From contig CBFDEM010000058.1 in assembly GCA_965603825.1 (NCBI GenBank), forward strand, positions 310,001 to 374,000: 64,000 nucleotides of DNA, given 5' to 3'. Position 1 is the stretch's first letter. Each line of letters begins with the position of its first letter. Shown here one piece after another: positions 1-64,000 of this stretch. Both the position numbers and the translations under genes were made by a program. The notes beneath the pieces were generated by a model. The model made no database searches. It was not told the origin of the DNA and saw only the letters and a list, made by a program, of their open reading frames with translations. The DNA is from Blepharisma stoltei ATCC 30299 (Eukaryota > Protista > Ciliophora).

Positions 1-333
1 GTTAAGCAGATCCAGGGAAAAGAGTTAACTGATAAATTAGATGAATCAGTTGCTGATTTCAAATCATTAGACAGCTCGATCGACGAAAAAATGGTAAGAC
101 CAATCGAAAGAAATAGAGAAAGAATAAAATCCGAAATGATTTTAAAATATTCTGAGCCAAGCATGAAAGTTTTGCCGCCTGTAAGTATTAAATCAAAAGG
201 GAAAGAGCTCCAGACCAAAAAATCTTTAAAATGCATAAGGATCAGATCCGTAACACCAGGGAAGAAAATGAACGAAGAGTCAAAAAAATCAATAAAACGA
301 TCTAAAACGCCATTTAGTAAAAAGAGGAAGTAA
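1..333 (+). CDS. 3' part of a Lys/Ser-rich hypothetical protein (5' end outside window)
   Basis: Frame is open from base 1 to TAA at 331-333; low complexity, no recognisable domain. Confidence 0.6.
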   Translation, partial: VKQIQGKELTDKLDESVADFKSLDSSIDEKMVRPIERNRERIKSEMILKYSEPSMKVLPPVSIKSKGKELQTKKSLKCIRIRSVTPGKKMNEESKKSIKRSKTPFSKKRK

Positions 334-464
334 CTCTTTAAACTAATAAATTTGACTTTTTATAATCAAAATTATCTAACATATAGAGAAACACTATAAT
401 ATTATTAGAAAATCAATTTATATTTTCTTGAAAATCAAAGGCCAGCTCAATATGAATAATTAAA

Positions 465-1821
465 ATGAGTCATAATATAAGAAGCTCAAGGTCTCGGTCT
501 CGTAGCCCACTCAGAAGTATCCCACTCTTTCCACTGATCTTAGCAATCCCAAAATCAATTATAAACGCTGACTTCATAAAGCTTCAAGAAAAATTGGCAT
601 CAAAATGCGAGGTGGATCGTCTCCACTTGGCATCAGAAACAAACTTGCCAAACTTCGATGAAGGCTTCCTCTACATCTATGGCCCATCTCTTAAAGGAAA
701 AATCGAAATCCTTAAATCAATTCTTTCAGAAATTCAAAGAATTATTGACAGGCCCACTTTGGAACTAAAAATTCTGATCCCTGATAATTTAATTGAAGCT
801 CTTACAGGCAAAGGCGGGAAATTATTAAATAAAATCCAAACAAATTCACATGCAACAATCACGATTGTTGAAGAAATAAAAAACCTCAGAGAGCGTCTTA
901 TAAAAATTGAAGGCAGATCAGCTGATGTAGAATTGGCGATTAAAGAAGTTTATAGGCTTATTGTAGAAAGAAAATCAAATTCTGAGCCAAAATCAGTTCT
1001 CGACAAAACTTCAGCGAAATTTGTAATTCCTGGGGAATGCGTTGGATACTTGATAGGGAAAAATGGATTATTTACCAAGAGGCTTAAGGCGGATTATGAC
1101 GTAGAAATAAAAATTGTGAAAAATGAAGGACTGCCTTGTAAGGACAATGAACACATTGCGGTAAGAAATTATTCAGATGTTGTTAGGGAAATATCGCTAT
1201 GTGAAGACTGCGATTGAAATTGTTGTTGACAAAATTCTAGAAGCAATAGAGACTACATGCAGCCCAATTTCTGATTTGCTGGTAAGAATGCTTATACCTA
1301 CTCAAATGGTAAAAGAACTGATTGGCCCACAAGGATCAATAATTAAAGAAATTTCCAAAAAATCAGGAGGAGCGAAGATTAAGGTCATGTGTGACACTGA
1401 GACCGAAAAAATGCAGGATTTCACAATAGTTACAATCGATGGCTCTAGAGACTTAAAGCAAGAGGCAGCAATAAGAATTTATGAAGTTATCAGCAGAGGT
1501 CATAAACCTTCAAGCCCTTCTTCTAGAAGAAGCCGTGGATACTCTCCATCTCCACCAACTGATAATGTCAGCATTTTCGTCACAGTTCCTGATGCTCTTG
1601 TGTCAAGATTAATAGGAAGAAATGGAGACAATGTGAAAGGAATGATGAGTCGATCAAGAAGCCAAATGTCATTCCAAAAACAGCCTTCAACTGAATTAAA
1701 AACCCCAGAAAATGATAAAGCGAGACTTTGCACTTTTACAGGAAGCAGCTCTAGCATAGCTCGAGGAATAAAGACTTTACTAGACCAAATTATAAAATTA
1801 GAAAGCGGAAGATATGATTAG
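465..1821 (+). CDS. Multi-KH-domain RNA-binding protein (PCBP/hnRNP K-like), about 446 aa, one intron
   Basis: KH GxxG loops (LTGKGGK, LIGKNG, LIGPQG, LIGRNG) and an RS-rich N-terminus. The 16-nt intron 1161-1176 joins ORFs 465 and 1177 in frame. Confidence 0.88.
1161..1176 (+). other. 16-nt spliceosomal intron
   Basis: GTAAGAAATTATTCAG; removal restores the KH reading frame; A at -6. Confidence 0.85.
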
Positions 1822-1912
1822 CTAACCCTAAATTATGTTAAATATAATGTTAAGTCTGATAATTTACAATCTGACTTAACATGCTGCGACTATTTTAATA
1901 GAAAATTATAAT

Positions 1913-2944
1913 TTAGCCTAAATTCAAACAGCAAATTGCAATTCCAGTTTCGCTGCTGGAATCAGCTTCAGAGTCATGCACCCAAATGTGAGAATTCCAG
2001 TCAGTCCATCCCATTGCTCGGGCTACTTGATATCCAGCTGAATGCAGCTCGATTGAGGTGCATAAATGATGTGTGTCTTCTGGGCAGCTTTCTTCTGCGT
2101 CAGATAACACACAATTAATACACCCAAGCCTAATATAGTATGCTTCAATTGCTCCCAACGCTCCTGCACTTTCTGCTTCTATTTCTTCCTCTTCAAGTTC
2201 TCTATTGAAATATCTCACTTCATCAACATAAAACGAGACTGGACAATCCTCAAGAGTCGAAGGAGTATTTCCAATATACAATGGGCTTGAGTTTGTCTGT
2301 GTCCATCCGTCAGTAGAATTTACTGCATCTTTTATTCCATTCACAAAAAGCCTTATTCTTGACTGTGTTCTGACAACTCCTATATGTGTCCATCTATTAA
2401 ATGGAATTCTTGCATTGGAAATTACATACTCTCCTTGAGGGTGTTTTACATCTTCATCTGTAGATACATAAGCTTTTAGCTGGCGATCTTCTCTGTCATA
2501 ATACACAGCTGGGACTCTCTCATATATAACTTGGTCTTCTTGGTCATTTCCTTTCTGTAAAAGAGGACACCAACGCAACCCTTCTGAATTTTGAGAATCT
2601 CCAATGAAGACCCAAAAAGTCACGGAGAATAAAGTAGAGGATAAAGAACCGTTGGAATCAGGGATTTCTATATAGTCACTTCCTGTTATTGACGCACTTG
2701 TACCTTGGCCACCATATGATGGGCCTGCACCTACTGTTTTGGATGCATGATTTTGACTGCCTGAAGAGTCAAGGCCTGAGTCATCGTCAAAAGTTCAGTG
2801 GCCTTTTAGACCGTCTTGAACTGCGTTAGGCATTAATACAGTTTCACCTCCGAATAAGCAGATACCACCTTGCAAGGTCATTTCACATAAGTCGCTCCCA
2901 TATGCTAAGAAAAGTGAGATCAAAATTACCGTTTTCAGCAACAT
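1913..2944 (-). CDS. Secreted LamG/concanavalin A-like domain protein, 343 aa
   Basis: Signal peptide MLLKTVILISLFLAYG; LamG motifs GLKGH(W=TGA 2795-2797)TFDD..DSSG..NHA, RWTHI, LFVNG, LYIG, DEVRYFNREL; Cys-rich C-terminus. Confidence 0.85.
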
Positions 2945-3200
2945 ATTTAAAAGATAATTAAAATTTAAGCAAATACAAATGAGAAGCTCTAAGAAGTCAG
3001 CATGTTATTTTTAATAAATCCATAGTAAAGCTGCCCTTTAGTAGTCTTTATTTTTCTCTTTAATATTTAATAAGATAGAAAATGCCTTTAACATGAGCTT
3101 CCTTATTCACGCATCTTATTTTATTGATAAATTCGTCAGTTCTAGATTCTTATTTTCCTGCTCAGTTTCTCATTATTTTCTTTCTTTTTATAAAAGTAAT

Positions 3201-4684
3201 ATGAATCAAAGTTATAGCTATAAATCAAAATCCCCATACAATGCCAAAATACGTAAGTTTCTACTTCAGCTAAGTCTCGCCTCTTATCTTTAACTCGTTG
3301 GATAAATTCTCTGCATATATGGAGGAACTTAACTGAAAAAGAACTCCCAGAACAAGCCAAAACAGGGGTTTTACTAATTTTTCTTATCCAAGCTGTAGAG
3401 CCCACTATTGAATTTCAAAATTTTTCTCCTAAGCCGAGCTCTAAAAGATTTTGCATTAAAAATCTGGATCAGGCCCTTTCTGCTATTTCTCAACTTGCAG
3501 GGCCTTCTGTTCTATTGCCAAGATCTGAAGAGATTTATCAAGGAAATCAAGAGAAAATGTGGCAATTATTGGATTTTATATTCGAACTTTTCATTATGAC
3601 ACCTGCGAGGAAATCATTCAAATCACTTGTCAATTGATACATAAGAATTTTGGAATTGCATGGAGTTTCCATAAATTCGATTGAAATTCTTTCAAGTTTT
3701 AGAAACGGAGTGAATTTTATGATAGTGATTAATTGTTTATTAGATGATGTCGATTTAGAAGAAATTTATTTCAACCCACAGAGCAAGTCAGAGCTGACAC
3801 AAAATTTAGCTGTCCTTATAAACGTAATGAAAAAATTTGGGATTCCTGTCTGTGTAACAATTGAAGAGCTGGGGAATTTATTAGACCAAGATTTAATTTT
3901 ATTGCAATTATATTATGTATATAGAGCTTTGCATGATAGGATCCCTATCAAAAAAAATTTAAAATTTAAAGATGATATTCAAAGATCAATAGAAAAGCTC
4001 CCAATTGAAAAATCAGCTTTGCAGACAGAAGTCAGTGATTTTATGAAGCCAAAAGGATTTTTTTCACAATTCACTCCCAGAAGCTATGGGAAAAACAAGC
4101 TCGAGTTTGATTGCACCAAAGAAACAGAATCAACAAATGCAGTTTCAACCTCAGATTTGTCTCCTTCTTATTTTTCTTCCAAATTCTCAGCAGATAGATC
4201 ATTGTCTCCAATAAAAATTGAAATAATTTCTGATACTTCAGATTCTTTTCTGGAGTATAAACCACAAAAAAATATTTTAAATATAGAAACAAGTCCAGTT
4301 AAGCCATCTCCAAGCTTACGAGTAATACGCCCACCAGAGTTCCATCACAATCCTCATCAAAATTTATCAAATGATAAAGAAAAAGCTTTACTTTACCTAC
4401 TAACTCCAAGAATTCTTAAATTACATATCGGATCTTGCTTCCAAGCCTTTATGTTCAGCATCGTTTTGGACTCGTTTTTAGCTGAGGAGTACTCATTTGA
4501 GTGAAAAAATTTGGAGACTATGGAAACTGAAGGGAAAATAAGAATAAAAGATATATCCAATGTTTCTTATGAGAAACGGGTTCTAATGATACAAGAAAAG
4601 AGTAAAAGCTTGCAGATACAGTGTCTGGATGCAAATGAAGTCAGTAGATATGTGAAATCGCTGATCGCTATGAGGGATGCTTAA
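3201..4684 (+). CDS. Tandem calponin-homology domain protein with C-terminal PH-like domain
   Basis: The frame from 3272 reads LTRWINSL...TGVLLIFLI...CIKNLDQAL...MWQLLDFIF (CH1), then a second CH domain (SFRNGVNF...TQNL). With TGA read-through it runs to TAA at 4682-4684. The start at 3201 requires a putative 17-nt intron (3253-3269). Confidence 0.7.
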
Positions 4685-5903
4685 TGTAGTTTAAGATAAA
4701 GTGTTTTTATGAAGGAGTTAAGTTAAAGACTTTAAGTAAATGAAAAGAATAATGAAAAATATGACAACGACAGCTCCACTGATAGGGAATATATATTTTT
4801 GGCCTAATTCTGTAGCAATTTGTCTTTCTTGTGCAAGACGCGCTTTGTCTTTTTTAGAAGGATCTCGAGGTTTGCCTTTGCCGAGAGTTTTTGCCATTTT
4901 ATAATTATAAGAATTTTCTGTATAGCTAATGATAAGAGCATTACATCTAAAAATGCAAAATCAATAGAAAATTTAAGTGCTATATATCTTAATTTTTTAA
5001 AAATTTGAACTGATAAAGGAACATAAGTATAAAAATCAAAGATTGAATTATGCTGATTCAAAAATGAAATTTTGCTTATGAAAATGTGAATACGAAACTC
5101 TTCATATTTATTTTTTCTTGAAATTTATGTATGAGTTTTATGCTTTCTAACTTTTAAAAATTGTCAGCTTGGTAATTTAAAAATGCCTATAAAATAAAAG
5201 CTTACTCAAGAATTATTTTGTTTTATCTTTTATAGCAAAAGATAATGCACAAGTGTCAATTCAAAATAGAAGGAAGAGATAACAATCAAAGTATGGCATT
5301 TTTGGGAAAAATTAAAAGGAGATATTTGAAAATTTAATATATGATAAATAAAACTCTTGCAGTTCTGGATCAAGACAAAAGAGTCGATTTGAGATATTTT
5401 GGGTTTTTTATTAAGTTTTGTGAAAGCTAAAATCATAATATTATTTGCTGATATAGCAGCTTTTATATCTTTCATTCTTTCATTTAATAATCCTCATTTA
5501 ACTTAAATAGCTTTCTTGCTTGCTGGCTTTGTAATGAAAACTAACTTAATCTCATGTTGATAATATAAACTTATTTATAGGACATGCTTTAATGCTGAAT
5601 ATTATATTAAATTAGAAAATCAAGATAAATAAATAATAATTTTAGCATTATTATATAAAGATTTTCCTAAAATGAATTTTGCAAAAGATTAAAGACAGGT
5701 GATTTTAGACTCCAATAATTTACTCGGTATATTTCTAAATAGCCTATTTAAATACAATGCGACTATCGCCTTCATTATTTTCTCCTACAGTTAATTCTTC
5801 CAATAAAATTTGATTAAGATCTTCTTCTATCTATATTTATTTAAAAAATAAAATTTGATAATCCACATAGTGGCAGAATTTCTTAATAAAAATAAATAGC
5901 ATT

Positions 5904-6611
5904 ATGTGGTGCAACTTTACTAAGCGAGCTGAAAGCTGCAATCATCCAGGCTGTCACATTAATCATCAGGGGCTATACCCTTCTTCATTTAGTCTGCAGA
6001 CAGTTGAAGAAGAGCAGCTCGCGAGATTGCTATTATATCAAAACTCCTTGCTTACTCAAGTAGCTGCAAATAGTAATCAAATTAATAAATGCCTAGACCG
6101 CCTAATAGAAAGCACACAAAACATGGCTTATGTTGCTCCTCATACTGAACCAACTGAAATTGATATCGAAAATTGTCCAGCTGAGCATATTTTCCAATGA
6201 ATTTCCTCGGGGAAAGAATTTTTATACTCAATTCAGCTGGAAAGCCAGATATCTTCAAACATATATAAAGAAAGAGGGTTTTCTTTAGTCGTTTCTGTAA
6301 GAGATAAGGATGGGCAATATATTTTTACGACTGAAAACCAAAAATTCCAAGTTTTTGTATTCAGTATGGATAATCCTCCTAAGCTACTTAAATTAAATAT
6401 ATCCGGCAAAAAAATATTAAGAGGCACTATAGAAGCCAGCATGAGCGAAGACAGGCTGATTACTTTTGCAAATGTTGTAATAAACGAAGTAACCTCTCAT
6501 TACGTCAATGACAGCTTTTATCTAGTAGTGACATGTGAAAATTCGCTTGATATAAAACCTTTAACAATCAGCAATGTATGTGTGAAGGCTCGAAAACCTA
6601 GTAAAGTATAA
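5904..6611 (+). CDS. Hypothetical protein, 235 aa; possible CudA/STAT-like Ig-fold DNA-binding domain
   Basis: ORFs 5904 and 6366 are one frame across TGA 6198-6200. The C-terminal region KERGFS...TFANVVINEVTSHY..DSFYLVV...KPL...VKARK is beta-rich. Confidence 0.7.
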
Positions 6612-6690
6612 TGCTAATGTAATTATGATTTAACACCTCATCCTTTTATTTGAAAATAAAACGCATAAGAGCTTATATTTAAAATCTTAA

Positions 6691-8088
6691 ATGGAAGGTT
6701 TAATAGCAAGACCGAGAAGACCTTTAAGTGAACTGATAAGCAGTGATCAGGGCGAACTATCTAAGCTGCTTGATAAGTTTGATATGTTTAGAGAAATAGT
6801 ATCCAGAAATTCAGCTGATTCTATGAAATTTGCTTATCTAGAACATTTATTGAGAATCTCAACACCGTTAGAAGATTCAAGATCAGCTATTAGAGCTATG
6901 CTAAAAAATCAGCAATCCAAAATATTACCTTTATTAGAAAAGCGTAATGAAAACCTGCAAGATTCTCTACATAATCTGGAAGAAATAATTACAAGCCAAG
7001 ATATAAATACAATCCGGCCAGTAATTAAGTCCACGAATTACAGATGAGACGGGAAAAAATTGCTAAAAGACGAATCAGACTATCAAACAGAGGGGCGAGT
7101 TCCTTTATGTTTTACATTGGCTATCAGCCAAAATTATTATATTTTGTATACTCCAAACATGACCTACGTAGATGGATATGATCCATTTACAGGAGAGAAG
7201 AAAATTCCTTTAATTCCAGATGAAATGCTGAGGATTTATAGCAAAGGGTTTTATGTGCTGTCAAACCTTAAATCTGCTCAATGCCAGACAGATTTTGAAT
7301 ATAAGCCAGCTAAAAAGAAGAAAAAGAAAGGTGATGGAAATGAAAGCATGATATCTGGAGATGAAGGAAATCAATCAATAAGGCAAGGCAAAAAAAAGAA
7401 CACTAATATGTCACGAGATTCCTCAAGCGAAAAAAAAGGCCAGGTTTCATTTATTAGCAAAGCAAAAGATGCAAGCATATACATGGATTCTTCATTTGAA
7501 AGAGAAAAAGAACGAGAATTTAGCCAAGCGAGTGGAGTAGGGGTAAAAGAAAATCCATATCAGCCTGAAATAATAAAAGAAGATAAGCCAAAGGAGCCTG
7601 AACAATTAATAAAAAAGCCAATAATTCCTTTTGAAGTAAAACAAACTGAAGAAAAAAAAATTTTTGAAACACAATTAGAGCCTTCTGATGAAATATTTTT
7701 GGCAAGGCCAAAAGAAGCTGAACCTTTACAAGAAGAAAGTAAAATTGAAGAAATAAAACAAGTTGAAGTCAAATTAGATTTAAATTTAATGCAGAATGAA
7801 GAAAAAACCAATGGAAACTTAATGCCAAACTTGGAAGATAGCGAAGAAGAAAAGCTGAAATCAGAATTAGCGAGCTTTACCAATGTGCAAAATGTGAAAG
7901 AGGAAAATGAAGAAGAAAGTGAAGAAGAGTCCTCAAGTGATGAAGAAGGAAGTGAAGAGGAGACTACCAATTTTCAAACCACAAAGACTGGAGAATTAAG
8001 GTCCTGGGAAAAATATGAAAAGAAGGCCACAAAGAAGCAAAGATCAAGAGATCAATGTGCGCCCATGGATGGTTGCGAAATGATGTAA
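6691..8088 (+). CDS. Hypothetical protein, 465 aa, acidic tail and C-terminal CaaX-like motif (CEMM)
   Basis: ORFs 6691 and 7060 share a frame across TGA 7045-7047; ends ...GCEMM-TAA. Confidence 0.8.
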
Positions 8089-8330
8089 AGAATTTTTCAC
8101 ATAATTATAAAGCTAATAAATTATAAAGAATTTATAATAGAAAATAATAGTAATGAGTTAAAATTGAAACTTTTGCCAGCTTAAAATTAACGTTTACTAA
8201 CATCTAAAAATTATGAAGTTATTTGCTTCTGAAAATAAACTTTATATAAATTAATCTTTCTTTTATTCTGTTTTACCTCTTTATGGGCTATATAGCTAAA
8301 ATTAATTGTTTAATGTAAATTAATAAAAGA

Positions 8331-11300
8331 ATGTCAATCTTCCAAGACAACAACTGAAGAGAGATAAATATTGATGGAAAAACTCATAACACAAACTTTA
8401 TTTATCATAATAATTTTATTCGTTCTTCTAGATACACTTGACTTACAGTGATACCGAAGAACATTTTCGAGCAGTTTCAAAGTCCAGTGAATTTATGATT
8501 TTTATATATTTCTCTTTTACAATTGGCTGCAAGAAATATTAACCCCAATGACTATTGGACAACTATAATACCTCTTTCAATCAATATCTTATTTGTTTTA
8601 ATTAAAGAAGCTTATAATGATTATCATAGAGGCAATGATGATTCTACTGTAAATTCAGTGGAATATCTCGTATGAAATGGCTCAGAATTTGAAAAAATAA
8701 AAAGTGGGCAAATCTCTGTAGGGAATTTTATTATTTGCCAGAATGAAGAAAGGGTACCTGTTGATATGCTTCTCCTTGCATGCGGGCGCGGATTAAATTC
8801 ACTTTCAGTGGATATTTCATCAATTGTAGGGATTAAAAATTTGGCAGAAAAATATCCAGTCCAAGAAATTCAGCGACTTTTTAATTCAAATTTGGATTAT
8901 GAAAATTTATTAAGAAAATTAGTCGGAAATATGAAAGTTGAAGAGCCACATGAAGACACTGCGAAATTTCAAGGAAAAATCAAGCTGAATGGATTTCCTA
9001 AAGCTGTTGATTTAACCATAGATAATTTGATACTAAAAGGAAGTGTTTTATATGCGAATTCATTGACATTAGGACTTGTAGTATATGCAGGAAAAGAAAC
9101 AAAAGTTGACATCAATATAAAAGATAATAATCGAAAAGTATCTAGTATGGAAAAGCTTGTTAATGAAATGGTAATTTTTATTTTACTATTGCTGCAGCGA
9201 ATAATTATCGCTGCTGTTGTTTTGAATGAAATTTATAATCAAAGGATTTCTTATATAGATATTTTTGAAAATTATTTTTCTTTTACTATGCTTTTTTCTA
9301 ACGTAATTCCTATTATGATTTATGTGACTATGTCTATCATCAGAATTTTTCAGTGTAAACGAATCCAAAATCTGTTTAAAGGAAAAATTCTATTTAATAC
9401 TGAAGATATTAATGAAAATTTAGGTCAGGTAGAGTATATTTGTGCGGATAAAACTGGCACTTTAACTGAAAATAATTTGCGATTAAAAGCCTGCTATGTG
9501 GATAAAAAAGTCTACACAAGTGATGACAGCTTCATCCCTGAACAAAATTCTATACTAAGCCTAGACCAAAGAGAAATATTCCCAACAACAAATTTCGAAA
9601 AATATATCCAAGACACTGAATCCTTAATCTATAAAATTAAAATAGATTTACAAAGAAAAAATGATACAACTATTTTGTCTTTTTTTCTTAAATGTTTGGC
9701 TTTATGTAACTCACTTGTTTCTGAGGAGCATAAGTATTATGGAGCCTCAGCCGATGAAACTACTTTGGCCGATGCTGCTTCTAAGCTTGGATATGTACTT
9801 AGATTTAAAAACAATGCTTTTTGTGAGCTTGAAATTGATGGGCACCTAGAAAAATACGAAATCATTGCAGAAAAATCTTTTAATAGCAAAAGTAAAAAAT
9901 CAAGGCTGCTTATTAAAAGGTGTAATGAAGGGGATTATATTTTATTTGTAAAAGGCTCTGCAGAATCGATGCTCCATATATTTGAAAATCAGCATGACAC
10001 AATCAATGAGATCGAAGAAAACATCAATGGATTCGGAAGAAGTGGACTGAGAACTATGGTCCAAGGCTATAAATTTATCAGTCTAAAAGAGCTAAAAGAT
10101 TTCAATGGCAAAATAAAAATTGCAAATAGTTTTTCGATTAATCATGAAGAAAAAATAGAATCTGCATACAGAGATCTAGAAAAAGGGTCCAATCTCTTAG
10201 GGATCACAGGGATATCTGACGAAATTTCCCCTGAAACCTTGGAAACTATTGAATCATTAAAAAGGGCTGGAATTAAATTGTGAATCTTAAGCGGGGACTC
10301 AGAAGGAAGCTGTCTATCAGCTGCTCTGAATTCAGGAATAATTAGATCTGAAACTACCATTGTGAAGCTAAAAAAGCAAGTCTCAGAAATTCAGCTAAGA
10401 CGCGAATTGCAAAATGCTATAAATTTGTATATTTATCATACAGACATGTGAAGCCTACACAAGAGAAACATTTCGATGGGAACTAACCTAAGAGCTTCAG
10501 CTGAGAATAGCTTGGTGGAAAGTGAGTTTATGGACGATTCTAGCAATAACGCATCACCTCGTCCTGAAGACAAGATTGGATATAGCTTAAAAAGTTCTGG
10601 GACAAATAATTTTCAAAATTTAGAAAATGAAGCAAAATCTTATAATAATACACCACACCCAGGTTCTGACGAAAAATCATGAGAAAAGTTAAATATAAAA
10701 AGCCAAGGGACTCCTCATCCGAATCAAGATGAAAATGTAGGTTTCCCCTCACCTTTTAGGAGATTGGGAAGAATTGATAACTTTAGAACAAGATTTTTTA
10801 ATTCTACAATAACCCCTGAGTTAGTGAATTTTTCTGTGATTTGTGATAGAGTGACATTTAGAACGGCATTACAGTCTCCACATACGAAGAGAACACTTTC
10901 TATTTTACTATTTGCAGCCAAATCTGTGTGTTTTCATGATTTTTTACCAAATGATAAAGCAGACGCAGTTAAATTAATTAAGGAAAATTTTTCTTGGAGA
11001 CCAGTCGTGCTTTCAATTGGAGATGGAAATAATGATATCCCCATGATACAATGCTCTGATATTGGAATTGGCCTAAAAACTCAAGCTGAATATTTATCAA
11101 ATTATTCTGATATTTTAGTTGACCATTTTCATTACCTTCGAGACTTACTGTTAGTCCATGGGCATTGGAATTATTCTAGAATGGCAAAAAGTGTATTATT
11201 AGTGTTTTATCGAAGCTTTCTTTTGTCAATAATGATTTTCGGCTATATTTTTACTTCACAAATAAAATCAGTTTCAATATTCGACTCTGGGCAATTAATA

Positions 11301-14300
11301 GGGAGTGAAATTGTGTTTTCTTCAATAGCGATTATATGACTAGGGATTTATGATCAAGATATTGATATTATGAAAGCTAGGACTTCATCTAAGCGTTATT
11401 CTGAAGGGTTTCTATGCAAGCACATGGATGGAGTAAAACTGCTAACATATTTTTTCTATGCTTTTTTTCAAGGGTCTATAGCTTTTGCGTTCGTTTTAGG
11501 TTCATTTTCGTATTTTATTGATGGCTCAGGGCATCCTGAAGATTTTCAAGTTATTAGCATGACTCTTTATATAGTCTTTAACTTGTGCATTTATTTCCAG
11601 GTTTATCTTACTTATGAAAATTTTAAATGAAGCTATTTAATATCGTTTATAATATCAAGCTGCACGCTCTTAGGCTATGTTATTTTTATATCAAGTGATG
11701 ATATTTTTCCATATCAGCAATATGTAGGTATTTCTAATGAAATTTCTGGATCACTATTATTGTGAATTTTAATTTTTACTATTCCTATAATATCTACATT
11801 TGTGACATTTTTCTTTATAAAGATTTATTGAAAATTCACTGAAGAAATGCAAAAGCAAAATAAAATTAATGAAACTAGGAAAAAACTAGTTACAAAGCAG
11901 AGATTTGATCGCTTAGATAAATATTCAGAGTGTCTAGAAAATGCATACAGAGTTTACACACAAATAAAGAGGCAGTTTCAAGACGGGTATGAAATGAAAC
12001 AATTTTCGCTTCACTTTGCATTTTCTTATATAGAAGAAAAATATCAGGAGTATTTTTTATTCCAAAATTTAGCTTTATTAAGAAAAATAATTCTTAGCGT
12101 ATTTTTAGCTTTGATTTTATGAACCCTATTAGAGGCGATTTTTGTTGATGGACTAAATAGCATTACTTATGTGAGAGTCGGATTTACATTTGGGTTTGGG
12201 ATTTTATCTATGACATCATATTCAAATCACTTTAGAAACCATTTCAAAGAATATATAATCGCTGTTATTCTTGGCTCTGCTTTAGGGAAATTTGTATTTG
12301 AAATGACCTTTAATGCTGTTGCTATAATGATAACAGCATTTTTCCCATCAATAACTTACTCCATATTAAATGTCGACTTTTTGCTAATCACAATACTAAA
12401 CTCAATAAACTTATTATTATTCCCAGTTTCCCTCATAAGAAGTTACCTCTCTGACATTTCTCATAGTGCCCAATATATATCTTTAGTTTCAATCCAATAC
12501 CTAATTTTTTCGATTGCTATAGCAGTTTCATGTGGAATTGAAGGCTATTTTTTCGAATTTTCAAGGCGCTCCGAATTCAAACTCCTACGAATCGTCGAAA
12601 ATGGAGTCGAAAAAACCCAGGAGATTCTTAGCCATCTCCTCCCTGCATTCGTGAGAAATAGAGTAAAAAAAGGAGTCAGATACATAGCAGAAGACCAAGG
12701 GACCGTAACAGTCCTTTTTTGTGATATTTGCGACTTTGATAAAATTTGTAAAGAATATTCCCCAGTTGAATTAACTTCATTTTTAGACTCTTTATATCAA
12801 ACTTTTGACCAGCTATGTGATGCTACTGGAGTAACCAAAATAGAAACTGTAGGAAAAACTTATATGGCTTGTGCTGGATTTAGAGATAGTGACATTGAAA
12901 TGACAGAAAATCTGCAAAAAGTTTCCCATGCGAGAAGAGCTATTGAGCTAGGTTTGGCTATGATAAATAGAGTAAAAGATATAAGGCTATCTTATGGTGC
13001 TAAATTGTATGTAAAAATTGGAATAAATAGTGGCCCTGTCGTTGCTGGAGTTGTAGGGTACCATAAGCCACAATTTTCATTAGTGGGGGATACTGTAAAT
13101 ACTGCTTCTCGTATGTGCTCTACAATTTCAATACCTAACCAAATCCAGATTTCTAGATCTACTTATAATCTGATAGGTGATAAATTAGGCCTTTCTTTTA
13201 TAGCTGAAAGTGTCGAAGCTAAAGGAAAAGGAATCTTGCCTACTTATTATGTCTATGAGGACCCTAATGAGTTAGAAAATGCAAGCCCAACTCTGATTTC
13301 AAGCGTTTTAAGATCCTCCATAAGAGCTCAATCTCTCATGGATATCATGAATAATCCTTCTACCAATGAAACAAACCCTTTATTATCTACAACTCATATA
13401 GAAAGCCCTACAATTGATAGAACCCATTCTATTATGAGTAAGCTAGATTTGAGGAAAACTATTGAACTATTTGCAAGAGATAACTCAATGCTTGCAGAAA
13501 CTTTAAATGTTTTCAATTGCAAATGGGCTGAAACAGACAAGCAGAAAAAATATAGAATTGCCAAGCTTGAAGCTTCATTTTTAGTTGACTGGTCAATCTT
13601 ACTGATAGCTCTAATAGTTTACTTTTTACTATTGATTATAGCTGTTATGGAGTATATTTTTGCTGATAATTTAGCAAATCTCGCTGTAGTGATTGGCAGG
13701 GTAATTGACTTTTTGGCTTTTCTCACCATATTCACTCTTCATGAAAAATTATTTTTATATCGAGAATTCAGTTTGACTAAAATTGGAGTTTTAATATGGG
13801 TTATTATAACTGTAGGATTTTACATATTTTGGGACTTAGAAATAGAAGGCACAATGATTGATGTGGAAATAATGTACATCGTTTTAATACTCAACTATGC
13901 AAGCGGCTGCAGTTTAGGCTCTGTCATATGAATTTCCTTGCTTTTCTTTATTGTTTGCATCCTTATGACTCTATATGCTTCAGATAAAAAATCAGGCATC
14001 CAAAACATAATTTTTATTATAGGATTTTCTTTATTAAATACAATCACAATTTTTAAAAGGGACCAAAAAGAAAGGATAAATCATAACATCCAGCTTTTAG
14101 CTTCCAAAGAAATAGAAGAAAATAACAATTTGCTTGGGCAGATGATGCCTCCCGACGCTTTGAGTAAAATGAAAGAAGACAGAAACATTACTGATAGGCT
14201 ATTTCAAGTGACACTTTTATATGCAGATATTGTTGGATTCACATCATGGAGCTCTGACAAAACGCCTCATGATGTGGTTGAAATGCTGTCAAATTTATTT

Positions 14301-14762
14301 ACAAGATTTGATAGAAAATGTGTAGAGCATAATGTTTATAAAGTCCATACAATAGGAGATTGCTATGTAGTTATGGGATATACAGGGACTGAGAGAAGAG
14401 ATCCTACCAATGAGTGTATGAATGTCATCAGCATGGCCCAAGATATGATCAGAATTATTCATCAGATAAATGAAGAATGCAGCTCTGAGTTAAATATGAG
14501 AATAGGCATTCATACAGGAGAAGTTATTGCAGGGGTGATAGGGACAAATATTGTGAGATATGATATTTATGGGCCTGATGTGCTTTTAGCTAATAAAATG
14601 GAAAGCGGAGGGGAACCTGGAAAAATCAATATAAGTGAAGCTACAATGAGTATCCTTGAAAGAGGCTGGGAAGGAGCATTCACTTATACTTTCAACAAAG
14701 ATATAATCGCCAAAGCTATTGACAGGACTTTAAAAAGCTACTTTTTAACGTCCACTAATTAA
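8331..14762 (+). CDS. Bifunctional P4-type ATPase / guanylyl cyclase (alveolate-type GC), 2143 aa, no intron needed
   Basis: One frame across 13 TGA codons. P4-ATPase motifs: NFIRSSRYT..PKNIFEQF, DKTGTLT, SIGDGNND, LLVHGHWNY. Two class III cyclase domains: KIETVG...GDTVNTASR and ADIVGF...TIGD...ANKMES. Confidence 0.95.
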
Positions 14763-14798
14763 TTACTAATAGTTTCTTATATTTAAATATACATAAAA

Positions 14799-15461
14799 AT
14801 GATAAGGACAGTAGATGATTATGATTATCTCTTCAAAATCATCTTAATTGGCGACTCAGGAGTAGGGAAATCTAATATGCTATCACGATACACCAGAAAA
14901 GAATTCAACTTAGAATCAAAAACCACAATTGGTGTAGAATTTGCACAGAAAAATATAGTAATTGATGGAAAAACAGTAAAAGCACAAATTTGGGATACTG
15001 CTGGACAAGAAAGGTATAGAGCTATTACGACTGCTTATTATCGAGGTGCTGTAGGCGCTTTGTTAGTATATGATATATGTAAAGAAAGTTCTTTTCAAAA
15101 TCTAGACAAATGGTTAAGAGAGCTTCGCGATCATGCTGATCCACAGATCGTTGTCATGTTAATTGGAAATAAGACAGATCTTAAGCATCTAAGAGCTATT
15201 AAAACAGAAGACGGTGCTAAATATGCTCAGCAGCATAAAATTGCTTTTATTGAAACTTCGGCTTATGATGCCAGCAATATTGATTCAGCATTTGAAAGGA
15301 TTTTGAATGAAATTTATCAAATCACAGTCAGAGTAGGGGCTGGAGGGGGAAGTGGGAGACCTTCAATTGGCCCAAGTAGAAGGATCGATATAAGGGAAGA
15401 AAATGTTGTAGTGACTAATGATAATCAAAATAAAAAGAAAACTGATTCAGGTTGCTGCTAA
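14799..15461 (+). CDS. RAB11: Rab11 family GTPase
   Basis: [36 protein letters not shown]-terminal CC. Confidence 0.96.
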
Positions 15462-15518
15462 TGAGGGTAATAAATTTCTAATTAATTTAGATTAATAAGT
15501 TTTTTATTAACGTTATAT

Positions 15519-16308
15519 ATGGAATCCGAACAAAAACCATCAGTTTTATCTGGAATTATAAGAATGCAGCTTCTGACAGAGAAGCTAGCAAACTTACAAT
15601 CAGGCCTGCAGCAGGACAAGAAATCAAGAGAAGATGTAAATATGTTCAAAATTCAAAACATTGAAACAAAAGTCCAGCAAAACAAAACCAATGAAGACTC
15701 ACAGTTTGCAGTATTTTTTAATTTAGAATATAAAAGAAGCCGTCATAAAATATCAAGAAGAGCTTAATAATGAAGTGAAGCTTCTTGATGAAATAGATAC
15801 AAATAAATCTAAAGACATAAGACTTATTGAAAATAACTTCAATATTGACATCAATATAGAAAAACAAGGATATAAAGAATCTATTACAAAGCTTGGGAAT
15901 ACTGAGGATGAAAAATTTTTTGAAGTGAAGCTTGAAGTAGCAAGATCTAAAAAGTCACGTGAAGATGCTGATGAAAGTATAATGACAGAATTTGCTCAAT
16001 CAATAGCAAAAATAAATAATTTGGTTGAAGAAGAGTCAAATTTAAGGGAAGAAGGCTATAATAAATTATTGCAAAATATCGCTGATGATATAGCAAAATA
16101 TTATAAGGCGGTAGAACAGCAAACAAAAATTAGAGAAGAATTGAACGGAGTTTTTAGTAAGATGGTGGAAAATTTCCAAGAAAAAGTTAAAGAGGAAATT
16201 AATAAAGAAAGGCAAGACAGAGAAAAATCAATAGAAACGCTATTAAAGTTGCTAGAAGACACTTGCAATAGAGTTGAAGGAGTTTTTTCCCAAGTCCCAG
16301 ATAAATAA
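15519..16308 (+). CDS. SF-assemblin/beta-giardin-like coiled-coil protein, one intron
   Basis: The 16-nt intron 15711-15726 joins the two ORFs; C-terminal ERQDREKSIETLLKLLEDTC resembles striated-fibre assemblins. Confidence 0.75.
15711..15726 (+). other. 16-nt intron
   Basis: GTATTTTTTAATTTAG; restores frame. Confidence 0.85.
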
Positions 16309-16361
16309 TTCATTTTTATACAAATTGTTTAACCATAATTTTATACAATCTCAAGATTTTT

Positions 16362-17432
16362 CTATATTTTGCCAACAAAATTTCTAATTTCGGCTTTTAG
16401 TTGTTTTTTTAATATTTTTATATCTATTGATTTATCATGATAATCAAATTCAAATGGCATTGCTCTTCTAATATCATCATCGGAAAGATATAAATCAGTT
16501 AGATATGGGTGTTGGATCAGTTTTTCAGTATCTCATCTCCTCAAAGGATTAAAAACAAGCATTTTGTCTAAAAAATCAAGAGCTAATGGTTCAGCTTCTG
16601 GATAAATCTCATTTCACAGCCTCTTTGGCTTCTCTGGGATTCTCCTTATAAATTCAGCAGCTCTATCACCCACAAAAATTAAATCTTCTTCATTAGGACA
16701 TCCCAATAAATTAACAATATTAACAATTTGTCGAATATAATCTTCTGCAATAAATACCAATCTCTTCCCCAAAAGTGCCGCCATAATGCACCCAACGCTT
16801 CATATATCTGATTTTGTAGTTATATAATTTTTATTTAAATAATATTCAGGGGCTAAAAATAGAAATTTCAAAGGTTCCTTTGCAAATTCTTCTGATAAAC
16901 TTTCTTTACCACTAGCTATTGAGTGACTAAAGCTAACAATTTTTACATCTTCATTAGAGTTGACAAATATTTCTTCCAAACTTAGATTTCCCAGAACAAC
17001 TTCTGCAGAATGAACACATAAAAGTCCTCTTAAAATGCAATACATGAAATACTGAATATGGTTATTTGAAATAATGCATGGGGATCTCAATATTTGATTG
17101 AGTTCTGCATCCATAAATTCTGTAATTAAAAATAGCGAACAACCCGCTTCATTTTTGAATTCTTCAATACTATAAAGCTGAATGATATTTTCATGGTTGA
17201 AATATTTCATCAGCTTAATTTCATTTAAAACTTTTATAATTTCATTTTTGGATTCATAAGGATTTATGATAGCCCGAATAAGTACTTTTTCTTTTCTTAC
17301 TGTATCATATGCAGAAAAAATCCCTCCGTAATTTTTGTAAGCAAAAAACTTGTGATTAATAAAGCGACTAGATATTCCAGGAGAAGGACCGAAAAATGAA
17401 ACACTTGTTGTATTATTTGATGTCATAGCCAT
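16362..17432 (-). CDS. MAP-kinase-like pseudokinase, 356 aa
   Basis: The MAPK scaffold is present (EIKLMKYFNHENII, HIQYFMY, APE, DI(W=TGA)SVGCI, LALDFLDKMLVFNP, HPYL). The Gly-loop, VAIK, HRD and DFG motifs are all degenerate. Stop is TAG at 16362-16364. Confidence 0.88.
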
Positions 17433-17481
17433 TTTATTTCTCCTATGTGTGCTTAAAACGTTAAATCTTTATTCGCATATT

Positions 17482-20400
17482 ATGAAAATTCATGCTCATT
17501 CAAGAAAATTTAGCTTAGCCCAAGTGTCAATAAAATCAGAGACCTACTCTCAGCCTGATCAAGAAAAAATCAATATTCTTAAGTCTCGACTCTATAAGCG
17601 AGGTTTAAGCTTATCATCTCTTCCTTCAGTTCCCAAACCAAAAGTTTCAAAAGTGCCACTTCTTCGTCCTTTTGATCCATCCTCAGATGTTGAATCAGGA
17701 ATTTCACGACCAAATAGCAAATCTTCTACTTCAAGACCTTTAAGTTCAAGAACAAATTCTACGTGCTCTACAAGAGCTTTGAGGCCATCTTCAGCTATAA
17801 AAAAAAATGAATTTAGTTCATCTTTGTTATCAAGATCTGCTTCACAGCCTTCAAGACCTATGACCGCAAAAACAAATCTTTCTCCCAAACTACCTATGTC
17901 AAGACTAAATGTCAATATTATTGAAAAAACTAAAGCAAAAATTTTAATTGAAAAATTGACTGGGAGATCAAATAAAGAGAATAAAGCTACTGAAAATGTG
18001 CATGAAGAAAAAATTATCAAATTTAATAGTGAAAATATAGAATACAGTGAAAATGTTGAAGAGAATAAATTTGAGGATTATATAAGAATTATCCAAACAG
18101 GCGGAAATTTACCTACCGAATTTTTGTATTTAAATCAAAAAAGCCATAGTCATATTTATGATTTAGAGGTAGCTTCAGCTGATAAAATAAATGAAAAATA
18201 TTATACGTTATCTGCGAGAGGGATTAATCTGTTTAATTATGGAAAAGCAGTTGAGTTTATAAAGCTAAATGATTGAGTTTTAGATAGAGAGTCATTTTTA
18301 AAAATAAAAGAAATGCCTTTTTTTCGGCAGTTTTTTATATGAAAAGTTATCAAAAGTTGGAAAAGAATTGTAAACCATGAGAATAGAGAGAAAAAAACTA
18401 AAAAATTGGAAGAAAAGTTATTTAAAGTAGATGACAACTATTCAGATTTATTATTAGCACATAAATCTTCTTGTTTGGAGCTTGAAAAATTGAAATTTAT
18501 TGAAATTCCTGCACATATGGATTTATTCACTTTAGAATCTTTTAAGAATCTTCAAGAAACGAATCAATTTGAAGTAAAGACTCATATGAAAGAATTATCA
18601 TGGCGAATGAGGGATAGCATAATGTCGAATATTCAAAAAATAATGGATAGCTTGCGCGAAAAGATCATTATGGAAATTGCTCAAGAAAAAGTTCACGGTG
18701 GCTTTCAACAGCAAGCTCCTATAGGCCACAAAGCTAAATATTTATATGAAAAAATGGGCTTTCCTGAAAACATGAGCTATGGACAGCGATCTATGCTAAG
18801 AAAGGAATGCTCAAGATTCATTAGATTTTCATATCTAGCTGACTATATTACAAGTGAAAGCCTGAAAAATCTTTATATTAGTTCAGTCAAAATTTTAATC
18901 AAAAAGCTAGAAGATCAGTTGAAATGCTTAAATAATTCTGATGCTTCAGAAGACGATTCTGACTATATTCATAGCCCTTATAAAAAAACACATGAAAATC
19001 CATTATTTAAAATTGAGTTTATATTAAATGATATTCCAATTGAACCAAGATTGAAAGTAGAACTAAAAGAAGACACACAAATGCACGATCCTGATGGCTT
19101 TCATCCAAATTTGAATTTAATTGTAGAGGATTCTGAAAATAAAATTTCATTTTCACCGTTTCCAGCGACTTTTGTCCCAAATTTAAATAGGATATGGCTA
19201 AAGTTTGTGCCTGGAAAAGAAGCTTTTATTGACTCATTTTTGTCAGTAATTTATAATGGTTTGGAGAACTTTAAGGTTATTCAAAGGTGAAGTCGGCACC
19301 CAGATCTAACTGATTTCGCTTTAGCGCTTGAAGAGTGAGACGATAAAGTGGCTGGCTATTGGCAGCCTGTAAAAATCTTAGCATTAGATTTTACTCCATG
19401 ATTAATAGAAAGTCCTTTTTATTATGATATAGAAGGAAAAATTACGAAAATAGTTAATCTTGCCTTTGAAAACATTGATACTCTTTTCAATAAATTTGAA
19501 TATGCAATTTTTTCACTTTACAAAAACCGTGAAATTGACTTTTCTATTTTTTCTCATCAATTTTTCCAACATCAACTTGAAGCATTTCAATCAACTTTTT
19601 CTCTCTTCAATAGTCAACTATCCAAAATTGATAAAACTCCTAAAAGTTTTGAAAATGGAATTTTTAGTGTTGATTGCAAAAAACTTAAAGAAATTTTGAC
19701 AGAAAGTTCTCAAGAGCGCATTAAAAAAACCCAAAATTTACTTTTAAATGTGTTTAGGACTGGAATTAATAAAGTTCAAAGCTGAGCTATAAAATCTGAC
19801 AAAGCTTTATCTAGAAAAGTTAACAGCTTAGATGATTTTATTGCACAAAGAGAAGCATTAAATGAGATAAATTCAGTAATAAGAAAAATGAAGACTGATT
19901 TTGATACCTTTTCATGCCTATTACAAATTGCAATAAAAATGAACCTGCAGATTTCTATTGAGGATAGCGAAGATGTAATGCATACTTCTAGTTTGTTAAG
20001 AGTTTTAACATCACATGCATATGTAATTGAAGACGCAGCAATAAAAACAATGAGAATCTATAAAAAAGAAATTAATGGTTTAGTGCCTGATATACTAAAA
20101 TATATCAGTGAATCGTTGATGGAAATAAGAAGTGAAAAATATTTAAAATATGATTCCGATTTAAAAAAAATTATAAAGGATTTGGAATCTTTATATAAAA
20201 AATACGTATATTTGAAATATAAAGCTGAGAATATTACTAAATATCAAAAAATATTGGATTGTAAAATTACTGAATTTCCTGAACTGCAAGAGCTATTAAA
20301 AGAAATTGAAATACGAAAAAGAGTATGAGTAGGGTATAATGATTGAAAAATAGCTTACTCTCAATGGTTTTTTATGCCAGTCGAAAGATTAGATCTAAGT

Positions 20401-20736
20401 GAACTTTCAATCAAACTTGATGAATATATGATTTTGATTAAAATTTCAGAGGAATCTTTGCCTAAATGTGAAATCTTGGAAAAAATGAAAAAAATGATCA
20501 AAAATTTCCAAAATATTTTTGATATTATCGAAGCATTTAAATCACCTATGCAAAACGAACATTTAGAAATGATAAGCTATATTTTGCAAGAAGATATCAG
20601 GCTGGTAACTGATTTAAATATAGGCAAAATAATCAAAATGAACATGCTAAGTAAAAAATCCGAAATTCAAGCAGTTGCCAGCCAAGCGATTCATGATGCA
20701 AAGCTGTATGAAGAATATAAAGCTTTATCAAAATAA
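17482..20736 (+). CDS. Axonemal dynein heavy-chain N-terminal (tail) domain protein lacking the motor, 1084 aa
   Basis: A single frame through multiple TGA codons. Inner-arm DHC-like N-terminus (EFLYL..YDL...YYTLS..G...EFI.L.DW...FF..F..WK) followed by the start of a DHC_N2-like region. Ends at TAA 20734-20736 with no AAA domains. Confidence 0.75.
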
Positions 20737-20993
20737 TGCGAAAATTGTACACGATTTATTTAACTTAACTCATTAAATTATAAAATTTCTCAACTTCTAC
20801 TAAATCCGATATTATTGCTAACTCTTGAACTTTGATTATTTATCTCAAAAAAAATTATTAAGGAAGGTAATAATAATAATAAATTGTAAAAAATATAGAC
20901 TAGTTTTCTTATCCATTCCTAAACTATCGTTTTAAACAATTGTCTGCTTTTGATATATCATTTAGTAGTAATCAGCTTGTGGAGATAATATTA

Positions 20994-22211
20994 ATGGCAT
21001 CTTGGAACCTATCATCTTCACAACGTGCTAAAGACACGATAAACCCTATCAGAGAAACAGTAGCCACCATTCTTCTTCCTACAGATTTTCATCTCCCCAC
21101 TTATTCCTTAGCCCTAGGTGATCCTTCAGTGTTTCCTGATTTCGCTGTGAACCCTATTTTCACAAGAATCGCTCAAGAAAATCTTCTGTCAGGAACTGGA
21201 AATGGCTACTGTTTAGCAGCAGGACCTAGGCCAGCCCGTGAAGCATTAGCAAGACAATTTTCTTATGAAAATATTCAGCTTAGTTGGGAAGATGTAATCC
21301 TTGATATCGGTGGAAGCGGAGCAATTCATACAGCCATGCAAGTATTTTTAAACCCAGGAGACAATATTCTAATCCCAGCCCCTGGCTTTCCTCTTTATAA
21401 GTGTATGGCAGGCAATTTAAGTGCAGAAGCAAGACTATATTCATTAAGACCTGACCATGGTTGGGAAATAGACTTCAATGACTTAGACAGACTAGTTGAT
21501 GAAAGGACAAAATTGCTAGTCATCATAAACCCATCAAACCCTTGTGGAAGCGTTTTTACAAAGGAGCATTTATTAGAAATTTTAGATTGGGCAGAAAGGC
21601 ATAAAATCTGTATTTTAGCTGACGAAGTCTATACAGGAATGAGCTATGGGAAGCCTCACATCCCAATCGGATCCTTAACTGATGAAGTCCCTGTTTTTAC
21701 TATTGGTGCTATGAGCAAAATGTATTTGGTGCCTGGATGGAGATGTGGCTGGCTTATTGTCTATGATAAACACAATAAATGTGCAGAATTCAGAGATGCG
21801 ATATTAAAAGTAAAAAATATGCTTTTGCATCCTGCTCCTTTTATCGCGAACTCTATACCAGCAATTATAGAACAAACTCCAGAAAACTATATGAGTGAAG
21901 TTATGCAAAAAGTTAAGGAAAGAGCTGAACTTGTGTACCAAAAAATTCAAGAAACTCCAGGATTATCAATGCAGATGCCTGAAGGAGCTCTATACTGCAT
22001 GATTTCTATAGACTTAGAAGCTTTTGAAGATTTTGGAAATTCAATTATTTTTGCTGAAAAACTAGCAAGGGAACAAGGAGTCTTGGTGCTTCCTGGAGAA
22101 AGTTTCATGAGTCATAGAGCCTTTAGAGTTGTTCTATGCCAGTCAAGAGCTGTTCTTGAAGAGTGCATGGACAGAATTAAAAATTTCGCAGCAGCACATC
22201 ATAAAAAATAA
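20994..22211 (+). CDS. TAT: Tyrosine/aromatic aminotransferase (class I PLP), 405 aa
   Basis: LGDPS.FP, NGY, PAPGFPLY, INPSNPCGSV, ADEVY, PLP-lysine motif GAMSKMYLVPGWRCGW, LPG..F..RV. Confidence 0.92.
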   Translation: MASWNLSSSQRAKDTINPIRETVATILLPTDFHLPTYSLALGDPSVFPDFAVNPIFTRIAQENLLSGTGNGYCLAAGPRPAREALARQFSYENIQLSWEDVILDIGGSGAIHTAMQVFLNPGDNILIPAPGFPLYKCMAGNLSAEARLYSLRPDHGWEIDFNDLDRLVDERTKLLVIINPSNPCGSVFTKEHLLEILDWAERHKICILADEVYTGMSYGKPHIPIGSLTDEVPVFTIGAMSKMYLVPGWRCGWLIVYDKHNKCAEFRDAILKVKNMLLHPAPFIANSIPAIIEQTPENYMSEVMQKVKERAELVYQKIQETPGLSMQMPEGALYCMISIDLEAFEDFGNSIIFAEKLAREQGVLVLPGESFMSHRAFRVVLCQSRAVLEECMDRIKNFAAAHHKK

Positions 22212-22288
22212 TTAAAAGTTGCATTAACTGCATTTATTGCTCGAAAAATATAAATATAAAGCATTTTTAAAATTATAAAATAAATTAG

Positions 22289-23425
22289 TTAATAATAAGT
22301 TGTTATCATCAGCTTTCTTGTATTTTCAATCAAGCTATTTAAAAACGACTCAATAGAAGACCCACCAGTTCCCTTAGTGCTGCCTCCTTGACTTGGCTTG
22401 ATAATATATTGATAAGCAAGTTTGCAATGCGTTTTTCTAAAATTAGCAAATTCTTCTATCACTGAATTCCATTCGTCAACTGCATCCAAATCAACGACAG
22501 TTTTCCTGATATCTTTTGGCCTGCTTTTTTCAACGAAAGCGATAAAGTCTCTATGCTCTTTTTTCATATATGGGAAAATCCCTGATAAAAATGTATCATT
22601 AGAATTCAAAGTAAAAATTGCATCGATAAGCCGAACCAAGGGGCTTTGGGCTGCAGTTGACCCCATTAGCTTTAGAGGAGTCTCAGAAACTCCTTCATAT
22701 ATTACACCGTCAAAAGACCCTAAGTATCTTCTGAAGCCAAAATAAAATACATTTGGATCTACCCTTTGAAAGACCAATGACAAAGCCTTTTTCATATCTT
22801 TTAATGTATCAACAAAAATTTTTAGTGAATTTTTGACGTCTTCCTCATTTTTGGTTTGGATTCCATTATAAAATGTCGGAATTGTTTCAATTATTGCATT
22901 GCCCAAGTACTCAATATAAGTCCCACAGTGGTAAAAGAAGGTCTCGTCATCAGTCCCTGAGAAAGTAAACAAGCTATCAATATTATCTGGGTGGAATTCC
23001 TTCGATTCATCTTTCAACTTCCAGTTTTGGAAATTCGTGGAAACAATTGAAATCATAGGGGCACGATCTAAATGATTGCTTAACCTGCAAAAAGGAACTG
23101 AAATATTTGATGGAATTCTCTGAGAAGGAGTGCTTGAATGCCAATAATAAGCTGAAGCAAGATACGCATGAAGTAGAGTTGCGAGCTCAATTTGATCATT
23201 ATCGTCTATTATTAAGGATGGATCAAACCTAGGCAGCTTCCTTATTTGGCTTGCTAAGTCTGATGGGTTGTCCTGGATTGACTTGACTAAGTTGTAGTGA
23301 GGCAAAAGTGCTTCAGATGTTGGAATGCTCAAAGGTGGAATTGACTGGACAAAGGATTGGATTGGGAGAGACTGAAATGATAAGAGAGAGCTCGGGAGGG
23401 TGCTGAAAAGCCTTGAAAAATTCAT
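22289..23425 (-). CDS. IDO: Indoleamine 2,3-dioxygenase, 378 aa (probably the 5-hydroxytryptophan-preferring isoform)
   Basis: AYYW, P.I....NW, FSGTDDETFF, DPNVFY..FR.YL, GSTAAQS loop, proximal heme His in FRKTH..AYQYI, GTGG motif; residue 131 is Asn. Confidence 0.93.
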   Translation of the reverse strand: MNFSRLFSTLPSSLLSFQSLPIQSFVQSIPPLSIPTSEALLPHYNLVKSIQDNPSDLASQIRKLPRFDPSLIIDDNDQIELATLLHAYLASAYYWHSSTPSQRIPSNISVPFCRLSNHLDRAPMISIVSTNFQNWKLKDESKEFHPDNIDSLFTFSGTDDETFFYHCGTYIEYLGNAIIETIPTFYNGIQTKNEEDVKNSLKIFVDTLKDMKKALSLVFQRVDPNVFYFGFRRYLGSFDGVIYEGVSETPLKLMGSTAAQSPLVRLIDAIFTLNSNDTFLSGIFPYMKKEHRDFIAFVEKSRPKDIRKTVVDLDAVDEWNSVIEEFANFRKTHCKLAYQYIIKPSQGGSTKGTGGSSIESFLNSLIENTRKLMITTYY

Positions 23426-23809
23426 TTATACACTTGATTGTTTGTCGCGAATAAATCGACCAATTTTCCTCGCTTGAAGATCACATTTTTATTATGTTTA
23501 TTATTTTAGATAAATTAGTTGCCATTTTTCCTCATCTGAAGATTAGACTTAAAAATAATTATTTAAATAGATAATTTAGTTATTTAAATCTTTATATTTC
23601 TTATATTAAATTATTTGAAAGGAAATTAGATAGCTTATATTAGTATATATAAAGCTGTATTGGTTTACTAATTTTTTAATTTCTGACTTTAGTTTACTTT
23701 TAACGTATGAGTACTTTGCTTTAGTTATCTTCTCTAATTATAATATTATAACTTAAAATTAATCGATCTTACTTATCTAGATTTCATCTTATTTATTTAA
23801 TAGAAAATA

Positions 23810-26800
23810 TTATTCTATGCCCAAAATTTTATTGATCAAAAAATTTGATTCTTGAGACCCTGTATGCATAATCATTTTTCTGAATAATGATTTTTCTTTG
23901 TTTATCAACTCATAAGGTGTTCCAACCTCTTTGCAGCTCCCTTTATTCATAACAATTATTCAATCAGAATCAACAATAGTCCTCAGCCTATGAGCAACAA
24001 TTAGAAGTGTGCTGTCTCCCAACATTTTTTTAATCTGATTTTGTATGAATTTATCAGTTTCAGGGTCCACGTTCGCAGTTGCTTCATCCATCATTACAAT
24101 TTTATTTTTCCTGATAAGAGCTCTCGCTAAGCATACAAGCTGCTTTTGGCCTGATGATAAATTTCCTCCTTCACCAGTTAGGAGTGAATTGATTCCATTT
24201 GGGAGGGATCTGGCTAACTTATTAAGCTTTGTTTCCTTTAGAATTTTTAAAATTTCTTCTTCTGAGTGCTCATGGAATGGGTCAATATTATCACGAAAAC
24301 TTGCCAAAAATATGGTAGGTGACTGAGGGATTACAGACATTTGCTTTCTTAACTGATGAAGTCCTGCATTCATATAATCTTGGCCATCAATATAAATAGT
24401 TCCTGAAGAAGGATTTATGAGCCTAAAAAGAACTTGCATTATTGAAGATTTTCCAGCCCCAGTCCTGCCAATAATTCCAACTTTTTGTCCAGGCTCAATA
24501 GTGAATGAAAGATTTTTCAGTGCATAAGGATAGTTTTCCCTATATCTCATATATAATTCTTTTACTTCGATTTTTCCTTTATCTATTATGAAGGGATTTT
24601 CCGATTCAAATTTTCCTTCCTCTTGAATATCAGCATACTCAATTAACCTTTGTGGAGAAGTCATTAAATTTTCTACCTCAGCTACTGTTTTGGCCCAAAA
24701 AGTAATGACTGTTGCCATCACAATTGATAAAGAAATGCTCATTGCCCCTAAACTTGAATTTATATGATCCTTATATAATACTAATATGACAACATTGAGA
24801 ATGTTTATGAACAAGGCACCAAGTTCTGTATATCCTTGATATGTTTTTAACACAACGTGGTAGCTTAGTAAGGATCTTTCACTATGAATTATTGCATTCT
24901 TCATGTCATCAAGAAATTTATTTTGGAGATTTAGTGCCCGAATGGTTACCAAGCCATTGATTGTAGAATTTGCTAAAGAAAGGATTGGACTTTTAGAAAT
25001 CAGCTCAATTTTTCGTAAGTCTTTTGTTATGGGTACAACTTTTTTGGCGATGATAAAGACATATATAAAAAAAATAAAAATAACAGCTATATTGGGAGGA
25101 GCAACAATAGATAATACAATAATGTTTCCCAAAACTGTTGCAGACTGAATTACGGCTTCTGAAAAGTATCTAAGAAGAACTTCATCAGTCATTAAGGTAT
25201 CTTTCGAAAACCGATTTATCATCCTTCCAGTAGGATTTTTATCAAAAAAGACACTTTCTGTCAGGGTCATTCCTTGTAAAGCTTTATTATGGATTCTCTC
25301 ACCAGCCATAAGCAGCCCTATGCTCATTATATAAGATCTTGCGAATGTTAAAACATAATTCACACCAACTATTATTGCAAAAATTCATAAATAGAATGAG
25401 TCAGTTTGATCATCATCTGATGCTTTTGCCCATAATGCCAGCCACCAAATTACAGCTAGGTATGATACTTGCCCAGCAGCCACAATTAGCATGACAATTA
25501 CTATAACTATCCATGATCCGAATCCATATCATAAATATTTATAGTATATTTTCCAAGGTGTAGACCCCTCTGCACTCTCTTCTTCTTCAATTGCTATTTT
25601 ATCTTTCACTTCCACTTTTGCGTTAGTTTCTTTTGCTGCATCTTTTTTATCCTCATCTTCTTCATTATCTTGCTCAAGAAGCTCCCCTACAATGTGAAAA
25701 ACATCTTCTCTTGCTCTTAACTCTTCATAGTTTCCAAAAAACAACTGATTTCCACCATCCAACACCAAAATTTTGTCAGCTTGAGAGATGTAGTGAATTT
25801 GGTGCGTTGCAAGAATAACAGTTTTATCTTTTAGATACTCTTTGATGCAGGTGTTAAATAGATATGAACTTACCTCAGCATCTACTGCACTTAAAGGATC
25901 ATCAAGCAAGATTATTTCTCGGTTGGTATAAATTGCTCTGGCTAGGCTTATCCTAGCTTTTTGTCCGCCACTTAGGGTAATCCCACGATCACCTATCACA
26001 GTTTCATCCCCATGCGCAAAACTTTCTAAATCTTGTTCAAGAGAGCAGACTTTGATTATTTTATGATAGAGCTCTTCACTATATTCCAAGCCCATCAGGA
26101 TATTATCTTTGATACTGCCTGATATAATTCATGGATTTTCTCCAGCATAAGTGATTTCCCCATTAATTTTCATTTTTTCACCGTATGTTTGGATTTCTTG
26201 TAATAAGCCCATAAATAAGCTACTTTTTCCGCTTCCAACCTGCCCTACAACCATTAATAGCTCGCCTGGTTTTATTTTAAAATTAATATTGCAAAGTGTT
26301 GGCCTAGGAGTTTCCTCCGTCAATCTTGGGTTTTCATCATCATAACTTGAAGAGACTTGGTCATATCTAGGTGATTTTGCATAGTCATTCTGATTTCAAG
26401 AATCATTTCATGAAAAACTTAGATCTTTAGCTACTACAGAATATTCTTCATCACGTTCATAAATAATATTCAATTTTTTCTTCATTAATAATATATCTGT
26501 AATTCTTCTCATAGAAGATTTAAATAAAAATAGCATGAGAACTCCGCTTGCTCCCCAATTGGAAATTAAGCTATGAGCCATCATCAGCACAGTAACTCCT
26601 GCAAACACAACTCCTGGCTCTAGAGAGTGTCCCATAGAAACATAAATTAAAAATGTCACAAAAAGCACAAGGCCAGTTCCACCATTTCCCATTGATCTAT
26701 TTAACGATGAATAAGTTAACCCTTTCAAACATTTACTTATTTCTTCTTTCCTTTTTTCAAAAATCAAATCTAAATAAGGACTTTCCCAACCATATAATTT

Positions 26801-27616
26801 TACAATCCTGATCCCTTCGATTAAGTTTGTGATCATTTTAATACGTGAATCACTGACTAAAGCAATTTTTCCTCGGTATTTGCCATTAAGGACACTTAAA
26901 AAATATATGAACGGATAATGAAAAATAATAACAATAAGCCCAATGATACCTGCTGGCCCAATATAAAAGCCTAAGATTAAAAACGATCCGATAAGGAATG
27001 GTACTGCTGCAAATAAATAAACAATATAGACAATGACATCCATAAATTCCAACTCAGAAACTATTACATTAGCCAATTTCCCTTTTATATTACCTTGGGA
27101 TAGCTCCATATTTGATATCCCAAAGAGTTTATCATAGATTAAACGAGGTACAACTGATTTCAGCCTTATTACTAGCATAGTCACTCTAAAAATGCATAAA
27201 TTTCACATATAATATGATATAAGGGCAACTGCTCCATATGCAATTGTGTAGCCGGCTCCTTCATAAGCTTCTGCATTGCTATCATTCATATATCTAGCTA
27301 AATATATGACAAGTATAGCTTGAATTAGTCCGAAACTTTGTGACAAAATACCTGGGGCAAAAATTTTAATTACTTCTCACCCTATAACTCTTAAGAGCGC
27401 CCGTTCAAAACTCGGCTTTTCCTTTTTCAGTTCTTTTTGTCAAGATTCTTCTATTAATTCAAGATCTTTATCAAACCGGAGGCGTTTTGGGATTTGAGCT
27501 AAATTTTCTGTGGTTGCCTTTTGCTTTCTTCAAAAAGATATTAGAGGAAATCCTCAGCTCATAACTAGATCGTTGAAAATAGTTGCCTTATCATATAAAA
27601 ATTCTGGAGTTTCCAT
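23810..27616 (-). CDS. ABCC/MRP-family (ABCC4-like) full ABC exporter, 1268 aa
   Basis: One frame across TGA codons from ATG 27616 to TAA 23810-23812. NBD1: [30 protein letters not shown]2: [24 protein letters not shown]. Two TMDs, no TMD0. Confidence 0.94.
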
Positions 27617-28572
27617 TGATGCTAGATGCGTATAAAACTTATACTTAAGAAAATTATTAATCAAAGAAAATTGGGAATTTCTGCTCAGATGTGAAATCCT
27701 ATAGGTAAAAATTAGCCATTCAGTTAAGACTATGATATTCCTAATATTTATTTAAGCTTATTAAGTATAAGGCAGATCTGCAATAATTATTACTTATAGT
27801 ATGGTGCCATTACAGGCAGGTATTAAAATCTTATGGAGTATTTCTTTTTAATTTCAAGTTAAATTAATATTGTTTTAGGATAAATTTAAACTGCTTGCTC
27901 TGTCTTCATGATCGAACAAGCCTTTTTGCTTGTTTAAGAAGGAGAGTGTTCAATAGCTATGGATAAATAAATGTATAGGATGAATTTAAGCAGTAATTAA
28001 AAATTATCAGTGCATACCTTTAATTCCACTTAACCTTAGACAAATTTTCAATCGTTATTTGGAAGTTTTGTAAAACAGTTTATTGGCCCTAATATTTATA
28101 TTTAAATTTAATAGATTGATGATAATGCTATGTCCATAATAAATTCAAGCTGCTTTTCTTTATAGTTTAACAAGGGAAAATCTATTTAAAATTTTTTATC
28201 GAGCTGCAATTTTAACGTGAATTTAAAGTTTATACTATAAAATATATAGGATAAATTGAAGCATCCAAATCATAGGCTAATATAACGACTTCAAGCCAGA
28301 AGCCTGCTATTAAAGTAGCAATTTAAGTGTTTATCTTAATAAATTTTAAATTGAAAGATTCAATAATTAAGCAAAAATGCATCTTGAATCTCAGTATTTT
28401 CCAAAAGATTTCATAAATATATAAATCTTAATTTTGCCACTCATCAAAAATTTTCATAAATAATTTATTAATTATATTTATAAATGCAAAATAGACATAT
28501 TAGCATTAAATAAAAGTCAAGAAAGGCTATAAAAAACCCCAACTTTTTCATATTATATATATTTTAATTATT

Positions 28573-29706
28573 CTATGAAAAAGTTTTACCTTGGAACGAG
28601 AGACTTAGTGAAGAATTTGTTTTTTCGTGTTCTGATGTTCGCAGAATCCTCACGCTAGAATTTTCTTTTGCTTCTCTCTCCACGATACTTTGAGGAATCA
28701 GGGTATAGACTTCCACTTGTTCTTCATAGCCAACTATTTCTGGCTCTTTACAATCTTCAATTAGACTGGATGATGGAATTATTTTGTCCACATCCCCTTG
28801 CTTATAGTTTGAAAAGAGTTTAATTTCATGCGACTCGTTATATAGCTCAGAGCTAGTTAATTGGCTAGTTGCTAATGGATTTGAACTACTATGGGTGGGG
28901 GTAGAATTTTCTTCTGAGTTTTCTTTGTTTTTGTTTTCAGTACTCTGACTATTTCATTGATTTAATGATTTAACGTCCGGACTCCCAGGAGTGCTTTCCC
29001 CATCTCTATAGCTTGTGTTTCTGCTATTCGAATTAGAATCAATGCCATTTTTAGATATTATTTTTTCCTTGTCTTCTCTCTCATGAATATATTTATTATG
29101 CTCTTCAAAGTTGAGATCAATAGCCGATTTTCGATTTGTAGTTGGAGGAGAAGCATCTCCTGTAACTACTTCATATAATAACTCACCCGTTTCGTTTTTC
29201 TTAAAAGCTTTTTGAAGGACTTTCAAGATTATAAAAGATAAAATTTCTATTGCAGCCCTAAAGACAATAAAGCAATAGGTGGAGAAAAATGCAATAGAGA
29301 GCCCTGAATCTTTGCTGTTGTTAATTTTATCATCAAGATGAAGACAAAAAATAAAGCCGATTATAATCAATGAGGAGTATCCGATAAGAAGCAGCCATCC
29401 TATAATTTGGGATAAAAGTTTTGATCGGCAAACTATTCTGTGCTTTTTAAATATACTTTGTATTAACATCATAGAGAAATCTATTAAGAGGACTATCCCA
29501 GATACAAATAAATATTCTGGAATGTAGCTATTTTTGATAAGATTGCTATTGTGAATTATAGTGTAAATTGCAGTAGCAAGGCAAGTAGTAGCTAAAAGTA
29601 GTGTAAATATTGGAAATATAAAAGATCCGTAGTAATTCATCGGCTCAGGATTTGAGGATAAGCCTGCATCTGGATTATTTTGAGAAAGGGAAGAATTACT
29701 TTCCAT
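28573..29706 (-). CDS. Orphan membrane protein, 377 aa (4 N-terminal TM helices plus disordered C-tail)
   Basis: ORFs 28954-29706 and 28573-28791 share a frame across TGA 28954-28956; four hydrophobic segments. Confidence 0.8.
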
Positions 29707-30031
29707 TAATTATTTGAAACTAGGAGAAGGCATATTGAATAAGCAACTCTTATTTAATATCAAAATAAAGATTTAGCTTAAATCTATGAAGATTAAAACA
29801 GATGTTTTATATCATAAATGATCATGAAATAATATATATTTAATAATTTAGCTGCTAACTTATGTGCAAAATATGTGTCTCTAGCATGATAGATAATAAT
29901 TATAATTACGAGTATAAATATAAATATAAATAGGACGAAATAGATGAAAAAATTGAAGATGAAGATATTATGTGTTTCTTAAATAAACTTATTCTTTTTC
30001 TAAAGGTTAAAATTTTCAAAGAAATATTATT

Positions 30032-30964
30032 TTATATTAAGCTAAAGGCCTTCAAAGCTGATTTTTTCATCTCGGTGAAGTTTTTAGTCTTGAAATAAGC
30101 AGGCTGATATGAAGAAAGGGTAAAATCCATACTGAGGATTTTTTTAGTGTCCCAACCAATAAACTCACATTTATCTTTTTTTACATGAAAAATTTCTTTG
30201 CAAGACCCAAGGATACCTGCACCCAAAATTTTATCGCCTACGATTCCAAATTCTATTGAGTAAAAATAAATTTTTGCTAGTTTCGCAATGTCCTCTTCGC
30301 TTGCTCCCAGAGATTTCTTCCCAATTTCTTGAGAAAATTCAGCAATTTCTTCGTTTCCGAAGAGAGGGACATGCCCCATGAGCTCATGCACAACGTCAGG
30401 CTCAGGCGAGTAAAAAGGAACCGAAATGTGGCGAATATATCTCGTTGAGAAAAACACTCTATAAGCTAGCCCGTATAAAAAGGACCTAGCATTGATCATT
30501 CCTCCAACCGGAATAAGTTTGAAGCCAGTTTTTGTCCCTAATCAGTTGTTTATTTTTGAAAACTGTGGTATCTTTTCTCCTGTATAAATTCCCAAATTTT
30601 CTAACTCTTGGAGGTTTAACTTATGCTCATCACAAGCATAAAGATAATGAAGCTCTCTAAGCCTTGCGTAAAGGAGGCTTCAGGTTTTATTTGCTTGATC
30701 TGGATAGAAAACATCAGGAACTTCTGAATTAACTGAGGAGCTGCAATTTCTTACAACGCGAAGCCAATTCATATAGTCAATGTCGTCTAAGCCTGGATAA
30801 GAAATTCCAAGCTTTTCAAAAAAATTTTCGTAAGATTTATCTATAGTATCAAGATCAGATCGGGATCTTGGGTACCAGAAACTTTGGTGGAACGTTGCGA
30901 AAAATTGCTTTGTTGATCTGAAACTTAAGCTTCAAATCACCATAAATATTTTTTTCTCAAACAT
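30032..30964 (-). CDS. Biopterin-dependent aromatic amino acid hydroxylase, catalytic domain only, tryptophan-hydroxylase-like (start at 30964 or 30943)
   Basis: WYPRSRSDLD, KT(W=TGA)..LY..L, IPQF, TGF.LIPVGG, YIRH..P.YSPEPDVVHELMGH (Fe His ligands), YFYSIEFG (Fe Glu ligand), GAGIL, YQP.YF. Confidence 0.92.
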
Positions 30965-30981
30965 TAATACGTAATCAAAAT

Positions 30982-31698
30982 TTATATATTAATCTTAGGC
31001 GATAAATGTGTTTCCATATATGAACTCTCTGATGAGGAACTAAAACTATCATCAAATGACTGGAGCTCATTTTGTGCCTCAATTTTCTTTGGGAATAAAT
31101 TTATTTCAATTTTTGCGACACTTTGGTTTCTTTTCTTTTGCGGGAGAATTGATATTACTCTATTTTTCGGTTTTGTTAGATCAAGTCTTTTTACACTCAT
31201 CGAGCCTTCATTCCTTGAAGAATGAGGCATTTTTGTGTTTGAAATCATTCTCATAAATGGTCGAGATTTCGGAAACTCAACAGGATTCGATAGAAAAGTC
31301 CTTGGAGTTGGGTTTCTATTGGATATAATTAGCTTAGGAGACTTTCTTTTCGGACGTTTTTTGTAAATATAAGATCTCACCTCATTTTCTTGGTAGATTT
31401 CAGGGAACCTACTCGAAAATTTCGTTTCCGAGTTACAACGTTTATTAATCGGTTTTTTTAGGTCTTTTTTTTGCGATGATTTTTCAATGAAACTTTTTTC
31501 AATCAAATTTTTAAGCTCATCTAATACTTCTGACTCAGCTTGCCTATGTGACGGTTTATGCTTATTTCTATATGAATTAGACTCAGCTTTATTTTCTTGC
31601 TTCCTTTCATTTGACAGATCTCTGAAAAAAGGTGTGTTCCATAGTTTTCCTCTTGGTTTTAAAAAATCTAAATAGTTAGGTTTCTTTCAATATTCCAT
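30982..31698 (-). CDS. Basic low-complexity hypothetical protein, 238 aa
   Basis: ATG 31698 is in frame with ORF 30982-31506 via one TGA. Confidence 0.65.
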
Positions 31699-31868
31699 TT
31701 ACTCATTTTCTAAGTGGAAATAATGCTAAGAAAGCATTTTTGTCTATATCTAGCTTTTAAAAATATTTATACAGATAGTTAAACAGCAATTATTAAACTT
31801 TTAAAAATTATAATTATAATGAATGATTATTAATTTAAATAAATATTTAAACAATATTAATATACGAA

Positions 31869-33848
31869 TTACCTTGCTCCAGAGCTATTCCAGTCAATAT
31901 TAAAAGATGAAGACTTCTGCGCTAATTGGACAACGACACTAAATATAAAATAAACAAATCTATTCACATAATTTCTTGGAGTTGCCACTGAAATTTGTCC
32001 AGCTCTTCTTCTCCCATGGATAACAGCTTTATAAGCAAGTTCCATATACTTTCAATAGTTAAATTCTGTCAAGAAATCAATGATTCCCATCGTATATATG
32101 TATTTTGGGTCAAGAGACTGGATATATCTCGCTGAGCTTTCATCACAATTCTTGCAAATTGCAAGCAGCAAGGAGTAATCCATTAGTTTGTGACTATACA
32201 AAAACTTTGAGTCGTTTACAATGATATCGACAATTCGAATTTTATCATCTTCAGAAAGCTCAAAAATATGCTTAAATTTAATTAAGTCCAAATCCTTCAG
32301 TGGACCGCTCGGTTTACCTTTATCGCAAGCTGTGCGGCCGACTGTTGAACCTTTGATATCAAACGTGAATAAAGGTTCTACCCCATAGAGGACATTTTGC
32401 ATAAGAATAATGTCTAGAGAAGTTACACCAGGAACTTTTATTGTATAGAGTCCATAAATCCTGCACAACATGGAATGAGGATTATTTTTTAAATGAATAT
32501 GGTAGTCTTTGAGGATTTTTCGCATAGTTTTCTTTTCCTTGCGCTTAATTGTTTTAATAGAAAGCCTATTGTCACTTGTAAACAAGAAAAAACTTCCGGA
32601 TTTTCCTGAGCTTTCGTCAACTTTAAACATATTTTCTTTATTCTCATATGGATCAAGGCTCATTAATGCATCTTCATATGATAAATTATAAATTTCCCTT
32701 ATGTCTTCAAAAATATCAGGTGCAAATTCTTTTATTACAACTTGTGGCAATTTTGAGTCGGCTATTCCCCAAATTTTGGCTGTGTCTTTTAAATAGTGAA
32801 AAAGCTTGTGCTTCTCCACTTTTAAATAGGGATTTCCATCAGTGAATTGGGTTTTTGAGTATTTTCTTCTCATAAATAGCCCATGCAGACTAGAAAAAAT
32901 ACAATAAGCCAGTTCTATATTTAATTTCCCAAATACAACAGCTGCAATTGGCAAATTTCAAGCATCATCAGCAGTCATATCTATTTCTTCGCGCTTAAAG
33001 ATTGCACATTTTTTAATTTTTTTCCAAAATAAAGGATCGCATGTACGAATGATCCCTAAAAAAAAGCCAGAGGACAAATAAGCTACAAGGGCAACTGTGT
33101 CTATATCAAAATTTACGTCATTAGACTTTTTCGAAAAATAGCTTAGGGTAGGCCACATTCATAGCAAAATAAACGCAGAAACATATAATATATGCCTTAT
33201 TAAATACTGCCGGCTGTGATCTGTAATCATTTTCAGACCTCTTGTGAACCTCCATGCCGCATAAATTACAGAAATCAGCCCTATTCCAAAAAAAACGACC
33301 AATAATATTTCAATAGCTCCAGATACTGCAATTTCGAGTCTATCTTTGTTTTCTGCAATGCATCTTGATATAAATTGGTTTTCCCAGTTGACATAGGAAA
33401 CAAAATAAGCTGTCGTCAAAAAAGTGGCGATATGGTAAAACTTTTTCCTTTTCTGTCCAGAAATAAACGGGTTGTACAAGGTGACAATTAGATCTAAGCA
33501 TATTGCAATGTTATAGCATAAACTTCCGACAATCCCAATTGATAGCATAACTTGATTAATTCCACACAGAATCAGAGAAATTGTTTGATGCCCAATTGTG
33601 TAGCCCAAGTGGTCAGCCAGTCCTGGGAGTAGTTGATAGATCGATATAACCGACTCAGTATCCCATACAAAAATTATGCTGTGGAAAGACATAATAATTT
33701 CGCATATGCTAAGACAAACAATCAGCCCTGAAGGATGTTGTCGAAGCTCTTTTGAGTGTAAAAAAGTAAGTACCACTAATCCGGAGAATAAAATATTCGC
33801 GCAGCCCAATGATGTGTATAGAGCTAAATCAGTGCTCTCTAATGTCAT
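31869..33848 (-). CDS. GPCR-PIP kinase fusion (cAMP-receptor-like 7TM plus phosphatidylinositol-phosphate kinase), 659 aa
   Basis: Three ORFs form one frame across TGAs. 7TM part: LRQHPSGLI, ILCGINQ, DLIVTLYNPF. PIPK part: FAPDIFEDIR, GKSGSFFLFT, IKTI, DIKGS, LKDLD, MDYSLL, GIIDFL. Stop is TAA at 31869-31871. Confidence 0.92.
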
Positions 33849-33854
33849 AAAAAT

Positions 33855-35213
33855 ATGCTAAAAATCGAAGCTGAAATTGTTTATTTTGAACACTGCATCC
33901 AATGTTCCTCCCACCGTTGGTGTACTAACCATGACGAAGAAAAATACAAATCTTACTTCAACGAGTGCAGAAATGCAATTGCTTCAAATTGCCGAGGGGT
34001 TAATGTAGTAGAAAACCAAATCCCATTAGGATTCAACACTAAGTTTATCGACATAAGTGAGCCGCTCAGGCCTGGAAAAAGCCATTTCCCAAGAATTGGG
34101 GCCTTTGAGGTTTATTTCAGAGGCAAATTAATCTATTCCAAATTGCAGACTGGGAAATGGCCATCTGCAACAAGACTTGCAGGTATGGTTAAGGACCTTA
34201 TGGAAGAAAAGAAGCAGCCAGTTCCTAAAGAAAAAGCCTTTAGCATAAAAAAGAGAAGATCGCAGAGCACCAAGCGAAGGCGCCCTGTAACTGATATGAA
34301 GAAAAAGATCAGAAAGAAGCCAAAAAAGGCGAAAAAAATTAGACATTTAGAAGAAGACTCCCATTTGACAAGTCAAAATGAAGAAAAACAGCAGGAGTAT
34401 GCATATAAAGTTGACAATTTTAAGATAAATAATAAAGAATTCCACGAAGACAGCCCGAAAGAGGGAACCTTGAACTTTGAAGAAAAACCCACAATAAAGG
34501 ACAAAAGCCCTAAAAATAACCATTTTTTATTGCCACAGACCACTAAGCCAGAAAGCAGTGCAAAGCATGATGAAAGCCACTCAAGTTCTTCATCAGGAGT
34601 TTTTCAGCCTCCCCAAGTCCCAAGAGGGCATCATTCTTTTAACGGCCAGTTGAAACAAAGTTCAGATGAATCTAATAGCGAGTACAATGAAGACTTTGAC
34701 GCAGGAGAAGAAGAAGCTCATGAGTCCCCTCACCAATCAAGCCATAGCTCAAGTCGCAAGCAAAGCCATGAGTCTAGGCACGAGTCAGATCATGAATCAG
34801 ACCAGGATTCAAAGCATGAATCAGACCATGAAGAATACGAGCAGGATTATGAGCAAGATTATGAGCAAGAAGACTACGAGCAAGACTATGAGGAGGAAGA
34901 AAACAAAGACGAGCACCCCAAGCGAGAAGTCACCAAAAGCTATAACGTCGACATACCAGTCGGAATGCCAGCTAAGAAAAAGATTACTTATCAAAACGTG
35001 AACTCCAACGACTCAGAATTCTTTATTCTTTCATCACATCCTGAGTTCATGGCTGTAAAAGATGAATATGTTACCATTAAACGAGGCATGAAAGAAAAAT
35101 TCCAACTGAAGTTCGAGCCAGTTGACGAGCCTGGAGAAAGGACTTATTATCTTTATATTGATAGAGATGGAGAACCTTGGGAATGCATCCAGATCAAAGC
35201 TGAATATCAATAA
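33855..35213 (+). CDS. Rdx (SelW/SelT-like) thioredoxin-fold protein with low-complexity linker and C-terminal Ig-like domain
   Basis: EHCIQC (CxxC) and PRIGAFEV....LIYSKL..GKWP Rdx signature; beta-rich C-terminus. Confidence 0.8.
   Translation: MLKIEAEIVYFEHCIQCSSHRWCTNHDEEKYKSYFNECRNAIASNCRGVNVVENQIPLGFNTKFIDISEPLRPGKSHFPRIGAFEVYFRGKLIYSKLQTGKWPSATRLAGMVKDLMEEKKQPVPKEKAFSIKKRRSQSTKRRRPVTDMKKKIRKKPKKAKKIRHLEEDSHLTSQNEEKQQEYAYKVDNFKINNKEFHEDSPKEGTLNFEEKPTIKDKSPKNNHFLLPQTTKPESSAKHDESHSSSSSGVFQPPQVPRGHHSFNGQLKQSSDESNSEYNEDFDAGEEEAHESPHQSSHSSSRKQSHESRHESDHESDQDSKHESDHEEYEQDYEQDYEQEDYEQDYEEEENKDEHPKREVTKSYNVDIPVGMPAKKKITYQNVNSNDSEFFILSSHPEFMAVKDEYVTIKRGMKEKFQLKFEPVDEPGERTYYLYIDRDGEPWECIQIKAEYQ
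34765..34895 (+). repeat. Coding tandem repeats (12-nt units encoding HES(D/R) and EQDY)
   Basis: catgagtc/catgaatcagac and gagca(a/g)ga(t/c)ta(t/c) units within the Rdx gene. Confidence 0.7.
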
Positions 35214-35246
35214 TTTTAAACTATTTAAAGAGGATAGAAATTAATA

Positions 35247-35666
35247 ATGTCAATTGTGAAATGGAGCGTTAAATCAACAAGAGATGTTAGTTACTTGTTG
35301 TCGCCTATCATTGACTTTAGCGGCCCTCCGCGGAGAAGGGGCAGCTCCTATTCAAAACCTAAAATGCAGACAAACTTGAGGAGGAGAAATTCAATGATAG
35401 ACGCGTCAAAATTGAAAAATTCCCAAAGTAAGAGAAATGAAAATTTGCCTGGGATTCAGTTTACCCCTAGGATTAAGAAGCATTTCGAATTATTTGAGCC
35501 GAGTATTTATGAAAGAGTAAATACAGATGGGAGAATCAAAGGATTTTCTCAGACTTTTGAGAAAACTCATGAAGCTGTGACCAAGTTCATTGATTATACT
35601 GACAAGCTGAAAGTGCAAAACTCAGCTAGGCTTGAAAGGTTTAGAAAAGAGCTTTTGGGGAAATAA
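35247..35666 (+). CDS. Hypothetical basic protein, 139 aa
   Basis: Clean ATG..TAA ORF filling the gap between genes. Confidence 0.7.
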   Translation: MSIVKWSVKSTRDVSYLLSPIIDFSGPPRRRGSSYSKPKMQTNLRRRNSMIDASKLKNSQSKRNENLPGIQFTPRIKKHFELFEPSIYERVNTDGRIKGFSQTFEKTHEAVTKFIDYTDKLKVQNSARLERFRKELLGK

Positions 35667-35695
35667 AGTGTTTAAATGCTTAATATATTAATAAA

Positions 35696-37265
35696 ATGGG
35701 ATGCTGCACATATTTCGTAATTATCTGTGCTTTAGTCTTTTTATTTACATACATTCATCCAGATCTCGAAAGATTCAGCTTTTATAGTCCAAAAGTAGTT
35801 CTTATCTCTCCGCATAAAGGTATTTTTTCTGCAAATGATCCACCTCTCTATAAAGCATTAATGCAAAAACTTATATCAGAGTCTGAAGAATCCTCTGCAA
35901 ACTCAGCAAATCCACTATATAGCGAAAGCTCATATGTGAGCTCAGTTTTTAATCAAAATAAAACACATTTGCACACAATTTTGATTAGAAATGACATTCG
36001 CACAAATATTATTTCAGATCCTTACAGGGGAGAAGCCGCTATTTATAACTGCACAGTAGAAAATCTGCTAACGCCAAAGGCAGAAATTGAGTGAAACTTC
36101 GTATGAAATTCATCCATCCCAGGCATCGTTAACTTTATAGGGTCATCTTATTCGAGAGATGATTTAACAATTACTTATAGAACAAGAGTTGATGAAGGAT
36201 TCTTATGGAGAATTCGATATTATTATGATAGACTCATAAACTCATATGAAGACTTCCAATTACCAGGAGGAGCCGATATCAATGCTATTTCAAATGAAGC
36301 TGATTTAATTGTGTATTCAAGAAGATCTGATATTAGAGTCTTCAGAACTCTTATCCGAACTACCCAAGAAGTTCCGGAAAACTCCACTGTTCTATATAGT
36401 GAAAATGGTGTTTCGTGATTTCAAATAGCTCCAAGAGAGTACCAAGATAGAAGCAATTATGATATTAGCGAAGTAGTTGGCCTTCATGTCACTTTATTTA
36501 AAGACAAGTATTATTTAGGGAGAAGCTGGGTCAAAAGTCAAAGCTCCTTTTCTGAAGCCTATTCAATGAATGAATTCTTATATTTAAATGCTAGTGATAA
36601 GGAATGGAACATTTTTGAGAATTTTTACAACAATGTAACCCTTAGTGATATCATGGACTTATCTTCAATTGATGAAATTTCTTCTATGACCAATTCAAAG
36701 ATTTCCAACCAAGGTGAGCTTTTATTTATTGGGCATATGGGAAGAATTCTGTCATATGTTCATTGGGTAATTTTAACATTAGGGGAGTGATGAGAAACCG
36801 CCTAACTTAGACTTTATCAGTACAGCTACTATGACAGACTTTAACAGATTAGAAGCCAACTGAAATGGAACTTATATTGCTCTAGTATATTTTATGTAGG
36901 TTGTTCCTGGATACCATGAAAAGCATAGGTTGAGGCTGATTAGAATGACATGGGATGATAGACAGCTCCTTAATGATGGCGCTGTAGATATCAGCCTTGA
37001 CTCCCTACCAGGCTACTTATTGAACAACGAAATCAGGTCACTAAAACTGATTGACCACAATGAGGAACTTTATGCTGTCATTTTTTACTCAGAAGGAACT
37101 GTGGTGGTGCTAGATCTTAATGAAATCATAGAGGAAAATGGCTTCAGCGAGTCAAATTTCAGCTACTTATGGCTTAACTCCATCACAAGCCTCATCTCTA
37201 TAGGCTGCATTAGCTGCTTATTCTTAAGTCGCGGCATTTGGCGCAGACGAGTAAGACAAAATTAA
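35696..37265 (+). CDS. Membrane protein (N-terminal signal/anchor, C-terminal TM), two introns, about 512 aa
   Basis: The frame continues through TGAs; introns 36767-36782 and 36885-36899 connect it to the TM and basic-tail ORF. Confidence 0.75.
36767..36782 (+). other. 16-nt intron
   Basis: GTAATTTTAACATTAG; restores frame. Confidence 0.75.
36885..36899 (+). other. 15-nt intron
   Basis: GTATATTTTATGTAG; removes an in-frame TAG. Confidence 0.8.
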
Positions 37266-37290
37266 ATATATTAATTGATTTGCTTATAAA

Positions 37291-38790
37291 ATGGGTTGCT
37301 TTTCTAGCTCTGGACGGCACAGTATTTCGAAAAATGACGCAAATAATACCCCATCTCAGATCATTCATACCAAGGAAGACATCAAAATTGATGCGTCCAT
37401 GTTTGTGGGCCACCGAAATGGCCAAGTTTTGGAGCATTATAAAATAGGATCAAAAATTGGTTCCGGGGCGTTTGGCTGTGTAAGAATTGGGACTCATATA
37501 ATTACTGGGCAAAAAAGAGCGATAAAAACAATACAGAAAGAAAGCATTAGTGCTGATTTGACAGAAAGAGAAAAATTCTTCTCAGAAGTGGATATTTTAA
37601 GGAAAACTGATCATCCAAACATCGTTAAACTGTATGAATTTTATGAGGATGAAAAATATTTTCACATAGTCACTGAGTTTTTGCAAGGGGGAGAGTTGTT
37701 TGATTATATTATCAAAAATAAAATGCTTTCTGAAAGAGCTGCAGCTGTCTTTATGAAACAAATTTTAAGTGCAGTTGCATATTGCCATTCGAATAATATT
37801 GTGCATAGGGATCTCAAGCCTGAAAATTTACTGCTAGAATGCGAAACTCCGCAGCCAAATCTGAAAGTCATTGATTTTGGAACATCTGCAATTTTTAACT
37901 CTTCTAAACATATGACGAAAAAATATGGAACTGCTTATTATATAGCTCCTGAAGTATTGAGGAAAGATTATGATGAAAAATGCGACATGTGGAGCTGTGG
38001 GGTGATCTTATATATTTTGCTTAGTGGGAAGCCGCCTTTTTATGGGAGAACTGATAGGGATATTTTGAGAATGGTAGAAAAAGGGGAGTACTCCATGAAA
38101 GGAACCATCTGAAGCACGATTTCTCAAGGTGCAAAACAACTCATAAGCAGAATGCTCGACTATAATCCCAAACACAGGATTTCTGCTACTGAAGCTTTAA
38201 TGGATGATTGACTTGCTCAGAATACAGCTCTTGACTCTCCAGTCCAAGCAATCCCTTTATCATCCTTAGATAACCTTAAATCGTTCAGGGCTGAGCAAAA
38301 TCTCCAGCGGGCAGTTTTAACTTTTATTGCTTCTCAATTATTGCATAATGAAGACTCTAAACAACTTTCTGAAGCATTTAGAAACTTAGATAAAAATGGC
38401 GACGGGAAAATCAGCCGAGAAGAATTATTAGAGGTTTATACAGGAATTATGGGACTAGAAGCTGCCAGTGAAGAAGTTGAAAAAATAATGCAGCAGGTAG
38501 ATGTAAATGATTCTGGGTACATTGATTATACAGAGTTTATTATGGCCACTGCACAAAGGGAAAAAATGATCAACCAAATGAACTTGGAAGCTGCCTTCAA
38601 GGTTTTTGATTCTGATGAGAGTGGCAAAATATGTGCACAAGAGCTCAAATCACTGCTGGGAGAAGGTGGAAGTGGTAATGAAACTATGTGGATAGATCTC
38701 ATTAGAGAAGTCGACATGAACGGAGATGGCGAAATCGATATTAATGAGTTCAAAGCAATGATGATGAGCCTTGTGGATAGTCATAAGTAA
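37291..38790 (+). CDS. Calcium-dependent protein kinase (CDPK), N-acylation motif MGC, 499 aa
   Basis: GSGAFG, AIK, HRDLKPEN, DFG, APE and four EF-hands. TGA falls at conserved Trp sites (GTI-W-STIS, DD-W-L). Confidence 0.95.
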
Positions 38791-38819
38791 TTTATTTTCA
38801 TATAATAATGAGGATTATA

Positions 38820-40994
38820 TTATCTATTATATCTGTCTAGCCCTTCATACCTTCCGGCTCTATAATCTGGATCGCTTCTTACTCTGTCAACAATTGCATT
38901 TCTCAGTGCTCTCACATAGTTTTGAGTCACTTCAGGGGGCACTTGATCACTTTGTGGCCTGACTCCACCAGAAGCCACAGCATCAGTCAAAGATCTGAAG
39001 AAAATTCCTTGGACATCTGGATCAGGTCCTATGCTCTCATAAATATCAGAGCTTAAATAGGATCTTGAAAAAGGTCTTTGCTGTGGACTTTGTCTAGCCA
39101 TGTCTTGAGATATGATAGTTTCCCACGAATTTAAAAGTGCAGCAGCAGGCGTTTGCTGGCCTTGATTTGCTTCAATTTGAGTCCTCCTCATTTGATTCCA
39201 CTGCTGATATCCCCGTAAGCAGGTAGCTAAGTATTGAGAAATAATTGGCCAAGTCATTCCAATCAAAGCACCTCCCATTCCTGGCATACTTGAATTCACT
39301 GAATTGGTCACAATATGCTGGAAAAGCTCATGAACTGTAGGAACCCCACCAATGAGTCCGTTGCTCATGCTGTTCATGTAATTTCCGATCATTAATGTAA
39401 AAATCTCTTTCATTTCTTTAGAAAACTCGTTACCTTGGTAATCAATAGTTAGATCAAGAGCTCTGGTTGTCCAATATCTAGCAATTTCAGAAATCTCAAG
39501 TTGAGGGTCAAAGCCTTGCTGGATTCTTGACTGAAATTGGGCTGGGACATTGTAAAAATTGCTTAAATAGTTCGTTATTTCTTCTATAAGGGCTCTTCTA
39601 TTTTCAGGGGTGTCCATCCCCATCCTCGTCAGCAAGCTTTCTCTCACTTGTGGCCTGATTCTGTCAATAGCAGCCCAATTCCCATTCGCTATTTGCATGA
39701 TTTCAGGAATTGTAAGCGAGTAGAAATAGTCCATCATTGGCAAGTTTTCGTCATCTTCCACAATATTCATAGAGTGACTCAGCTCTCTAAGTGTCATATT
39801 TTGCTGCCCACCCATCATCTGACTGAGCATAGGCATGACTTGTCCAAAAATATTCTGCATGTTTGCGTTTTGGGCTGGAATGGACCCTGCAATCATATTC
39901 ATGAAACCTTGAGCGTTTTGGGCTTGAGGCTGGTTATTCTGTATTGGAGGCTGATTATTCTGTATATGAACTTGAGGTTGGGGAGGGTTCGCAGCTTGAG
40001 GCTGCTGATTTTGAAGATCATTTTGGTTTCTGACTTGGTGCTCTGATATCACATTTGCATTATTTACTCTCATTTGAAACTGTCCTGGGTTTTGCCCAAT
40101 CTGTACTGTATTCAATAGCTCCAACACTGGCCCAGTTGCAAGCATAAATTCATTAAGAGCCATACCCACATTTCTTCCTAAATTCTGTAAATGTGCCCTT
40201 TCGCTAGGATCTGTTATCAGACTTTCTCTTTGCAAAAGATCAGCTAATCTTGAAATAAAGGGTAAAAGTCTTAACATCTGAAACTGATAATTGTAAAGAT
40301 AGCCTCCTAATAGTACCAATGGGTTTCTTTCAACATTTATCTGTGGCATACGTGGTGGGGGAAATCCTGATGCAGGTCCATGAAGGGAATTCACAATAGC
40401 TCCAATATTTTGAACATTTGGAAATGGTAGCAAGATTTCATGAGGGCCGTGGCTGTGAGGATGAGGACCATGAGAGTGTTGAGGGTTTTGGGGATGAGGC
40501 TGCTGAGGCTGCTGAGGATGAGGTTGTACATGCACATGGACTTGTTGGGGTATATTTTGATTAGGAATTGGGCCTGGGAACATGCCTCCTAAGTTGCCCA
40601 TAAGTTGGTTGATTTGGTTAAGGATATTTGGGTTTGGAGGAATATTCTGGAATTGAATTCCGGGGCCAATAATTCTGATATTCGGTTCTTGTGCAGGCTG
40701 AGGCTGAGGATTAGGAATGGGCTGCTGTGGGCCTTGATCTTCTGCTCTTGCCATCATATGAATTGTGCATCCATCTTCTTTGACATATTCACTTAGTGGG
40801 TGATCATCTTTTAGAAGCTTGCCATGGAATATCAATCTTTGACGATCTGGAGGCACTTGGAAAGTGCTTGCAATGATTCCTTTTAGTTGAAGAATTGGAA
40901 TCTAAATAGTAATTACTTTTGCAGGGACTTCTAAGGCTTTTACTTCACCTGATACGATTTTTACGTTCAGTCGGCGGATTTCAGAACTCTCCAT
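38820..40994 (-). CDS. BAG6: BAG6/Scythe-like protein with N-terminal ubiquitin-like domain, one intron
   Basis: UBL domain (RQRLIFHGKLLKD), Pro/Gln-rich middle, QRPFSRSY and C-terminal DRVRSDPDY..GRY. Intron at 40902-40916. Confidence 0.8.
40902..40916 (-). other. 15-nt intron
   Basis: GTAATTACTATTTAG on the minus strand; removes an in-frame TAG inside the UBL domain. Confidence 0.88.
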
Positions 40995-41119
40995 GATTGA
41001 TATTTTATTTAATTTTTCTATAAGACTAGTTATCAATAGAAAATGATTGAAAATAAGTTATAAAAGACTTGGATAATCTTTTATTCTGGAATTTTAGTTA
41101 ATGGGATTTCATTCATAAG

Positions 41120-41685
41120 CTATCCAACTTCATAAAGTTTAAAAGTTCAATAATTTTTGAAATGGTTTGGATTCTGAATTGTATTCGCTATGCTTCTAAT
41201 TAAAACTTCAAACGCTTTATCAACGTTATATTTTGTTTTGGCTGAGGTTTCTATATAGATAGATCCTCATTCGTCTGCAAGCCTTTTTGCGTCTTCATAA
41301 GTAACCATTCTTTCTAACTGAAGATCTGCTTTATTCCCAATTAGCAGGATTGTTCTTGTTTTGTCTTTCAGTAGCTTATCAATTTCATTTTTTCAGTAAG
41401 TAGCTGATGTATTAGATAAGTCCATTATAATTATGAATGCATTTGAGCCACTAATGCAAGAAGTGGTTAGTGTGTGAGATCTTAGCTCTCCTGCAGTTTC
41501 TCACAATTGAAAGGATATTTGTTTCCCAAGAAGTTGAGTTGATCTTGCATTTATACGAATTCCAATGTTATTTCAGTAATCTTCTGAAGTGCTTTGATTA
41601 AGATATGAAAACATTAAGCAAGATTTTCCAGAAAGTCCGTTCCTACTATTACAATATCCGCTTGATAATAGGCTTTTTTGCTCAT
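41120..41685 (-). pseudogene. Divergent Rab-like GTPase paralog with a 1-nt frameshift in the P-loop
   Basis: The ATG 41685 frame (MSKKAYYQADIVIVG) stops soon after. The GLSGKS, WETAGE, GNKAD and ETSAK motifs are in another frame. It closely resembles 41973-42515 and is absent from the ORF track. Confidence 0.7.
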
Positions 41686-41972
41686 TGTCTTGCTAAATTA
41701 ATTTTAATCATTAAATAAATATCAAAATTCGCAGGAAACTAATTGGTTTGTCAAGTCATAATAGATTAATATATAAATATATAAATATAATTATCGTTTC
41801 CTAAGTTTTAGAAGGTCTATAGGCTTAAGCTTAAAAGATTACATTTTTTAGACTAATTATCTGCAAGGCAGGGATTAAAGTTTTTATGAGCATAGTATAA
41901 TGTTCTTTCTTTAAATATTAATCAAGATTTTCTCGCTTTATAAGAATGTTTTTAAGTTCATAAACCTTTTCC

Positions 41973-42515
41973 TTAAGATATTTTATATAAGTTTGGATTT
42001 TGGATTGCATGCAATGCACTTCGAATTAAAATTTCAAATGCTTTATTAACATTATATTTTGTTTTGGCAGAAGTCTCTATATAAATTATTCCTCATTCAT
42101 CTGCAAGCCTTTTAGCTTCTTCATAAGTAATTGCTCTATGAAGATCTGTTTTATTTCCAATAAGTAAAACTGGTTTTTCATCTGAAAATTGCTTATTAAG
42201 CTCACCTTTTCAATATTTAGCATTGTCTAATGCCGATGGATTTGTCAAGTCCATTACGATTATAAGTCCACTTGCGCCTCGAAAATATGAATTTGTTATA
42301 ACGTGAAATCTTGGATGGCCTGCAGTATCCCATAATTGGAATTTTATAAGCTTTCCGAGAATGTCCATTGATCTAACTTTAAAATCAACTCCAATTGTAT
42401 TCACGTAGTATTCAGAAAAACCTTCGCCAGCATATGTAAGGACTAAAGAGGATTTTCCAGCACGATCAAATCCTACAATAACAAATTTCATCAAATAGTC
42501 TGCTGCTCTATCCAT
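41973..42515 (-). CDS. Divergent Rab-like GTPase without prenylation cysteines, 180 aa
   Basis: GFDRAGKS, TIGVDF, WDTAGH, GNKTD, ETSAK; TGA read-through to TAA at 41973-41975. Confidence 0.85.
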
Positions 42516-42722
42516 GATGCTATAGAATTTGCTTTTATATTAAATATAAGCCTAATCTGGACATTATTAAGAATTCTTAAAAATAACTATTCCTTGAAAA
42601 ACTTGACTATTTTAAAATGTCATTGCAAATCACATCAATGCGGAAAAGGTTGTAATTTTTGACCCCAATTGGGATACTTTCTTAAATAGATTAATATTTC
42701 ATGCAACCTTGACAGTTATTAA

Positions 42723-43040
42723 ATGGAGATCACAACACCTGCTGAATATAAAAAAGCTACCCAGGGAAAGAGTGTTAACAAATTCTGCGACATGCAGACT
42801 GAAATGGGAGCAGAAGCCCTTGATATAGTTACCTCCACAATTGAAAAATTTACGAAGTCAGAAGTCTTGGAAGTCGATAATGCTACCCGCTTCATCAAAG
42901 ATCAGATGGACAAGCAATTCGGTCCTTCTTGGCACTGTGTAGTAGGAGAAGGATACTCATTCGACATTACTGCTCAAAAACAAAATCTGCTTTATGTTTA
43001 CTATACTGGCTCTCTTGCAATTCTTTTATGAAAATCTTAG
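42723..43040 (+). CDS. Dynein light chain (LC8 family, DNAL4-like)
   Basis: IKDQMDKQFGPSWHCVVGEGYS; ends AILL(W=TGA)KS-TAG. Confidence 0.9.
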
Positions 43041-43236
43041 ATATTTTAATCATTATTTCAGCATAATTTGGCTTCAATAAATAAATCAGCATCAATTTTT
43101 CTTTGAAGTTGTATTGTTTTTATTCTAATCTGATGGATAAATACAGGTTACTGATCTTAAGACTAATTATATTTTTAGTATTTCTCTTAAAGAATCTGTG
43201 TCTTTAGCTTATTGGCTTAAATTAACTAAGAATTAC

Positions 43237-44643
43237 TTAGGCCCTGAATGAGCTTAATCTTCTCTGGTTCATGAGCTCAATGAATTCGGTAAAATCAATT
43301 TCTCCATCATGATTCGTATCAGCCTCTCTTATAATTTCATCCCAGAATGTCCCATCTAAGTCAACTCTTTCTTTTCCAAGGATTTCACTTAGTTCTCTAG
43401 CTGAAATTTTTCCACTTCCGTCAAGATCAAATGTTTTGAAAGCTGCATAAAGTCTCTCTTCCTGCATATATATGCTCTTATCAAGAGTAGCAGCCAAAAA
43501 CTCTGAATAGTCGATTGAGCCGCTTCTATCGACATCCATGCCTCTCATAAGCTCAGCAATGTTCGCATTAATTCCTTCAATTGATGCCATGCCTCTTTCG
43601 AGCTCTTCCAATGTAATAGTTCCATCTCCATTAGCATCAATCTTCACAAAGGACTCTCTTAGGTTTCTTAAGTCTGCATCAGAACACTGTGAAGCAATGC
43701 ACATGAGAACGGCCTTTTTAAGTCTGTGTCCGCCTACAAAGTCTCTTAGACTGTCCACACTAAGGTTCAAAGGTTGATCAGGCAAGACGTCATTTGAAGC
43801 AATCCAAGGGTGAGCTAAAGCTTGTTCGACTGTGTATCTTTGGTCCACGTTGAGGACTAATAGGTGCCTGATAAGATCTTTTGCCTGCTCTGTTACTCCA
43901 TTCCATTCAGCTCTATCAAAATTGAACCGCCCAAGACGGACTCTTTCCATAATCCCTGCATCAGTTCTGGCAAAGAAAGGAGGATACCCACATAAGAGTA
44001 TATATAAAATAACTCCGCAGCTCCATATGTCACAAGTCTTCCCATAGCCAGTGCCAGCCAAGATTTCAGGAGCAATATAAAACGGAGTCCCTGCGCGGGT
44101 ACGAAAAGCTTCTGAGCCAGTGGTGAATATTTTCGCCAACCCAAAGTCGCAAAGCTTCAGGTCAGCACCTTGGTGAGGATTTCCACCAAAAAGCAAGTTT
44201 TCTGGCTTAAGGTCACGATGGATGATGTTGTGAGAATGAAGATAACGAATCGAGCTGAGAAGCTGGTGGAACAAGTGGGCAGCCTCTCTCTCAGTCAGCT
44301 GTTTCTTTTCAATAATGTAGTTGAAAAGTTCGCCACCTGAGCAGCATTCCATGACAAGATAGATAAAGCGAGCGTCTTCGAAAACTTCGTAAAGCTTCAC
44401 AATGTTGGGGTGGTCTGAGTTCTTCATGATTGAAATTTCGGACTCAAGCCTTTCTGCGTCTCTGATTCGAGATTTTGGAATTTGTTTAATTGCTCTTACT
44501 TGGCCTGTGACCTTGTGGGTGCCAAGATAGACGTTCCCATAAGAGCCGTCCCCAAGCTTTTTTCCGAAATCATAGGAATCTTTGATATCACCATGAGAGG
44601 AAATGACAAAGAAGGATTTCTTGACGACCAAACCTCGATCCAT
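43237..44643 (-). CDS. Calcium-dependent protein kinase (CDPK), 468 aa
   Basis: Complete kinase motifs plus four EF-hands; relatively GC-rich codons. Confidence 0.96.
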   Translation of the reverse strand: MDRGLVVKKSFFVISSHGDIKDSYDFGKKLGDGSYGNVYLGTHKVTGQVRAIKQIPKSRIRDAERLESEISIMKNSDHPNIVKLYEVFEDARFIYLVMECCSGGELFNYIIEKKQLTEREAAHLFHQLLSSIRYLHSHNIIHRDLKPENLLFGGNPHQGADLKLCDFGLAKIFTTGSEAFRTRAGTPFYIAPEILAGTGYGKTCDIWSCGVILYILLCGYPPFFARTDAGIMERVRLGRFNFDRAEWNGVTEQAKDLIRHLLVLNVDQRYTVEQALAHPWIASNDVLPDQPLNLSVDSLRDFVGGHRLKKAVLMCIASQCSDADLRNLRESFVKIDANGDGTITLEELERGMASIEGINANIAELMRGMDVDRSGSIDYSEFLAATLDKSIYMQEERLYAAFKTFDLDGSGKISARELSEILGKERVDLDGTFWDEIIREADTNHDGEIDFTEFIELMNQRRLSSFRA

Positions 44644-45392
44644 TTAGAAATTAGAAACGCCATTAATTGAGCCGAATATTTCAGATGGATAATGAATTTT
44701 AATTGTTTTTTTATAAATCTCCAAAGAGCTGCAGTAAGATAAATTTCACGTTGACGACATATTAAAAAGGATTATAATCTGATTTTTTATTTTAATGAAT
44801 GATTTTAAGATAATAAAAATTGATAATTCTATCGCGCGAGTGCATAATTAAAGAGAAGGATGTGCTATTTTTGTGAGCGAATCATTATAGAAAAAAGAAT
44901 TTATTCAAATTTAAAAATGGTTAAGTAATCTTTATTAATTTGTTATTAATTTTTCTACGTCATCTTTATTGGAAAATATGTCTACTGTGAATATTTTCAA
45001 ATTGACCATAAGCTGCTTAAGTTTTGCAAGATAATAAAAAATTAACTTTTATAAAACATTTTGAATTCCGTTTTGCTATATAAATATATTTAATATAAAA
45101 TGGCTGAAATATTAATTTCAGAGTCCAAAGTGGAAACATTTAAATAATTTCCCCTGTTTTTAAAATTTCTCCGAATGATAAGTCTACCCATTTACTAAGC
45201 TACTATCATAATTTTTAACTTTATTTTTTATCATCTCCATATACATTTTTAAATTATTGCTCCATATTTTGCCGATCTTCCAAATCTGTTATTAACCCTA
45301 TAAGTTTCTTTCCACAATCAGCCTTAGTTTACTACACTAAAATTATTAAAAGCTTATTCTTTCAACCCAGTGCAAGCGTCACTAGAATTAAA

Positions 45393-46463
45393 ATGACAAG
45401 TAAAAATATGGAAGGATCCGAATCATTCGACGAAAGCAATGAATGGGTAATAGATATCCACCAAGAACGAGTTGATTTTGACTGGCTCAACTACAATCCT
45501 CACGTATTCCTCCCGCTCGACTACGAATATTTCTTTCGTACAGGAAAAATTAAAAAAATAAATATTGAACCCCAAGAACCTCCTTCAAATTGAAAACCAT
45601 GCTTCATAATTGGCTGTGGCCGTTCTGGTTCAACAGTTCTCTGCAAACTGCTTTCAGCTCACCCTGACCTCTGCTTTTTAAATGAGCCACGTGAACTGTG
45701 AATGCAGGCTTTCCCCAATTTTGACGTTTGGTCATCTAAGTCACGCGAGCGTGAAGGGAAGCTACGAATGTCACGAAACGACGCAGACCTGGCTGGAGCT
45801 CGAAGGCTCAACGAATTATTTTACACAATAACCAATTTGGTCAGCCGAAAGAAACTGATTGAAAAAACACCAGAAAATACATTTCGGCTAAAATGGCTCG
45901 ATCAGCTTTTCCCCGGTTGCAAATTTATTATGGTCAAAAGGAATCCGATAGGAACCGCTAGGAGTATCGCAAGGTTCCAGCCAGACACGTGGTTTGGATA
46001 TGGCGCGTATAAATGGGAGCAACTATCAACCTTGCTGGCACGTTATAAAGTAATACATAATTAGAAGAATTTGGCATTGCCTGAGGAATTTATAACACTT
46101 ACCGAAGACTCAGCATTTGCTAAAGGACTCGTTGAATGAGCCCTAAGTGTGCTCAGCGCAGAAGAATTCAAAATGTCCCTGCCAAAGGACGAAGTTAAGG
46201 AAAGATTCATGGAAATCCATTTAGAAAGGCTGATAAACAGGCCTCAGGAATCAATGAAAGAAGTTTTAGAATTTCTTGAATTAGGAGATTGTGAAGAAGT
46301 TTACAACATTTCGTCGCAAATCGTGCAAAAGCATCTGACGCCGACGTTTTCGATGCCTTGCTCACATGTACACCATTACGGCAGTGCAAATGAAGAACAC
46401 ATTCTGGCTTATGCCGGAGCTTCCTTGAGGAATTTGATATTTGAGCATTCTTTGCACAATTAA
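45393..46463 (+). CDS. PAPS-dependent sulfotransferase (Sulfotransfer_3-like), one intron
   Basis: 5'-PSB loop FIIGCGRSGST, NEP, EKTPEN, 3'-PB motif KFIMVKRNP....S, LERL...P.......EFL. Intron at 46050-46064. Confidence 0.85.
46050..46064 (+). other. 15-nt intron
   Basis: GTAATACATAATTAG; removes an in-frame TAG. Confidence 0.85.
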
Positions 46464-46933
46464 GATATAAATATTGTTTAATATAAACTAATGTAACACT
46501 AAAATTTTTAATCCGGCCTTATTTTAGCTTTTCTTTTCTGTATTTAAAAGGCGCAGATTGATTTTGATAGAATTTATTTTAAGGGTGAATTTCTTTTGTC
46601 TTAAACAGCGTATATTTTATGGATAAACGCAAAATTTTGCAATAGATTTTGGTGTTAAAACTGAACTTCAGTATATTCAATAGAAACCATTTCTTTCATT
46701 CCTTGAAACACCTACTTTTTAATAAACTAATGAACAGAAATAAGTAAAGAATTTAAGCTAAATAATGTGGATTATTCATCTCAATAACCTTCTATCTTTA
46801 TTGAATAACTGTTCATCTAAAATACTTTTCTCTAAAATCCCAATGCGGCAATAATCAACTATGTCTTAGAATTAAACAAACAAATGATGCTCTTTTGAAA
46901 ATTTTAATTATTAATTTTAGCATATCCAAGAAA

Positions 46934-47684
46934 ATGCATGGGCCAAAATATATTGAAACTGATCAAATTCTCAAATGGTCGAGGGAGCAGGCTCTACAAA
47001 TTCATCAAAAGCGCCTAAACGAAATCAAAAACGATGCAAATAAAATAAATTGTTCACCTGGGATTTCAAGAAAATCTGGTTCAAGACCTCAAAGGTTTCT
47101 AGAAGTAGAACGAACCCTTGACATCAAAAAGCACAACCAGTTATTATTAGAGCGATTAGTCGAAATATCTTCAAGCCGAAAAGTATCAATTTACATAGAA
47201 AAAAGAGGATCCAATGTCAATCACTCAACCAATTAAAAGCCTAAATAAGCTCAATAGGAAAAAAGAAGCTGAAAAAATCTCAAACGAAAATGAGAGAATT
47301 GCCCGCAGACTTGCAGAGCAAAAACCGAGGATGCCTTCTAAAAAGAAACTAGATGAAGAATATAACATGTATAAGAAATACAAAACCAGTATATCAAAGC
47401 TTCATCATTTGCAGACAAAGAAAAATTTAAATGAAAGAAGCATAGGAAGTTTGCCGCCAATAGATAGAGAAAAAACTGCAAAAACTGCGAGGGAGACTGA
47501 ATATGACAACAATGAAAAAGCACTGAGGTCTCAAACCCCTGATTTTGTAAAGAAAAAAAGCCACATTGATCAAAGGGCTAGCTCTAATTCACCATTTTCA
47601 AAGAATCTCTCTCCTAGCTACTACAAAAGAAAAAGTGATGAAAATACGGCATCTGAAAAATCGTTTGAAGAAAATATTAATTGA
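46934..47684 (+). CDS. CFAP97/Hemingway-like (KIAA1430 domain) ciliary protein, one intron
   Basis: HQKRL, ERTLDIKKHNQLLLERL, SLN..NRKKE..KI..ENERIARRL. Intron at 47183-47198. Confidence 0.75.
47183..47198 (+). other. 16-nt intron
   Basis: GTATCAATTTACATAG; restores frame. Confidence 0.85.
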
Positions 47685-47734
47685 TAAACTGTTTCAAAAA
47701 ATTAATACTTGGCTTATATAAAAATGAAAATGAT

Positions 47735-48328
47735 CTAAATCTTCATGGTCTTCAATAAGAAAGACTTTTCTTTCTTTAGCTTCGTTTTGGGAGGAGAGCA
47801 GGAAGTTTCTTTTAAATTTAAGCTACTGGCGCTTTGCTTCATTTTCGGTTTGTTCCGTGGTGTCATGACGTTTGTGACTTTAATTATTTTTTTGGGAGTT
47901 TTATTTAGCATTTCGTCCTTAAAATGCAGAAGTTTCATCAGCAATTCTTCATCATGACTTACAAGCATTTGGCTATGGGTCGGAGGCTTCTTTCTTCCAA
48001 ACAGGATTTTTCCTGTGCAAGTGTATTTGCTTCCATGGCTGCTTTTAGGTGATTTTTCACTTGAATGCTTAATAATATCAATAAAACTACCTGTACTCAT
48101 ATTAGGGGACATACATTCATTTCTTTTTAGCTCTGGCTCTACTGACCTTTCCCTAAGTTGAGTTTTTATGACTTCTCATTCCTCTATCACTTCATTAAGC
48201 TTATTACCCTCTCCTGTATTTGTAATTGTATAAGTCCTTTGACTCCTTCGTTTTTCTTTTAAGTCAGTTATGCATTTCGAGTCTTTTGTGTCTAGAACTA
48301 ATGTCTTAGTTCTATTATTTGCTCTCAT
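47735..48328 (-). CDS. Hypothetical basic protein, 197 aa
   Basis: ATG 48328 is in frame with ORF 47735-48112 via one TGA. Confidence 0.65.
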
Positions 48329-48422
48329 ATTAATAGATATTTACTAGTAAAAGATATTTAAATAAATTGAAATGAATTGTTCACATAATCCTAAAAGCCA
48401 TTTCATCCTAATTTAAATTAAT

Positions 48423-51400
48423 ATGAGTGAAAGGGAAGCATTTGTTAGGGCAAGAGTCAATAGAATGATGGAAGTCAGGAGGCAGGAAAACGAGCTCGGA
48501 CGGAAAAGCTCCCAAGATTATTCTGGAATCAAAAAAGCCAGCGAAACTTCTGATAATCTTCGAAAAACCTACATAGAAAAGCTAGAGCAAATCAATGCGC
48601 TCATGAGGGAGCGAGAAAATGCATTAGCTTTGATTGGGAAAGCGCACAAAGATGCAGAAGATAATCAAATGCGAATTGAAAAAGAGCAACGTGAGCGCCA
48701 AATATTTTTGGCAGAATCAAAGAAAAAAGCCAGGGAAAGGGGCATCAATGCTTTGAGGGTTGAACAAGAAAATGCCCAAGCCAAGGTAGATGAAGAAATT
48801 TACTATAAAAAACGCCGGGAAGAGATCTTGCAGCAGGAGTACGATAAGGCTCACAAGGTTGCTGAAGACTATAGAGCCAAGCAAAAAATAATTGAAGAAC
48901 AGCTTAGAAGAGAAGCAGAAGAAAATTTCATAAGGCCTGGAGGCCAAGTGATACGAGGGGAAATTGACTATTCAAAAACCCATTTCCACAACCCTATCAT
49001 CGTTAAACACGATCTAGCTGAAATTTCTGCTATGGAAAGAGCTCAGCAAGAAGCTGAATTAGAACAAAGAAAATTGTACCATCAGGAAGGAATCAAAATT
49101 ATGCAAGAGGAAAAAGCTAAAAACAGAGGTGAAGAAGCTCTGTATGTTGAAAACATCGAAAAAGAATACAAACAAATGATAACTGAGCTGGAAAAGCTTA
49201 AGAGAGCTGATGGCGAACAAAAGATCGAGCAAGGGATTTCTGATTCCATAACTCAGAACAGATGCATTATCACTGACTCACAGATAAACAAAAGAAAGCA
49301 ACAAGAAATGGAGGTGCAGTATGAAAAAATATTTAAACCAGAGCCTGTGAAGGAAAAAACGAGAATGACTTGGAACTTAAAAGAAAAGAAAGAAATAATT
49401 GAAGAAAACCCACAGAAATCTGTTAGTATTCCAAAGGTGGACTATATTCCAACTGTCAGCCAAGAAATAAGTTCATCAGGGCAGAAAAAAATAGTCATCC
49501 AAGAGGGACCTAGCAACGACCCATTTGAAAGCTTAAAAAATCCTTTAAAATACCCAGCTTTCAGCCAAGCGCACGAAAAGAAAGCTTCTGCCCCAAAGCT
49601 GCTTATAGACAGCCCTGAAAAATCTGAAAGTGAAGGATCTGAAGCAAGTGAAGATGAAAATGAGGAGGAAGATTATGTATCCAGTGAAAGCAGTGATGCT
49701 GACGAATCATTGAGTGCAAAATACAATGTCTATGAAAATCCAGACTACTCCTGGAAAAATGTTGCAATACAGCCACCACAGAAAATAAATGAAAAAATTA
49801 AAGATGATAAAAAAGAAGTTAAGCCTCCTTCAAGAGGAGTTTGGGAAATTAAAGAAAATAAAGATATTTTAGTGCCAGAAGACATCGTAACAGAAATTAA
49901 GCCTCATACAAGAGCTTCTTGGAAAGTTCAAGATCGTGAAGACTTAAGAAATATTCATGCCTCTATAAAAGAAGAGCCTCAACTTTCAAAGCCCCTTAGG
50001 AATAATATTGAAGAACCTGACTTTCCTCCCTTTCAAGAACCAAAAAGTTTCCAAATTACAAAAAGTGAGGAAATTGCTTCTAGGAATTATTCAAAAGAAA
50101 AAGCTCAAGAGAAATCATTTCCTGAGCAATTCGAAGAAGTACAGTTTTCTAAGCCAATTAAAGAAGCAACTCAAAAATCATGGGTACAAAATCCAATCGA
50201 GGAAATACAGCTTTCGAAGCCTAGTAGAGACATTCTCCAGCAAGCTCCTTACCAATTTCAGTCAAAAGAAGACAACGAAGTGGACCTCAAAGAAGACCCA
50301 TTGTTTAAAATAACAGAAAAGAAGACAACTTCAAGACCAGAATCAGCCAAAAAATCTCTGCAAGAAAAGCCAGCCCAGCAAGTCTCTTCGCGTCCACAAG
50401 AAAAGCAAATTAAGCAAGAAAGACCGCAAGAAAGGCCGCAAGAAGCCTATCAAGAACGAAAAGCCCAATCATATGAGACAAGTCCGATTGCATACCCTTC
50501 GTTTCCAGTCTACACTCCAATCCCTGTGATGCCAGTTTACCCTTATCCTACCTCTTATCAAGTCCCTTCTTTTCCTGCATATTTAAATCCTGCTTATCCA
50601 TCATATCCTAGCCAAATTTCTCCTCAATTTAACCAAAATTTCTCACAGCAACCTTTTTTGAGCCCTCAAAACGACCCTCCTTCATTAGCCTCATCCCAAA
50701 TTTCGGCCCTTTCTATGTCTCCTCCTCTCAGCTCTTCTATTGGCCAAAAAGATATGCAAAGCCCTATCACTTCCCCTTCTAAAGATAACCAGGATATCAT
50801 GAGAAGTCCTGTAAGTCTTCTAAGCTCAAGCCCAGAAAAGGAAGAAGAGCTCGGCCAAACCTCTTTTTTTCCTACCATGAAGCCTGCAGAAAAATTTGAC
50901 ATTTACTCAAAGGTAAAAACTGAATTCACAGCAAAGCCTCCTGAAGATTTCGAAGAAAGTCATAACGAACCTTTAAAGCCTAGATATGGAAACGGTGAAA
51001 AGCTAAAGAAAAGCGAGTCATGGGACTTTGACTTTGATAAAGTCACCTCAAAAGCTCAGCCTAAGAAGAGAGAAATCCAGACAAGCAAGCCAGTTGTAAT
51101 GGATTTCAGTGACGATAAAGGGAAAAGTCTGGCTGAAATTTTCAAAGAAAAAAAATCAAAAACCCTTGAACATCTGGCAGAGCGTGACCCAAAGCCTGTT
51201 AAAGCTGAGAAAAAAGAAAAAACCAAAGAAGAGCTCTTTGAAATCAGGAAAAACTTGTTGAAGCACCAGAAGAGTAAGGAAGAAACTAAGAAAGAAGCTC
51301 TGGCTGAGCAGACTAGCATTAAACATCCTAAGGGAGACTTAATGGAAAGGTTGGCTTCTGGACAAAAAGTAAAAGTAAACAAGCGAGATATGAAAAAGCT

Positions 51401-51554
51401 GACTGAAAAGAATTATGAATTACTCCCTGAAGTTAAGAAGAGAAAAGAAGAAGAAAAAAAGAAGCAAGAGCAAGCCGAACGAAGACAGAGAGCCAGAGAA
51501 TTTGAGAAAAAACGTCAAGAAACCAGATTTAAATCTTTAAATAAATACGAATAA
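48423..51554 (+). CDS. ALMS-motif centriole/basal-body protein (CEP295/Ana1-like), 1043 aa
   Basis: N-terminal RVNRMMEVRRQE coiled coil and C-terminal ALMS motif MKKLTEKNYELLPEVKKRKEEEKK. Confidence 0.7.
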   Translation: MSEREAFVRARVNRMMEVRRQENELGRKSSQDYSGIKKASETSDNLRKTYIEKLEQINALMRERENALALIGKAHKDAEDNQMRIEKEQRERQIFLAESKKKARERGINALRVEQENAQAKVDEEIYYKKRREEILQQEYDKAHKVAEDYRAKQKIIEEQLRREAEENFIRPGGQVIRGEIDYSKTHFHNPIIVKHDLAEISAMERAQQEAELEQRKLYHQEGIKIMQEEKAKNRGEEALYVENIEKEYKQMITELEKLKRADGEQKIEQGISDSITQNRCIITDSQINKRKQQEMEVQYEKIFKPEPVKEKTRMTWNLKEKKEIIEENPQKSVSIPKVDYIPTVSQEISSSGQKKIVIQEGPSNDPFESLKNPLKYPAFSQAHEKKASAPKLLIDSPEKSESEGSEASEDENEEEDYVSSESSDADESLSAKYNVYENPDYSWKNVAIQPPQKINEKIKDDKKEVKPPSRGVWEIKENKDILVPEDIVTEIKPHTRASWKVQDREDLRNIHASIKEEPQLSKPLRNNIEEPDFPPFQEPKSFQITKSEEIASRNYSKEKAQEKSFPEQFEEVQFSKPIKEATQKSWVQNPIEEIQLSKPSRDILQQAPYQFQSKEDNEVDLKEDPLFKITEKKTTSRPESAKKSLQEKPAQQVSSRPQEKQIKQERPQERPQEAYQERKAQSYETSPIAYPSFPVYTPIPVMPVYPYPTSYQVPSFPAYLNPAYPSYPSQISPQFNQNFSQQPFLSPQNDPPSLASSQISALSMSPPLSSSIGQKDMQSPITSPSKDNQDIMRSPVSLLSSSPEKEEELGQTSFFPTMKPAEKFDIYSKVKTEFTAKPPEDFEESHNEPLKPRYGNGEKLKKSESWDFDFDKVTSKAQPKKREIQTSKPVVMDFSDDKGKSLAEIFKEKKSKTLEHLAERDPKPVKAEKKEKTKEELFEIRKNLLKHQKSKEETKKEALAEQTSIKHPKGDLMERLASGQKVKVNKRDMKKLTEKNYELLPEVKKRKEEEKKKQEQAERRQRAREFEKKRQETRFKSLNKYE

Positions 51555-51588
51555 CCATGTTTACATACAAAAAAGTCTTAAATATTTC

Positions 51589-52398
51589 TTAAATGTTGGT
51601 ATCAAAGTAGCAGTGAATATGAAAATACCTCTTTTCTCCAAAAGTGTTATGCACGATTAAAGGAATCATAGGAAACCCGGTACGAAATGACAAGTGTAAG
51701 TTGCAGACATAGCATTTTTCGGTAAAGATATTTTTGTGAAGCTCCATTCACATCAGCAATTTATTAAAGCATGCCATGAAGCTTCTGGTTTCACAGGCCA
51801 AGCTGGTTTCCCATCTTGACTCTACTAACGACAGAAACTGATTTAAATTAAGTGAGGAGCTTTCCAACGAGAATTCATATCTTTTGACTGTCCCTTCTGA
51901 GCATATCATTAGCAGCTTGATCCCGAACAGCAATTTTGTATTAATCCTATAAACTGACTTGCCTGCATCAGAGTACTCAAATGATTCAATCACTTTCCTT
52001 TTCTTATAGTTTTCCTTCAGATCTTCAAGTTGAGGTCTCATCTCAGGGCCAGGAACTGGCGATAAATCTAAGATCCCAAATTTTAATAGTGATACTTTGA
52101 AAACGCCTTCTAGAATGTGGGAATTCTTTTTGACTTTGTAATTTCTTTTGCTTTCGTTGCTAAGTTCAGCTTTTCGCTTGGAGTCTAGAATGCTTTTGGG
52201 GCATTTTTGAAGCTTCATTATGCAAGCTTCGATCTGTTCCTCAGCATATCTGGCATTTCTTTTGATTTCTTCTAATCTTTCGGCTTCACCTTCTTCTCCT
52301 ATTGCTCTAGGTACACTTTCGACTATTGCTTTGAGGTATTGAGTTTGCTTTATTGCAGATATGATTGTGTTTCTAATGTCAGCTAGTTGAGTGCCCAT
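51589..52398 (-). CDS. MED27: Mediator subunit 27-like protein, 269 aa
   Basis: After TGA read-through the C-terminus reads LM-W-MELHKNIFTEKCYVC..L.....P........YFHIHC, matching the MED27 W......F..PC..C...H..C zinc-binding end. Confidence 0.6.
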
Positions 52399-52419
52399 TT
52401 ATTAGTGTAAATTAAGCTA

Positions 52420-52989
52420 TTATTTGCCTTGGGTTTGAGCTAGATTTCCAAAGTGTGAAGCCATGATCCTTGAGAACTCCCTGTAAAACTCTTGGACTTC
52501 CATGTCGTTTTGATACTTCGTTTTGGCAAGATTGGGATTTGCTTTGAGCTCTTCAACTGCACCCATTATCCGTGGATTCGTTAAACCTCGGGCTAGTAAA
52601 GGATTTCCAGCGAACTGTTCAAGGAGGTTTGGAGTAAGTCAAGACTCAGTGTTTGTGTTTAAATAATGCATTGCTTGTTGGACTTCTGGTATAACTAATG
52701 GGCTTTCTTTTGCTGTTTTAGCTTTTAAAGTGGTAATTTCTTTAACTTTTGGTTGAGCTTTTGGCTTGGACTTGGGAGGATTATCAAAAAACCCTTTTTT
52801 GAGCCCATCTCCAAATTTTTCTTTTTTCGGAGGAGGCTTGGAAATTGGCTGGGGCTCTTGAACTGGCAGTGGTGGAGGCTGTGAAACTTTAACTTCTTCT
52901 GGTGGAATATATTTTCCTCTTTGTATTAGATAATCAGTCATATCTTCTAAAGGAGGAACATCTTCATCACTATATTAAAATTACCTCAT
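52420..52989 (-). CDS. STI1-like domain protein, one intron, about 184 aa
   Basis: MSDEDVPPLEDM, GLKKGFF, W(TGA)LTPNLLE...NP.L...NPR....ELKANP. Intron at 52970-52984. Confidence 0.75.
52970..52984 (-). other. 15-nt intron
   Basis: GTAATTTTAATATAG, a canonical heterotrich form, located in codon 2. Confidence 0.88.
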
Positions 52990-54028
52990 TATTTCTACCG
53001 AAATTATAAAGTTTTATATTAAACTAAGAAATCAGAGTTCATACTTGCAACAATTAATTATCTTATTTAAAATTATTTTAGTTTTAAGCATAAATATATC
53101 CCTGAATAAGATATACAAAAACATTATTTTAAATGGCTTTCCTAAAATAATAAGACTTAATTTTTGAACTCATCATTAATTTACAAAATGAAGGGTATTA
53201 TTTTGCAAAAATTAATAATAAAATGCATCAGCAACTTATTTTTCTTCTTATTAAGAAAATTTCTACTTATGGGTTCAAAATCTTTTCAATTCATGGCTTC
53301 TTATAAATTTTTTAAATTTATAGAGTTTTTGAATTTTTTTAATTTTCAAATTTTTTTTATAGGACACTATTCTCAGTGACTAGGGATTGATTTTTGAAAG
53401 AATTTAAAGCATATTCTCCTGCATTCTAAAGCCATTCTTGCATTATGGCTCTTAATAATCATTTTTTTTTCAATTCCATATTGAGTTTTTTCTGCAATTT
53501 AAATTCAAGAATATTTGGCCTGGAGGATTGAATTCACCTGCTGCAAGTTCATAATTGATTAAACTAAACACCTGAAATCATCCTAAATGTAACTAGACAA
53601 AGAAACCCAACATGAAGAATCTATAGCAATTCGTTGCTCTGCTCTTTTATGGCTTATAATATAGAAGGAATTAAAAGAAGGATATTTCAGTTTAATTTCA
53701 GTGACTTTTTCTATTTTGCTCAATTTAATAGAGTCTTTAAAAAGGTTTTTCTTTATGAGTAGAGAAGGATATATCTGTTATTTACATTTAAGTGCTATTA
53801 TTTCAGAGCTCAAAGAAAAAACTTCTTAAAAAAAATTCATTAATTCAATGCTAGGCATAGATCTGATATTTTACAAACAAGGAAAATAAATTAGCTTATT
53901 TCTTAAAATCAAGTCTAGTGTTTTTTTGTTTTTAATTTAAATTTATACTTGATTTTTCAGCTAAGTTTCAATATGCTCTAGCACGCTTTCTCTACTTTTA
54001 TTTAATAGCTATAATCTCTCCTAGGAAA

Positions 54029-54505
54029 ATGCCATTTCAGTTTGAAAAGTTGCAACCGCATATTTGTTTTTTCTGCAAAATGAAAACATATAGATGCGAC
54101 TATCAAGGATGCAGTCTCGAGTACTCTACAAAGTATAACCTTAAGCGACACACAGCAAATTATCACCAAGGGCTGAGACACTCCTGCTCAATTTGCGGAA
54201 AACAGCTATCATCAGCTCAAAGTCTACAAGATCACGAATACTGTCATACAGGCGAGAAGCCTTACCACTGCAGATATCCAGGGTGCTCTAAGCGGTATCG
54301 GCAGGCCAGTCAACTTTCCGTACATAAAAGAAAACATAAAATCCGAGTCACTAGGAAACCATGAGTTTTCCCAGATTTAGTTGTAATATTTATTCAGATA
54401 AAGCTTTCTCTCTTGGAAGATTCATCAAAGCTTCATCAAATTCCTAATGGGCCGTTTACAATAGCAGATGCCATACTCCCACCTTTACTAAAATCTGCAA
54501 TTTAA
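54029..54505 (+). CDS. C2H2 zinc-finger protein (3 fingers; start may be ATG 54080)
   Basis: CDYQGC..H...H, CSIC..H...H, TGEKPY linker, CRYPGC..H...H; TGA read-through to TAA at 54503-54505. Confidence 0.88.
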
Positions 54506-54774
54506 AACTAAATATGAACTTTAGTATTTTCCATATTAATAATTTGAGCTATTTCTATTATATTTTTATTCAAAGATAAAAATTCGAGTCTAAGCTCAAT
54601 TTCTCAAGAACTTTAAAATTGATCAGTTTGATTGAAATAGATTTTTGGACTTTAATGGTTGCTCTGTCTAAAAGATGCTTTACTTGAAAAGTCTTAAGGA
54701 ATAATTATTGATAAAAATATCTTATCTATCTTATGATATTCCATATTTAAAGTGCATTTAATATAGCACTTTAG

Positions 54775-57282
54775 ATGATAAAATATTGTTGTTTCATAGG
54801 AATACTTATTTCCTATTACATAAATGCTCAATATTATACAGAAAGCGAAATCAAACAAATATGCAGTCAAGGAAACGCTGACTCAAATCCACCCTCATTA
54901 TCACCAGGAAATGACACAATTGACTTTATCAATAAATTCAAAAGAAAAAATTACATGAGACAGTATTATGGTCCAGATACAAAAGTTTTTGCTTACGATG
55001 ACAGAGTGAAATATGCATTTGATATTACGCCTTGATGCGTATTTCTCTATTTCTTTGCTTTTGGGATTATCTTTTGGAGCATGTATGTTTTCTGTATTTG
55101 CTGTAAATGCTGCTACTGTTTTAGCGGTCCTGCTACAAAAATACAGAGCAAGCGAAGACTGGCATGCCCATGAATAATATTGATGACTTTTGGCTTATTT
55201 TCTTTGGTCTTAGCACCTTATAGCATTTTTTACTCAAACAACTTGGAAACAAATTTTTATTATCAGCTGTGTGTTACTTCTAGATGATCTGAAGGCTATT
55301 TTTATGGGTATGACAATTGAGGCGGACTAACTCAGATTCAAGATTTGAGTACCCAATTTGAAGGTATTTTGAGTGATACAGCAGCTTCAATGAACTCAAC
55401 ATTATATAAATATTATCACGATCCAAAGTATGAAATTTCAAGCATCTTAGAAGACTCTGTCTCTGTTTTTGATAGCTTTATTGAAGGGGTCAACATTGAA
55501 GAATTCAAAAACCCAAATTCAGATTTCAGCTCGCAGCTTCCAAGCGGCTACAAGTGTGAAGTGTGTAAGAATCTTAGCAATTATGTTGACTCTTTCAGTA
55601 CAGAGGTGTACTCTTTGACTGACGAAAGAGCTGCGATGATGCAAACAGTTGATGATTCGTATTCTATGTACATCAACAAGAACAGTACAATCATCGAAAC
55701 AGTAAAAGAACAAATTTCATGGCTTGACCACTTAACATATCAGTATCACGAATACGAAAGCCACTACCTAAAGATGTTTAAAGATGTAAACGTAATTTAG
55801 CTAGCTGACGCAGTTGCTGTCATTTTTGGCTATAATATGGCAATGCTGGGACTTGCCATTCTTTTGACTTTCTGCCAAGCCTTGGCAGGTTTCATGATAT
55901 GGAGGCAGCAATACAAGTGAAGGACGATGATCCATATAAATTGATGCTGCCACTCACTTATGATGTCCTTTTTCTTTTCAGTAGGCGGAATAATGTTGGT
56001 TTCAGCTTTGGTAGTTAGCGAAGGATGTGAAATTTTTGCTGATGTAATTCAAGAAAATAAATTCTATCTTCACTTCGTAAACTATAATTAGGATCTTCCA
56101 GGAGGAGCTGCAATTGGGTATTGCTATTTTGGAGATGGTGATTTCCCAGATTTCATAAACCTGACAGACACTTTAACTTTTGTAGATACTCTGCTGTATG
56201 AATACGAAAATACAACAAGCATGAAATGAGAGTTTGAGTTTCCTTCTCTTAATAAAGTGAATTCATTGATTTCTGATTCAAGCTTAAAGTCGTATTTAAG
56301 TGTAGATAATTCCAGTGATTACTGGCATGAAGATGATGAAATTAATTTCTTTCTATTTTCTCCAAGTAATCTGTATTATAAGCAAAGCGATTTTGCAAAC
56401 ATCTACACAGATGCCACAGTATATCAAACTCAGATAAACCATTGTGGGTATAAGGTTTTAACTGACTATTGGGTTTACTTAAAAGAAAGCTGCCCTTCTA
56501 CTTATGTTTATTCCTGGGGAGTTTCCACAACTGATGTGACTCAAATGTATTGTTATGCCTTGCACGATGCTCAGGAAAATGATATCAAATCTCGATACAC
56601 CAAGCAAGGATTCTTCTCTTCTTGCACCAATGTGAATACCAATACATATCCTGAGATGATTCTGCAATTATTATATCGAGCGAACTCTTCATGGAGTCTA
56701 CAAACGTCATTGGTAAGCGACCAATATACACTGAAAAATAATACGTACTACATGAATAGTAATATAACTAGTTTTGGAGAGAAAATGACAAACTATAACA
56801 ATGCTATAAACGCAGCCATGGCCGATATGAAAAATTTGAAAACAAAAATGGAGAATTACTTGAGCACTATGAATTGCTCTGATATTTATTCACTGACTCA
56901 AGAACTTTATACAGGGTTCTGTGGAGAATTTATTTACAACCTCTTTGACTTGTCACTGTACATAGGCAGCTTAGGAATTTGCCAAATGTTTCTCAGTTTA
57001 TCTGCAATCCTTATTTTATTCAGATACAGAAGCGATCTAGAAATTGAGCAAGAAAAAATCTTGAGGACAATTGGTGACAAGAAAAGAAAAGTCAGTGAGA
57101 ATGACACTGAGCTGCCAAGAATTGACTCACGGATTTCTGATATAAAGAGAAGGAGGGGAAGAGACCTAACCGATATATCAGCGACTTCAAGTATGGAGGA
57201 TATTACAAGCAGAACTGATGACAGCTCTTCGATAGTATTAGAAGCAATCAACCCTAAGCGAAGAGTAAAAATAGAAGTTTAG
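54775..57282 (+). CDS. Pentaspan (prominin/Tweety-like topology) membrane glycoprotein, two introns, about 825 aa
   Basis: Signal peptide, TM1, Cys-rich loop CICCKCCYC, TM2, large loop, TM3-4, large Cys-containing loop, TM5, charged tail. Introns at 55786-55800 and 56077-56091. Confidence 0.75.
55786..55800 (+). other. 15-nt intron
   Basis: GTAAACGTAATTTAG; removes an in-frame TAG. Confidence 0.85.
56077..56091 (+). other. 15-nt intron
   Basis: GTAAACTATAATTAG; removes an in-frame TAG. Confidence 0.85.
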
Positions 57283-57322
57283 CAAGAGAAATTTTATATT
57301 AATATTTTATTGTAATTTTAAG

Positions 57323-59551
57323 ATGAGTGACTGTAGTGATCCTCTCTCTTATGATTATCAGATTAAATACACGCTTGAAGGGAATGAAAAAATACTAAGA
57401 GCTTCTCTTAAATCTGAAGACTTTTCTTGTGAAATTAATTCAGAAGCCCATTGAATTTCAATTAGCAAGCTGCCAGAAAATACTTCTCTATCAACATGTT
57501 TAAATATCGGCACTCAGCACATCCATGCAATTTTATTATCAGGAAGTTCATTGATGCCTTCTCGCAGAAAGCTTTACTTGAAGGTAAGAAAAGGAAGCGA
57601 TTTTAGACTTCCTTACAAGATGATCAAGGAACTTAATATAAAAAACAAAGATGTGTGCGTGAGAGAAGAGAGCCTCAACTTCGAGACAGCTCAAGAAGTT
57701 TATATCGAGCGATGCTCGTCAAACTTAACGACTGAAGAAATCATTGAATTCCCTGATATAATTGAAGCAAATATGGATATCCCTATCTTAATTGAAAGAT
57801 CCACCCATTGTTTGTACGGAGGGCTTTTTACTAAAACCCAAACATGGAAAATTGCATCTGTCAACAAATCGACTGAAAATAAACCTTATTTGTTCGATAA
57901 GCATAGGACGAAAATTTCATTTGCTAATTCCAAGAAAAGAGTTGGAATATCAAATGCTTATAAATGCTTCACAAAAAACTCAGCAATTTTCTCCAAATGC
58001 GAATCGCTGAAAAACCCTGTGAGATTTATTGAAAATTTCTGCAAAAACTATGAAAATGTGCCAATAGGGATTCGAATTATAGGAACAAGAGGGTGTGGAA
58101 AAAGAGCTATAGTTTCAAAAGCAGCTAAAAAGCTTGGTTTCAATTTATTAGAAGTTTCACTTTTTGACATAGCTAGTCTTCCTGGGATTTCGCAAACTTT
58201 TGAAGACGCAAAAGCTTTGACTCCATGCATTTTGCACATCCGCCAGTTTTCTGATGCCTTGAACCTCATGACTTATGGACAAAAAGAAATTTCAAACAAA
58301 ATTGCTGACCTATTTGATAGCTTTTCTAGAGAAATAACAGATTTTCCATTGATTATCATTATATCTTCAAGTAATATTCAAACTTTTCCTGGATTTCTTA
58401 ATTCTTATGCAGCTCTAGAAATCCATCCTCCAAACGAGCAAGATCGCATTGAAATTCTGGCTTCATTGGCAAGCCATTTTAACCTTGACCTCGATATCAC
58501 ATATATTGCAAAGTAAAACCTAAATAGACAAACATCTGGAAAAACGATTGAAGAAATCATCATGATTATAACAGATATTGCTGCAAGAAATTTACCTTTT
58601 GATCAGGTCCTTTCATCGTTAAAAATCACAAGCTCTTCTATCCCAAATGTTAAATGAGAAGATATAGGTGGCCTTGCCCATGCTAAAAAAGATATCATTG
58701 ATACAATTCAATTGCCCTTGATTCATCCAGAACTTTTTGCCTCAGGAATTAAAGCAAGATCAGGACTTCTGCTGTATGGGCCCCCTGGGACTGGAAAAAC
58801 ACTCCTTGCCAAAGCTGTAGCGACTGAATGCTCTTTGAACTTTATGGCAGTCAAAGGGCCAGAACTGCTCAATATGTATGTTGGAGAGTCAGAAAGAAAC
58901 ATCAGGGAACTCTTTCAGCAAGCGAGAAATGCGCAGCCTTGTGTTTTGTTTTTTGATGAATTAGACTCGTTGGCTCCGAAAAGAGGATCTGGAGGGGACT
59001 CTGGAGGAGTCATGGATAGAATTGTATCATCCTTGCTGACAGAAATAGACGGCTTACAGAAGTCAAATTCTTTATTTGTTATTGCTGCTACAAATAGACC
59101 TGATTTATTGGATGATGCACTGCTAAGAGGAGGAAGATTGGATAAGTTGATATATTTAGGAGTTTGCGAAGACAAAGAATCCCAAATTAAGATTTTAGAA
59201 GCCATCACAAGGAAGTTTGACTTGCAGGACTGCTCTTTGGAAGCTGTAGCTGAGAGATGCTCATTTACGTTTACTGGCGCAGACTTCTATGCTCTTTGCA
59301 GCTCAGCTTTAAGCAAAGCCTATCGAGAAAAAGCAGCCGAGCTTGAAAGAGAGCTTGAAGACTGGAACGAGCAGCATTACTACGAAGAGCCGATGGATCT
59401 CAATAGTTTCCTACTAATGAAAAAGGATGATCTTAAGGTTACAGTGCGTTTTCGTCACTTTGAAGAGGTTCTGGATGGATTTACCCCTTCACTTACAGCG
59501 GAAGAAATCGGACGATATAAAAGCATTCAAACAAACTTGACTAAAAAATAA
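57323..59551 (+). CDS. PEX6: Peroxisomal AAA ATPase PEX6, one intron, about 737 aa
   Basis: Degenerate D1 (GTRGCGK); IPNVK(W=TGA)EDIGGL; D2 [63 protein letters not shown]. Intron at 58513-58527. Confidence 0.93.
58513..58527 (+). other. 15-nt intron
   Basis: GTAAAACCTAAATAG; removes an in-frame TAA. Confidence 0.88.
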
Positions 59552-59723
59552 ATCCATTTTTAAAGTAAATGACAAGAATTGAATCTACTACTGTTTAAAG
59601 AGATTAAAAGTGCGTTATATAATTTAAGTTGTGAGCTTTGCTTCTGCACTCTCAGTCACCGAAGACTTGAAAAATTGCAGCAAATTATTTTTATTCAGGA
59701 AACAACAAATGGCACCTTTAATC

Positions 59724-60809
59724 CTAAATTTTTAATTTACATCTGAAAGACATATCACAGTAATCAAACAGCAGATTATCTGTAACTTCTGCCTTCAAAG
59801 AGTCGCGAGATGTTGAATCTTCTGTGTGAAGATACTTAAGTATCCCGTTCCTCGAGCTTTTGTCTTTAATTATTCACATTTTGCCTTCTTTGTATATTTC
59901 TGCGTGCTTCTTGGACATCTTGAAGTCGAATGGAAATCGAAAGCTGTTTCCTCTCGATCTTCCGACTGTCCTCGGCTTTTTTTCAAGTGCGTCAATTTCT
60001 TCATATCTGGGAGCTTCGTTTTCTGACTCAAACTCTAGCTGTACATTGCCTATATAATCTATGTCTCTTATCTTCATTTTGGTCCTCCCAAACATATAAA
60101 TTTGCCCTACTGTAAGAACTGATTGTTGGACACGGATTTTAAGCTCAGGGCAATTTGTAGCTGTTTCGTGCACAAAAACGTGATTTTTTAACTTCTCAAA
60201 CACAATTTGGCTGGAGGAACTTATAGGGATGTGAACGTTAAAACCAGAAATTTCTTTTCCTGCCCTAATCGGCCATTCATTGTCAAATTTAAAAGAATAA
60301 AACTCTTTTAAATTTTCATTAGCTCTGTTGTAGGAAGGCGTGAGCCTTATTATGGTAAAAAACGAATTTTGATCGAGGTTGATTTCTCTTATCCCTGAGC
60401 ATTTTTCATTTGAAGAATTACTTAAATAGTCCTGCGAAATCCTTTGGAATTTAAATGATTTGATTGGGGCTCTCTCAATCTGTTTCTGGTTTTGCTTAAC
60501 CGTGCCATTTAAGCTTTCTTTCAAAAATTCTTCAAATTGAGTGACCATGTCAGGAAAGGAATTTATAAAATAAAAATCCAGTATTCCTGCAATATAGTTG
60601 ATTAAGTACAATTTGCTGACTTCGTCAGCCAGAGTTTGATTGACTATGATTAAAATTTTATTGCATAGCTCTTTTATGTTACTTGGAATCTCTTCATTCA
60701 AGAGATTTTGGCAAGTAAACTTAATTGAATTCTGGCACTTTTCGAGTTCAATTGGGCTATCTTGTGATAAATGGCAAAGCCATTCTACTAATATTGTTTG
60801 GAAATTCAT
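59724..60809 (-). CDS. FHA-domain protein, 361 aa
   Basis: TVGRS....F..D.KMSKKHAEI.....W(TGA).IKD..SRNG FHA signature; stop is TAG at 59724-59726. Confidence 0.82.

Positions 60810-64000: not shown

Follow-up and report, generated by a model that had tools for sequence, protein, structure and literature searches.

We suggest that four neighbouring genes of Blepharisma stoltei form a partial biosynthetic cluster for the mating pheromone gamone 2, and that this cluster came together around an old TAT locus within the Blepharisma lineage. We consider this somewhat probable; as the best explanation, it rests on gene identities, proximity, residues and history. The genes lie in a 64,000-nucleotide stretch (the window) of contig 58 of strain ATCC 30299. 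To our knowledge, the IDO step is the only one in the gamone 2 pathway with an assigned gene. The chemistry of gamone 2 was solved in 1973, and ciliates have no other known mating pheromone that is a small molecule (PMC10892320, PMC9542385).

The window was read with UGA as Trp, as stated for B. stoltei (PMC9942806), and its long open reading frames result from this code; proteins containing UGA were searched piecewise or via a database identifier. Each of the genes below runs uninterrupted from ATG to TAA or TAG, and an intron-free reading suffices. An aminotransferase of the TAT family (20994..22211, plus strand; 405 aa, PF00155 with E 7e-55, PLP-lysine motif at residue 242) converges on the gene for indoleamine 2,3-dioxygenase IDO-I (22289..23425, minus strand; 378 aa, PF01231), with 77 bp between them. 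Also on the minus strand are an ABCC/MRP-type full transporter (23810..27616; 1268 aa, two PF00664 and two PF00005 domains) and a short pterin-dependent aromatic amino acid hydroxylase (30032..30964; 310 aa, PF00351, or 303 aa from the alternative start Met8 at 30943). The four genes span 9.97 kb, and the other three all lie less than 8 kb from IDO-I. The preliminary description had named these genes and their positions amid an otherwise functionally unrelated gene order, and both points are borne out: all four are intact and matched by the families given, and the flanking genes encode a flippase/guanylyl cyclase, a Rab, kinases and a PIP5K. Missing from that description was a gene separating the transporter from the hydroxylase (28573..29706, minus strand), whose 377-aa product has four predicted TM helices followed by a low-complexity tail, no Pfam match and an Atlas recognition below threshold; it interrupts the group and is not known to belong to the pathway.

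The window dioxygenase and the published B. stoltei IDO-I (UniProt A0A286T8B9) are the same protein, with 100% identity and Asn131 included (codon 23033..23035, minus strand). This match to the gamone-2-linked isoform supports the earlier pairing of the gene with the dioxygenase step, and the earlier placement of the DNA in Blepharisma is right as well. Among the four IDOs of the genome, only IDO-I has Asn131; the site is Gln in IDO-IV and the outgroups, with His129 and Glu132 in the IDO pair on contig 15. We take Asn131 to be the substrate-determining residue of IDO-I, and its significance was reportedly described by Yuasa et al. in 2018. This exact protein is said to have been published as the gamone 2 enzyme that opens the ring to give 5-hydroxy-N-formylkynurenine, the step having reportedly been established from transcriptome data by Sugiura, Yuasa and Harumoto in 2017 and by Yuasa et al. 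in 2018. The title of PMID 29125937, as cited in PMC9942856, links a B. stoltei IDO with pheromone biosynthesis. Of the genome's IDOs, this 5-hydroxytryptophan (5-HTP)-linked enzyme alone has TAT and hydroxylase neighbours.

Genome comparisons used an assembly of 41.46 Mb in 64 contigs, the macronuclear (MAC) genome of B. stoltei being 41 Mb (PMC9942806). Proximity was judged post hoc against a hypergeometric null in which gene order is random and 45 of 25,711 genes belong to aromatic amino acid pathways; finding two or more of the 45 in the six genes closest to IDO-I then has P = 4.5e-5. The chance of TAT being adjacent to IDO-I (post hoc, random order) is 3e-4, that of an adjacent ABC transporter 4e-3, and that of a short hydroxylase within 8 kb 2e-3, or 2e-2 under a same-contig duplication null. 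The contig carries a second such hydroxylase at a distance of 248 kb (86% identical, Ka 0.07, Ks 0.31, under purifying selection); the duplication comprised the gene only (a 948 bp match without flanks), and there is no flanking synteny to decide which of the two is the parent. The gene-only duplication speaks for coincidence, in which a dense genome, fractionation after whole-genome duplication and a recent same-contig hydroxylase duplication produced the grouping: the duplicated gene would have about a 2% chance of landing within 8 kb, and the search was post hoc and covered the whole genome. The TAT adjacency, however, is independent of the hydroxylase duplication, and the genome holds two more pathway-adjacent pairs, an AADC-type decarboxylase with a hydroxylase (chance 7e-4) and fumarylacetoacetase (FAH) with TAT (1e-3). 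Chance is an unlikely source of the grouping beside IDO-I, and we give coincidence very little credence. The earlier proposal of a metabolic cluster stands in that at least three non-homologous genes are linked beyond chance, one of them (IDO-I) with a pathway role that we take from earlier reports; the reductase is outside, and we therefore call the cluster partial.

No link of the group is older or statistically stronger than that of TAT with the adjacent IDO-I. IDO-IV and the IDO of a second UGA=Trp species have a pseudouridine synthase and a cyclin as neighbours, and because this is the ancestral place of IDO, the IDO-I lineage was relocated beside TAT. On contig 21, in a duplicated block, the gene adjoining TAT is a broken IDO, and its closest grouping is with IDO-I (90/92). 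Ks between this block and that of the window is 1.55-2.3 for five gene pairs and 3.1 for one, which fits WGD-beta, a genome duplication with Ks of about 1.8 that is confined to Blepharisma (PMC13685798).

The contig 21 block, where FAH adjoins TAT and the broken IDO, also lends itself to a different reading, namely that the genes form a neighbourhood of aromatic amino acid metabolism with IDO-I as its sole pheromone-specific member, TAT serving housekeeping Tyr/Phe catabolism as part of an ancestral FAH–IDO–TAT block. The hydroxylase would then supply 5-HTP or Tyr generally, and gamone 2 would be made through an unclustered short hydroxylase and a KAT-like transaminase. In agreement with this, the window TAT is a slow-evolving, mainstream ciliate TAT, probably with a housekeeping role: its branch is short, no other copy is as similar to the TATs of ciliates that have a single one, and it is conserved in B. 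japonicum and transcribed there, a protein in transcriptome MMETSP1395 (presumably from a type I strain) being 97% identical to it. Its 67% paralog and 61% Stentor ortholog pass TIGR01265 (389 and 384 bits, cut-off 292), match TAT structures and score too low for the narrower TIGR01264. The genome also encodes three kynurenine-aminotransferase (KAT)-like proteins, which would be natural rivals for a kynurenine-type substrate, and five short hydroxylases. One of the five, a sister of the window enzyme, is encoded on contig 27 at 175 bp from the genome's only AADC-type decarboxylase and points to other uses of the short clade. On the other hand, the neighbours belong to the 5-HTP-linked IDO-I and not to other IDOs, the hydroxylase is of the TPH-like type (see below), and HPPD, HGD and both canonical PAHs are all on contigs other than the window's. 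Phe/Tyr catabolic gene clusters comprise a hydroxylase, TAT, HPPD, HGD and FAH; the hydroxylase near TAT in the window and the FAH beside the duplicate TAT recall such clusters, but with the remaining genes unlinked to the window a Phe/Tyr catabolic cluster was rejected. We regard the neighbourhood reading as rather unlikely. Separately, the lack of UGA codons in TAT and IDO-I (P 0.024) was dismissed as a sign of high expression, since 17 of 70 open reading frames are alike.

The hydroxylase consists of the catalytic domain alone. Its Fe ligands (His193, His198 and Glu238) are intact and the substrate-binding Arg is present; the AlphaFold model (pLDDT 88) has the hydroxylase catalytic fold (TM about 0.85), and structure prediction with fold search confirmed this fold and did not tell TH, TPH and PAH apart. 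Phe234 occupies the position of PAH Trp326 and TPH1 Phe313 (numbering equivalence from PMC12171880). Trp is the residue at this site in the genome's two canonical PAHs and in 36/36 outside PAH-like matches, and Phe in three flatworm TPH-like proteins. At the position of TPH1 Tyr235 (PAH Leu248) it has Met156 and so lacks the Tyr of the TPH type. Its best NCBIfam model is TIGR01270 (271 bits versus 222 for the Phe model, all below cut-off), and the TPH model scores best for the short clade and the PAH model for the canonical PAHs. By its Phe234 and its model scores the enzyme resembles Trp hydroxylases more than Phe hydroxylases and is a candidate Trp 5-hydroxylase; the family and the Trp-type candidacy put forward earlier both hold, on the Phe at the PAH-326 site and TIGR01270 as top model. 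A single residue is insufficient to set the substrate specificity of a hydroxylase. Likeness to animal TPH1/2 (TIGR01270) extends to the fold, the Fe ligands, the Arg270 equivalent and the Phe at 313/326, whereas the window enzyme differs in having no ACT or tetramerisation domain, Met at Tyr235 and Gly at Ser349, and the short hydroxylases form a separate long-branch clade. Membership in animal TPH was rejected, the score being far under the family cut-off (271 versus 705 bits) and the tree placing the enzyme outside; at most, it may be a convergent TPH-like enzyme. The TPH-type site is shared with the four other short hydroxylases of the genome, and the short clade predates the window cluster and occurs unclustered on other gene-dense eukaryotic contigs.

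It may also be that only the hydroxylase and IDO-I cooperate, TAT and ABCC being bystanders from the block, a scenario that overlaps with the gamone 2 cluster and differs from it in steps 3 and 5 only. Judged by simple composition, the N-termini of both proteins are basic and hydroxylated with nearly no acidic residues and resemble mitochondrial presequences (residues 1-27 of the hydroxylase have low pLDDT), and that of TAT is not presequence-like. However, such N-termini are common to all AAAHs and IDOs of the genome, and the link that this scenario discards, TAT to IDO-I, is the oldest one; we think it improbable. Mitochondrial-like presequences were likewise rejected as special evidence, being common to all paralogs.

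If the gamone 2 cluster is accepted, a route can be proposed. The short hydroxylase would convert Trp to 5-hydroxytryptophan, as its active-site residues suggest, and IDO-I would open the ring to give 5-hydroxy-N-formylkynurenine. TAT could, on chemical grounds, then form the 2-oxo acid, whose N-formyl group would block cyclisation to kynurenic acid. Reduction to the lactate would fall to an unclustered 2-hydroxyacid dehydrogenase. The window has no 2-hydroxyacid dehydrogenase or MDH/LDH gene; the nearest candidates are two PF02826 genes on the same contig (404k and 408k, 63-67 kb away), and five MDH/LDH-family genes lie elsewhere in the genome. Export of the anion by the ABCC would be the weakest step. 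This protein has a TMD-NBD-TMD-NBD arrangement without TMD0, with a degenerate Walker B in NBD1 and a canonical one in NBD2, and is a weak candidate exporter; the genome's 75 matches to the ABC membrane domain correspond to roughly 38 genes, and another ABCC adjoins FAH on contig 24. Trypanosomatids, in which a broad-specificity TAT and an aromatic 2-hydroxyacid dehydrogenase yield excreted aryl-lactate (PMC4266777), share the logic of steps 3-5, but there the pathway is catabolic overflow of plain Tyr, Phe and Trp, has no hydroxylase or IDO step, and is not claimed to be clustered.

In weighing the cluster, we counted in its favour the identity of IDO-I, the TPH-type Phe, the chance of ~5e-5, the IDO relocation and the contig 27 hydroxylase–AADC pair. 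Counted against a dedicated cluster were the lack of a clustered reductase, the mainstream TAT, four more TPH-type hydroxylases and many ABC transporters, and also the KAT-like rivals, the older hydroxylase clade, the 86% copy and the interrupting gene. Fungal and plant clusters combine non-homologous enzymes of consecutive steps with a transporter, are built from relocated duplicates of primary-metabolism genes and are lineage-restricted. The B. stoltei group is similar in having candidate enzymes for consecutive steps and a transporter within about 10 kb, but it has no reductase, is interrupted by one gene and has no regulator that we could see.

The synteny comparison with Stentor proposed in the preliminary description covered two IDOs and one TAT in Stentor coeruleus; the arrangement is absent around all three, and the IDO and TAT loci of this species are separate. 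Sample SRR24908292 (UGA=Trp) yielded orthologous loci for IDO-IV, for the hydroxylase on contig 15 and for the TAT on contig 33, and none for the window locus; a JGI scan found no close relative, and the searches brought up no contig with this locus from a second Blepharisma species. A literature search found no description of the genomic neighbours of IDO-I or of a gamone 2 cluster, in agreement with the earlier view that the clustered pathway is undescribed, and no biosynthetic cluster of this sort in any ciliate.

Tentatively, a bolder proposal can be made, although we find it doubtful in its entirety: that this is the first ciliate cluster for a small-molecule signal, its four genes being co-induced in mating type II to make and export gamone 2, with a convergent ACT-less Trp hydroxylase and with the nearby dehydrogenases completing the route; that the contig 27 pair is an amine-making unit; and that the genus sorts hydroxylase paralogs into pathway neighbourhoods.

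For a pathway unsolved since the 1970s, the locus supplies candidate genes for three steps (hydroxylation, transamination and export) and directs attention to candidates for the reductase. These are open to testing, since RNA-seq already exists (PRJEB45374) and the enzyme assays are simple. If confirmed, the cluster would extend fungal- and plant-style pathway clustering to ciliates, would define an undescribed subfamily of short hydroxylases with probable Trp activity, and would make it conceivable that mating type II is switched as a unit at one locus.

Five intact open reading frames without introns fill the interval 20994-30964 of the window when UGA is read as Trp: an aminotransferase (20994-22211, + strand), an indoleamine 2,3-dioxygenase (IDO; 22289-23425, − strand), an ABCC transporter (23810-27616, − strand), a 4-TM protein of no assigned family (28573-29706, − strand) and a pterin-dependent hydroxylase (30032-30964, − strand). 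The preliminary description had named four of these, and all four are borne out as intact genes; its sole omission was the 4-TM gene. Because the sequenced strain, ATCC 30299, is of mating type I, the locus at the DNA level is not confined to type II cells.

The anchor of the grouping is the IDO, whose sequence matches B. stoltei IDO-I (UniProt A0A286T8B9) at 100% identity. Besides four intact IDOs, the genome holds a fifth that is broken. Asn131 is found in IDO-I only, with Gln in IDO-IV and outgroups, and with His129 and Glu132 in a pair on contig 15. Sugiura and colleagues are said to have reported in 2017 that IDO-I favours 5-hydroxytryptophan (5-HTP) and tracks gamone 2 production, and Yuasa and colleagues reportedly identified Asn131 and Glu132 in 2018 as specificity residues of IDO-I and IDO-III; those residue numbers agree exactly with the sequences here.

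We lean towards interpreting the interval as a partial gamone 2 cluster. In the proposed route, the window hydroxylase would convert Trp to 5-HTP; IDO-I would convert this to 5-hydroxy-N-formylkynurenine, a step already published; the aminotransferase, of the tyrosine aminotransferase (TAT) type, would yield the 2-oxo acid, the formyl group blocking cyclisation; a dehydrogenase encoded outside the cluster would produce the lactate; and the ABCC transporter might, more tentatively, export the product.

The grouping is real and not random, and its anchor is an enzyme already known from the pathway. In the assembly searched (41.46 Mb in 64 contigs, with the window on contig 58), where 45 genes were counted as belonging to aromatic amino acid pathways, the probability of finding at least two of them among the six nearest neighbours of IDO-I is about 5e-5 under a post hoc null of random gene order. 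The hydroxylase term alone becomes 2e-2 if that gene arrived by same-contig duplication, which is a point in favour of a coincidental grouping; we regard coincidence as very unlikely. A second neighbourhood occurs on contig 27, where the sole AADC-type decarboxylase of the genome follows 175 bp downstream of a sister short hydroxylase, on the same strand (locus sequences L041:7674-9125 and L042:300-1229; contig 27, 138.2-140.7k). In this hydroxylase, position 326 is Tyr and the conserved Glu286 is replaced by Asp; the pair is possibly a serotonin/dopamine-type mini-cluster. The pair favours genuine pathway-related gene order in this genome, but it also shows that such neighbourhoods need not concern gamone 2. 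The window could likewise be an aromatic amino acid neighbourhood in which pheromone specificity is limited to IDO-I, a possibility that we take seriously but consider rather unlikely.

The genome encodes nine members of the hydroxylase family: two canonical Phe hydroxylases (PAHs), which carry a regulatory region at the N-terminus and have Trp at PAH position 326; two further long and divergent enzymes; and five short enzymes without the regulatory and tetramerisation regions. Residues of note in the divergent long pair (contigs 36 and 57; L008 and L009) are Phe326, Ile331 and an Arg at position 379. In the window enzyme both the iron triad and the substrate Arg are intact, and Phe234 falls at the site of PAH Trp326 and Phe313 of the Trp 5-hydroxylase (TPH) TPH1, which two papers link to substrate specificity (PMID 11747434, PMID 11922614). 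Among 39 outside long-type matches, 36 have Trp at that site and three have Phe, the latter being flatworm proteins, two of them named TPH. In NCBIfam, the short enzymes match the Trp model best (271 bits vs 222 for the Phe model) and the canonical PAHs the Phe model, with all scores far under cut-off. The window hydroxylase thus probably works like a Trp hydroxylase, as judged from its sequence. Membership among animal TPHs was rejected, given these scores and a separate, fully supported clade of short enzymes. That clade takes in proteins from other gene-dense eukaryote contigs, on which no pathway neighbours surround the short-clade genes. Position alone marks out the window hydroxylase from its four short paralogs, one of which lies 248 kb off on the same contig (86% identical, Ks 0.31, Ka 0.07); the duplicated stretch between the two is the gene alone.

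The window TAT, one of four TAT-like loci, is the slow-evolving copy. It shares 60-64% identity with other ciliate TATs, and a B. japonicum MMETSP1395 protein matches it at 97%, a pattern that fits a housekeeping role. This leaves room for a second role, because protist TATs are broad in specificity and in trypanosomatids a TAT and a dehydrogenase give excreted aryl-lactates (PMC4266777). Three kynurenine aminotransferase (KAT)-like genes outside the cluster are competing candidates for the transamination. The contig-33 TAT (315-316k; L050:4-1203) has in-frame stops and looks broken; at the corresponding locus of a second UGA=Trp species, its ortholog is intact. The ABCC transporter is the weakest member, being typical of its family in a genome where ~38 genes carry an ABC membrane domain (75 matches).

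No reductase gene was found within the 64-kb window, and the cluster proposed in the preliminary description is hence at best partial, although its non-random grouping and its anchor stand. Candidates for the missing reductase, known by location, are two D-2-hydroxyacid dehydrogenase genes 63 and 67 kb past the hydroxylase (contig 58, 403962-404486 and 408121-408642); five MDH/LDH genes lie elsewhere in the genome. The configuration of natural gamone 2, reportedly L, would decide between these two families (PF02826 and PF00056). Contig 58 (847 kb) bears many genes of Trp-pathway type: besides IDO-I, the window TAT and the two 2-hydroxyacid dehydrogenases, there are two short hydroxylases (92.4k and 340k), a pterin carbinolamine dehydratase (167.2k), IDO-IV (201.9k), an MDH/LDH (743k) and a KAT-like aminotransferase (819k).

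The history of the block can be partly reconstructed. A position next to genes for a pseudouridine synthase and a cyclin is kept by IDO-IV and in the second UGA=Trp species, and on gene-order comparison is the ancestral IDO site. Contig 21 bears a duplicate of the window block, with Ks of 1.55-2.3 in five gene pairs and 3.1 in a sixth, in line with WGD-beta, a Blepharisma-specific event of Ks ~1.8 and ~112 Ma (PMC13685798). There, TAT, the broken fifth IDO and a fumarylacetoacetase follow side by side (757-761k; L032:7292-9967 and L033:32-1357). The broken IDO, with stops and frameshifts read as X, joins IDO-I at support 90/92. IDO and TAT are ordered differently in the two blocks, and some local rearrangement must therefore have occurred. 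Most simply, the IDO-I lineage would have relocated beside TAT ahead of the block duplication. The ABCC, 4-TM and hydroxylase genes are all absent from the contig-21 block, and the hydroxylase was either a later arrival in the window or lost from contig 21. A functional unit of hydroxylase and IDO-I alone has to be set against this older TAT-IDO association and seems quite improbable. On contig 24 (617-623.6k), a second fumarylacetoacetase and a full ABC transporter stand ~3 kb apart, perhaps as another remnant of that ancestral block. In Stentor coeruleus, a comparison proposed at the outset, none of these neighbours occurs at two IDO loci and one TAT locus within the sequence examined.

Two other genes in the window encode fusion proteins. 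The one at 31869-33857 (− strand), 0.9 kb away from the hydroxylase, joins a hydrophobic N-terminal part of receptor-like character to a PIP5K domain, and resembles the GPCR-PIPK architecture of oomycetes and Dictyostelium; the one at 8319-14762 (+ strand) has the GC architecture of alveolates, with a P4-ATPase-like N-terminus ahead of guanylate cyclase domains.

As a kind of system, the locus would, by a modest preference, be a eukaryotic metabolic gene cluster, in partial form. In the literature covered, mostly outside subscription journals, we found no biosynthetic cluster described from a ciliate, this grouping included. A genome-wide search with the kynureninase model TIGR01814 gave zero candidates, which prompts the question of where the products of the Trp-preferring IDOs go. 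Finally, the old question of the gamone 2 pathway is now directly testable on existing data.

Follow-up and report, generated by a model that had tools for sequence, protein, structure and literature searches.

The closest described systems are the indoleamine 2,3-dioxygenases (IDOs) of Blepharisma stoltei itself and those of humans. The IDO-I gene and its residue 131 are already known from cDNA work of 2017-2018. A 2017 paper of Sugiura, Yuasa and Harumoto in Protist links, by its title, an IDO to pheromone biosynthesis, and a 2018 paper of Yuasa, Sugiura and Harumoto in Arch Biochem Biophys names in its title one single residue as the regulator of affinity and specificity. In the latter study chimeras of extant and ancestral enzymes reportedly led to the substrate-determining residue, Asn131 in IDO-I and Glu132 in IDO-III, located at one aligned position. 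In these two papers IDO-I is also said to prefer 5-hydroxy-L-tryptophan (5-HTP) over L-tryptophan. Cells of mating type II are reportedly the main site of IDO-I expression. For IDO1, Tyr126 and Ser167 were reportedly tied to high L-Trp affinity by Yuasa in 2016.

The Trp site of human IDO1 is lined by F226, L234, F163, V130 and Y126 and is capped by a small N-terminal helix (PMC5700043). The affinity of human IDO1 for 5-HTP is about 36-fold lower than that for Trp (Kd of 1360 µM vs. 38 µM), and the study in question concludes that binding is governed by how polar the 5-substituent is (PMC13440583). In human IDO2 the 5-hydroxyl of 5-HTP comes near the Tyr126 equivalent in a flipped, non-productive pose, and the IDO2 structures show that one residue of the pocket is able to turn the entire indole over (PMC13440583). 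The pheromone in question, gamone 2, is a 3-(2-formylamino-5-hydroxybenzoyl)lactate (PMC9542385).

The DNA analysed here, referred to as the window, is a stretch of 64,000 nucleotides from B. stoltei ATCC 30299 (assembly GCA_965603825.1, contig CBFDEM010000058.1, positions 310,001 to 374,000 of the forward strand). The published macronuclear genome of this strain is described as reading UGA as Trp and as having a compact gene layout, and the window fits both features (PMC9942806). The open reading frame at 22289..23425 on the reverse strand is the macronuclear gene for B. stoltei IDO-I, a haem dioxygenase of the IDO family. It consists of 378 codons, starting with ATG at 23425-23423, and a TAA stop codon at 22291-22289. 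In a collection of 5.8 billion proteins the top match was BBA46264.1 (A0A286T8B9), deposited under the name 'indoleamine 2,3-dioxyganese-I [Blepharisma stoltei]' and identical at 377 of 378 positions. The single amino-acid difference is Thr181 in the window (codon 181, 22883..22885, reverse strand, ACA) vs. Ala181 in the deposit, where the codon is GCA, as it is in sequencing run X4. The initial annotation had proposed that the gene is IDO-I, which is confirmed by this near-complete identity and by the ranking of the matches, IDO-I being on top and the other paralogues far below (IDO-IV 65-66%, IDO-III 47%, IDO-II 45%). Although TGA is translated as Trp in B. stoltei, the IDO-I frame is devoid of in-frame TGA and all three of its Trp codons are TGG. 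A gapless contig of run X1 covers 22362-23483 with zero differences from the window; together with the lack of in-frame TGA this indicates that the gene contains no intron and that the residue numbering is not an artefact of the gene model. A dependence of the numbering on the choice of gene model was ruled out, as the deposited protein begins at the same Met, the contig is gapless and the sole ATG further upstream (23486) lies in a different frame from IDO-I.

How many such genes does the genome contain? When the entire assembly (41.46 Mb in 64 contigs) was searched in six frames with an IDO profile, four intact genes and a fifth, degenerate copy came up, in agreement with the four IDOs that the initial annotation had given for this species. 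IDO-I resides in the window at 22289-23425 (378 aa, 377/378 to the deposited IDO-I), and IDO-IV lies 130 kb upstream on the same contig (C58; 371 aa, one residue off the deposited IDO-IV). A tandem pair on contig C15 comprises IDO-III (376 aa) and a 373-aa gene that is presumably IDO-II and is without a named match among the deposits found. IDO-III of C15 falls into the 90% cluster of one deposited allele, BBA46267.1 (= CAG9316051.1), and differs from a second deposited allele, BBA46268.1, at 10 residues. The degenerate copy on contig C21 has no matching deposit; it is a pseudogene with frameshifts and many stops, and in the tree it falls with IDO-I (support 88/87). The identity of IDO-I has its value as an anchor, since it fixes at 99.7% which of the four IDO genes occupies the locus.

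IDO-I has the hallmarks of the family. It matches Pfam PF01231 over residues 25-352 with 199 bits (cut-off 26, E 1.4e-58), and phmmer matched chains of human IDO1 at E ~1e-28 with 23-25% identity. An AlphaFold2 model calculated from a 35-sequence alignment reached a mean pLDDT of 92 and a pTM of 0.89, and Foldseek aligned it to human IDO1 and IDO2 with TM scores of 0.85-0.88 and E ~1e-19, the fold being two-domain and all-helical. Within the 35-sequence alignment the putative proximal haem ligand His333 (human His346; 22427..22429, reverse strand) is nearly invariant, the carboxylate-binding Arg232 (human Arg231; 22730..22732, reverse strand) is invariant, and the GTGG motif of the JK loop (residues 352-355; 22361..22372, reverse strand) is again nearly invariant. 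IDO-I is predicted to bind haem and to act as a dioxygenase on an indole.

Counting codons from the ATG places residue 131, AAT for Asn, at 23033..23035 on the reverse strand within RAPMISIVST-N-FQNW, exactly the position and residue that the initial annotation had given. Its gapless alignment to Val130 of human IDO1 was reproduced with phmmer, in an alignment that starts to be free of gaps ahead of residue 106 and stays so past residue 230, and the annotation's placing of Val130 in pocket A near the indole agrees with the substrate-complex structure (PMC5700043). In the same phmmer alignment Ile127 is opposite Tyr126 and Thr130 opposite Cys129 of human IDO1; the human numbering was verified by a constant offset of three residues between the 406-aa and 403-aa PDB chains. 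Among the Blepharisma paralogues Asn131 aligns with Glu132 of IDO-III. DSSP on the AlphaFold2 model, together with the alignment, assigns residues 127-132 (I-V-S-T-N-F; 23030..23047, reverse strand) to a short helix, and in the model this helix, with Asn131 in it, is predicted to cap the distal pocket as does the capping helix of human IDO1 (PMC5700043).

What distinguishes IDO-I from its relatives at this position? In a MAFFT alignment the column contains Asn131 (AAT) in IDO-I, His129 (CAT) in IDO-II, Glu132 (GAA) in IDO-III and Gln125 (CAA) in IDO-IV, and Gln in all Stentor-like and other heterotrich-like relatives. Of all ciliate IDOs recovered only IDO-I has Asn, set against at least 13 relatives bearing Gln. 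In a broader set of 181 IDO-family proteins, obtained by searching 1.84 billion representative proteins, three have Asn at the column, the full tally being V 54, D 47, A 16, Q 13, T 12, C 12, I 10, S 6, N 3, E 3, L 2, G 1, H 1 and one gap. Judged by this tally the column is a variable, specificity-type site at which Asn is rare. A maximum-likelihood tree recovered IDO-I and IDO-IV as sisters (support 100/99) and grouped IDO-II, IDO-III and one environmental sequence (99/98). Since IDO-IV and the Stentor-like relatives carry Gln and IDO-I and IDO-IV are sisters, Gln is by parsimony the ancestral state and Asn is derived on the IDO-I branch. The C21 pseudogene has CAT (His) at the column, which is a possible intermediate between CAA for Gln and AAT for Asn. 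A contig of run X6, which derives from a relative with ~89% identity, also covers codon 131. A search for partial IDO-I orthologues in other Blepharisma transcriptomes with the fragment of residues 110-210 as query found no candidates.

The variability of the column (V, D, A, Q, T, C, I, S and others) would also be expected if IDO-I were an ordinary tryptophan-catabolic enzyme of the kynurenine/NAD pathway and Asn131 the result of neutral drift, and the general catalytic residues of IDO-I are indeed those of any IDO. Nevertheless, we regard this explanation as highly improbable. Asn is derived and stands alone among at least 13 Gln-bearing relatives. Moreover, IDO-I has Ile at the position of human Tyr126 and Gly at that of human Ser167, two residues reportedly tied to high L-Trp affinity, as would suit an enzyme not adapted to tryptophan. 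The depositors' name IDO-I and the title of the 2017 paper, which ties an IDO to pheromone biosynthesis, speak against it as well, and so do the allele comparison and the genomic neighbourhood described below.

Are there further differences in the substrate pocket? The database contains two IDOs labelled 'synthetic construct' that are 84% and 58% identical to IDO-I. The 84% one, named P0002, is presumably an ancestral reconstruction of the IDO-I/IV ancestor. Across 15 pocket and catalytic positions known from human IDO1, IDO-I differs from P0002 at two only, Asn131 (Gln in P0002) and Gly168 (human Ser167; 22922..22924, reverse strand; Ala in P0002). Both replacements, Gln to Asn131 and Ala to Gly168, widen the pocket, and Asn retains the amide. 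The residue numbers Asn131 and Glu132 are not repeated as substrate-determining in the open full-text literature searched. However, the deposited and the genomic IDO-III both have Glu at exactly residue 132, in the column of Asn131, and this Glu132 together with two synthetic IDOs that resemble ancestral reconstructions corroborates what the 2018 study is reported to have claimed. The published claim of Asn131 as substrate-determining residue is therefore very likely correct.

How would Asn131 favor a 5-hydroxylated substrate? In the published work IDO-I is reported to open the pyrrole ring of 5-hydroxy-L-tryptophan to yield 5-hydroxy-N-formylkynurenine, the precursor of gamone 2. The hydrophobic A site of animal IDOs would tolerate the 5-hydroxyl poorly. 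Replacement of the ancestral ciliate Gln by Asn on the IDO-I branch would have provided a side chain that is one methylene shorter and still polar. Asn131, probably helped by the exchange of Ala for Gly at position 168, may thus give room and a polar or hydrogen-bonding partner to the 5-hydroxyl, and C2-C3 of 5-hydroxytryptophan would then sit productively over the haem-bound oxygen. While the analysis shows the identity of the gene, the residue and its alignment, the fold, the derived and rare state and transcription, we infer that Asn131 touches the 5-hydroxyl directly, and likewise the role of IDO-I in vivo. Taken together, we assign a probability of roughly 0.85 to the reading that the locus encodes IDO-I as the 5-HTP-preferring enzyme of gamone-2 synthesis, whose derived Asn131 at the indole site accommodates the 5-hydroxyl.

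Alternatively, Asn131 could matter without touching the 5-hydroxyl, if Asn131, Gly168 and second-shell residues together reshape the capping helix, the water network or the substrate pose, Asn131 being necessary and not sufficient. Two pocket positions (131 and 168) and not one differ from P0002, as would be expected in this case. Furthermore, the Glu that IDO-III has at this column reportedly raises L-Trp affinity, an effect hardly explained by contact with a 5-hydroxyl and suggestive of a general positioning of the indole. Against this, the title of the 2018 paper speaks of a single residue regulating affinity and specificity, and the exchange of the ancestral Gln for Asn, a conservative one that shortens the side chain, is compatible with simple steric and polar causes. 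In the IDO2 structures, single pocket residues flip the whole indole (PMC13440583), making an indirect effect via substrate pose or water a real alternative, and the flipped pose of 5-HTP means that the geometry between Asn131 and the 5-hydroxyl is not self-evident. On balance we consider an indirect action of Asn131 unlikely, albeit a serious competitor, and prefer direct accommodation of the 5-hydroxyl by Asn131.

Several observations indicate that the gene is transcribed. Four runs from a single 2022 study contain the stretch. In two of these, the contigs placed on the window have the size of genes and end where genes end. An aminotransferase gene (21013-22232), IDO-I (22362-23483) and an ABC transporter gene (from 23822) are covered and nothing of 23558-23754 is, so that the contigs look like transcripts. 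The IDO-I contig of run X1 suggests a minimal 5' UTR of 23426..23483 (reverse strand). A contig of run X5, which represents a close relative or another strain, ends at 22264 in a poly(A) end, seen as a loose T run on the plus strand, corresponding to a 3' UTR of about 25 nt (22264..22288, reverse strand). A scan for bacterial promoters and terminators gave counts at chance level, as expected for a ciliate. In run X1, the IDO-I contig of which is identical to the window, word depth was 8.5 for IDO-I, 507 for the aminotransferase and 14 for the ABC transporter, and in run X4 it was 293-372, 435 and 20, respectively. The IDO-I values of the two runs are thus ~40-fold apart, depth of assembled contigs being a poor measure of expression. 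This pattern is in line with expression of IDO-I mainly in mating-type II cells and, the sample identities being coded, is suggestive only. The IDO-I allele of run X4 has 23 differences from the window, and among the 20 listed 19 are synonymous and one is T181A, which is the residue of the deposited cDNA; no listed difference falls into codon 131. The aminotransferase contig (1240 nt) and the ABC transporter contig (2880 nt) of the same run, oddly, show zero differences. That nearly all differences between the IDO-I alleles are synonymous fits purifying selection, and strong purifying selection between alleles argues against an ordinary catabolic enzyme with neutral drift at residue 131.

Does the locus contain other genes of gamone-2 synthesis? 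Convergent to IDO-I, with 77 bp between the stop codons, lies a gene for a class I/II aminotransferase of 405 aa (20994..22211, forward strand; Pfam PF00155, E 6.7e-55). On the other side, on the reverse strand, domain matches identify a full ABC transporter that has a pair of membrane domains and a pair of ATP-binding ones (23810..27616; 1268 aa with TGA read as Trp), followed by an unannotated 377-aa open reading frame without family (28573-29706) and a short biopterin-dependent aromatic-amino-acid hydroxylase of 310 aa (30032..30964; Pfam PF00351, E 1.2e-58). Aminotransferase, ABC transporter and hydroxylase are all located within 10 kb of IDO-I. The structure of gamone 2 is that expected for a product of tryptophan hydroxylation, cleavage by an IDO, transamination and reduction. 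Of the window ORFs scanned (~8-41 kb) none was recognised as a reductase, and the hydroxylase of the window is one of nine aromatic-amino-acid hydroxylase genes in the genome; both findings count against a tidy cluster. On the other hand, the pairing of aminotransferase and IDO recurs elsewhere in the genome. The IDO pseudogene on C21 lies head to head, at a distance of 172 bp, with the closest paralogue of the window aminotransferase (67% identity). Only three close paralogues of this aminotransferase exist in 41 Mb. Such an adjacency would arise by chance at a rate of ~3 in 10,000 per copy, indicating that the pairing is older than the duplication to C21. IDO-I is also the only intact paralogue adjoining an aminotransferase, which speaks against an ordinary catabolic enzyme and drift at residue 131.

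A third possibility is that IDO-I prefers 5-HTP and serves a role other than gamone-2 synthesis, for example the removal of 5-hydroxyindoles, with the neighbouring genes being unrelated. The multiplicity of hydroxylases and the lack of a recognised reductase in the scanned part of the window would be compatible with this notion, and the neighbours do not visibly co-vary with IDO-I in the two runs, word depth being a poor measure in this respect too. Yet the closest paralogues of both aminotransferase and IDO-I are adjacent again on C21, and the reactions deducible from the structure of gamone 2 include an IDO step, so that we consider a role apart from the pheromone improbable. As for the cluster, the adjacency of the paralogues on C21 supports IDO-I anchoring a set of pheromone genes, as we infer. 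The fuller proposition, that IDO-I is linked to the gamone-2 pathway by the aminotransferase, an ABC exporter and the hydroxylase within 10 kb and that the pairing predates the duplication that left the pseudogene, is tentative, and we put it slightly below even odds. No description of a gamone-2 gene cluster was found in the open literature searched.

If true, the locus would represent a cluster of metabolic genes by which a ciliate makes a small-molecule mating pheromone. With IDO-I as anchor, the aminotransferase, the ABC transporter, the 377-aa protein and the short hydroxylase become concrete candidates, open to testing, for those steps of gamone-2 synthesis that are still missing. Furthermore, if the assembly originates from mating-type I cells, the type I macronucleus would keep an intact IDO-I gene, and expression and not gene content would set pheromone specificity.

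How does this IDO-I compare with the known enzymes? Human IDO1 (e.g. PDB 5WMU, 6E46) has in common with IDO-I the fold, the proximal His, Arg231, the GTGG loop and the equivalents of Phe163, Phe226 and Leu234. In contrast, Tyr126, Cys129, Val130, Phe164, Ser167, Gly262 and Ser263 of the human enzyme are replaced by Ile, Thr, Asn, Tyr, Gly, Ser and Thr, respectively, in IDO-I. The three paralogues IDO-IV, IDO-II and IDO-III share with IDO-I the family, the catalytic His, Arg and GTGG and membership of a heterotrich-specific clade, and their lengths are within 7 aa of that of IDO-I; however, they are only 65-66%, 45% and 47% identical to it, respectively, and none of them adjoins a tryptophan-pathway gene. 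The deposited B. stoltei IDO-I, BBA46264.1, has 378 aa and Asn131 like the gene of the window, from which it differs, apart from codon 181, by about 22 further nucleotide differences that are nearly all synonymous. As compared to the cDNA deposits of IDO-I, the copy described here is the genomic locus and adds the chromosomal context.

A degenerate IDO copy, carrying frameshifts and several stops and missing both the proximal His and the GTGG motif, is found on contig C21 of the genome assembly, on the minus strand of locus L005 (G000:C21:758025-761423) at positions 804-1943 of the locus, and in the tree it is placed with IDO-I (support 88/87). Head to head with this pseudogene and 172 bp away from it lies an aminotransferase gene (plus strand, 2116-3336 of the same locus), the closest paralogue of the aminotransferase next to IDO-I in the window (67% identity). 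The pairing of aminotransferase and IDO is therefore older than the duplication. The column of Asn131 (AAT in IDO-I, window 23033-23035) holds His in the pseudogene, encoded by CAT, and Gln (CAA) would have a single-step path by way of CAT to Asn (AAT) at residue 131 of IDO-I.

The genes for IDO-II and IDO-III are arranged in tandem with 148 bp between them (L001/L002, G000:C15:61929-67221), and IDO-IV resides on the same contig as the window (L004, G000:C58:200383-204375). Genes for a PX-domain protein, a RING-finger protein and unknowns flank these loci, with no tryptophan-pathway genes among the neighbours of IDO-II/IDO-III or IDO-IV. Biopterin-dependent aromatic-amino-acid hydroxylase genes number nine in the whole genome (contigs C37, C28, C36, C57, C58 (twice), C27, C15 and C5). 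Four score high against the profile (348-444 bits, open frames of 415-450 residues) and five are shorter and score lower (267-279 bits, about 310-350 residues), among them the window copy at 30032-30964. Between this hydroxylase and the ABC transporter a 377-residue open reading frame with one TGA (28573-29706, minus strand) counts as an unassigned component of the putative gene cluster; it has no Pfam family, and its matches are weak and membrane-protein-like only.

Comparison of window 20978-26700 with sequencing run X4 revealed 23 differing sites (2.1%), nearly all synonymous, in the IDO-I contigs and none in the abutting contigs of the aminotransferase (1240 nt) and the ABC transporter (2880 nt). 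Either the sample contains two strains, with IDO-I expressed by the other strain only, or the divergence is confined to IDO-I.

The convergent mRNAs of aminotransferase and IDO-I almost abut without overlapping, their 3' ends being separated by about 30 bp (window 22211-22289; contig ends near 22217-22232, poly(A) site at 22264). TGA never encodes Trp in either gene (405 and 378 codons, window 20994-23425), but the ABC transporter gene next to them contains 11 such codons. In Blepharisma japonicum, a protein from the MMETSP1395 transcriptome is identical to the window aminotransferase at 393 of 405 residues.

Follow-up and report, generated by a model that had tools for sequence, protein, structure and literature searches.

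Phenylalanine and tryptophan hydroxylases (PAH and TPH) differ at a specificity site that is Trp326 in rat and human PAH and Phe313 in TPH1. The Trp326 of PAH is bulky, lies ~3 Å from the substrate site and hinders the conversion of tryptophan, while TPH keeps a Phe, which relieves the steric block to tryptophan binding at this site; PAH itself hydroxylates tryptophan weakly (PMC12315947). The structure of the Blepharisma pheromone gamone 2 (blepharismone), 3-(2'-formylamino-5'-hydroxybenzoyl)lactate, has been known since 1973, and in the literature that could be searched indoleamine 2,3-dioxygenase (IDO) is the sole enzyme tied to its pathway and no gene is named for the 5-hydroxylation step. 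According to its title, Sugiura et al. 2017 (a reference in PMC9942856) reported that an IDO is involved in pheromone biosynthesis. We found no published link of any Blepharisma hydroxylase gene to gamone 2 in the searchable literature, nothing beyond a reference-list entry in open papers for Blepharisma with IDO, 5-hydroxytryptophan (5-HTP) or TPH, and no hydroxylase or IDO terms in one supplementary text file of the genome paper.

Here we describe a short aromatic amino acid hydroxylase gene of Blepharisma stoltei ATCC 30299 that provides a concrete candidate for this step. It lies in a window of 64,000 nt (C58:310001-374000), the whole stretch of DNA that was analyzed. Like animal TPH1/TPH2 (TIGR01270), the encoded protein has the hydroxylase fold, the iron triad, a Phe at the 313 site and a hydrophobic residue at the Ile366 site, and TIGR01270 is its best-scoring equivalog. 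Unlike the animal TPHs, it has neither an ACT domain nor a C-terminal tetramerisation coiled coil, Tyr235 is replaced by Met, Ser336 by Gly and the His at PAH position 264 by Phe, and it falls outside the TPH clade with a score of 271 bits, far under the 705-bit cut-off. With eukaryotic PAHs (Dictyostelium 5JK5 and the long Blepharisma paralogues) the protein shares the catalytic core and the pterin contacts, but Trp326 is Phe, Leu248 is Met, the ACT domain and oligomerisation tail are absent, and it sits on a long separate branch. In consisting of the catalytic core alone, with no regulatory domain, it resembles the monomeric bacterial PAH (Chromobacterium violaceum; TIGR01267); the bacterial enzyme, however, has Trp at the specificity site, and the Blepharisma protein scored ~105 bits to bacterial versus ~200 bits to eukaryotic structures. 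In bacterial PAH, an engineered Trp-to-Phe change was needed to favour tryptophan. Finally, B. stoltei IDO-I (BBA46264.1), although of a different enzyme family, is encoded in the same stretch and on the same strand, 6.6 kb from the hydroxylase.

The B. stoltei ATCC 30299 macronuclear genome is 41 Mb in size and 66% AT, has tiny introns and uses UGA as a Trp codon (PMC9942806); the genome searched here comprised 41.46 Mb in 64 contigs. The length of long ORFs in the window rose from 39.7 to 67.1 kb once only TAA and TAG were taken as stops. Read in this code, the hydroxylase gene has the following features:

30032-30964, minus strand: short aromatic amino acid hydroxylase gene, 310 sense codons plus TAA, intronless, catalytic core only
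30962-30964, minus strand: first ATG (Met1), beyond the RNA contig ends at 30923-30958
30941-30943, minus strand: alternative start (Met8), where the closest paralogue (303 aa) begins
30932-30934, minus strand: in-frame TGA, codon 11, read as Trp
30680-30682, minus strand: in-frame TGA, codon 95, read as Trp and aligned with PAH Trp187
30542-30544, minus strand: in-frame TGA, codon 141, read as Trp

The site of TGA codon 95 is Trp in all 21 clade relatives aligned, Stentor included, and the public annotation model is identical to the ORF (310 aa). RNA contigs from four runs of one study spanned 30047-30958 without joints; these RNA-like sets are coded runs available as contigs only, with no sample identity, strain or time point given. 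Their coverage fell to zero in the intergenic intervals 27654-28610, 29595-30046 and 30959-30971, a dropout which indicates that the contigs behave as transcript assemblies and that the hydroxylase gene is therefore transcribed and unspliced. Translation could start at Met1 or at Met8, since the RNA contigs reach 30958 at most and the closest paralogue begins at the Met8 equivalent. Only 17 bp (30965-30981) separate the stop codon of the upstream gene from the first ATG of the hydroxylase, so that either the hydroxylase promoter must overlap the upstream neighbour or the true start is Met8.

The only Pfam match of the protein was Biopterin_H (PF00351, curated cut-off 22.7 bits), with 274 bits when read through TGA and 199 bits for codons 142-310 alone. 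The protein begins 29 residues ahead of the W-x-P-R motif (W30 = PAH W120), and the part that aligns with rat PAH extends from Trp120 to roughly residue 398-405, while the protein as a whole corresponds to PAH ~118-405. The protein has no ACT domain, dimerisation hairpin or tetramerisation helix, as judged by the lack of a PF01842 match, the end of the alignment and the structural model, which bears out the description of a stand-alone core in the sequence-only reading of this DNA. The AlphaFold model, built on a 21-sequence alignment, had a pLDDT of 88.6, with residues 1-27 alone disordered, and superposed on the catalytic domains of tyrosine hydroxylase (TH), TPH/TPH1 and PAH at TM 0.85-0.92 (Foldseek); this fold comparison did not discriminate among the three. 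The catalytic and pocket residues that could be placed by alignment are listed below:

30497-30499, minus strand: Met156, at the PAH Leu248 / TPH1 Tyr235 site
30386-30388 and 30371-30373 (within 30371-30388), minus strand: iron ligands His193 and His198, aligned with PAH His285 and His290
Between His193 and His198, minus strand: Glu194, pterin contact, aligned with PAH Glu286
30263-30265, minus strand: Phe234 (TTT) in the motif IY-F-YSIEFG, at the PAH Trp326 (rat/human) / TPH1 Phe313 specificity site
30251-30253, minus strand: Glu238, third iron ligand, equivalent to PAH Glu330
30206-30208, minus strand: Gly253, at the PAH Ser349 / TPH1 Ser336 site; loss of the Ser side chain is typical of the clade

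In addition to the iron ligands, the pterin contacts Phe162, Glu194 and Tyr233 (PAH Phe254, Glu286 and Tyr325) are kept, as is Arg178 (PAH Arg270), which binds the carboxylate of the amino acid substrate. Among solved structures, the protein matched PAH, TPH and TH at 197-211 bits by sequence, the best being Dictyostelium PAH 5JK5 (211), and bacterial PAH structures at only ~105 bits. The equivalog models gave 271 bits for TPH (TIGR01270), 241 for TH and 222 for PAH (TIGR01268), and every cut-off was missed (TIGR01270, 271 versus 705.5; TIGR01268, 222 versus 704.8; TIGR01267, 142 versus 264.75). The genome also encodes a pterin-4a-carbinolamine dehydratase and PTPS, for pterin recycling and synthesis. 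The retention of the iron triad, the Arg and the pterin contacts, together with the fold, the transcription and a dN/dS of 0.22 (see below), were all counted for an active enzyme, and there is good support for the prediction of an active, stand-alone hydroxylase.

Residues at ten PAH positions (L248/H264/R270/T278/H285/H290/W326/E330/S349/V379) compared as follows:

Blepharisma short hydroxylase: M/F/R/S/H/H/F/E/G/L
Canonical PAHs: L/H/R/T/H/H/W/E/S/I
Vertebrate TPHs: Y/H/R/T/H/H/F/E/S/I

Both Tyr235 and Phe313 were present in all seven of the vertebrate TPHs examined; the Blepharisma protein has the Phe, but a Met for the Tyr. The site of TH Asp425 is Leu, a hydrophobic residue as in PAH, and not Asp. 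The sequence-only reading had singled out the Phe codon at 30263-30265 and the Met at the Tyr235 site, and alignment with PAH Trp326 and Leu248, respectively, placed both residues as it had proposed. Its further claim that the protein is no simple copy of TPH also held, as Tyr235 is replaced by Met and Ser336 by Gly. The changes equivalent to Thr278 to Ser and Ser349 to Gly would widen the pocket further. Based on the pocket residues and the profile scores, a preference of the enzyme for tryptophan is plausible.

A profile search of the contigs identified nine Biopterin_H genes in the Blepharisma genome, seven of which have Phe or Tyr at the Trp326 site. The remaining two (contigs 37 and 28) are long, ACT-bearing genes with Trp at this site and score best with the PAH model. 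The question of whether the genome has a separate canonical PAH, raised in the earlier reading, is thus answered, and the objection that the short gene might be the only PAH in the genome does not apply. The five short genes (299-323 aa), the one described here among them, have Phe at the site, except that the contig 27 copy has Tyr. For every short Blepharisma paralogue the TPH model was the best-scoring, and the PAH model was the lowest for the window gene and most of the short paralogues. All nine genes carry automatic names only, the visible labels (UniRef) being “phenylalanine 4-monooxygenase”, and no named TPH entry for a Blepharisma hydroxylase was found among the database names.

The two other long genes, on contigs 36 and 57 (C36:309685-310626 and C57:477268-478194), are ACT-bearing and have Phe at the Trp326 site and Met at the Leu248 site, as well as Arg at the Val379 site and Ile replacing Phe331. 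Judged by these residues, their pockets form another set that is not of the PAH type.

The short form was also found outside Blepharisma, with two copies in Stentor coeruleus and MMETSP and metagenome sequences bearing the same signature. Of the 21 short-clade sequences, 20 had Phe at the Trp326 site and one had Tyr, against 42 with Trp among the 46 long homologues of the first tree; Phe at this site is no chance feature. The signature is not peculiar to the window gene, for the whole short clade, Stentor included, and two long Blepharisma paralogues carry it. Since the clade is shared with Stentor, the TPH-like pocket is a trait of the clade and not a Blepharisma pheromone adaptation, and as the Phe/Met signature is found throughout the clade and in the two long paralogues, the residue alone singles out neither this gene nor gamone 2. 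The gene has a recent, 87%-identical duplicate on the same contig (C58:92 kb), which moved alone, without the neighbours seen in the window. The pair has a dN/dS of 0.22, indicating purifying selection, and differs at two pocket sites, M156I and F172L.

To place the gene among the ciliate hydroxylases, as the sequence-only reading had suggested, trees were built from the catalytic domain, with SH-aLRT supports from a quick search. The short clade was monophyletic with an SH-aLRT of 100 and a long branch. Within it, the five Blepharisma copies clustered (SH-aLRT 93-94) as sister to the Stentor-type group; the window gene and its C58:92 kb duplicate formed a pair, to which the contig 27 copy was sister. 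The seven vertebrate TPHs formed a clade that grouped with animal PAH- and TH-type sequences (SH-aLRT 93). Constraining TPH and the short clade together was 21.8 lnL units worse, with an AU p of 0.046, which is borderline, and the same constraint lacked power when TPH was represented by just one, partly duplicated sequence (p = 0.34). The long Phe-type genes shifted position between the two trees, and long-branch attraction in the hydroxylase trees is possible. The independent evolution proposed in the earlier reading was therefore favoured by the grouping of the vertebrate TPHs with animal PAH and TH types, but at borderline significance only; most likely, the Phe arose independently of animal TPH. 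The short, ACT-less clade would then represent a second, independent eukaryotic origin of a TPH-type pocket, which bears on the origin of serotonin-type and other 5-hydroxyindole metabolism outside animals.

The neighbours of the hydroxylase in the window are as follows:

20994-22211, plus strand: tyrosine/nicotianamine-family aminotransferase (TIGR01265, 395 bits, above cut-off; Aminotran_1_2, 187 bits)
22289-23425, minus strand: IDO-I gene (Pfam IDO, 199 bits)
23810-27616, minus strand: ABCC/MRP-type ABC transporter (ABC_membrane and ABC_tran; best NCBIfam model MRP), transcribed
28573-29706, minus strand: gene with no Pfam match and hydrophobic N-terminal segments (by eye), transcribed
30982-31698, minus strand: basic protein with no Pfam match, directly upstream of the hydroxylase
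31869-33857, minus strand: hydrophobic N-terminal region (by eye, no Pfam) fused to a PIP5K domain (172 bits)

The last of these, the second gene along from the hydroxylase, is a fusion of receptor-kinase-like type.

The IDO in the window was identical at 377 of 378 residues to GenBank BBA46264.1, “indoleamine 2,3-dioxyganese - I [Blepharisma stoltei]”. The earlier reading had spoken of a neighbouring IDO; its identity as IDO-I could be established, but the two genes, both on the minus strand, are not adjacent: 6,607 bp and two further genes lie between them. Residue 131 of IDO-I is Asn, and one contig 15 IDO has Glu at residue 132; Asn131 of IDO-I and Glu132 of IDO-III are reportedly specificity residues, according to the Sugiura-Yuasa-Harumoto group, and IDO-I is said to be the 5-HTP-preferring pheromone enzyme in the 2017 work of Sugiura et al. 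and a later paper of the same group. The aminotransferase is convergent with IDO-I, and their stops are 78 bp apart. Given nine hydroxylase genes and three IDO loci, the probability that some hydroxylase would by chance lie within 7 kb of some IDO is about 0.9%. Elsewhere in the Blepharisma genome, the four remaining short paralogues and the three remaining IDO genes were not close to one another, and at six short-hydroxylase loci of Stentor and others there were no IDO, aminotransferase or ABC neighbours.

A paralogous block on contig 21 (C21:750000-769999) has copies of six window genes, among them an aminotransferase (67% identical) and a calcium-dependent kinase (87% identical). It has no hydroxylase and no ABCC gene, and its IDO is a decayed fragment only (2 TGA, 4 TAA). 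We considered the contig 21 aminotransferase and IDO fragment as a duplicated pair and rejected this, as they are upstream and divergent there versus convergent in the window; because the orientation differs, they count as a repeated adjacency only.

The conversion of tryptophan to gamone 2 needs a 5-hydroxylation, a formyl-retaining opening of the indole ring, a transamination and a keto reduction, and genes whose predicted functions cover three of these four activities lie within 10 kb, together with that of a possible exporter. We propose that the short hydroxylase would be an active, unregulated (no ACT domain) and probably monomeric pterin- and iron-dependent enzyme that most likely converts L-tryptophan to 5-hydroxytryptophan. 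This product would then be taken by IDO-I, encoded 6.6 kb away, after which the aminotransferase adjoining IDO-I and a further reductase could lead to blepharismone; the ABCC transporter, whose gene lies between those of IDO-I and the hydroxylase, is a candidate for its export. It is the position of the gene that would assign it to gamone 2, and by position it is the best-placed candidate for the first step of the pathway, with neighbours that suggest the remaining steps and an exporter. As a whole, the explanation that a TPH-like hydroxylase of the short clade feeds IDO-I toward blepharismone falls, in our judgement, a little short of an even chance. In its favour we also counted the presence of two canonical PAH genes for phenylalanine catabolism.

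Several observations were counted against the gamone 2 reading. The TPH-like signature is clade-wide and is found in Stentor, from which, to our knowledge, gamone 2 is not known. Of the nine Blepharisma hydroxylases, seven have a residue other than Trp at the specificity site, so several could supply 5-HTP. With Met in place of Tyr235 and Gly in place of Ser336, the pocket also departs from that of TPH1. Two genes separate the hydroxylase from IDO-I, no 2-hydroxyacid or lactate/malate dehydrogenase was found within the 64-kb window as a reductase, and hydroxylase-IDO linkage is absent from the contig 21 block and the Stentor-type loci. Furthermore, the sequenced strain is of mating type I and secretes gamone 1 (PMC9942806), yet the hydroxylase was transcribed in all four runs, whose strain and time point are unlabelled. 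The nearest 2-hydroxyacid dehydrogenase pair (C58:403962-404486 and C58:408121-408642) lies outside the window, 64-68 kb from the hydroxylase; these genes are the nearest candidates for the missing keto-acid reduction.

More tentatively, and with doubt prevailing, we suggest that the region 20994-30964 may be a biosynthetic gene cluster for blepharismone, in which a stand-alone tryptophan 5-hydroxylase of convergent origin is joined by IDO-I, the aminotransferase and the ABCC exporter. The hydroxylase would have been drawn from the short clade that Blepharisma shares with Stentor, and this clade would also supply a hydroxylase-decarboxylase route to monoamines. If true, the region would be the first case in a ciliate of a metabolic gene cluster that makes a small-molecule pheromone.

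The decarboxylase in question is encoded on contig 27. At C27:138345-140639, the gene of the Tyr-bearing short hydroxylase immediately precedes, on the same strand, the best PF00282 match in the genome (aromatic amino acid decarboxylase type, 320 bits), and the two genes are a candidate two-step monoamine route. Based on this pair, the short clade may contribute to more than a single route of 5-hydroxyindole or monoamine metabolism.

The contig 27 pair also bears on an alternative, namely that the window gene encodes a tryptophan (or broad aromatic) hydroxylase that serves indoleamine or monoamine metabolism in general, for instance the synthesis of serotonin, as the clade may do in Stentor, with the proximity of IDO-I being coincidental or a loose co-location of genes for tryptophan metabolism. 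We regard this as possible, if on the unlikely side. The clade and its pocket are older than Blepharisma, the paralogue that is paired with the decarboxylase is the nearest older one in the tree, and the Stentor-type loci show no IDO linkage, all of which would be expected of such an enzyme. However, chance proximity to IDO-I has the low likelihood given above, an aminotransferase and an exporter suited to gamone 2 chemistry are encoded in this stretch, and the existence of five paralogues suggests that their functions have diverged.

The automatic annotation, by which the protein would be a phenylalanine 4-monooxygenase, perhaps an unregulated and organelle-targeted catabolic isozyme whose Phe and Met changes are neutral or tune its kinetics, appears unlikely to us. 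The UniRef name on the paralogues agrees with it, as do the best match by sequence among solved structures, Dictyostelium PAH, and the PAH-like hydrophobic residue at the TH Asp425 site, and the weak hydroxylation of tryptophan by PAH means that one residue does not fix specificity (PMC12315947). Against these points, the genome already has two canonical, ACT-bearing PAH genes of the Trp326 type, the PAH equivalog was the lowest of the three for the window gene and most of the short paralogues, and the Phe is kept in 20 of the 21 clade members. A different substrate, either tyrosine (to DOPA) or a later intermediate such as indole-lactate or a kynurenine-type compound, is quite improbable. In its favour, none of the three animal enzymes has the same pocket at the Tyr235/Leu248, His264 and Ser349 equivalents, the recent duplicates differ at pocket sites (M156I, F172L), and the literature searched does not establish in which order the steps of blepharismone synthesis occur. 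Against it, the TH Asp425 site is Leu and not Asp, the carboxylate-binding Arg is retained, and there is no evidence for such substrates in the hydroxylase family.

Sequence variants were present among the RNA contigs. Run X2 had two synonymous variants in hydroxylase codons 185-186 (30407-30410), and runs X1 and X4 had a second contig variant with ~5% differences in the 28573-29706 gene (28674-28996). These may be alleles or represent a second strain of a mating time course. In addition, the N-termini of the hydroxylase and of IDO-I both have short Ser/Leu/Arg/Phe-rich stretches with few acidic residues, which could be targeting sequences.
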